Positions 1-36,447 of a stretch of 36,447 nucleotides of DNA are shown piece after piece (positions within the stretch are counted from its first letter, which is position 1; each line of letters opens with the position of its first letter). The stretch comes from a virus (lineage: Duplodnaviria > Caudoviricetes), in the IMG/VR virus record IMGVR_UViG_3300013767_000052, positions 1-36,447 of that record. One strand, written 5' to 3'. The notes beneath the pieces are model-generated. The model saw only the letters and a list, made by a program, of their open reading frames with translations. It made no database searches and was not told the origin of the DNA. Both the position numbers and the translations under genes were made by a program.

Positions 1-121
1 TCATCGTGTGATTCCGAAAGCAAATGGAAAGGGTTCGGCCGGCGCGCGGGACGGCCCACCGCGCCGCACCGGCGGGTACTGCCCCGATTATCGTCATTCC
101 ATCGTGACGTGGCGATGGGGG

Positions 122-127
122 CGCGAG
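122..127. repeat. Target site duplication, left copy (CGCGAG)
   Basis: Identical 6-mer immediately outside both element ends. Confidence 0.9.
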
Positions 128-171
128 TGAAGCGCGGCGCGATATTTGAGCACAATCACGCGCGATAAATT
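128..171 (+). repeat. Left terminal inverted repeat with two putative transposase-binding sites
   Basis: TGAAGCGCGGCGCGATATTT versus reverse complement of right end TGAAGAGAGGTGAGATATTT; GCGATATTT (139-147) and GCGATAAAT (162-170) are 23 bp apart. Confidence 0.85.
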
Positions 172-599
172 GGGATGGGCAGAGTTTGCACATGCCGCAA
201 ACGAATTGCAAACTGCCCATCGAACCGCCCGGTTATTCCGCCGCGGCCAGCACCTTCGAATGAAATGCCGGCTCCCACGTGGCCAGCGCGGAGTCTTGCC
301 CAAGCCTTGGGCACTCGCCGTCCTCAAGCAACGCCAGCGTCGCCCCAAACAAGCGCAGGCCCATTGGGCCTAGCTCCCGGCGCCAGAGAGATGCCGGTCG
401 ACGACGAGCGCCGACACCCTGAGCTGTTGCGCGACCGGATCGGCGTTCGGCGCGGTGCCAACAATGCCGGTGTCAGTGCTCACGTGGGCCTATGTGGCAG
501 TCTGGTTTCAGATTGCCGCCATCTTCCCGTTTGCGCGACTTCCGTTCCACGCGCGGGTTTCGGCCCAAAAGACTACCTAAACAGGACTGAAATTGATGA

Positions 600-628
600 T
601 TGACAATTAGCCCCAAAGGGGCTAGTTT
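600..628 (+). promoter_or_regulatory. Sigma70-type promoter with palindromic operator
   Basis: TTGACA (600-605), 17 nt, TAGTTT (623-628); perfect inverted repeat TAGCCCC-AAA-GGGGCTA (608-624) fills the spacer. Confidence 0.75.
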
Positions 629-724
629 GCGCTTGTTGGGTAGCGCGCGACGTGCAGCCCGCCACCTCCGAAAGGAAGATAACGATGACCACATTTCGCA
701 AGCGCGTTCTGCGCACTCTTGGAT

Positions 725-994
725 ATGTCAATCCGATACAAGCCGCCAAGCCCGGACGATCTTCAGAACCTCAAGAACCGCCTCGGCTACACGGGCGAGC
801 AGATGGCCGAAATGTTCGGCCTGGCGGGGAACAATCAATGGCGGAAGTACACTGGCGGCCACGAGCCGCGCCCAATGAGCCTGCCCATGCTGTTTCTTGC
901 AGGCGCGCTACTCAATCGCGCCGCGACCGTGGAGCAGGTCTTCGAATGGTGCCGGGAAGCTGGCGCCACAATCGATTTGTCGCCTCGGGAATGA
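725..994 (+). CDS. Small XRE/Cro-like HTH regulator (Aca-like)
   Basis: 89 aa MSIRYKPPSPDDLQNLKNRLGYTGEQMAEMFGLAGNNQWRKYTGG shows an HTH pattern; ATGA overlap with the next gene. Confidence 0.75.
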   Translation: MSIRYKPPSPDDLQNLKNRLGYTGEQMAEMFGLAGNNQWRKYTGGHEPRPMSLPMLFLAGALLNRAATVEQVFEWCREAGATIDLSPRE

Positions 995-1707
995 AAGCCT
1001 CAACCGTGTTCGTGCTGATTGCCGGAATGACGGCTTGTGGCGGCGGAGGGGGCGGTGATGCTCCGCAACCGACACCGGCCACGCAGCCGGCCGTCGCAAA
1101 GCATGTCGTTGTGCGGCAGTATGGGGACTCGACGACAGTAGGCCTTACTTATCAGAATGGCGCATACGTTACTGCCAAGCCGACTGCCGCCGAGCGGCTC
1201 TATGCTGACCTTCAGGCGCAATTTGGTGGCTCGGTCACGGTTGATGTCCAAGGCGTTTCGTCAACGTGCGCTGTGAATCTTCTCAACGGTGACGGCGTGC
1301 ACGCACCGTTCGCGCAAGAGATCCAGACTACGAGCGCGCAGATCGCAAGCTTTAATTTCGGTATCAACGACTCGTACTACTGCGGCGAGACTGCGGATTC
1401 CTTCGCCACGCACCTGGGACAACTGGTCGATCTAGCTCGCGCAGCGGGCAAGACGGTCGTGCTGGAAGAGCCGAATCCGGTCAACACCTCGAAGATACCG
1501 AATCTGGCTGCGTTTTCGGCAATCGTCGGTCAAGTGGCCGCAGCCAAGAACGTGCCGCTTGTGCAGCAGTACGCGTACATCCAGTCGCTTTCTGTATGGG
1601 AACAGATGCTGCCGGATGGTATCCACCCGGATTCCGCACTTTACGCGATTAAGGGCGCCCGAGAAGCCCAGGTTATCGCCCCGATTGTCAGCCAATTGCT
1701 GAAGTGA
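991..1707 (+). CDS. SGNH/GDSL hydrolase lipoprotein
   Basis: Signal peptide with lipobox-like MTA-C; SGNH blocks YGDSTT, NFGIND, DGIHP. Confidence 0.85.
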   Translation: MKASTVFVLIAGMTACGGGGGGDAPQPTPATQPAVAKHVVVRQYGDSTTVGLTYQNGAYVTAKPTAAERLYADLQAQFGGSVTVDVQGVSSTCAVNLLNGDGVHAPFAQEIQTTSAQIASFNFGINDSYYCGETADSFATHLGQLVDLARAAGKTVVLEEPNPVNTSKIPNLAAFSAIVGQVAAAKNVPLVQQYAYIQSLSVWEQMLPDGIHPDSALYAIKGAREAQVIAPIVSQLLK

Positions 1708-2169
1708 TCAGACCTGCGGTGCCGATGCCACCATGGGCTGAGTGGGCCACGTTACCGTCACCGGGAATCCGGGCTGCTTGGAGATATCACGGAGCGCTTG
1801 CCGGTACGTGATCCACGTTTGATACTCCGCAGTGGTCAGCGTGGTAGAAATCCCCGCATCGGCCTGATCTCGATGTCGTTGCACGATCCAATCGCATTGA
1901 CTCATAAGGCTATCTCTCCGCGACCTTGCCTGATCGGATAGCTGATCAGATGTTGGGGAGGGAGCAGCCGTCCATACAGGCATGCCGTCTGAGCCAACCC
2001 CACGCACCATCCCAGATGCTGCGGGTTGGCATGCAAACTCCCAAAATACCGAATCATCAATGTCCACGCAGTCGCTTGGCCACGCATTGCGCGCCTCATA
2101 GGCTGGCCGGTAAGCGGTCGGGAAGAACAGGTTTTGTGCAGCACTCCACACGTAATTTGACGTTGTCAT
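1708..2169 (-). CDS. Tail fibre assembly chaperone
   Basis: Follows tail fibre; C-terminal RRDSLMSQCDW...YRQALRDI...PGFP...WP motif. Confidence 0.85.
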   Translation of the reverse strand: MTTSNYVWSAAQNLFFPTAYRPAYEARNAWPSDCVDIDDSVFWEFACQPAASGMVRGVGSDGMPVWTAAPSPTSDQLSDQARSRRDSLMSQCDWIVQRHRDQADAGISTTLTTAEYQTWITYRQALRDISKQPGFPVTVTWPTQPMVASAPQV

Positions 2170-2170
2170 A

Positions 2171-3937
2171 TCAATACCCAAAAGAAACTAGAAGAACTGC
2201 GGCTGTTCCAGTATTAATTGCAACGGTAACGCTACTCAAGCCACCGGAGACACAGGCGGCGTACTGTGTGACCGGGCCGGCTGGAACAGATACCGTCGCT
2301 AAATTTCCTAGTAACGCATTCGGGAAAGGAATGGGATAGTTGACGACAACGCCGCCAACCCCGGCGGCTGCAACAATATTCCATTGAAAAATAAACGTCT
2401 TCTTGACGCCACTCACGACGACAGGAATTTCGATATAGCCATTCGAAGAGAGTGACGCGAGGAACTGCCCCAACTGCACCGCATGCTGGCTCTGAGTGGC
2501 GGGCGAGACAAAAACCGGGGCACTGTTTGGCCCCGTGCCAAGCGCAGCGAAATTCGCATCCTGAGAATACAGGGAGGCAGTTGATCCCTGCTCGATTTTT
2601 ACTCGACGAAACACGATGCCAAATGCGGCAGCGGTGACGCCGCTTGCGTTGATCGGATAAGCTGCGACGTATGCTGTGTTGGCAGGAGTCGTGCCCGAAA
2701 TCGTATAGCGAGCGAGTGCCGAACCATTCGGAATGACCAACGTACCAACATACGACATGAAAGTTCCGCTGCTGTTATATGCAGCGAGTGCGGCCGTAAC
2801 GGTTCCCGCCGTTGCGAAGTTGGCCATATCGAACGACATGGTTACTGCTACCGACGGTCCAACTGGATATTGGGCAGAGCCTGATGAACCGGAAAACGCG
2901 GACAGCGCGCCGGTATTGGCGAAGAAATTTCCAATGGCACCGCTCGTATCGGCCTGAGGCGAAAAGGAATTCAGAGTCCAACCTGCCGAGCCGAACTCAC
3001 CACTACCATTGAACACCAGGTTAGGGTTGTTGACCCCATTGACTTTCCCTGCCGAACTGACACCTGCTGCGATCTGATTCCAATACCAAGCCGTAGTCGC
3101 AAGCTTCGTGCTGTTATCGAACTGCCCGGCCGTTACGCCGCGAGTCTGCGAATACTGGATCGCCGCCGAGCCGCCGACGATGTCCCATTCGGCCGAGCCA
3201 CGCGACATCATCTTCAACGTATCGCCCAACTGCATGGGAATGGTGGTGATGTTAGCGCCCACCGTGGTGATGGTGTCACTGCCTTGCGTCGCTACCGTGA
3301 GGACAGATCCATTCGAGCCATTGTTGAAAAACGTAATGCATTTACCAATCGGCATCGTCGAACTGAGCGGCAGCGTCGCGGTGACTGACGCGTTCGCGTA
3401 GTTCTGGATAGCCTGACCAGCTTGCGCGTTGGTAAGCGTCGTGTTTTTGTTGATTCCCGCGAATCCGGAGAAACCACCCAGCTCGCGCAGTACGAATTCC
3501 GTCGTTGAGAGTTTCGTGCTGCTGTCGAACTGCGCCGGCGTCGGCCCCTTCGCTGCGTTGATAAAAACCGGCGAGTCGATCGGCGCTTTCAACCCCAACT
3601 GAGTCGCAATCGTCGTCGCGAAATTCGGATCATTTCCGAGCGCGTCGGCCAGTTCCTTCAGGGTATCGAGCGTCTGCGGCGACTGGCCGACGAGCGCGGC
3701 GAGCTTCGCCGCAAGATCCGACTTCGTCGCGTACTGGGTATGTGGATCGGTCGCAGCGATGTGCTGTGCAAGCCCAGACTGCGACTGCTCGACCTGCGCT
3801 TTCAGATAGCGCGTGCGGTTGCCGAGCTGTTTAGCCTGCTTGTTCGAAACGCCGTCCGGGCCGCCTTCGACCGGATCGCCTGTTTCGAGTTGATAGAGAT
3901 CTTCCTCCCATTGGGAAGTTTCGACGAGTTTGCCCAT
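2171..3937 (-). CDS. Tail fibre protein
   Basis: N-terminal DPVEGGPDGVSNKQAKQLGNRTRYLK and LDTLKELADALGNDPNFATT motifs; CBM-like NLVFNGSGEFG segment; C-terminal GYIEIP...FQW...YPIPFPN domain. Confidence 0.92.
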   Translation of the reverse strand: MGKLVETSQWEEDLYQLETGDPVEGGPDGVSNKQAKQLGNRTRYLKAQVEQSQSGLAQHIAATDPHTQYATKSDLAAKLAALVGQSPQTLDTLKELADALGNDPNFATTIATQLGLKAPIDSPVFINAAKGPTPAQFDSSTKLSTTEFVLRELGGFSGFAGINKNTTLTNAQAGQAIQNYANASVTATLPLSSTMPIGKCITFFNNGSNGSVLTVATQGSDTITTVGANITTIPMQLGDTLKMMSRGSAEWDIVGGSAAIQYSQTRGVTAGQFDNSTKLATTAWYWNQIAAGVSSAGKVNGVNNPNLVFNGSGEFGSAGWTLNSFSPQADTSGAIGNFFANTGALSAFSGSSGSAQYPVGPSVAVTMSFDMANFATAGTVTAALAAYNSSGTFMSYVGTLVIPNGSALARYTISGTTPANTAYVAAYPINASGVTAAAFGIVFRRVKIEQGSTASLYSQDANFAALGTGPNSAPVFVSPATQSQHAVQLGQFLASLSSNGYIEIPVVVSGVKKTFIFQWNIVAAAGVGGVVVNYPIPFPNALLGNLATVSVPAGPVTQYAACVSGGLSSVTVAINTGTAAVLLVSFGY

Positions 3938-4518
3938 TAACTGCTCCCGTGGTTGTACTGGCCGTCGTAGTGAGCGGCGCCGTTATAGCGCACCGGCACG
4001 CGACGGTATTCGAGACTGGCGAGTACGCAGCGCGCCGGCGCGAACGCGGCCAACGTCGTGCGCAGCAAGGCCGCTTGATCATTGGTAATGGCGCGATCGA
4101 GCAGGATGACCCGATAGGCCGCCCACAAACCATTGCCGCCATAGACCATTGCGCCGTCGTAGCGACTTTTCCCGTCGTAGTAGGCGCGTCCGATGCCCTC
4201 AACGAGTTCGACCTCGCCGAAGCCCAGGCGCCGGATCACCTCTCTGACCGCCCAGGGCGTGCCCTTGTAGCGATGCAGCTCGATCGCCCCTTTGATCAGG
4301 GCGCGCTTGGCGTCTTCGGACTCGGCGAGACTCCAGCCGTCCTCACCCATGACGGAGAACTGGTCCGCGAGGAACGGCAAAGCGGATGCGTCAACGCCGT
4401 CGATCAGGTAGACCAGGAGCGGCGACAGGTCGATGTTGTCGAGCCGCTCGGTTAATTGCGCGAGGGCCTTGAAACGCGGGTCTTTCGCCAGTGCCGGCGG
4501 CAACAGGAGATCAGCCAT
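3937..4518 (-). CDS. Baseplate/tail protein I (P2 gpI-like)
   Basis: LPFLADQFSV...AIELHRYKGTPWAV motif; lies between J and the fibre. Confidence 0.88.
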   Translation of the reverse strand: MADLLLPPALAKDPRFKALAQLTERLDNIDLSPLLVYLIDGVDASALPFLADQFSVMGEDGWSLAESEDAKRALIKGAIELHRYKGTPWAVREVIRRLGFGEVELVEGIGRAYYDGKSRYDGAMVYGGNGLWAAYRVILLDRAITNDQAALLRTTLAAFAPARCVLASLEYRRVPVRYNGAAHYDGQYNHGSS

Positions 4519-5662
4519 TTGCCACTCCAATCGGCACGACGGTGACACTCGTACAACGCGCCCATTCGTTCCCGGTCAGCACGCGCAGCGCGAGGCCCGG
4601 CAGGTCGACGTCGTACACACCCTCCACCTGTACGGCTCGGCTGAGCTGGCGTGGGACGATGTCGCGCCCCAGGCCGGCGGAACGATCGGCACGGTAGGCT
4701 TGTGCTGCGGTACGTGCCTGGGTAATCGTTGCGTCGGCGTCAGCGTCCTTGTACATCGTCAGACGCACGTCGATCGCATAGTCGACTGGCGTCGGCGATC
4801 GGACGTCGACGTAGTCAGTCAGCGGGCGCCGGCGCTCGTCGGTCAGGTTGTCGCGTACGAGCTGGAGAATCGCTTCGCTCGGCAGCCCCGTGTCAACGAG
4901 CGGATAGACCTGGACGCTGCCCGGCTGAACACCGTTGACCGATACCAGCCGGCCGTCACGCATTTCCATTTCCGGACCGATCACGCCGACGTCGACGATC
5001 GACTGGTGCGCGCTCTTTGCGTGGAAGACGTACGCGAGTCGGGAGCCCGCCGTGCTGAACGCTTCAGGTGCGAGCCGGATACGCTCGCGCAGGCGATCGT
5101 CGGTTTCCTCCTCATACCCGTCCGCGCTGATCTTGGTGTTGGCCACCGTCACGTCGACGTCGCCCAGGTCGTCAACGAGTGAGCCGAGTTGGCCCGGCTG
5201 CCAGCCGTTACCGAGTGCACCGGGTGTTTCGCAGGTCGCGGCCGCGTCGATCGACAACTGGCCGGCAACGAGCGTCACGTCGACGTCGGTAGCAAACGAA
5301 ACCGCGCCGTCGCTCGTCTCGACGCGCGTGCCGGCGGCGATCAGCAGATTCGATGGCTGCGCCTCTTCAACCGAGAAGCGGATCGTTGTCTTCGCGGGCT
5401 GCGCCGGCAGCCGTGTCACGCCGACCAGCTCGCCAAGGTAGTCAATCATGGGAGCGCGGGCGAACGCGACAAGGTTCTGTTTCGCGGCCTCCTGGACACC
5501 GACGCGTACGAGCGTTTCGCGGTAGGAAATGATGTCGACAAGGACGCGCTCGACCTGCGCCGGATACAGCGTCTTGCCTGTCCGCGTCTCGTAGTCAGCG
5601 ATGATCTCGGCCGTAATGGCCTCAGGATCGCGGGCGATGAAATTCGGTTCGCCGAGCGTCAT
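4511..5662 (-). CDS. Baseplate J/gp47 family protein
   Basis: EETDDRLRERI...APEAFSTAGSRLAY and RPLTDYV motifs. Confidence 0.92.
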   Translation of the reverse strand: MTLGEPNFIARDPEAITAEIIADYETRTGKTLYPAQVERVLVDIISYRETLVRVGVQEAAKQNLVAFARAPMIDYLGELVGVTRLPAQPAKTTIRFSVEEAQPSNLLIAAGTRVETSDGAVSFATDVDVTLVAGQLSIDAAATCETPGALGNGWQPGQLGSLVDDLGDVDVTVANTKISADGYEEETDDRLRERIRLAPEAFSTAGSRLAYVFHAKSAHQSIVDVGVIGPEMEMRDGRLVSVNGVQPGSVQVYPLVDTGLPSEAILQLVRDNLTDERRRPLTDYVDVRSPTPVDYAIDVRLTMYKDADADATITQARTAAQAYRADRSAGLGRDIVPRQLSRAVQVEGVYDVDLPGLALRVLTGNEWARCTSVTVVPIGVANG

Positions 5663-6012
5663 CGCGGCACCTCCGTCTCGCGAATGACGCCGTCAGCGAG
5701 GCGCCACTGGACGCGGATCGATTCGCGCGACTCGGCGATCGAGGGAATGACGCGCACGACCTCGCAGCGCGGCTCCCAGCGGCGGATTGCGTCGACCGAC
5801 TCGCGCACGATGTGCGGCGTCGCGCGGTCGATTGGCATGTCGAGGTACAGATAGAGCTTGGAGCCGAACTCGGGGCGCTGCGGGTCGCTGCCCTGGGGCG
5901 TTCCGAGAATCAGGCGGATCGCCTGGTCGATGTCGTCCACGCCCTCAACAACGCCGTCGCGGTTGAGGGCTGGTTGCCAGTGAACGGAGGTGATGTCGGA
6001 GAGCTGGGTCAT
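5659..6012 (-). CDS. Baseplate wedge gpW/gp25 family protein
   Basis: ILGTPQGSDPQRPEFGS...AIRRWEPR motif. Confidence 0.92.
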   Translation of the reverse strand: MTQLSDITSVHWQPALNRDGVVEGVDDIDQAIRLILGTPQGSDPQRPEFGSKLYLYLDMPIDRATPHIVRESVDAIRRWEPRCEVVRVIPSIAESRESIRVQWRLADGVIRETEVPR

Positions 6013-6018
6013 GCGGCC

Positions 6019-6060
6019 ATGTTGCCGCGCGACCAGTCGGGGGGATATTAAAGCCGGCTA
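6019..6060 (-). promoter_or_regulatory. Putative activator-dependent late promoter (baseplate W-J-I-fibre)
   Basis: TAG-N6-TTA site and -10-like CAACAT with the same spacing as the promoters at 17820 and 25147. Confidence 0.55.
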
Positions 6061-6065
6061 AAAGC

Positions 6066-6668
6066 TCAGTGGCTGTGGTGATTCGAGTTGCCGCCGACGT
6101 CCATGATCGTGCCCGTCGCGCTCACGTTGCCGTCGACGTTCATGTTGCCCGTCAGTACTGCACCGTCGCCGCCCGAGCCGGCCATGCCGCCCTGGTAGGT
6201 CAGCTTGCGCTTGACCGTGACGTTGCCCGTGAATTCGGTCTCCGGCGAGTCGACGGTCACCTTGTCGGCCGCACGCAGCACGATTTCCGACTTCGAGTCC
6301 ACGATCACGGTCTGCATGCCCGAGCACGTCAGCGTGTGGGTCGCGCGATCGTACTCGAGCACCGCACCATCCTTGAAGCGGACGATGAACTTGTTCGGGT
6401 CCGTGACGGGCGGGCGATCGGCATCGGAGTAGATGGCGCCGAGAATGACGCCGTCCTCGCACCGGCTGTCCAGGAGCACGGCGACCTGCTCGCCATTGTC
6501 GTAGGTCCAGCAAGCCTGATCGGCCAAGGTCTTCGGGTACGCGATCGGCAGCCACATGGTCCTCATGTTGCCGAGGTCGGTCAGACGCACACGCGCGAAG
6601 CCGGGTTTCGACGCGCTGACCGTGCCGAACTTGATCGTCGCGCCGAACTCGTCGAGGGTCTCACTCAT
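6066..6668 (-). CDS. Baseplate assembly protein V (spike)
   Basis: OB-fold N-terminus (GEQVAVLLD...GVILGAIY), FKDGAVLEYD, C-terminal HHSH metal-binding tip. Confidence 0.92.
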   Translation of the reverse strand: MSETLDEFGATIKFGTVSASKPGFARVRLTDLGNMRTMWLPIAYPKTLADQACWTYDNGEQVAVLLDSRCEDGVILGAIYSDADRPPVTDPNKFIVRFKDGAVLEYDRATHTLTCSGMQTVIVDSKSEIVLRAADKVTVDSPETEFTGNVTVKRKLTYQGGMAGSGGDGAVLTGNMNVDGNVSATGTIMDVGGNSNHHSH

Positions 6669-7870
6669 TTTTTCTTGCCTTTCGCCGCTACGGGCGTGGT
6701 TCCAACAACACCGACGTCGCCTTTCGCCGTGACGCCATAGACCTGCAGCCCTTTCGTGGACTTTTTCGCGGCGCCGCCGCCTTTGCCGGCCTGGACGGCA
6801 ATCGCCGAGCGCTTCAGCTCGACTTCGGTTTGGTAGCCGCCGCCGCGATCGAGCCGGTGTCGCGCCGACTCGATCAGGTATTTGCCGGACAGTCTGCCGA
6901 GTTCGAGCAGTTCGATCGACGCGCCGGCGGCCAGCTTCGTGTCGCCCTGCATCTCGACCGACCCGCCAGTCTGCTTGAGGTTCGTCTGGTCAAGTGCCGC
7001 GCGCGCCTTCGTCTGTAGCGTTGCCTTGGAGCCAGCCCGCGCGGAGAGCCGCAGCGTGTCGCCGCTCGTCGACTGACCGGACTGTTTCCGCTTGCCCGCG
7101 GTCGCCTCCGACTGACCGACGACGCCCACAGAATCGCCCGTCACGCCGTAGACGACGAGCTTCTTCGTTTTCGGGTTGTGGTAGCCGACTTTGGCCTGCG
7201 CGTAGACGTCTTTGATCTTGTCGCGCAGGCGGATCGATTTCAGGTCGGCGCGTTTGAACTGCAGGACCGCGTCTGATCCTCGCAGGTCGGCGAGTTCGCT
7301 GAAGATGAGCTTGCTGCCCGAAATCTTGAACGCATAGCCGTACTCGCGCGCGAGCCGCGTCAGAAACGCGACATCCTGCTCCTGGTACTGGGTGACTCGG
7401 TCGATGCGAATATCCCGAATCCGACCGGTGAGCGTCAGGTGGTTCCGCTTCGCGACACGCGCGGCGATCGTCGCCAGCGTCGTGTGCTCGTACGCTTTGG
7501 CCTTGCGGCTCCTCACTGACGCCTTCACGCCCGTACCGAGCCCGCGGATCGTCACGGTCGAGGGCGGTTCGTCGAAGCCAATCTCGTCGATTTCGAAGCG
7601 ACCACACGCGAGCAACGGCGCCCCCGTGTAGCCGATCTTCAGCGTCAGCGCATCGCCTTTGCCCGGATACCACGCGTCGAGCCATCGGCCGTCCGTGTCT
7701 TCGAGCACGACCTCGATCTCGTCGGACTGGCCGGAAAGGAAGTCGGTATACGACACCGACACCACGTAGGGCGCGATGTCGTTGGTGATGTTCTTCTGCT
7801 CGTACACGAGCGTGAAAACGGGTTCAGGGACGTCGGCAACCGACGTCGGAGTGTCGATCACCGCATCCAC
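6665..7870 (-). CDS. Late control D family baseplate hub protein (P2 gpD-like)
   Basis: SDEIEVVLED, GRFEIDEI, QYQEQDVAFLTRLAREYG motifs. Confidence 0.9.
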   Translation of the reverse strand: MDAVIDTPTSVADVPEPVFTLVYEQKNITNDIAPYVVSVSYTDFLSGQSDEIEVVLEDTDGRWLDAWYPGKGDALTLKIGYTGAPLLACGRFEIDEIGFDEPPSTVTIRGLGTGVKASVRSRKAKAYEHTTLATIAARVAKRNHLTLTGRIRDIRIDRVTQYQEQDVAFLTRLAREYGYAFKISGSKLIFSELADLRGSDAVLQFKRADLKSIRLRDKIKDVYAQAKVGYHNPKTKKLVVYGVTGDSVGVVGQSEATAGKRKQSGQSTSGDTLRLSARAGSKATLQTKARAALDQTNLKQTGGSVEMQGDTKLAAGASIELLELGRLSGKYLIESARHRLDRGGGYQTEVELKRSAIAVQAGKGGGAAKKSTKGLQVYGVTAKGDVGVVGTTPVAAKGKKK

Positions 7871-8067
7871 GGCGGCAGCTCCTCATCGGGTACGTCGTCG
7901 GCGGCTACAACTGGAATCGACAGTGCGATGCCGCTCGCGAGCACGGCCGTGATCGGGACGCTCGGGTTCGCCGCGATGATCCGCTCGTACGCGAACGGGT
8001 CGCCGTAATAGCGGTAGGCGATTTGATCCCATCGCTCGCCTTCGGTTGTGATGTGGGTCAGAAACAT
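7858..8067 (-). CDS. Tail protein X (LysM-like)
   Basis: GERWDQIAYRYYG...IIAANP...LPPW. Confidence 0.9.
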   Translation of the reverse strand: MFLTHITTEGERWDQIAYRYYGDPFAYERIIAANPSVPITAVLASGIALSIPVVAADDVPDEELPPWMR

Positions 8068-8957
8068 CAAATCCTCCGCGTCGCGACTTGCGCAGCCAGT
8101 TTGCTGAGACTCGGCGCAGCGGAACTCAACGCGCCGGTCGCCGTCGAGAGCTGCCCGGCGGCCCGGTCGATCGCACCGGTAATCGTCCCTATCGTCGCGT
8201 TCGCCAAGCCGCTCTGCGCTGACCGGACTGCATCCAGCGCGGTAGTGCTGGCGCGCAGGATGCCGGCAGCGTCGGGAATCTGGCCAGTCAGGGACGCGAG
8301 CGCTGGCGACAGCTTCGCCAGCGGATCAGCAGCTTGCTTGATGTTGGTCAGTACGCTCGACGAGCGACTCAATGCGGAGAACGGATCGTCTTTCAACTTC
8401 TGCACGACCTTGACCGCGTCGACGGCCACACGCATCGCGGACTGCGCCTGGTTCGCCCAGGTCACGGCCTGCTGGATCGTGCCTCGCGCGGTGGCTACCG
8501 CCGACGTGACGCTGGAGACCGCCTGCGCGGCGGCCGGCGGCACCTTGGGTTGCACGGCCGGCGGCTTGAGCGGGTTCTTCTTGTCGCCGACGAACTCGCG
8601 CAGGGTGATCGACGCATCGAGGGACAGCACCGTTCCGGACGTGTCGGTCTGCTTGCTGGTCGATTGAACCTCGGTCAGCACAAACCAGCCTTTGTAGTCG
8701 CCGTTGCCAAAAACGAGCGCCATTGCCTGTTTTGCGCTCACAGCCGCGCGCAGCTTCGCCAGCTCGGCTTCCGGGTCGCAGTACCAGTAGTGAAACGACA
8801 GCGCGATCCGGATCTCGTCGAGCTTGTCGCCCATGCGCTGCAGCCGCGGCTTGCCCTGCAGCAGAGCGTGTTCGGCGTAGTCGGCACCGAAGGTCGCATC
8901 GAACCCGTCGAAGTAGCCGATCAGGTCGAATTCGATATCCCCGAGAATTGCAAACAC
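8067..8957 (-). CDS. Tail protein U-like with Ala-rich C-terminal extension
   Basis: MFAILGDIEF...YAEHALLQGKPRLQ...G...LVFGNG motif. Confidence 0.85.
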   Translation of the reverse strand: MFAILGDIEFDLIGYFDGFDATFGADYAEHALLQGKPRLQRMGDKLDEIRIALSFHYWYCDPEAELAKLRAAVSAKQAMALVFGNGDYKGWFVLTEVQSTSKQTDTSGTVLSLDASITLREFVGDKKNPLKPPAVQPKVPPAAAQAVSSVTSAVATARGTIQQAVTWANQAQSAMRVAVDAVKVVQKLKDDPFSALSRSSSVLTNIKQAADPLAKLSPALASLTGQIPDAAGILRASTTALDAVRSAQSGLANATIGTITGAIDRAAGQLSTATGALSSAAPSLSKLAAQVATRRI

Positions 8958-8958
8958 G

Positions 8959-11571
8959 TCAGCTCCTGTATGCGCGTCGCTCGCGCTTCGCGAGCAGGTC
9001 GTCGAGCATGCGCTCCAGGTCGCGCAACGACAGATTGAGCCCTTGCTTGACCTGATCCTTTACACCATCAGGCGAACCGCCCTGGACCGTAATCGTTGGC
9101 GAAAAGTGAACCGTGATCCCAGAGCCGGCTACCGATGCGCCGGCCGGCGAGCCGCCGCGAGCTGCATTGATGCGCTGCATCGATGCGGCGGCCGCCGCCT
9201 GCGTCGCCATGCCGGCGGCCGCGCGCGCGGCGACCGCCGACGAGCGGCCGATGCCGATTGCGGCGCCCTGGGCAATGTTGTCGCCGAAGCCCATGAAGAC
9301 GCGGGACGGCGACTTGATCCCCAGCGTGTTCGCGAACCATGCCTTCACGTTGCCGCCAAATTCGACCAGCGTGTTTTTCGCGGCGGTGAAGCGATTGCGA
9401 ATGCCATTGACCAGGCCGTCGATCAGGTGCGAGCCGAAATCGGTGAAGGTTTTCGGGAGCCCAACGCCGAACCACCCGAGCACGCCCGCGAACGCTCGAT
9501 AGAACAGGCCGAGCGGTGACCAGTTGATGATCAGACGCATCACGCTCCCGATTCCGCCCGCGAACGCGGTACGAATCGAGTTCCAGATGCCCCCGAAGAA
9601 TTGCTTGATCGGCGTCCAGTAGCGGTAGATGAGGTACGCGCCGACCGCGATCGCAGTGATCGCGAGGCCGATCGGATTGAGCATCATCGCGCGCCCCAGC
9701 CAGAGCACCGCGCGCCCGGCCATCGTCAGACCGTTCACGAGCTGGCCGCCCAGGACGCGACCGAGCCACATGCCGCCCTGGGCGAGCAGGCGCAGCGGGC
9801 CGACGATCGTCATCAACATGCCCTGACCGAAGGGAAGGAGGATGCGGCCGACCGCCAGCGCGCCCCGGCCAAGGCGCATGAACATGCCCCCAACACGGCC
9901 GAGCCATGCGGCGAGTTTGCCCGCCGCACCCGCGCTCAACCCGAAAAGCTGAAACACCGTCGAGAGGCGAGAGCCGCCGCCAATCCACAGTGCTTTCATC
10001 AACGTCCACTTCGCGCCGACAGTGGTTAGTGCCGTGGCGACCGAATTTATTGGCGACTTGACGAAGAAATTCAGCGCCCAGCCGGCGGCGAGCGTCGCGA
10101 CCTTCATGCCGATCACGGCCGTTGCGAAACCGACGATGCCGCGGATCAGGCCCGGATGGGCGGCTGCGAACTGCGCGGTGCGCTGGATCAGCGGCGTAAC
10201 CGTGTTCATCAGATCCGTGAGCGACGGCAGCAGCGCACGGCCGACCGTGATCCCGAGATCCGCAATCTGGGTCTGAAAGCGCCCCCACGCAACGGTGGCC
10301 AGCTCTGCACGGCGAGCGTAGTCCTGGTCGATGGTGTTCAGCGCCTGGGCGCTCCCCATGTCCTTCTTGTTCTGCTGGTATTTGTCCCAGCCCTGGCGCA
10401 TCGCGAGCAGGTGGTTGATGGTCTGGATGTCCTGAAAGACCTCGTTCAAGCCGAAGCTCTCCATCAGCTTGCGCTGCGCCTCCTCGTCGCCCTTGGCGCC
10501 AGCGGCTTTCCATTGCTTCATGAAGGCGTCGCCGCGTGACGCAATGAACTTCTGCGCGATCTGCAGCGAACCTTCGTAGCTCGAATAGCCGCCTGCGACA
10601 AGGTTGGACATCGACTTTTGGTAGTCGACGCCGGCCTTCTTGTAGGCGTCGATCGTCGCCTTCGCATTCATGTGCGACAGCCAGTTACGCAGGTTCGTCA
10701 CGGCCTCGTCGCCGCTGCCGGCGCCTTCGCGACCGACTTCGAGGCTTGCGATGATCTGCGTCAGCGCGTCTTGTCCCTTGATGCCCTTGGCTGCGAACGC
10801 CGCGGTCATTTCAGGCAGGGCCTTCGCCATATCCTTCAGTTCGAACCGACCGAGCTTGCCGCCGTACGCGGCGCGGTTGAACGCTTCCTTCAGCGCCGCG
10901 TCGCCCTTGATTCCGAGCGTCTCAGAGAACGAATAGACCATGCCGGCGAGGTCTTTCATGTCGGCGTTTGTCGCCGTCGCCACGCGACCGAGCAGGTTCG
11001 ATTTCTGGCCGGCTTCCTTGGCATCCATCCCGGCCGCGACCAGCGTGCCGACGCCCTCCAGAATGGAGTTGTGGCCTTGGCTCGTCGCAACGGCTGCGCG
11101 ACGCATGGTCTCGCCGATCCGGAACTCTTCGTCCCGCGTCAAGTTGCCGGTGATCGCGATGTCGCGCAGGCCGGCCTCGAAGTTGGCCGCCTTCTTTATG
11201 GCACCAATCACCGGCGCGGCGGTCGCGGCCGCTGTGGCGTAGGTGCCAATCATGTCGGCGCCGAGCGCCTGACGTTGATCGCGCAACGCTGCGCCTCGTG
11301 CTAGGTGGGTCGCGAGCGCGGCCTGTCGCGCGTTGAGCTGATCAATGGTCCGACCGAGACGCTCATACTGGCTTCGTAGCTGGGCGATGTTGCGCATCGG
11401 ATGGGCCATGGCTCGCGCCATCACATCGCCCAGCCGGGTATGCCTCGCCCGCAGATCATCAGCGACGCGACCGAGGCCGTTCAGCGTCGTCCGGGTGCTA
11501 GAAAACGCTGCACCGAAGCTACCGAGTAGCGTCGCGCCGATCCGCACGCCAATAAAGAAGTTGCTTGCCAT
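8959..11571 (-). CDS. Tape measure protein
   Basis: 870 aa Ala/Gly-rich protein, GRFELKDMA, LGIKSPSRVF; follows the chaperones. Confidence 0.93.
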   Translation of the reverse strand: MASNFFIGVRIGATLLGSFGAAFSSTRTTLNGLGRVADDLRARHTRLGDVMARAMAHPMRNIAQLRSQYERLGRTIDQLNARQAALATHLARGAALRDQRQALGADMIGTYATAAATAAPVIGAIKKAANFEAGLRDIAITGNLTRDEEFRIGETMRRAAVATSQGHNSILEGVGTLVAAGMDAKEAGQKSNLLGRVATATNADMKDLAGMVYSFSETLGIKGDAALKEAFNRAAYGGKLGRFELKDMAKALPEMTAAFAAKGIKGQDALTQIIASLEVGREGAGSGDEAVTNLRNWLSHMNAKATIDAYKKAGVDYQKSMSNLVAGGYSSYEGSLQIAQKFIASRGDAFMKQWKAAGAKGDEEAQRKLMESFGLNEVFQDIQTINHLLAMRQGWDKYQQNKKDMGSAQALNTIDQDYARRAELATVAWGRFQTQIADLGITVGRALLPSLTDLMNTVTPLIQRTAQFAAAHPGLIRGIVGFATAVIGMKVATLAAGWALNFFVKSPINSVATALTTVGAKWTLMKALWIGGGSRLSTVFQLFGLSAGAAGKLAAWLGRVGGMFMRLGRGALAVGRILLPFGQGMLMTIVGPLRLLAQGGMWLGRVLGGQLVNGLTMAGRAVLWLGRAMMLNPIGLAITAIAVGAYLIYRYWTPIKQFFGGIWNSIRTAFAGGIGSVMRLIINWSPLGLFYRAFAGVLGWFGVGLPKTFTDFGSHLIDGLVNGIRNRFTAAKNTLVEFGGNVKAWFANTLGIKSPSRVFMGFGDNIAQGAAIGIGRSSAVAARAAAGMATQAAAAASMQRINAARGGSPAGASVAGSGITVHFSPTITVQGGSPDGVKDQVKQGLNLSLRDLERMLDDLLAKRERRAYRS

Positions 11572-11580
11572 ACCCTTCGC

Positions 11581-11811
11581 CTATTGCGCGTCCGCGCGAC
11601 GCTTGATCTCACGTTCTGCAGCGTCGATCCAGTGCCAGTAGTCGTCCATATCCAGTTCAGCGATTTCGGACGGCTGCATCTTCAGCACCAGTAGCAACAC
11701 CTCATCCAGCGGTCGCAGCGCCGAGTCCAGCGCCTGCGTTTCCTTGCTCGGCGGCTGATCGCTGGGCGCTCGCATCTCCGGCGGTATCCCGTCCCTCAAC
11801 CATGAGGCGAA
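11581..11811 (-). CDS. gpE'-like C-terminal extension of tail assembly chaperone (probably expressed by frameshift)
   Basis: +1 frame relative to the chaperone; QPSEIAELDMDDYWHW resembles the P2 GpE' motif; no strong independent start seen. Confidence 0.65.
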   Translation of the reverse strand, partial: FASWLRDGIPPEMRAPSDQPPSKETQALDSALRPLDEVLLLVLKMQPSEIAELDMDDYWHWIDAAEREIKRRADAQ

Positions 11812-12031
11812 AGGAGTCCATGAGCCGCTTCGAGTCGGCGAGGTCGAGTTCGCCGATGTCTTCGACGGTCAGGTTCGTGAGCATCGCGAGCAGGAAGTCT
11901 TCCTGTTCGCCCGGGTCTTCGCTGTACTTGGCCGCAAGGCCCATTTCCTTGCGCTTGCCGCGGCGCAGGTTCAGTTCCGTGAGCGTCTGACCGGTAGCGA
12001 GTTTGACGGGGTATTTGAGGGGGATTTTCAC
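11702..12031 (-). CDS. Tail assembly chaperone (gpE/gp41-like)
   Basis: IPLKYPV...LRRGKRKEM...LTVEDIGELDLAD; GGAG RBS before the GTG at 12031. Confidence 0.85.
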   Translation of the reverse strand: MKIPLKYPVKLATGQTLTELNLRRGKRKEMGLAAKYSEDPGEQEDFLLAMLTNLTVEDIGELDLADSKRLMDSFRLMVEGRDTAGDASAQRSAAEQGNAGAGLGAATAG

Positions 12032-12099
12032 GACGTGCTCCGTGGTGGTGGAGCACACATTGTCGATTCGCGCGCGCGAGCGGTATCGAGGAGAGAATT

Positions 12100-12123
12100 A
12101 AAAAAGGCCCGCCGAAGCGGGCC
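12100..12123 (-). terminator. Rho-independent terminator after tail tube gene
   Basis: GGCCCGC-TTCG-GCGGGCC followed by TTTTTT on the minus strand. Confidence 0.85.
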
Positions 12124-12152
12124 AAGACGACAACGACTGCGGAGGTGTTGGG

Positions 12153-12677
12153 TTAGCCGCCGATGTTGGCGCGGAAGTCGGCCAGCATGTCTTCGCCGCC
12201 GACACGGAAGATGTTCGCCAGATAGTCCAGCTCCAGCACTTCCTCGCCATCGATGACCTGCTTGATGTAGGTCGCGCCGAAGCCCGAGCTGAAATCAGCG
12301 TTCTCGTGTTGCTTGTACGTGCCGAGCGGGTTCTTCTTAAACATCACAGTCAGATACGTCACGAGGCTGACTTCCCGCACGCGACCTTGCGCGCCGTACG
12401 CCTCGATGCTCGAACGGCATTGCAGCGCGACGGCCTTGAACGGATTCGCCATCACCTTTGCCACGTCGGCATAGAGCGAGTTCCACTTGATCTCGCCTTC
12501 GAGCTTGTCCAGGCCGCCGGGCAGTTCCACCTTGCCGATCATGCCGAGCGCCTTGTGCTCGGCCATGATTGCCTGGACGTCCGGCAGCTTGATTTCTTCA
12601 GCCTTGCCGAGCATCGAATTGTTGAGCAGATACACGTTGGCGTTCGTGATCCGGTTGATTTGGACGCCACCCGCCAT
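12153..12677 (-). CDS. Tail tube protein (P2 FII-like)
   Basis: 174 aa downstream of sheath; LGKAEEIKLP...ELDYLANIFRVGGED. Confidence 0.9.
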   Translation of the reverse strand: MAGGVQINRITNANVYLLNNSMLGKAEEIKLPDVQAIMAEHKALGMIGKVELPGGLDKLEGEIKWNSLYADVAKVMANPFKAVALQCRSSIEAYGAQGRVREVSLVTYLTVMFKKNPLGTYKQHENADFSSGFGATYIKQVIDGEEVLELDYLANIFRVGGEDMLADFRANIGG

Positions 12678-12679
12678 GA

Positions 12680-14113
12680 TCAGTTACCTCCCTTCAGGGT
12701 GAGCAAGTACTCCGAGGTGATCTCGGTCTCGTACGTGAGGCGTTCGAGCGGCGGCGGCACCGTGTACTTGTAGTTGATGAGGAGGTGACCGGCCGCCAGC
12801 TCCTCCTTCGGGTTGCGAGCAGGATCGAACCACCCCTTGAAGCCGAGCAGCGCGCCGTCGCCGATCAGCTTGCGCCCGAACCCGTTCACCGACTCGACGA
12901 GCGAATCGATCAACCCTTGATCGATCGGCGCGTCGGTGAACTGCAGGCTGAAATACCGCAGCGATTCGTTGATGACGTCGCCGGTGCGCCGCACGTTCTC
13001 GAAGTTGCGCATGTGTGTCACGGTCGGCCATGCGGCAGACCGGTTGCCCCACAGGCGCAGGCCCGAGCCGTACGAGCTGAAGACGGTCGTGATGCCCTGT
13101 TCGTTGAGCATGTTCACGTCCGATTGCGGATCGTCGATCATCGCCGACAACGGCCGCTCAACTCCCGTGACGCCGACGAGCTGCTGATTCGAACTGGACC
13201 ACCAGTAGCCCTTGTCCAGGTCGACGCGTGCTCGCAGGCCCGCGGCGCGCGACGAGAGCGGCTCCAGGCGTTCGGCGTTGGTCGCGGCGTCGTACACCTT
13301 CACGTGCGGATAGCAGAGGCGTACGCGGTCGCTGGACGTGTTGAAATTGATCGTGCCCGCCGGCCCTCGGCCGGCCAGCGCCTGCGCGAGCGTCGTGCCG
13401 ATCGGCGCGTCGATGTAAGCGATCGCCCCGAGCTGGACGGCCATCGCCTCCAGCTCGACCGAGACGGAGTTTTGCGTGCAGTACGCCGGCGCGATCAGGA
13501 TCTTCGAGAAATAGCCGTACAGGTTGTACGTATCCTTCAGCGCCTTCATCCCCGTGCGCATACCGGCTGCATTCACCGCGCCGATGATGTCGGCGGCCGT
13601 AACCTTCGTCGGGTCCGCGTAGTCGTAGGTTGCCTTGGCCGCAGTCGCGCCGGCTGGAATCGTGCCGGTCTTGATCCGCGTGATGACGCCGTTGATGAGA
13701 TCGACGGTGTAGTCGGTTCCCACGGTATACGTAGAGCTACCGTTATCGCTCTTCAGCACAAGATTCGCCGCGGCCGGGTGCGCGAGCTTCGCTCGGCCGG
13801 TTGCGGCGTCGAACGTGACGGATTCGCTCGGTGCGCTGGTCTTGTGCACCGCCGGGTCGAGGACGTTGATGACGATCACCGTCCCGCTGCCGTAGTCGTA
13901 GACCGCGTCAAGCGCTTGCGGGATCGTGAAACCCGCGAGCTGCGGCCCGAACTGGGCAGCGTCGACGTCGGATAGCGACTGCACCGGCGTGTTGACCGGC
14001 CCGACCGGCGCCGTGCCGATCAGACCGATGACGGCCGACTTCACGACCTTGACGGGCCGCGAGCCGGTTTCCTTTTCAATGGTCTCGACGCCATGCAAAT
14101 AGTTTGCCGCCAT
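12680..14113 (-). CDS. Tail sheath protein (P2 FI-like)
   Basis: YLHGVETIE, SAVIGLIGTAP, GYWWSSSN, GLRLWGNRS motifs. Confidence 0.95.
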   Translation of the reverse strand: MAANYLHGVETIEKETGSRPVKVVKSAVIGLIGTAPVGPVNTPVQSLSDVDAAQFGPQLAGFTIPQALDAVYDYGSGTVIVINVLDPAVHKTSAPSESVTFDAATGRAKLAHPAAANLVLKSDNGSSTYTVGTDYTVDLINGVITRIKTGTIPAGATAAKATYDYADPTKVTAADIIGAVNAAGMRTGMKALKDTYNLYGYFSKILIAPAYCTQNSVSVELEAMAVQLGAIAYIDAPIGTTLAQALAGRGPAGTINFNTSSDRVRLCYPHVKVYDAATNAERLEPLSSRAAGLRARVDLDKGYWWSSSNQQLVGVTGVERPLSAMIDDPQSDVNMLNEQGITTVFSSYGSGLRLWGNRSAAWPTVTHMRNFENVRRTGDVINESLRYFSLQFTDAPIDQGLIDSLVESVNGFGRKLIGDGALLGFKGWFDPARNPKEELAAGHLLINYKYTVPPPLERLTYETEITSEYLLTLKGGN

Positions 14114-14116
14114 CGC

Positions 14117-14362
14117 TCAGGCTCCCTTCACGGCGACCGCGTTTGCGGCGGTCTTCGGTTGATCTTCCGGCACGCTGGGGCGCGCGGGCTTGATCGACGG
14201 CGCTGCGGCCGGCTTCAGGTAGCCCATCGCGAGCAGAGTCGCCGTGTACTCGTGGTTTTCGGGCAGCTCGACGTCTGCGCCCGTGTGAAGCATCACTTCC
14301 TGGACGTCTTCGCCGTCCTGCAGCGTGACGCCGCTGGTTGGTCCGCTGTACTGGTATTTCAC
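14117..14362 (-). CDS. Small hypothetical virion-associated protein
   Basis: GAGGAGG RBS, GTGA overlap, sits in the operon just before the sheath. Confidence 0.75.
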   Translation of the reverse strand: MKYQYSGPTSGVTLQDGEDVQEVMLHTGADVELPENHEYTATLLAMGYLKPAAAPSIKPARPSVPEDQPKTAANAVAVKGA

Positions 14363-14823
14363 GATTCCTCCTCGTAGGTAACTTGCGTCAACAGCGGTCC
14401 GTCGTTCGGCTCCGCGTCCTCAACAATCACGGCGCCCGCCGAAAACTCGATCACGTACTGCCACAAACCGGCCGATTCACCGAGGAACTTGTCGCTGACC
14501 GCAGCAAGCTTTTTGCAGTCCGGCGGGCGGAAGCCCACCAGGGCGGTGCGAACGTGATCGAGCACGTCGATCGCACCGCCGCGGCCGTTGAGCTGGCGCA
14601 GCACGATCGCGACAGCGAACTTCACACGCCGCGGCTGAATAACCATGTCGGTGTCGACGGTCGTGTCGTACTGACTGCCCGGATAGCTGACCAGCAACGC
14701 GCCGATCGCATGGTTGAGCCGGTAGTCGTCCGGACGCTCCGGGAAGTACTCGGTCACCAGTGCTGGAAGCTTGGCGCGCAGCCTCGTTACAACGGCGTCG
14801 ACCATTTCAAGCGTCGTCGCCAT
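14359..14823 (-). CDS. Gp37-family head-tail joining/tail terminator protein
   Basis: Mu-like synteny; YRLNHAIGALLVSYPGS motif. Confidence 0.78.
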   Translation of the reverse strand: MATTLEMVDAVVTRLRAKLPALVTEYFPERPDDYRLNHAIGALLVSYPGSQYDTTVDTDMVIQPRRVKFAVAIVLRQLNGRGGAIDVLDHVRTALVGFRPPDCKKLAAVSDKFLGESAGLWQYVIEFSAGAVIVEDAEPNDGPLLTQVTYEEES

Positions 14824-15275
14824 CAGTAGCGCCCCAGCAGGTCCGACCCGAACTCGCGACGGCGCGCGCGGACCTTCATCTCGCCGGGCTCGGGCGTCGC
14901 CGTACCGCTCGGATCGCCGATCGTCAGCTTGTTGTCCCGGATTTTCTCCAGCATGTGCATCGACGCCTTGAAGGTCTGCGATACGGTGTCCGGCAGTGCG
15001 GCGCCTTCCGGTCGACGGGCATACAGCCAGTGCCGGGCCAGATTCACCGTGACATCCTTGATGACCGTCGGCACCGGCGAGAGCGGCAGGTTGTAGCGGC
15101 CGCGCAAGTGGGCATCGACGATTTCCTCTGCCTGGCGCACGGCGCTTTCGACGATGTCGGTGTTGATCGTCGTCGGCGCCGGCGTGCCGTAGTCGGTGGT
15201 CGTGTCGTTCGTCAGCTCAATGAGCGTCCGCTCGGGCACGGCCACTTTCAGGTCGGTCAGCGTGCAGTAACGCAC
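14823..15275 (-). CDS. Mu gp36-like (DUF1320) head-tail adaptor
   Basis: MRYCTLTDL...IVDAHLRGRYNLPL...VPTVI...LARHWLY. Confidence 0.88.
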   Translation of the reverse strand: MRYCTLTDLKVAVPERTLIELTNDTTTDYGTPAPTTINTDIVESAVRQAEEIVDAHLRGRYNLPLSPVPTVIKDVTVNLARHWLYARRPEGAALPDTVSQTFKASMHMLEKIRDNKLTIGDPSGTATPEPGEMKVRARRREFGSDLLGRY

Positions 15276-15276
15276 G

Positions 15277-15609
15277 TCAAATGCCCCGCAGGATGCGGAT
15301 CACGTCGCCGGCGGCCGTCGCCGCATCGAGCGCGTAGCCGTTCGATGCACCGGTCGCCTTCGGAATGGCCTGGCCGGCCGCGTCCGCCTCGACTTCGGCA
15401 TGCTGGTCGACCGGCGCACCGGCCATGACCAGGATGACGCCGAGCAGGTTGACCGACGCTTGCTCGCCGACATCGGCGGTCGTTTCGGCAACGCCGAGCG
15501 CCTTCGCGCCGGCTGCGCACACGCCACCATCGAAGCCGACGAACTGGAAGCGGTTCAGCCCGGCGGCAGCGGTAACGGACGTGGTGAGGATCGGTTGATG
15601 CGTTTTCAT
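15277..15609 (-). CDS. Capsid cement/decoration protein (DUF2190-like)
   Basis: Ala/Gly-rich 110 aa after the capsid gene; GYALDAATAAGDVIRI. Confidence 0.8.
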   Translation of the reverse strand: MKTHQPILTTSVTAAAGLNRFQFVGFDGGVCAAGAKALGVAETTADVGEQASVNLLGVILVMAGAPVDQHAEVEADAAGQAIPKATGASNGYALDAATAAGDVIRILRGI

Positions 15610-15631
15610 GAGTCATGTTCCGTTCGGGTAG

Positions 15632-15651
15632 GTCTCGCCCGAAGGCGAGAC
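15632..15651 (-). other. Stable hairpin with C(UUCG)G loop downstream of the capsid gene
   Basis: GTCTCGCC-TTCG-GGCGAGAC on the minus strand, no U tract. Confidence 0.65.
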
Positions 15652-15683
15652 GTGGTCAATACGGGATTCGTTGCGGCGCGCGA

Positions 15684-16610
15684 TCAGCCGTTGATGCCCG
15701 AGATCAGGTAGCCAGCATCCGCGCCGAGCAGGTACGGACGGAAGATGTCCGTGCTGCGCACCAGTTCGAGCTTGCCGTCTTCGATGCGCGTGTCGACAAC
15801 CGGATTGCCTTTCTTGCGCAGCGTGTAGCCGTACGACGGTTCGTACGGCGTGCGCTGCTGGCTGTTGCGTTGCAGCGGCACATAGGCGAGCACGATGTTG
15901 GCGCCCCAGATGTCCGTGAAGCGGTCTTTGTCGTCGGCATAGATGGCCTCGCCGACCGCGATGTTCTCGACCTCGAAGATTTCCTTCAGCAGGTCAACGG
16001 TCACGATGCCCTTCATCGAGTACTTGATCTTCTCGATGAGCTGCGGGTGGGCCTTCAGCGTCTTGTAGGCCGACGCACCGATCACCATCGTGTTCGGCCG
16101 GCGGCCGATTTTCGTGCGGATCGCTTCCTTACCGTCTTCGACGATACCGACCGGATCGCTGTTGGCCGCGGTGAACTTCTCGGTTGCGTTGAGTTGCTTC
16201 TTGTTGCCCGAGGTGTAGCTGTTCGGGTTCTGCGCGAGGTCCGCGACCATTTTTTCGCGGCGCAACTGGATTGCTTCGGTCGCAGTCTGGACGGCGGCCT
16301 GTTCCAGCGGGAACGCGGATTCCTGGTCTTCGCGGTAGTCGATTGGATACTCGAGATCGTGTTCGTCGAGGACGACGTCGACGCTGCCCAGGTCTTCCGG
16401 GTTCATGCGGTTCGACTTCGCACGCAGCGCGCGTTCCGTCTTGTAGAGGCGGAATGATTCCTTGCCGAACTTCGGAATCTTGCCTCCTTCCTTTTCCACT
16501 TCGACGACCGGCATCAGGCTCTGACCGATGAATTCAGCGTTCGTGTAGCCGATCGCGAGATTCGTCAGCACGGGGTCGACGATTCGCAGTTTCGAGAGAC
16601 GTCCCATCAT
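15684..16610 (-). CDS. Major capsid protein
   Basis: 308 aa after protease/scaffold; VDPVLTNLAIGY, GRRPNTMVIG, EPSYGYT; AGGAG RBS. Confidence 0.88.
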   Translation of the reverse strand: MMGRLSKLRIVDPVLTNLAIGYTNAEFIGQSLMPVVEVEKEGGKIPKFGKESFRLYKTERALRAKSNRMNPEDLGSVDVVLDEHDLEYPIDYREDQESAFPLEQAAVQTATEAIQLRREKMVADLAQNPNSYTSGNKKQLNATEKFTAANSDPVGIVEDGKEAIRTKIGRRPNTMVIGASAYKTLKAHPQLIEKIKYSMKGIVTVDLLKEIFEVENIAVGEAIYADDKDRFTDIWGANIVLAYVPLQRNSQQRTPYEPSYGYTLRKKGNPVVDTRIEDGKLELVRSTDIFRPYLLGADAGYLISGING

Positions 16611-16652
16611 TTCTCCTGGCTCAATGGCCTTTTCGGTGGCTTGCGCCGGTGG

Positions 16653-17123
16653 TTAGCGGATCACCGCGTTCGCGGCCGCTGCGTAATCGACGTTGTGCTC
16701 GCGCATGTACGTCCGGATGCGGCCGTCCAGCTCGGCGCGCGTCGGGTCGACGTTTTCGCCATAGCTGACCGTATCGGCGCCCGCGCCGGTCACACCGGCG
16801 CGCTCGCGCGTCGCGTGCTCGCCGAAGTCGACGACCTTCGGCAGGTCGCCGAGGAACGACCGGAATGCGCTGGCCAGCGGTTGCTTCGCGTCGCCTTCGC
16901 CGAACTCGAACGGCTCGCGTGCCGTGAAGTCGAGAAATGCGACGACTGCATCCTTGTGCTTCGGCGCGAGCGTGCCGCCGGTGACGAGCTGCTCGGCATA
17001 CGACACGTGCTCGCCGTGGCGCCGATCGTCTGCCGTCTTGCGCTCACGCGCTTGTGCGTCAGCGAGCTGCTGCTTGAGCTGGTTGTTTTCGGCCTCCAGG
17101 GCGGCCTTTTCCTCAGGGGTCAC
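16653..17123 (-). CDS. Nested in-frame scaffold protein (Mu gpZ-like)
   Basis: AGGAG RBS (17133-17137) 9 nt before an in-frame GTG that opens the coiled-coil half. Confidence 0.65.
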   Translation of the reverse strand: MTPEEKAALEAENNQLKQQLADAQARERKTADDRRHGEHVSYAEQLVTGGTLAPKHKDAVVAFLDFTAREPFEFGEGDAKQPLASAFRSFLGDLPKVVDFGEHATRERAGVTGAGADTVSYGENVDPTRAELDGRIRTYMREHNVDYAAAANAVIR

Positions 17124-17771
17124 TGCGGTTTTCTCCTGCTGAGTGGTGGTGGGTTTAGTGGCCGCGCCGCGCTCGGCGAATGCGCTGGTCGGCTCATCGT
17201 CTTGTCGCGCGACCTCGCGGATCGACTCGATTTGCCAATCGGGGATGACCTGGTCTGCCGTGTCCTGGCCGAATTGCGTGAGCAGCCATTCGCGCATGCG
17301 GCGCCAGAGGCCCGCGTTGAGTTCTTGACCCCAATCGCTGAACTCGACGACGCCTTCGTTGCCGTCGCTGAAATTGACGTCGCGCAGTCCCTTGAGGGCC
17401 GGCGGCTGCGCCCCGAGAAAGCCGACATGGCGCAGGTAGTAGATGCCGGGCACCGGGTTGTGCGGCGAATCGGGGTGGTAGAAGCTGGCGCTGATCTTCT
17501 TGTAGCGCCCGGCGTCGACGAGTTCGGCGAAGGCCGGGTCAACCTGGGTAGGTTCGGCCTGCAGGTTGCCGGCCGACGCGGAGAGCGATGCAACCCAGCC
17601 CCACGCCGGCGCGTTGTCGCGCGGATGGCCGATGACGATCGGCGCTTCGTGAACTTTCGGGTCGTATGCGGCGGCCGTCGCGGCGAGATCCGTTTCGGCG
17701 AAGTCGAGCACGCGACCGCTCATGTCGGTCTGCGTGCCTGCCCGGAAAATGTGGAGTGGTTTCGCGTTCAT
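16653..17771 (-). CDS. Mu gpI-like head maturation protease/scaffold
   Basis: HIFRAGT, APIVIGHP, AWGWV, YKKISASFY, LRHVGFLGAQPPALKGL. Confidence 0.9.
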   Translation of the reverse strand: MNAKPLHIFRAGTQTDMSGRVLDFAETDLAATAAAYDPKVHEAPIVIGHPRDNAPAWGWVASLSASAGNLQAEPTQVDPAFAELVDAGRYKKISASFYHPDSPHNPVPGIYYLRHVGFLGAQPPALKGLRDVNFSDGNEGVVEFSDWGQELNAGLWRRMREWLLTQFGQDTADQVIPDWQIESIREVARQDDEPTSAFAERGAATKPTTTQQEKTAVTPEEKAALEAENNQLKQQLADAQARERKTADDRRHGEHVSYAEQLVTGGTLAPKHKDAVVAFLDFTAREPFEFGEGDAKQPLASAFRSFLGDLPKVVDFGEHATRERAGVTGAGADTVSYGENVDPTRAELDGRIRTYMREHNVDYAAAANAVIR

Positions 17772-17778
17772 GTCGCCC

Positions 17779-17820
17779 ATCATCGGGCGGCGAACGGAAC
17801 GGGTCTTTTAATCGGCTTTA
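17779..17820 (-). promoter_or_regulatory. Putative activator-dependent late promoter (head genes)
   Basis: TAAAGCCGATTAAAAGACC identical to the site upstream of the holin; -10-like GATGAT at the same distance. Confidence 0.7.
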
Positions 17821-17985
17821 CGATTGCGCCGGAGCAATACGCGCGATGAGGGGAGCGCGGCGGGTTCGAACCAAACCCATAAAGCCTTTATAAAACTTTA
17901 CGAGGCAGCGTCAGGGCGCTGTGGCTATCGTTGCGCGCCTCGGGTGGTCCGGAGGCGCGCAGCGGCCGATCGGTTCGTCGACCGG

Positions 17986-18513
17986 TTAGCGGCGGTTCGC
18001 TGCATCCATCAAGTGGCGCAGGATGGTGTTGAGCACCGGCTCGACGGCCTCGGGTTGCAGCTCGCCGTCTGCCGTGACGGGCAACCACGGGCGCGCGGGA
18101 ATCGTGACCTTCAGGCCGCGCCCGGCTTGCCCGCCTGCATGCTGAATCGCGGCGTACTCCTTGTTGCTGCCGATCACCGAGTAGTCCTCGCCGGAATCGG
18201 TTGCCGTCGACGCGGCCATTTGCCCGCTGTCCTGCAGGATCATCAGCCCGGCCTTGCGGCGAGACGCGGCCGCGGTCAGCTCGCCGTTTTTCTTGTACGC
18301 CTTGTTGCCGCCGACGCGCATGTGAATCGTCGCTTCCGACAATGCCTGCCAACGCGGCCGCCCCTGCGCGGCGAAGTTGTCCTCGGTGACCATCATCAGC
18401 GTCTGCGCGATCTTGCGCATCGCGCCGGCCTTCTGATGGCCGGCCTGCTCAAGCTGGAGCAGGCGCGTGCGCAGGACCGCGTCGTCGATCTGAAACCTCA
18501 CAAAATCGCTCAA
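17986..18513 (-). CDS. Virion morphogenesis protein (Mu gpG-like)
   Basis: NFAAQGRPRWQALS, ILQDSG, YAAIQHAGG, IPARPWL. Confidence 0.9.
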   Translation of the reverse strand: MSDFVRFQIDDAVLRTRLLQLEQAGHQKAGAMRKIAQTLMMVTEDNFAAQGRPRWQALSEATIHMRVGGNKAYKKNGELTAAASRRKAGLMILQDSGQMAASTATDSGEDYSVIGSNKEYAAIQHAGGQAGRGLKVTIPARPWLPVTADGELQPEAVEPVLNTILRHLMDAANRR

Positions 18514-19346
18514 TGCAACTCCCTCCTGGCGAGCGCGCCGAGATCGCCCGTGTATCGAGACAGGTCAGGCCGCCACGCCGCGGCGCCGGGGTTGTAGCTC
18601 CAGCCGACGTCCGGCGACACGACGATGTCGCGGCGCGTGACCGGGTCGACGGTGCGGAACGTCGCGACCTCGCGCATCTCGCCGGTTTTCTCGTTGACCA
18701 GCTTGAGGGTCTTGCCGAGGCGGTCCCCCGACGATTCGACCTTGATGCCTCGCACGATGATGTCGTCGTGCGACAACGCAACCGTGCGACACCGGCAGCC
18801 CCAGCCGTTCGGCGGATAGAACGACTGCCAGAACGGATCATCGTACCGGAACACCTTGCCGTTCATCGCCCGATGGCTCGGGCGCGTCCGGCTGTCGAGG
18901 ACCGCCACGTACATCCAGTACGGGCGGTCGTCGACGTTCGCCATTTGCTCGGCATAGCGGCCCGCCATGTAGGCGGTCTGCAGGTTTGTCCGGTAGATCG
19001 TCTGCAGGCGCCACGGACTGCCGAGCTGAACCTCGGTGATCTCGCCGGTGTCCTGGTCGACGTGCTCCTGCTTTCCCCACCAGCCCTTCGATTGCAGGAC
19101 AGGTGTCAGTTCCTTCGCGAACCATCGGAGTGTCTTGCCTTCGCTGATTGCGGTTTCGACCGCGTTGCGAATGTCCTGCAGGATGTCCAGGCGCGTGACC
19201 TTGGCGACCGTGAACGCCTTCGCCTGGGCGTCCTGCCAAAGTTCCTCCCAATCCCAGGTGATCTCATAACCCTTGCTGCGCAAGTACTCGATTGCCTTCT
19301 TTGGCGGGAGCTTCATGCAGTAGCCGAGATCGACCGCTTCAGGCAT
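18510..19346 (-). CDS. Minor head protein (Mu gpF-like)
   Basis: AFTVAKV, RLQTIYRTN, DSRTRPSH, YPPNGWGCRC. Confidence 0.92.
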   Translation of the reverse strand: MPEAVDLGYCMKLPPKKAIEYLRSKGYEITWDWEELWQDAQAKAFTVAKVTRLDILQDIRNAVETAISEGKTLRWFAKELTPVLQSKGWWGKQEHVDQDTGEITEVQLGSPWRLQTIYRTNLQTAYMAGRYAEQMANVDDRPYWMYVAVLDSRTRPSHRAMNGKVFRYDDPFWQSFYPPNGWGCRCRTVALSHDDIIVRGIKVESSGDRLGKTLKLVNEKTGEMREVATFRTVDPVTRRDIVVSPDVGWSYNPGAAAWRPDLSRYTGDLGALARRELH

Positions 19347-20814
19347 GGAGACGCCCCCAGAGGTTTGCGACGAAGATGGCGCGGGCAAGGCGCTCCTGCA
19401 GCGCGTCCGCATCGAGGCTCGGATACAGCTCGGCCAGCATGCCGAGCAGCTCGTCTGCGCTCGCGCCGTTCGCAATCCGCTTTAAAAGCGGTGCGAGCAG
19501 CGCTTGCGCGTCGGCATTCAGGTCACGCGCCGACAGCGTATTCAGCGCCGCGTCGAGCGCGTCCTGGTCGGGGGCCTCGAATTCAGCGAAGGAGGCTGCA
19601 CCCACAGCGTCGACGGCAGACACCGGCAGCGGCCGTTCGTCCAGGTCGCCGTCCTGCAGGTTGTACGCACGCTTGAAATACGCCGGCGTGAAGCGCGCGC
19701 CAGCGCGAGTCAGCTTCTCGTCGCGGCCGGCCTGGATCTCGTCGACCTGTTCCTGTTCCCACATGTCGAAGACGGGCCGATCGGCGCCGTCAAAGTTGAG
19801 GTCGCAAGTCCAGCGAATCAGCATGTTCATCGCTTCGTTGACGATGGCCTTGTCGCCGTCGCGGATGTCGCCCGTCACCTCAAGCCCGGCTTGCGCGGAC
19901 GCGCGCGTTGACGTCGCCTCGGTCGTCTGGTTCTGTCCCAGCAACGCGATCGCCACCTCGCCGCGGCAGAAGTGCAGCAGGCGTTCATATACGTCGGCGC
20001 TGCCGGTCTTGCCAGCCGCTTCCTTGATCTCGATGCTGGAATCGTCGGGGATGACCGCGACGGCGTCCTGCACCATGTCTTCGAGTCGATCGAGCAGCAG
20101 ATTGGTTTCGGCATCCGACGCGCTGCGCGGGTGCTTGCCGACCATCATCGGAGAACCGTATTTCTCGGTGAACTGCACCCAGAACTTGAGACCGCCTTTC
20201 TTGAACGTCGTCGGCCAGAAGCACATCGACAGGTCCGGGAAGCCGTACGGGTTCAGATACGTCGCTTCCTGGCGCGGCACCAGGAACTTGCGTGCCGGCA
20301 GCTCTTCACCCTGCATCCAGTGCTCCTTGCTGCGAAAGCGGAGCTGGTTATCCGGGTCATAGACGAACCAGTCGGCCGGCTTGCCTACGACGTCGATCGG
20401 CACGATGTAGTTGCCGACCTTGCCCCAGGTGATTTCCATCGGCTGGAAGCCGTACAGGACGGCGTCCAGCATTTCCGTCGTGATCCGTGACAGGTCGAGG
20501 TCGGCGAAGATGTCGGCGATCGACTTCGCGACGCGGCTCTTCGCCTTGCCGCGATCGAGGCCCCATTCGAGCGACTTCACGGCCGCCTTGCGGCGACGCA
20601 CGCAGCCTCCGACGTGCGCGTCCGCGCGCAGCTCGCGGTAGACGCGCACATCCTTACCCAGGGCTTTGAGCACCGGATCAGGATTCGGCAGGTACATGCC
20701 GAGCGCGAAGAAATCGATGCTTCGCTCGCGCGTCGCGATCTGCGATGACAGTGACTTGTCGTTCTCGCCGAACTTTACAAACTCGGTGGGGCTGACCCAC
20801 AAACCCTTGCTCAT
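19339..20814 (-). CDS. Portal protein (DUF935/Mu gp29-like)
   Basis: 491 aa after TerL; FTEKYGSP, ALLGQNQTT motifs. Confidence 0.92.
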   Translation of the reverse strand: MSKGLWVSPTEFVKFGENDKSLSSQIATRERSIDFFALGMYLPNPDPVLKALGKDVRVYRELRADAHVGGCVRRRKAAVKSLEWGLDRGKAKSRVAKSIADIFADLDLSRITTEMLDAVLYGFQPMEITWGKVGNYIVPIDVVGKPADWFVYDPDNQLRFRSKEHWMQGEELPARKFLVPRQEATYLNPYGFPDLSMCFWPTTFKKGGLKFWVQFTEKYGSPMMVGKHPRSASDAETNLLLDRLEDMVQDAVAVIPDDSSIEIKEAAGKTGSADVYERLLHFCRGEVAIALLGQNQTTEATSTRASAQAGLEVTGDIRDGDKAIVNEAMNMLIRWTCDLNFDGADRPVFDMWEQEQVDEIQAGRDEKLTRAGARFTPAYFKRAYNLQDGDLDERPLPVSAVDAVGAASFAEFEAPDQDALDAALNTLSARDLNADAQALLAPLLKRIANGASADELLGMLAELYPSLDADALQERLARAIFVANLWGRLHA

Positions 20815-22313
20815 GCGTAACCCTCTGTCATTCGGACGCTGGAGCGGCGCCGCCGCGACTTGGCGGTCACCGGCCCCTTGTTCAATTCACGGCTCGCGTA
20901 ATACGCCAGGGCAACTGCAACAGCGGCGTCGCCGTGGCGCTTGCCGGCGTCCTGGCCGGTCGTACGGACGTCTGGGATACGCGGCACGCCCCTGATAACC
21001 TGAACGGCGCGCAGGTCTGCGAGCACGTCGGCATCCTTCGGAAGACCGTCTAGCGTGCCGTCCTCGAACGCCGCCTTCACGGGCGGCATGTTCTCGCGAT
21101 ACCAGGATTCCGACAGCATCACTTGCTGGATGCGCGATGCGCCGTAGCGCTGCATCGCGATCTCGGCGAGGTATTGCCCGTTGCCGCGCGCATCGAATGC
21201 GCCACCGGTGAAACGCGGAAGCCGATCGAGCAGGTAGAAGGCAATCTGTTCCTGCTGCCGGAACGGCACATTGCGCAACTCGACGATGAACGGCACGCGG
21301 CGAACCAGGTTCTGCTGCTCGATCAGCGGTACGTGGACCGTCAGGTCGCCGGTTCGGCCGAAGTCCTCGCCGTTGTACGAGCGGGCGTCGGGCGGCAGCG
21401 CCGCGAGCAACGGGGCGAGCGTCGCTTCCAGCCAATCTCGGCATTCGGCCGCGCGGATGTGGTCGGGCAGCACTTCGAAACCGTGTCGGCAAGCCCAGCG
21501 CAGGACCGGCGTGTCAATCGACATACGCGATTCAATCAACGCACGCGACAGCCATGCGCCGCCGCTGTTCTTCGGCACGCAGTCCAGCTCTTCCTCGGCG
21601 TCTACACCGTACGACGCGCGGATTTCCCAGACCCACTTGGCTTCGCCCTCGGCAGTCCAGGCCACGCCCTTGCGCAAGCAGATTCGCTGGTAGAGCCCAT
21701 CCCGAACAGCATCTTCGAACGTGATGCGATGCAGGCTGTAAGGCTTCTTACCGGAGCGGACATCCGTGACCAGCTCGTTGAATGCGTTGTCGACGCCGTC
21801 GTGCGTCGAAATGACATGGACCTGACCGCCCCACATCAATAGCGCCATCGCCGCCTTCAGCAGCTCGCCGAGCTTCTCGTGGAACGCGGCTTCGTCGATG
21901 ATCACGCGGCCTTGCTTGCCGCGCAGGTTCGACGGACGCGACGACAGTGCCGTCACGCGGAAGCCCGAGGCAAAGCGGATCACGAACGCAAGAATTGACT
22001 TGTCGCCATCCTTGTCCTGAAAGACTTCCTCGGTTTCCTCGATCTCGTCGGCTGCGAGGCGGTAGAACTTGGCCCAATCGGCGCAGTCCCGGATGAACTC
22101 CTGCGCCATGTCCTTGTTGTAACCGACGTACCAAACGTCCATGCCGCGCTGGCTGGCTGCGAGCAGCGCTGAATCGGCCGCTTCGCCCCAGGACAAACCA
22201 ACACGGCGCGACTTCTCGCACACCTTGACGGGCGACGTGTCTGCGCACCATTTCTGCTGATACGGCAGAAGGACGGCCGGCGCGCGGTCGAGGCGGGTAT
22301 CTGCGTTCGTCAT
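20811..22313 (-). CDS. Terminase large subunit (Mu gp28-like)
   Basis: LLPYQQKW, EKSRRVGLSW, VIIDEAAF, GEDFGRTGD, RHGDAAVA. Confidence 0.95.
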   Translation of the reverse strand: MTNADTRLDRAPAVLLPYQQKWCADTSPVKVCEKSRRVGLSWGEAADSALLAASQRGMDVWYVGYNKDMAQEFIRDCADWAKFYRLAADEIEETEEVFQDKDGDKSILAFVIRFASGFRVTALSSRPSNLRGKQGRVIIDEAAFHEKLGELLKAAMALLMWGGQVHVISTHDGVDNAFNELVTDVRSGKKPYSLHRITFEDAVRDGLYQRICLRKGVAWTAEGEAKWVWEIRASYGVDAEEELDCVPKNSGGAWLSRALIESRMSIDTPVLRWACRHGFEVLPDHIRAAECRDWLEATLAPLLAALPPDARSYNGEDFGRTGDLTVHVPLIEQQNLVRRVPFIVELRNVPFRQQEQIAFYLLDRLPRFTGGAFDARGNGQYLAEIAMQRYGASRIQQVMLSESWYRENMPPVKAAFEDGTLDGLPKDADVLADLRAVQVIRGVPRIPDVRTTGQDAGKRHGDAAVAVALAYYASRELNKGPVTAKSRRRRSSVRMTEGYA

Positions 22314-22855
22314 CCTGCAATCCCGAGAATCTGGCGGCGAATCACGTCGGCCGCGTCATCGGACAGGCCGCCGGTCTTGACGACCTTGTCGACCGCAGCG
22401 GCGGCGGCTTCCGCTCGTGCCTGGACCTCCAGGCGGAACTTCTTCTGGTTCACGCTCGCGCGGGCCAGCGTCGCGATGTTCTTCGCGGCCTTGGACAGCA
22501 GCGCAATGCGCTCGCCCGGATCGGCTTCTTCGTCGGTCGCTTCCTGCAGGTTGACGATGGACTCGAACATCTCCGTCTGCACGAGAGCGATGACGGCCTC
22601 CGATCGGGCGTCCTGGTCGTCGGCTGCGCCCTCGGTCAGGATGCGCGCGGCTTCCGTGCTCGCCTTGATCGCGGCGAAGCGGCGCTCGATACGCTGGCCG
22701 TACCGATGGATCGCCGATTTGCTGATCTGGTAGCCCTTGTCGCGAAGCGTTTGCTCCAGCTCCTGGTAGCCGGTGAAGTTGCCGTCGACGAGCGAGCTAT
22801 CGAGCCAGTCTCGTACTGCCTTCGGTAGGCGTTGCACGCCGCTGCTGCGCCCCAT
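22310..22855 (-). CDS. DUF3486/Mu gp27-like protein (putative small terminase)
   Basis: MGRSSGVQRLP...GYQISKSAIHRYG; directly precedes TerL. Confidence 0.85.
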   Translation of the reverse strand: MGRSSGVQRLPKAVRDWLDSSLVDGNFTGYQELEQTLRDKGYQISKSAIHRYGQRIERRFAAIKASTEAARILTEGAADDQDARSEAVIALVQTEMFESIVNLQEATDEEADPGERIALLSKAAKNIATLARASVNQKKFRLEVQARAEAAAAAVDKVVKTGGLSDDAADVIRRQILGIAG

Positions 22856-22856
22856 G

Positions 22857-23189
22857 TCACTGGCTCCAGTACTTCGCCGGCCGCGCGATGCCCGGCTCGC
22901 AATCGATCGTGTACTCGGCGATGTCGACGCCGTAGCGCGTGAGGTCGCCCCACCAGCGGCCGGACGGTTCCTTGCGCAGTTTCACGAGCACGCGATCGGC
23001 GAGGTAGTCCAGTTCCTTGCGGACTTCGAGCGCCGTGATGTCGGCGAAGATCGAGCGCATCGTCATCTGGATCACGTCCTCGACGACCTCCTCGGGCCGG
23101 GCGTTGTACAGAGCCAGAATCAGATACCAGCGCAGCGATTCGCGGCGCACCTTGGCGTGATCGATTCCCAGCGGATTGGTGGACGTCAT
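22857..23189 (-). CDS. Mu gp26-like winged-helix protein
   Basis: Synteny; ELDYLADRVLV...LTRYGVDIAE...PGIARP. Confidence 0.7.
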   Translation of the reverse strand: MTSTNPLGIDHAKVRRESLRWYLILALYNARPEEVVEDVIQMTMRSIFADITALEVRKELDYLADRVLVKLRKEPSGRWWGDLTRYGVDIAEYTIDCEPGIARPAKYWSQ

Positions 23190-23524
23190 TGATTTCCCCG
23201 GAGTTGTAAGTTTTCGAACCTGAGCGCGATCGCGTCGAGCTTGGCTTCGATGACGGTCTGGTTGCGCACGTAGTCCTCGCGGCGCACGTATTGCAGCGGC
23301 AAGTCCGCCTGAAAGCGCAGGAAGTCGCGCTCCAGGCGGGCCGTGTAATCGGCTTGCCGCGTGAGCTGTTTTCCCAGCGTTTCGAGCTGATCCTCTTGTC
23401 GCTTGTCGCGGGCGGCCTGCTGACGCTCGATTTGCACGAGCAACACCTTGCCGGCCGCGATCAGCAGGCCGATGAACGTCGCGAGCATCGACACCAGTTG
23501 CCAGAATTCCACCTGTAACGTCAC
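23186..23524 (-). CDS. Membrane-anchored coiled-coil protein (Mu gp25-like position)
   Basis: N-terminal TM helix, LPLQYVRREDY motif. Confidence 0.7.
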   Translation of the reverse strand: MTLQVEFWQLVSMLATFIGLLIAAGKVLLVQIERQQAARDKRQEDQLETLGKQLTRQADYTARLERDFLRFQADLPLQYVRREDYVRNQTVIEAKLDAIALRFENLQLRGNQ

Positions 23525-24120
23525 CGCGTTTCTCCCTCGATGTAGTCGATCAGCTTGTTCAGTTGCGATTCGATGTCGCGGCTGCGGCGGCTGGCGTCGA
23601 CGTGGTGGGTGAGGATGTCGTCCTGGCGTACCCCGGAGTCAAGGGCGTCATCGGTGCCGGCCGGCGCAGCAGCTCCGGCGGCAGCACCGGGCGCGGACAC
23701 ACCATCGGCGCCGGCGGCTGCGTTCCACACGCCGACAAAGCCAACAGTGAATACGCAGCGAGGCAAGTCCTGAAGAGGCGCATCCGGCGCCGGGCGGTAT
23801 TGGCTCGTGACACTGGCAATTCTCCGTTTCAGTTCGTCGGATTCGAGCGCGTGCCGGGCTTTCTCGGCGAACAGGTCGCCCGCCAGCACCGCCGCGCGTT
23901 GCGCTTCCTCGCGTTCCTTGGTGCGAGCCTGTTCGACGGCGTCGCGTGCACCGTCCGCGTATTGGCGTTCGAGCGTCGCGACCTTCGCGTCGCCGGCAAG
24001 CCTGCCAGCGTGGTAGCCGCCGAAGTACGCGATCGCACCGGCCGCGATGGCGCCGATCGCCGCGGCACCGACAGCGGCCGCCACGCATTGGCCGCGTGAA
24101 AGCAGGACAGGAAAGTTCAT
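23521..24120 (-). CDS. Inner-membrane spanin (Rz-like)
   Basis: N-terminal hydrophobic segment and helical periplasmic domain; follows the endolysin. Confidence 0.72.
   Translation of the reverse strand: MNFPVLLSRGQCVAAAVGAAAIGAIAAGAIAYFGGYHAGRLAGDAKVATLERQYADGARDAVEQARTKEREEAQRAAVLAGDLFAEKARHALESDELKRRIASVTSQYRPAPDAPLQDLPRCVFTVGFVGVWNAAAGADGVSAPGAAAGAAAPAGTDDALDSGVRQDDILTHHVDASRRSRDIESQLNKLIDYIEGETR
23559..23783 (-). CDS. Embedded outer-membrane spanin (Rz1-like lipoprotein)
   Basis: Alternative frame inside Rz; MRLFRTCLAAYSLLALSA-C lipobox followed by Pro-rich CPRPVLPPELLRRPAP. Confidence 0.75.
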   Translation of the reverse strand: MRLFRTCLAAYSLLALSACGTQPPAPMVCPRPVLPPELLRRPAPMTPLTPGYARTTSSPTTSTPAAAAATSNRN

Positions 24121-24728
24121 GAGCACGCTCCCGGCCCGAATCCGGCCTTGATGTAACGCGGTTCGAACGTGCGCAGGATCACGCGCGGGTAGCCGCGGTT
24201 CTCGCGGAAGGCGGCCGCGTGTCGGCCGGCGTTGAACCGCTCGACATGGCCGAACCAGCGCTGCCGATCGGCTCCGCCAGCGGCCGTCACGCGCTGATCG
24301 CGATAGACCCAGCCAAGGCCGCCGTTATAGGCCGATAGCGTCATCGCCATGCGCTCGCAGGCGCCGGCTGCCGTGATGCGCTGCCAGAGGTGCCGGTCGT
24401 ACCGTACGAGCGCACGAATCGACCAGGACGGGTTGAACGGCTGCGCCTCGCCCAGCTCGGCGGGATAGGCGCCCGCGATCCAGTCAACCGTCGAGGGCAT
24501 GAACTGCGCCATCCCACGCGCACCGACGACGCTGACGGCGTCGGCGCGCCAGCGGCTTTCCTGATGGATTTGCGCCGCGAACGACGAGACCGGCGCGTCG
24601 ATGCCCCAGATGGCGCGCGCGTTGCGCGTCAGCTCGGCGCGGTACGCCAGCGCCTCGGCGGGCACTTGCGCGGCCGCCGGCGCTACGGCGCCGCGCAGCG
24701 CGACGACAAAGGCAATCAGCACGCGCAT
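24117..24728 (-). CDS. Endolysin, SLT-family lytic transglycosylase with N-terminal signal sequence
   Basis: QIHQESRW, GARGMAQFMPST, LSAYNGG, ENRGYP motifs. Confidence 0.92.
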   Translation of the reverse strand: MRVLIAFVVALRGAVAPAAAQVPAEALAYRAELTRNARAIWGIDAPVSSFAAQIHQESRWRADAVSVVGARGMAQFMPSTVDWIAGAYPAELGEAQPFNPSWSIRALVRYDRHLWQRITAAGACERMAMTLSAYNGGLGWVYRDQRVTAAGGADRQRWFGHVERFNAGRHAAAFRENRGYPRVILRTFEPRYIKAGFGPGACS

Positions 24729-24730
24729 GA

Positions 24731-25078
24731 TCAGAGGCCCAGCGCGACGCCGATCACGACGCCGAGGACGATCACTGCTCGTCGGAGCATGGCCGCGGCG
24801 AACACCAGCTCGTAGCCGGAGACGACGCGATAGTCCGCTTCGAGCGGCGGCTCGAGCGAGCCGACTCGCCAGTCGTGTTCGAGATAGCTGTCCGGGCGCG
24901 CGTACGGGAAGAGACCGCGATCGAGCCAATACGCGACGACGGCCGCGAGGCTGACAAGACTCAGTTTGTAGAGGGCGACGGGCAGTTGCTGCGGCGAGAA
25001 AAGCGCGATGGCTGCAACGAGGACGATCGCGGCAACGAGCCAGCTCGTCAGCCGCGGGAAGCGTTTGATGAAGGGCAT
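24731..25078 (-). CDS. Putative holin (2-3 TM)
   Basis: Three hydrophobic segments, YWLDRGLFPYARP, AMLRRAVIV; first gene of the lysis cassette. Confidence 0.85.
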   Translation of the reverse strand: MPFIKRFPRLTSWLVAAIVLVAAIALFSPQQLPVALYKLSLVSLAAVVAYWLDRGLFPYARPDSYLEHDWRVGSLEPPLEADYRVVSGYELVFAAAMLRRAVIVLGVVIGVALGL

Positions 25079-25105
25079 ATGACCTCCCGTAGTGGATATG
25101 CCGTC

Positions 25106-25147
25106 ATCTTGGACGGCATATACGGGAAGGTCTTTTAATCGGCTTTA
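25106..25147 (-). promoter_or_regulatory. Putative activator-dependent late (lysis) promoter
   Basis: TAAAGCCGATTAAAAGACC site plus -10-like CAAGAT (25111-25106). Confidence 0.7.
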
Positions 25148-25369
25148 GCGGTCGGTCGGCGCGGCGCTTCTGCGGTTCAATCCGTCTCGGAATAGCAGTC
25201 CGCCGACTCTTACAAGGGTGCTGACATCGGCTTCGCTAAGGCGTTCAAGCGACAGGTCGATCCAGCCAGCGAGCAATGCAATCGCATCGTCCATATCGTC
25301 TTGGTCGCCGGCCAAGTCGAGGATCTTCGCCTGATGTTCGAATGTGGCAATGACGGGGTGGGTATTCAT
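25145..25369 (-). CDS. Small acidic hypothetical protein (74 aa)
   Basis: GGAG RBS, fills the gap before the lysis promoter. Confidence 0.65.
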   Translation of the reverse strand: MNTHPVIATFEHQAKILDLAGDQDDMDDAIALLAGWIDLSLERLSEADVSTLVRVGGLLFRDGLNRRSAAPTDR

Positions 25370-25436
25370 GCGCCGACTCCATGACGGGGGAGTCATCCAG
25401 CATAGGTGATCGGCGCATGGAGGAGCAAGGTGAAGT

Positions 25437-25973
25437 CTACGGCTTCGATGCGCGCAGCGCGTGTTCTTGAAAATCGAAGAGTTGAGAGAACACGCGCTGC
25501 CAGAAACCTACCTTCGCGAGACGTTCGTCCGGATATCCCATCGCCCGCATCTGCTCGTTGTGGCACATGACGTTGAGCACGTGCAGGACCGGCGGCTCTT
25601 CGGCCTCGATCGTTAGCCGTTCGCCGCGTACCGCCAGCAACACGTTCTCATCCAGCACCGAGAGTGCCATGCGTTTTTCAAGACCGATGAACTGCCGCGC
25701 GAAATCCGCATGCGCTCGCGCGCGCTGCGACGATCCCACGACCAGATTGATCGCCGACAGGACCGTGACCAGCCCGGCCGCGACGAGCGCGACGACCTTG
25801 TATTGCTGTTCGAGCACACCGTAGACCGCCGTCGACCCGAAGATCACCGACAGCATGTTGGTCATCTGGTCGAGCCGATCGAAAAACGCGCGGCGGCGGT
25901 TGTGGTAGCGGATCGACCGGCGAATGTCGAAGAGCTGGTTATGCCACTGCAGGTCAAGACTGGTCGTTCCCAT
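25437..25973 (-). CDS. Two-TM membrane protein, SLATT-like
   Basis: RSIRYHNRRRAFFDRL followed by two TM helices, then a helical tail (RARAHADFARQF...IEAEEPP). Confidence 0.7.
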   Translation of the reverse strand: MGTTSLDLQWHNQLFDIRRSIRYHNRRRAFFDRLDQMTNMLSVIFGSTAVYGVLEQQYKVVALVAAGLVTVLSAINLVVGSSQRARAHADFARQFIGLEKRMALSVLDENVLLAVRGERLTIEAEEPPVLHVLNVMCHNEQMRAMGYPDERLAKVGFWQRVFSQLFDFQEHALRASKP

Positions 25974-26142
25974 TGCTGTTATCCCGTGTCGGCAGCGGCG
26001 GAGGCGGCGGCAACGTGTTGACCACTTCGAAACCCTTGTTGAAATCGTTGTAGTCGTGCCGCTCACCGTAGTCGACGCTGTCGCGCGTCGGCACGCCCTT
26101 GTTAGTGGAATCGGAGTTCGGATTGTGCTTCGGATTGGTCAT
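25954..26142 (-). CDS. Small disordered Pro-rich protein (62 aa)
   Basis: ATG start, Asn/Asp-rich with LPPPPPLP, overlaps the next gene by 20 nt. Confidence 0.6.
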   Translation of the reverse strand: MTNPKHNPNSDSTNKGVPTRDSVDYGERHDYNDFNKGFEVVNTLPPPPPLPTRDNSNGNDQS

Positions 26143-26204
26143 TTTGCTGCCTGCAGTTTCGAGAAGGAATTAATGCTCGTTGAGATTCGCGTCGGCCCAG
26201 CTCG

Positions 26205-26990
26205 TTATCGCTTACGCCGCGCCGTGAGATCACGCCACACGCCGGGTTTGCCGTCCGACGTCACAACGCACTCGATGTCGGGGGCTTCGGAGTTGTCGAT
26301 GATGGCGCCGACCGCGTACGTTTTCCCCGCGTACTGGCAGCCGCCGAATGCCGCCTGGAGCTGATCGATTGTTTGATGGCTCGCCCAGGCGTAGTAGCCG
26401 AGGATGACGCCGCCCAGAAGCGCCGCGAACAACGTGACTTTCAGCATCGTTCGAGTGGACGCGAGCTGCGCCTGGGTGACCTGAAGTTGCGCTTGAAGTG
26501 GCACGGTCAAGTCGGGGCCACGGTCTTCGCAAATGTTGTCCCGAGCAGGCGCCGATTGGGCTGCGCTTGGTGCTGTGGACTTGATCGCTACGCGGTTTAG
26601 CCAGGAGGTCAGGTATTGCTCGATGTCGACATACCGATCGCTGCGAATCCACTTGATCCGCTTCGCGCCCGCGCGGGCCAGCACGGTTCGCGAAATCTTC
26701 AGGACGTCATTTTCGGTTGCGTCGGCGATCTGGCCGACCAGCTCCATGATCACGCCCTTCTGGTGATTGTTCACGAACTCGACTTCGGATTCTTTGGCTC
26801 CGAACTGCACATTCAGGACATTGCTGTTCGAAATCGGTACGCCATGGTTGACGATGTCGCGGCCGGCGACGTTTCCGATTGAGCCCGCCCGGATATTTAC
26901 AGAGCGATCAGCGATGTTTGCTTCTCCAGCCTGTATGGCTTGCCCGACCGCCTTGTTGAACTCCTGTTTCCCGTTAGCGTCATTGGTCAT
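26205..26990 (-). CDS. Membrane protein: N-terminal beta-rich motif, ORF6C-like helical domain, coiled coil, TM, small Cys-pair extracytoplasmic domain
   Basis: ATGA overlap with the repressor; TM VTLFAALLGGVILGYYAW; C-terminal CQYAGKTYAVGAII...IEC resembles DUF1496-type domains. Confidence 0.75.
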   Translation of the reverse strand: MTNDANGKQEFNKAVGQAIQAGEANIADRSVNIRAGSIGNVAGRDIVNHGVPISNSNVLNVQFGAKESEVEFVNNHQKGVIMELVGQIADATENDVLKISRTVLARAGAKRIKWIRSDRYVDIEQYLTSWLNRVAIKSTAPSAAQSAPARDNICEDRGPDLTVPLQAQLQVTQAQLASTRTMLKVTLFAALLGGVILGYYAWASHQTIDQLQAAFGGCQYAGKTYAVGAIIDNSEAPDIECVVTSDGKPGVWRDLTARRKR

Positions 26991-27421
26991 TTTCTCTTCT
27001 TGCCTTTACCGAAAAAGCTGATTCCCTGCTGATCGAGGTTCCCCTCGACCTTTACGGCCTGTCCTACCGAACCGTGAAATACCTGCTCCTGGCGAGTCGC
27101 GCTCTTCGTCGTGCTTGCGGCCGCAAGCGCACCGATTGCGGCGGCTTTTACCTCTAAAGACGCGGCACGAAAGCGCGCTAACAACTCGGCCTCGTCCCCA
27201 ACAAGAGCCGCGCTCGACCGCACGCCGGTCACAACGTACTGAACGTCCACGCCGACTTTCGATAGAGCGTTCAAGTACACGGCATCGGGAGTGCTTTCTC
27301 CCTTCTCATATGTGATCTGCGCGCGCTTCGAGGCCTCGCCAATAGCCGCGAACTGCGTCTGACTCATATCGAGCCGCTCGCGCTCCTCTTTCAGGCGCGC
27401 CCCGATCTCAGATTTCTGCAC
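26987..27421 (-). CDS. Prophage repressor, XRE-family HTH, no S24 peptidase domain
   Basis: IGARLKEERERLDMSQTQFA...YEKGESTPDAVYL...GVDVQYVVTG; divergent from the ner-like gene; GAGG RBS before the GTG at 27421. Confidence 0.9.
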   Translation of the reverse strand: MQKSEIGARLKEERERLDMSQTQFAAIGEASKRAQITYEKGESTPDAVYLNALSKVGVDVQYVVTGVRSSAALVGDEAELLARFRAASLEVKAAAIGALAAASTTKSATRQEQVFHGSVGQAVKVEGNLDQQGISFFGKGKKRK

Positions 27422-27459
27422 AAAAACCTCTTGCAAGGTGCAGAAATCTGCACCATACT
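27407..27459 (+). promoter_or_regulatory. Early promoter with two operator copies
   Basis: TTGCAA (27431-36), 17 nt, CATACT (27454-59); palindrome GGTGCAGA-AA-TCTGCACC (27437-54); second copy CTCAGATTTCTGCAC (27407-21) over the repressor start codon. Confidence 0.8.
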
Positions 27460-27538
27460 TATCTCACACAAACAGCAGCGAATTCACCCGCAAAGTCGCT
27501 TCGCCGCTGTCTCCCTCAAACCACCACGGAGGCTAACC

Positions 27539-27721
27539 GTGACCGTACCCAAATTCAAAGCCCAGCTCCGCAGCCAAGGCAAGACCATCCGTCAATGGGC
27601 CGAAGAGAACGAGTTCCCGCCCAGCGCCGTTTACCGCGTTCTTAACGGCGTCGACAAGGCCCATTTTGGCCGTGCGCACGACATCGCCGTGAAGGCCGGC
27701 ATCAAGCAAACCGCCGCCTGA
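27539..27721 (+). CDS. Ner/Cro-like DNA-binding protein (BcepMu gp16-like)
   Basis: GGAGG RBS plus GTG; GKTIRQWAEENEF...VYRVLNG...GRAHDIAVKAGIK. Confidence 0.88.
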   Translation: MTVPKFKAQLRSQGKTIRQWAEENEFPPSAVYRVLNGVDKAHFGRAHDIAVKAGIKQTAA

Positions 27722-27765
27722 GCGAATCATGCGCGACGCCTTCGGCTTCCCATTCGATAGCCCGA

Positions 27766-28002
27766 TCATCGGCGCGACCGCGCTTCGTCCAGCATCTGCA
27801 CCATCTGCAGGACGACTTCGCCGCCCCGAGCCTGGATCGGATCAGGTAACTGGCAACGTGCGGCCCCAAAGCGGCGTAGCGCCTGCGAAAAGCGCACGCC
27901 GTCGACGCAGCCCTGTTCCTCCAGGTGGCCGATAAGCCGGAGCATCGTCTGGCCGACAGCATCAACTCGTGCCGCCAACTCACTGAAATCCGAGTCCGTC
28001 AT
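27766..28002 (-). CDS. Small hypothetical protein antisense to the early operon
   Basis: 78 aa helical-looking ORF that exactly fills the gap between two + strand genes; purine-rich RBS. Confidence 0.65.
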   Translation of the reverse strand: MTDSDFSELAARVDAVGQTMLRLIGHLEEQGCVDGVRFSQALRRFGAARCQLPDPIQARGGEVVLQMVQMLDEARSRR

Positions 28003-28122
28003 GGAACATTTTCCCCGTAAGAGTAACCGCTTTTCATTCTACGAGTCGCAACGTTGTTGCATAGGCGCAAACCGGGAATTTGTTTGGAACCGGCCGGAAA
28101 CCGTTCTGAATGGGGATTCCCA

Positions 28123-28602
28123 ATGAGCCGCCGCAATTGGAAACGTATTCAGCCGCATAGCCTTCGGCACGCGCTTGAACTCTGTAAAGAGCATGCGCGC
28201 GAGCGGCGCAATCTCAGTGTCGAGCGCATCGCCGAACACATGGGGCTTGCCGATCACTGGACCCTCTACAAGTGGTTCCAGTCGGGGCGCATGCCGATCT
28301 CGTTGATCCGACCGTTCGAAGAAGCCTGCGGCTCCGACTTCGTCACCCGCTGGGTGGCGGCGAGCGCCGGCCGTCTGATCATCGACATCCCGACCGGTCG
28401 CGATGCCTCGGCCGAAGACATGCAGGTCCTGCAGCGCACGCTCAACGCGGCTGTCGGGCAACTGCTCGATTTCTACGCTGGCTCGGCCAACGCCGACGAG
28501 ACGATCGCGACGATCCAGCAGGCTATGGAAGGGCTTGCGTGGCATCGCGGCAACGTCGAGCGCCACGTGCAGCCCGAACTCGACCTGGGAGCGCCCGAAT
28601 GA
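28123..28602 (+). CDS. CII-like/HTH phage regulatory protein
   Basis: LSVERIAEHMGLADHWTLYKW HTH-like segment; early operon position. Confidence 0.7.
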   Translation: MSRRNWKRIQPHSLRHALELCKEHARERRNLSVERIAEHMGLADHWTLYKWFQSGRMPISLIRPFEEACGSDFVTRWVAASAGRLIIDIPTGRDASAEDMQVLQRTLNAAVGQLLDFYAGSANADETIATIQQAMEGLAWHRGNVERHVQPELDLGAPE

Positions 28603-28904
28603 CCGCGAACGCAACCACGAAGTCTGCCGAGAAAGTGCTCGAAGTGCTCAACGTCCTGCTCGGCCATTTCGCGCACGGTCTGACGCCAGGCGAGGTCGCC
28701 AAGGCGACGAACCTGTCGCCGTCGAACATCACCCGATATGTCGCGACGCTTGAGGCGATGGGATTCGCGGAGCGGATACCCGAGACGGGCCGTATTCGGC
28801 CGTCCGTGAAGCTTGCGCAACACGCCGTAGGCATCTTGCGCAGCTTGGACAGCGCCCGAGCCCGCATTGATGAAACCGAAAACCGCCTGAAGAAGTACGT
28901 CTAA
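28599..28904 (+). CDS. IclR-type winged-HTH protein
   Basis: SAEKVLEVL...GLTPGEVAKATNLSPSNITRYVATLEAMGFAER. Confidence 0.85.
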   Translation: MTANATTKSAEKVLEVLNVLLGHFAHGLTPGEVAKATNLSPSNITRYVATLEAMGFAERIPETGRIRPSVKLAQHAVGILRSLDSARARIDETENRLKKYV

Positions 28905-28916
28905 CTGGAGAAGGCT

Positions 28917-29834
28917 ATGGGCCGCAAAGCACAAGAATCAACCGCCATCGCTGCGGATAACACCCTGGAAGTTCTTCCCGCGCTTACCGACGCGGCTAAC
29001 AAGCTCGCTGCACGCTCCAGCGAAATTTCGAAGCAGTTCGGCGATGGCTTGCCATACGAGCGTCATCGTGTCGTGAATGAGGCCCGTTTTTACATGGCGC
29101 AGTCTGCCGAAGCCATGCTTGAGGCGGGCAAGCGCTTGATCCTCTTGAAGGAGAACGAGCCGCACGGCGAGTTCACCTCGATCGTCGAAGAACAGCTCGG
29201 GCTTGCACCGCGTACGGCGCGACTGATGATCCAAGCCGCCGTCAAGTACTCGTCGCCTCAACTCGAATCAAAACGGCAAGCGCTTGCCGTTTTGGGAAAA
29301 ACGAAGCTGTTCGAGCTGATGACGGAGGATGACGAAGAACTGGCCGCGCTCGCAGACGGCGGCACGATCGCCGGCATGGACCTCGACGATATCGACCGTA
29401 TGACGAGCCGAGAACTGCGTGCCGCGCTTCGGGAAGCGCATGAAAACGCTACCGCTCAGTCCCGCCTTCTGTCCGACAAGAACGCGAAGATCGACGAGCT
29501 CGCCGCGAAGAAGACGCGTGTCAAACGGGTCACACCCGACCAAGAAGGCGCGGAAATCCGCAAGGAAACCAGCGCGATCGCCTTCGAAGCAGAGTCGGTC
29601 ATTCGTGGAAACCTGCGTTCCGCGTTCGAAACCCTGGCGCAGCACGCCGAGACGAACGGTGCGCCGCACGACGACTTCATGGCCGGCGTCCTGGGTCAAA
29701 TCCAGTTGTCGCTCAACCAGCTTCGAAGCGAGTTCGGCGTCAAGGCCGCTGCGGACGGCGACGACGTCCCGCAATGGCTGCGTGATACGGCAGCCGGGAC
29801 GGTGGCTGACGACCACTCACGCGCCGCTAACTGA
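28917..29834 (+). CDS. DUF3102-like protein
   Basis: EAGKRLILLKENEPHGEF...RTARLMI motif; precedes the transposase. Confidence 0.8.
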   Translation: MGRKAQESTAIAADNTLEVLPALTDAANKLAARSSEISKQFGDGLPYERHRVVNEARFYMAQSAEAMLEAGKRLILLKENEPHGEFTSIVEEQLGLAPRTARLMIQAAVKYSSPQLESKRQALAVLGKTKLFELMTEDDEELAALADGGTIAGMDLDDIDRMTSRELRAALREAHENATAQSRLLSDKNAKIDELAAKKTRVKRVTPDQEGAEIRKETSAIAFEAESVIRGNLRSAFETLAQHAETNGAPHDDFMAGVLGQIQLSLNQLRSEFGVKAAADGDDVPQWLRDTAAGTVADDHSRAAN

Positions 29835-29851
29835 TCCGGGGGCTCGCGACG

Positions 29852-31651
29852 ATGAGTGCCGTCTTGAACGAACGCATTGTGGCTGTCGCCCAGGCAGCAC
29901 GCAGCGCCGGCCACGGGAAGAAGCGTGCGATCTACGACGCGGCATGCCGCGAGCTGGGCCTGTCTTTCACCACCCTGATGCGCAAACTTAAGGAAGCTAC
30001 CGTGACCACGCAGCGCAAGCGCCGTGTAGACGCAGGTCAAAGCTCGCTGACGCGTGAGGAAGCGATGCTGATTTCCGCGACGCTCATCGAGTCGACCCGG
30101 AAGAACGGCAAGCGCCTGTATACGGTCGGTGATGCAGTCGAGATTTTGCGCGAGAACGGGATGATCCGCGCGGAATTTCTGGACGAGTCTACTGGCGAGC
30201 TGCGGCCGTTGTCCGATAGCGCGATTCAACGTGCACTGCGCACGTACGGCGTGCACCCCGATCAGTTGCTGGCACCCGCCCCGGTGACTGAGTTGGCGAG
30301 CCGGCATCCGAATCACGTATGGCAGATCGACGCGAGCCTGTGCGTCCTGTACTACCTGAAGCCGGCCGCCGATGCTCGCGCCAACGGACTACGCGTGATG
30401 GATCACGCCGAGTTCTACAAGAACAAGCCGAAGAACCTCGCCCGGATCGCTGCCGATCGCGTATGGAGCTACGAAATCTCCGACCACGCGAGCGACTGGA
30501 TTTACACCGAGTACGTGATGGGCGCGGAATCGGGCGAAAACCTCTGCTCGACGCTCATTAACGCAATGCAGGAACGCGGAGGCGCCGACCTGCTGCATGG
30601 GGTTCCGCGCATTCTGATGCTCGACGCTGGTTCAGCGAACACGGCCTCCATGACCCGCAACCTGTGCAGGTCGCTCGGGATCGAGCTGATCGTGCACAAG
30701 GTCGGCAATGCACGTGCCACGGGACAGGTGGAAAACGCGCGGAACCTCATCGAGCGCAAGTTCGAGCCGGGGCTCAAGTTCCGGCCCGTGAACAGCCTCG
30801 ACGAACTCAATGCGCTCGCGAAGCGTTGGCGCATGCACTTCAACGCAACCGAAACACATAGCCGCCACGGTGCTACGCGTAGCGAGGCGTGGATGCGCAT
30901 TACCGCCCAGCAACTGATCAAGGCTCCGTCGCTCGACGTGTGCCGCGAACTGGCGGTTGCTGCGCCGGAAAGCCGCAAGGTCACGCCGAAGCTGCGCGTG
31001 TCGTTCCGTGGCGAGGAATACGACGTTTCGTCGGTGCCCGGCGTCATGGTCGGCGAAAAGCTGATGATCACACGCAACCCGTGGCGCGACGATGCCGCGC
31101 AGGCCGTCCTGACCGGCGAAGACGGACACGAAACGTTCTACGTTGTCCCGGTCGTGACGCGCGGCGAATTCGGCTACGCGGAAAGCGCCGCGGTCATCGG
31201 CGAATCGTACAGGCGGCATGCCGATACGCCGGCGCAGCACGCGCTTCGTGAGATTGAGCAGCTCGTGACCGGTACGTCGACGCCTGCGGAGGCCGAAGCG
31301 GCTCGCAAGGGTAAGGCTCTGCCATTCGGCGGCCGCCTGGACCCGTACAAGCACCTCGACGAAGCCGATCTTCCGACGTACCTGCCGCGCCGTGGCACGG
31401 AACACGACCTCGTCGCGCCGCGCGTCGAACTCGCGCCGCTCACGCTGATCGAGGCAGCGAAGCAGATCAAGACGGCAGTCGAAGCCGCAGGCGGCGACTG
31501 GAGCGCCGACCGGTTCCGCTGGCTGCAACAGCGCTATCCGGATGGCGTACCCCAAGAACAGCTCGACGCGATCGTCGCCGAGCTTACCGGCCCGCGCGCG
31601 GGTCAACAACAACCGCTGCAGCTCGTTCGCGCTGCGGCAGGAGGTCAATGA
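29852..31651 (+). CDS. DDE transposase (MuA analogue, integrase-core type)
   Basis: HPNHVWQIDAS (D), ILMLDAGSAN (D), ATGQVENA (E). Confidence 0.93.
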   Translation: MSAVLNERIVAVAQAARSAGHGKKRAIYDAACRELGLSFTTLMRKLKEATVTTQRKRRVDAGQSSLTREEAMLISATLIESTRKNGKRLYTVGDAVEILRENGMIRAEFLDESTGELRPLSDSAIQRALRTYGVHPDQLLAPAPVTELASRHPNHVWQIDASLCVLYYLKPAADARANGLRVMDHAEFYKNKPKNLARIAADRVWSYEISDHASDWIYTEYVMGAESGENLCSTLINAMQERGGADLLHGVPRILMLDAGSANTASMTRNLCRSLGIELIVHKVGNARATGQVENARNLIERKFEPGLKFRPVNSLDELNALAKRWRMHFNATETHSRHGATRSEAWMRITAQQLIKAPSLDVCRELAVAAPESRKVTPKLRVSFRGEEYDVSSVPGVMVGEKLMITRNPWRDDAAQAVLTGEDGHETFYVVPVVTRGEFGYAESAAVIGESYRRHADTPAQHALREIEQLVTGTSTPAEAEAARKGKALPFGGRLDPYKHLDEADLPTYLPRRGTEHDLVAPRVELAPLTLIEAAKQIKTAVEAAGGDWSADRFRWLQQRYPDGVPQEQLDAIVAELTGPRAGQQQPLQLVRAAAGGQ

Positions 31652-32862
31652 TGTTGGTCCTGAAAAGCGTTCTGCAACGCGCCTCTATCAAGCAGGCCGA
31701 ACTTGCCGAACACCTGAATCTGTCGCAGGCGGCCGTCGCTCAAATCGTGAATCACGGCGTATGGCCACGCAGCCTCGACGACCTCGACCTGCGGGAGCGG
31801 ATTCTCGACTACCTGGAGAACAAAGGGGTGTCGGACGCAGGCTCAGGTGTTTTCGATGAAGAAGTGAAGGTGGGCGGCCCGACCGATGTCTTGGCGGATA
31901 CGACGGGCCACCCGGTCTCCCAGCCGAACAGCAATACCGATCTCAACCAGGAGGATTCCATGTTACTGCGCAAACAAGTGCTCGCACCAGCCACCCGTAA
32001 GCACTTCGGCCTGTTCCGCGATCCGTTCGCGGACGACATCCAGTCGCACGAAGACATGTTCGTCAGTCCGGACATCCGCTACGTGCGCGAGGCGATGTTT
32101 CAGACCGCGAAGCATGGCGGGCTCCTGGCCGTCGTCGCGGAATCGGGCGGCGGCAAGACGACGCTCATGCGCGACCTCGAAGACCGTGTGATGCGCGAGA
32201 GCCACCCGATCATCGTCATCAAGCCCTACGTGCTGGCGATGGAAGACAACGACCAGAAAGGCAAGACGCTGAAGGCGACGCACATCGCCGAAGCGATCAT
32301 GACCGCCGTCGCCCCGCTGGAGAAGGTCAAGAGCAGCCCGGAAGCCCGCTTCGCGCAGCTCCACAAGGCGTTGAAGGAAAGCCACGCAGCGGGCTACCAG
32401 CATTGCCTCGTGATCGATGAGGCGCACGCGCTGCCGATCGCGACGCTCAAGCACCTGAAGCGTTTCTTCGAGTTGGAAATGGGCTTTAAAAAGCTGCTGT
32501 CCATCATCCTGATCGGCCAGCCTGAGCTGAAGGTGAAGCTGTCCGAGCGCAACCAGGACGTCCGGGAAGTCGTGCAGCGATGCGAAATGGTCGAGCTGGC
32601 CCCGCTCGACGGCCCGCGCCTGGACGAATACCTCCGGTTCAAGTTCGGCCGTCTCGACAAGCCGGTCGGTGACGTGATCGACGTCAGCGGCGTCGACGCG
32701 CTGCGGGCGCGGCTCACGATGACCAGCACGCGGCGCGATCGCGCCGAAACGGTGTCGCTGTTGTACCCGCTCGCGGTCGGCAACCTCCTGACGGCCGCAA
32801 TGAACCTCGCCGCCGGCCTGGGCGTGCCGGTCGTCACTGCGGACGTGATCAAGGGAGTCTGA
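31648..32862 (+). CDS. Transposition AAA+ ATPase (MuB analogue, ExeA-like) with N-terminal HTH
   Basis: Walker A AESGGGKTT, Walker B LVIDEAH, IILIGQPEL; N-terminal IKQAELAEHLNLSQAAVAQIVN. Confidence 0.92.
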   Translation: MMLVLKSVLQRASIKQAELAEHLNLSQAAVAQIVNHGVWPRSLDDLDLRERILDYLENKGVSDAGSGVFDEEVKVGGPTDVLADTTGHPVSQPNSNTDLNQEDSMLLRKQVLAPATRKHFGLFRDPFADDIQSHEDMFVSPDIRYVREAMFQTAKHGGLLAVVAESGGGKTTLMRDLEDRVMRESHPIIVIKPYVLAMEDNDQKGKTLKATHIAEAIMTAVAPLEKVKSSPEARFAQLHKALKESHAAGYQHCLVIDEAHALPIATLKHLKRFFELEMGFKKLLSIILIGQPELKVKLSERNQDVREVVQRCEMVELAPLDGPRLDEYLRFKFGRLDKPVGDVIDVSGVDALRARLTMTSTRRDRAETVSLLYPLAVGNLLTAAMNLAAGLGVPVVTADVIKGV

Positions 32863-32863
32863 C

Positions 32864-33193
32864 ATGGGCGCCATCGTGCAAATGAACCTACCCGCACCGC
32901 GGAGCGTACTGCCTGACGGCACGCGGGTGTTCGACGCGGAGTGCGTCTCGCGTCTCACGTTGTTGAACGCCTGTGCGCGGGCGCTGCGCGGCCTGGGCTA
33001 TCGGGTGCTGGCCGAAGAGATTGCGCCGCGCGACGGCGGCCGACCGACTATCCAGATCGGCCCGTACCTTGTGAAGTCGTCCGACGTGCTGCGAGAGCGT
33101 GCGGGCGGTATTTCGATCCAGCGGAACGGCAATCGTCAGTTCGCCTCCGTCGTTTTCATGAGCGTTCGAGTGACGTGGGAGATAGCAGCATGA
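32864..33193 (+). CDS. Hypothetical early protein
   Basis: Tightly packed ORF with GGAG RBS. Confidence 0.7.
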   Translation: MGAIVQMNLPAPRSVLPDGTRVFDAECVSRLTLLNACARALRGLGYRVLAEEIAPRDGGRPTIQIGPYLVKSSDVLRERAGGISIQRNGNRQFASVVFMSVRVTWEIAA

Positions 33194-33438
33194 GCCCGTT
33201 CCTTGGCCCGCGCTACGGCGATGTGCAAACGGAGTACTGCACGGCGGACGACCGCATCCGCATGGTGCGCGACTTTGATCGCGTGAAGTGTGAGGCCGCG
33301 TTGGAGATGCCGAACCTTCAGAAAACCGTTCGTCGTGCAGTGCTCGCGCGCCTGAAAAAACTGCGGGCATTCGATCGCGAGTTTGCGCAGGAGTCGGCCC
33401 GTCAGATCAACGCTCCCGCAACAGGAGAAAAGTCGTGA
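33190..33438 (+). CDS. Hypothetical early protein
   Basis: ATGA overlap upstream, GTGA overlap downstream. Confidence 0.65.
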   Translation: MSPFLGPRYGDVQTEYCTADDRIRMVRDFDRVKCEAALEMPNLQKTVRRAVLARLKKLRAFDREFAQESARQINAPATGEKS

Positions 33439-33659
33439 GCATCGAGAAACCGACGTTTCAAGAACTTGGAACGCTACTGCGCGTCGTCGGAGCGTACATG
33501 GAGACAACCGGCGTTATGCCGGGTGTGGTGGTCGGCGAGTACCGCGACCACACGGGCGACGAGACGCTTATCGAGCAAATGGAAGACGCCGGCATCGACC
33601 CGGACCGCGCCGCGGAGCTGCTCGGCCTGAGTCTCGAAGAAATCGCACGCATCGACTGA
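33435..33659 (+). CDS. Small acidic hypothetical protein
   Basis: AGGAG RBS, GTG start, 74 aa. Confidence 0.7.
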   Translation: MSIEKPTFQELGTLLRVVGAYMETTGVMPGVVVGEYRDHTGDETLIEQMEDAGIDPDRAAELLGLSLEEIARID

Positions 33660-33772
33660 TGAACAACCGCACCGCCCGGACTGCTATGAGCGACACCATC
33701 GTTATTGCCGTGGGAATTGTCTTTCTCGTCTGCCTCTGCCGCAAGGAAATACGTCGCTGGTGGACGAGCTAA
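33659..33772 (+). CDS. Small single-TM peptide (28-37 aa)
   Basis: TGATG overlap; IVIAVGIVFLVCLC followed by RKEIRRWW. Confidence 0.55.
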   Translation: MNNRTARTAMSDTIVIAVGIVFLVCLCRKEIRRWWTS

Positions 33773-33807
33773 TCAACCTTCAACCATCCACCGATTAGGA
33801 GCAACAC

Positions 33808-34425
33808 ATGGAACAGAAACAGATTCCGAGCGGTTACTGGCAGGACGCGAAAGGCTGCCTGATTCCGGAAACCATGATCAAGCCCATCGATCGCGAACGT
33901 GATCGGCTGGTGCGTGAGCTGGCCGACGAAGCCAAAGCGAGATCGAAGGGACTCGTCGACCTGAAGGCCCGAATCTTCGGTGATATCTCCGCCTTTATCG
34001 ATCTTTCCGCGGAGGAATACGGTTCGAAAGTTGGCGGCAAGAAGGGCAACGTCACTCTGTACTCGTTCGACGGCCGCTATCGCATCCAGCGCGCCATCCA
34101 GGACCGCATCGCGTTCGACGAACGCCTGCAGGCGGCCAAATCCATGATCGACGAGTGTCTTCGTGACTGGACCCTGGACGCCCGCCCCGAGATTCAGGCG
34201 ATCGTGACGCAGGCGTTTGCGACCGACAAGGAAGGCCAGATCAACACCGGGCGCGTGCTCGCGCTGCGCCGACTGGACATTACCGATCCGCGCTGGATGG
34301 AGGCGATGCGAGCCATCGGCGAGGCTCTGCAGGTGATCGGCAGCAAGTCGTACGTCCGCGTCTATGAGCGCGTCGGTGATACGGACCAATACGTACAGAT
34401 TCCGCTCGACATCGCGAACGCGTAA
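33808..34425 (+). CDS. DUF3164 family protein
   Basis: GYWQDAKGCLIP, KGNVTLYSFDG, FDERLQAAK, SKSYVRVYER. Confidence 0.88.
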   Translation: MEQKQIPSGYWQDAKGCLIPETMIKPIDRERDRLVRELADEAKARSKGLVDLKARIFGDISAFIDLSAEEYGSKVGGKKGNVTLYSFDGRYRIQRAIQDRIAFDERLQAAKSMIDECLRDWTLDARPEIQAIVTQAFATDKEGQINTGRVLALRRLDITDPRWMEAMRAIGEALQVIGSKSYVRVYERVGDTDQYVQIPLDIANA

Positions 34426-34488
34426 TCGCGACATCGAGCATTTTCGCTGGCCGCGAGCGTCTCGCGGTATCCACCATACGGAGTGTTT

Positions 34489-34761
34489 ATGAACAAAGCA
34501 GACCTGGTCAATCACGTGGCAGCAGAAACCGGCCTGACGAAAGCCGACTCCGGCTTCGCCCTGGAAGCCGTTATCGAAGGCATCACGAAGTCGCTGCGCA
34601 AGGGCGACACCGTGACGCTGACGGGATTCGGGGTGTTCAGCGTAGGTGCGCGGGCAGCCCGCACCGGGCGCAACCCTGCGACCGGCGAGGAAATCAAGAT
34701 CCCCGCCTCGAAAGCGCCGAAGTTCAAGGCTGGCAAGGGACTGAAGGACGCCGTCAAGTAA
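34489..34761 (+). CDS. hup: HU family DNA-binding protein
   Basis: MNKADLV...GFGVF...[35 protein letters not shown]. Confidence 0.96.
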
Positions 34762-34843
34762 TCGTCGAGCTGCGGCGGAGACGCCCGACGCACCGGGCGT
34801 CCAACATTTGCCGGAACGACGCACTCTGAACAAGGAACACACC

Positions 34844-35200
34844 ATGACCACTGATATGAGCCGCCTTGAAGCGCTGACGGACGACCAGGCAGACGAGCAT
34901 CGTTCGTCGTTCACGGCCACGCTGATCGGCGAAATTTCCGAGATCCCGGACCGCAACAGCCCAGACGACGAACCCGACGCGCTGATCGCGAACGCGGACG
35001 AGATCGCCAACTGTGTTACGAACGCGCTCAATCGCATGGATTTCGTCGTCGTGCCGCGCTCGCTGCTCGCTGCCCGCCAATTCGAGCAGCAGGAAGCAGC
35101 GCCGGGTGGATATTGCGAACGTGCTGGCGGTTGCGTGTGTGGCGGCGACCTGCCGCGAGTGCGTGAGGGGTGTTCTGAGTGGGTGAAATATGGCCGATAG
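34844..35200 (+). CDS. Hypothetical acidic protein with Cys-rich C-terminus
   Basis: AAGGA RBS; CERAGGCVCGGDLPRVREGC. Confidence 0.7.
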   Translation: MTTDMSRLEALTDDQADEHRSSFTATLIGEISEIPDRNSPDDEPDALIANADEIANCVTNALNRMDFVVVPRSLLAARQFEQQEAAPGGYCERAGGCVCGGDLPRVREGCSEWVKYGR

Positions 35201-35606
35201 GCAGCAGCTCATCCGGTTGATTCACGTCGCAAAGCATGAACTGGCGATGGCCGATGACAGCTACCGTGCTGTCCTCAGGCAGGTTGGAAGAAAGGAATCG
35301 GCCGCCGATCTGACCATTCCAGAGCTGGAGAAGGTCTTGGAACACCTGAAGCGCTGCGGCTTTAAAGTGCGTTCCAAAAAGGGCGTGCGCGGTCAGGCCG
35401 ACGACGAGCAGTCGAAGATGATCCGGGGCCTATGGCTTGAGCTGGCGGATCGTCGCGTCGTACAGAACCGGTCTGAGGAGGCGCTCGGGGCTTTTGTAAA
35501 GCGCATGACGCACGTCGACGCGCTCGAATGGCTCAGTTCCGCCCAGGCATCCCGTGTAATTGAGCACCTCAAAAAATGGCGTGACAGGACGACGGAGGCC
35601 GTATGA
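35190..35606 (+). CDS. gemA: GemA/gp16 family regulatory protein
   Basis: LIRLIHVAKHELAM.DDSYR..L...GRKESAADL, KMIRGLW, VIEHLKKW. Confidence 0.9.
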   Translation: MADRQQLIRLIHVAKHELAMADDSYRAVLRQVGRKESAADLTIPELEKVLEHLKRCGFKVRSKKGVRGQADDEQSKMIRGLWLELADRRVVQNRSEEALGAFVKRMTHVDALEWLSSAQASRVIEHLKKWRDRTTEAV

Positions 35607-35974
35607 AGGACGAAACGTTCAAAAGCAAAGGGCCGGAACTGCTGGTCGACTTGTCTCTGCAGGTCGCCCAGGCCCTGATCGAACTGGCCGACATCGGCGC
35701 CGACCAGGCGAACCAGCTCGGGCGCGAGATCGCCGACCGCATGGCCGGCCACTGGGGCGGCCAGAACATTTACTTCCCGATGGGTGTGTCGTACCGGCTG
35801 TCCCAGCGCGATCGGAAGATTTTTGACGAATTCCGCGGCGACAACCATGCCGAACTGGCGCGAAAGTTTGGCGTGTCGCTCCAGTGGATCTACAAGATCA
35901 TTAAGGCGGTCCGTCGCGAGGAAATCGCCGCGCGCCAACGCGATCTTTTTGCAAGCCCCACCTCTACTGACTGA
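35603..35974 (+). CDS. mor: Mor/C family transcription activator
   Basis: WGGQNIYFP...RDRKIFDEFRGDNHAELARKFGVSLQWIYKII. Confidence 0.93.
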   Translation: MKDETFKSKGPELLVDLSLQVAQALIELADIGADQANQLGREIADRMAGHWGGQNIYFPMGVSYRLSQRDRKIFDEFRGDNHAELARKFGVSLQWIYKIIKAVRREEIAARQRDLFASPTSTD

Positions 35975-36290
35975 TCCTGAGGGGCTGCCTTGACAGGCAA
36001 GTGGGCTCCCCTCAGACTTCTCAGCAGCCGTCGACGTAGCGCCGCAGAATCGGTCCGCAAGTGTTGTCGTAAATCCCGCGTCCGCCAGTGGACAACGGTG
36101 TTGTCCCCACCACAAGGGCGGGGACAACCGCTTCGCGGTCCCACCGTTGACCACTGTCTCCTCGCGAACCTTGCCTTCGGCCTGACGCGGCCCTCGCGGG
36201 CCTTGCCCCAGAGAGAGATATTTCTGTTTCAACCTACGCAAGCGGTTTGCAAGCGCCGTTCCGTGTGATCCCGTTCCATCCCGCGTCATA

Positions 36291-36337
36291 CCGGAAATAT
36301 CACGCGTTTCCCCTTGGAAATATCTCACCTCTCTTCA
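36291..36337 (-). repeat. Right terminal inverted repeat with putative transposase-binding sites
   Basis: GAGATATTTCC and GTGATATTTCC on the minus strand, 23 bp apart, mirroring the left end. Confidence 0.85.
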
Positions 36338-36343
36338 CGCGAG
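36338..36343. repeat. Target site duplication, right copy (CGCGAG)
   Basis: Matches 122-127. Confidence 0.9.
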
Positions 36344-36359
36344 CGCCTAAGATAAGGGG

Positions 36360-36447
36360 ATGACTGCCACCGCCCCCCTCTGCCACCATCCGGCGAACAT
36401 GGCTGGCCGCGACTTCGCCGTCGGCGACCTGCACGGCTGCGTGGATG
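36360..36447 (+). CDS. Host metallophosphoesterase (Ser/Thr phosphatase-like), 5' part only
   Basis: MTATAPLCHHPANMAGRDFAVGDLHGCVD contains the GDxHG motif; purine-rich RBS-like run just upstream; truncated by the window. Confidence 0.8.
   Translation, partial: MTATAPLCHHPANMAGRDFAVGDLHGCVD

Follow-up and report, generated by a model that had tools for sequence, protein, structure and literature searches.

Introduction

The motifs of BASS amyloid signaling pairs are described as compositionally biased, rich in Q, N, G, V and I and poor in K, P and L. Cross-seeding BASS pairs share 43-56% identity, Bell domains are rare or absent in Proteobacteria according to the same description, and in HET-s and some BASS pairs the extra repeats mark the effector, not the sensor (10.1101/2020.01.06.895854). 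Bab/Agp (BASS11), found in an E. coli prophage, is an abortive system with an amyloid trigger; the words "repressor" and "HTH" were absent from the accessible main text on it (10.1101/2024.11.07.622273). The SinR/SinI interaction uses residues conserved between the two proteins (PMC3163267). Many temperate phages have repressors that are not RecA-cleavable, and their inducers are largely unknown. In BcepMu, early genes rose 1.7- to 12.8-fold after peroxide, a response reported with its mechanism unexplained (PMC2830190), and the available text on phiE255 names its gene46 simply as a repressor-like gene (PMC2920897).

No phage repressor was found in the accessible portions of two BASS papers, a 2026 review (PMC13506858) or ASMscan (PMC12261475). 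Nor was any description of a motif pair linking a repressor tail to a partner head found in the literature searched, mainly outside subscription journals; pairs of this kind could figure in the supplements to the BASS papers. The window analysed here is the whole 36,447-nucleotide stretch of the virus record IMGVR_UViG_3300013767_000052. Comparison of its repressor and the adjacent gene with those of relatives suggests that a co-varying tail and head form a previously undescribed physical link, through which a predicted membrane sensor would likely activate the dormant virus.

Results

Gene layout and candidate operators

The window is a BcepMu-like transposable prophage. Its repressor gene pointed away from a gp16-family gene and the transposase operon, and the gene of the protein termed the partner below came next. 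The features of the region were:

26205..26990, minus strand: partner gene, BcepMu gp18 relative, 261 aa (86% to BcepMu gp18; phrog_6521)
26987..27421, minus strand: likely immunity repressor, BcepMu gp17 relative (tblastn 67% to BcepMu gp17, 72% to phiE255 gp46; HTH_3)
27406..27421, no strand: candidate second operator copy, imperfect, covering the probable start of the repressor (forms a perfect 13-nt inverted repeat with 27438-27450)
27438..27453, no strand: perfect 6-4-6 palindrome, candidate operator (sole zero-mismatch copy in the window)
27539..27721, plus strand: gp16-family gene, divergent, opening the early operon, which would be shut off by the repressor (TIGR04111, E 4e-22; phrog_925)

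The repressor start was probably the GTG at 27421, with a TTG at 27436 as the alternative (ORF 26987-27436), giving 144-149 aa. Both ORFs lay on the minus strand and the partner ORF overlapped the repressor stop by 4 nt, in agreement with the positions and the coupling given in the first-pass annotation; every peptide quoted there was also found as written. The overlap would imply co-expression of partner and repressor in the lysogen. BcepMu gp17/gp18 and phiE255 gp46/gp47 were direct orthologues of the pair with identical layout, annotated merely as a repressor (cro/cI repressor for BcepMu gp17) and a hypothetical or membrane protein; the window differed from both phages in recognition helix and operator type. 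No sigma-70-like site was found in a promoter scan, and terminators were at chance level. RNA-library contigs of a related phage from four runs covered the region, and the repressor-partner junction was spanned by one contig in X1 and X6; such contigs can show neither transcription nor its level and were left out of the evidence.

By sequence, an HTH gene divergent from the early operon with candidate operators between them has the arrangement of a phage immunity repressor. A perfect palindrome was present at the equivalent place in nine of 14 close relatives, and its sequence tracked the recognition-helix type (one sequence for six relatives, others for L006 and for L016/L102), supporting the repressor label. 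The five relatives with a BcepMu-type helix had no palindrome of the 6-4-6 form. Operator palindrome and recognition helix changed jointly across L001, L002, L006, L007, L008, L016, L101, L102 and the window. These comparisons point to at least four immunity types, which appear to assort independently of the tail/head class described below.

Several other ORFs were seen around the pair. The gene at 25437-25973 (minus strand), in the position of BcepMu gp19, resembled SLATT 2TM defence effectors (SLATT_4, E 3e-5, below the cut-off; PADLOC 2TM effector, E 7e-5) and was restricted, among all collected loci, to BcepMu-like loci, L118 and L179. Between it and the partner gene lay a 62-aa N/D/P-rich ORF (25954-26142, minus strand; phrog_27674) that is unannotated in BcepMu. 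A 78-aa ORF (27766-28002, minus strand; phrog_25550) ran in the opposite direction to the early operon, like BcepMu gp14. In L167, L374 and L382, a second HTH gene stood directly after the repressor in place of the partner.

Repressor tail and partner architecture

The repressor consisted of a Cro/CI-type HTH, a second helical part and a flexible tail. Its AlphaFold2 (AF2) model was helical up to residue 112, and residues 114-149 had no confident structure. RecA-cleavable CI/LexA repressors have a C-terminal S24 peptidase domain, whereas the repressor of the window, with 144-149 aa and a tail that is unstructured in the model, has none; the lack of an autoproteolytic domain noted at first pass was confirmed in Pfam, where no peptidase matched at E<=0.1. 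An ESM Atlas search with the tail gave no usable match. The elements of the two proteins were:

27014..27091, minus strand: repressor tail motif, class A, with an FHGxVGQ core and then a basic end (predicted disordered, pLDDT<50; co-variation)
26913..26969, minus strand: partner head repeat 1, residues 8-26, the copy matching this repressor's tail
26844..26900, minus strand: partner head repeat 2, residues 31-49, VAGRDI type, nearest to the family-wide head by scores and alignments
26802..26834, minus strand: third beta-prone, N/V-rich segment, residues 53-63, kept in close homologues
26583..26783, minus strand: three-helix domain homologous to Flk repeats (Flk_N-like), residues 70-137 (confident in AF2; profile comparisons)
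26382..26444, minus strand: one predicted transmembrane helix, preceded by a short helical stalk (hydropathy; AF2 long helix 164-214)
26235..26339, minus strand: small two-Cys beta domain, DUF1496-like, predicted periplasmic (DUF1496 profile matches; conserved residues)

Partner residues 1-64 were predicted disordered, and tail and head are thus each predicted disordered as monomers (AF2). When aligned with the partner head, the repressor tail scored 41 in BLOSUM62 (p=0.0017 against 20,000 head shuffles), and among the 217 ORFs of the window the partner start was its best match in another ORF (next 35), which bears out the terminal match reported at first pass. Head repeat 1 fitted the tail (38) better than repeat 2 (19). 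Against 44 other heads, repeat 2 had a mean score of 30.5, and shuffled versions 18.9 with a maximum of 20.5. The match in the window was moderate, its partner ranking 5th-6th of 45 for its tail. Three of the eight identical residues of tail and head used identical codons, and no DNA repeat between the two copies was present among the 20 largest repeat families.

The partner had one hydrophobic segment (residues 183-203, Kyte-Doolittle 1.72), and C218 and C241 were invariant among 26 homologues; a single predicted transmembrane helix and a two-Cys C-terminal domain, as first annotated, therefore stand. C218, G228, C241 and W252 were each conserved at 90% or more in the partner family, of which 18 of 103 members matched DUF1496 at E<=0.01 (best 8.3e-5); no function for DUF1496 was found in the accessible parts of its literature. 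The family comprised 134 clusters at 50% identity (E<=0.001), with the simple head pattern in 105 and the two-Cys pattern in 82. Partner bodies were highly variable across loci, some having zinc ribbons, some two-helix membrane parts and others no hydrophobic segment, and the head was the constant element. The segment was missing in 6 of 45 partners, at least one of which is a miscalled ORF. The term "membrane sensor" given at first pass is thus not universal. No PADLOC match was obtained for the partner.

Co-variation of tail and head

A total of 415 loci were collected (416 with the window), and a repressor was present in 408 of the 416. After removal of loci with no alignment anchor, less than 500 nt downstream or no next ORF, 342 were usable and formed 126 clusters at <55% tail identity. 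The next gene was defined as the longest same-strand ORF starting -35 to +220 nt, a rule that miscalls some. Tails and heads were classed independently of the own-pair score, by a third-best foreign score of at least 36, a threshold of our own choice. Tail and head occurred together in 45 clusters, tail only in 23, head only in 9 and neither in 49 (Fisher p 1e-8).

The 45 motif-bearing pairs were non-redundant and came from beta- and gamma-Proteobacteria. Own pairs scored 46.0 on average and foreign pairs 28.4, and the maximum of 200,000 permutations was 35.4. The own partner ranked first for 9 tails, in the top three for 25, in the upper half for 43 and in the lower half for 2. In 20 of 22 disjoint nearest-relative pairs, taken from a repressor-core tree, own combinations exceeded swapped ones. 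In 14 BcepMu-like loci, not all of them independent (the proteins encoded by L009 and L017 are identical), the tail class equalled the head class in every case, 11 being class A and 3 class B. Co-variation by pair, the check proposed in the first-pass annotation, was thus strongly positive (46.0 vs 28.4; 20/22; 14/14). The switch between A and B in tail and head was independent of operator type and partner body: L007 and L008 had the operator of the window, yet class B in both genes; L102 had a different operator and class A; and in L016, with a partner body 82% identical to that of the window, the class was B. The median within-pair identity was 53%.

Identical codons at identical residues made up 161 of 376 in own pairs (0.43) and 865 of 2083 in GC-matched foreign pairs (0.415). 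The codons show no sign of recent duplication, and the lack of excess indicates that the match is maintained at the protein level. Re-scanning of the 23 tail-only clusters gave a clear match in 8, and in L046, L114 and L174 the matching ORF was non-adjacent, 250-670 nt downstream. About 15 of the 23 had no convincing partner up to ~2.5 kb downstream, some of them not being real motifs; tails may therefore work alone. Matches were found in 27 of 65 scored genome loci, in seven orders of beta- and gamma-Proteobacteria, fractions that are not population frequencies because the queries contained tails. No fused repressor-partner was detected in the 126 loci or among 7,996 long candidates scored (327-2000 aa, which is weak evidence), and Flk-like ORFs were never fused to repressors. 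The pair at L057:2837-3295 belonged to a motif class of its own, K-rich and unrelated, in which tail and head matched almost exactly (score 72), suggesting that the pairing can be re-invented. Across these sequences the motif pair is real, widespread and co-evolving, laid out as an amyloid-signaling pair and apparently outside the named families.

Motif cores were enriched in G, N, Q, V and I and depleted in L, K and P. The amyloid or homotypic pair proposed at first pass fits in layout, composition, within-pair identity and predicted disorder; however, the Pfam RHIM, PP and HET-s profiles matched none of 20 tails, heads or tailed repressors. A strict G-phi-Q-phi-G core occurred in both motifs of one pair alone (L354) and was absent from those of the window, which has AIQAG only. 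RHIM-like cores in both genes (xVQIG with xVQVG, xVQAG or xLQIG) were seen in L354:2756-3265, L129, L181, L336 and L339, and several partners of these pairs had no hydrophobic segment.

Homology of the partner domain to Flk

The helical domain had been called ORF6C-like but is better described as a Flk repeat: ORF6C matched none of 103 family members at E<=0.01, and the domain was a Flk repeat by hhalign. ORF6C (PF10552) matched 3 of 65 other partners weakly (E 0.004-0.017), and a remote link may exist. Against bacterial Flk repeats, the window domain reached an hhalign probability of 97.3 (E 2.6e-11), and both repeats of Flk (Fluke; NF007987), a flagellar export-switch regulator, were matched by this three-helix domain. 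A profile built on it matched both repeats in three of three Flk proteins, and an ESM Atlas pointer to Flk_N, with scores <0.9, is taken as a lead. NCBIfam Flk was matched by 36 of 103 family members at E<=0.05 and by 20 of 28 partners chosen for helical domains (best E 2.5e-16); the window's partner alone gave no direct Flk match. In other phages, tail-anchored partners were one whole Flk repeat plus anchor (E to 2.5e-16), and one of them matched both Flk halves in two of three genomes. Of five genomes searched with the Flk profile, three had exactly two hits, the chromosomal flk and a repressor-adjacent phage gene. Of the 126 loci, 35 carried Flk-like ORFs: 33 of the 68 with a tailed repressor and two of the 58 with an "untailed" one, these two having beta-rich tails slightly below the threshold; many head-bearing partners had no such domain.

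The phage proteins differ from NF007987, which is defined by a whole-protein cut-off, two repeats and a C-terminal anchor: relatives reached at most 60 of 353 bits, and Flk has two double repeats, whereas the partner has one domain plus the outer DUF1496-like domain. The head motif was missing from the three bacterial Flk proteins examined (third-best score 25-29; threshold 36). Chromosomal Flk resembled a tandem duplication of a tail-anchored phage partner minus the head motif (L416-L418, L420-L432).

In structural comparison (VIA-align), the helical domain lay near small three-helix bundles, within the chance range for helical bundles and hence a lead: 8qe9 chain 1A (Z 8.0, rmsd 1.6, 61 aligned) and the lambda Red-beta C-terminal domain (Z 7.5, rmsd 1.8, 59 aligned). 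Neither the repressor nor the partner model matched at E<=0.001 in a PDB fold search, a viral structure library gave a single unnamed match at 1.7e-4, and a PDB sequence search with the 103-member partner profile gave nothing useful.

Discussion

Like-to-like binding is the simplest explanation of pairwise co-variation at the protein level, and physical binding of tail and head is probable. In the mechanism that we favor, the two would bind by beta-strand stacking, probably of an amyloid type. An envelope cue would cluster the partner, its head predicted to lie in the cytoplasm, and the clustered partner would capture the repressor and pull it off the operators, lifting early-operon repression without RecA cleavage. 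If the partner is made along with the repressor, its default state must be off, which a nucleation barrier would ensure. This capture mechanism is offered tentatively, its chance as a whole falling somewhat short of even. Among its parts, cross-beta assembly comes close to an even call. Given binding, the direction towards induction is slightly favored because partner bodies vary like sensors, some partners cannot be membrane effectors and a co-made partner needs a default-off state. Variable bodies with a constant head and repressor are expected of diverse sensors with one output. Motif position, read as in Bell/NLR and Bab/Agp pairs, would make the partner the receptor and cast the repressor as effector; the repeat number would assign these roles the other way round. 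The capture mechanism has against it the lack of a Pfam amyloid match, a RHIM-type core that is strict in one relative, the ~15 tails without a partner, the 5th-6th rank of the window's match, the 6 of 45 partners lacking a hydrophobic segment and the extra repeats on the partner. A Mu-like phage may instead lose repression by proteolysis, as in phage Mu.

The co-variation would be explained equally well if the tail were the repressor's oligomerisation strand and the head its mimic, a small stoichiometric heterocomplex tuning or buffering repression as SinI does on SinR, with interaction residues conserved between the two (PMC3163267). Tails with no nearby partner suggest a role in self-association, and two candidate operator copies would profit from cooperative binding. 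However, the SinR/SinI interface is helical, whereas the motifs of the present family are rich in G, N, Q, V and I and poor in L; heads occur as tandem pseudo-repeats, and a binder produced constitutively from the operon of the repressor would have to be switched off by separate means. We regard such mimicry as unlikely. Defence in the reverse direction, in which the repressor is clustered by phage DNA that enters or replicates and then seeds the partner, whose membrane action excludes the invader or aborts infection, is quite unlikely. It draws on the multiple repeats of the partner, as on HET-s and some BASS effectors (10.1101/2020.01.06.895854), on the Bab/Agp precedent (10.1101/2024.11.07.622273) and on the SLATT-like 2TM gene downstream in the window, but the N-terminal motif, which belongs to the receptor in the known pairs as described, here belongs to the partner. 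Some partners are also soluble, PADLOC did not recognise the partner, and the SLATT-like gene has the narrow distribution given above.

Both motifs could also bind a shared host factor (a protease, chaperone or export gate) with no mutual contact. In two-hybrid assays FlhA is bound by Flk, which holds back the export switch (PMC13344023), and the Flk-like domain of the partner could act on flagellar export. However, both motif copies could not jump together on a fixed host target, and BcepMu-like phages that are nearly identical fall into two motif classes (L016), with many classes overall; many head-bearing partners also have no Flk-like domain, which only 35 of 126 loci carry. A host factor is improbable. 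That the match has no function and is a relic, left by gene conversion or a local duplication and travelling in a single block of DNA, is highly improbable: tail and head are adjacent in the DNA and evidently move as a block, but identical codons are not in excess, none of the 20 largest DNA repeat families joins the copies, and the match persists in pairs that are not adjacent and inside every one of many divergent classes.

Extended to Mu-like and related phages of Proteobacteria, the capture mechanism would amount to a widespread amyloid-type lysis-lysogeny switch in which swappable membrane sensors capture the cognate repressor by nucleating a cross-beta fold, the motif class is a second specificity code independent of operator immunity, and Flk is a domesticated, duplicated sensor; this larger picture is doubtful. 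For phages whose repressors escape RecA, and for the BcepMu peroxide response (PMC2830190), the motif pair is a concrete candidate that is cheap to test, and near-identical phages that naturally differ in class, A or B, are ready specificity controls. If the assembly is amyloid, amyloid signaling would extend from cell-death effectors to a transcription factor and a decision in a virus life cycle. The Flk homology hints at a phage origin of this flagellar regulator.

Compared with known systems, the pair shares with SinR/SinI of Bacillus subtilis a Cro/CI-type repressor and a neighbor with the same interaction segment. SinI is a small soluble helical protein and the SinR/SinI interface is helical, whereas the shared segment here is beta-prone and usually membrane-linked. 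With the amyloid pairs BASS1-10 (Bell/NLR), HET-S/NWD2 and RHIM, as far as described, it shares adjacent genes, a C-terminal against an N-terminal motif of ~20-25 residues, G/N/Q/V/I enrichment, ~50% within-pair identity and one-sided pseudo-repeats. The pair family shows the end-to-start motif match, the better matching of own than foreign partners, the composition and the pair identity of BASS, but in place of an NLR/TGP receptor and a Bell/TIR/CHAT/hydrolase effector it has an HTH repressor and a Flk-like protein; a Bell/HeLo domain is missing, the C-terminal motif is carried by the transcription repressor of a phage, and the hosts are Proteobacteria. With Bab/Agp (BASS11) it has in common a motif pair in the prophage of a unicellular Proteobacterium and the end-to-start layout, the amyloid state being suggested here by sequence likeness. 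In Bab/Agp, the effector has a Bell-like death domain and the sensor is a TPR-GreA-PIN protein, whereas the pair of the window sits in the core lysogeny switch.
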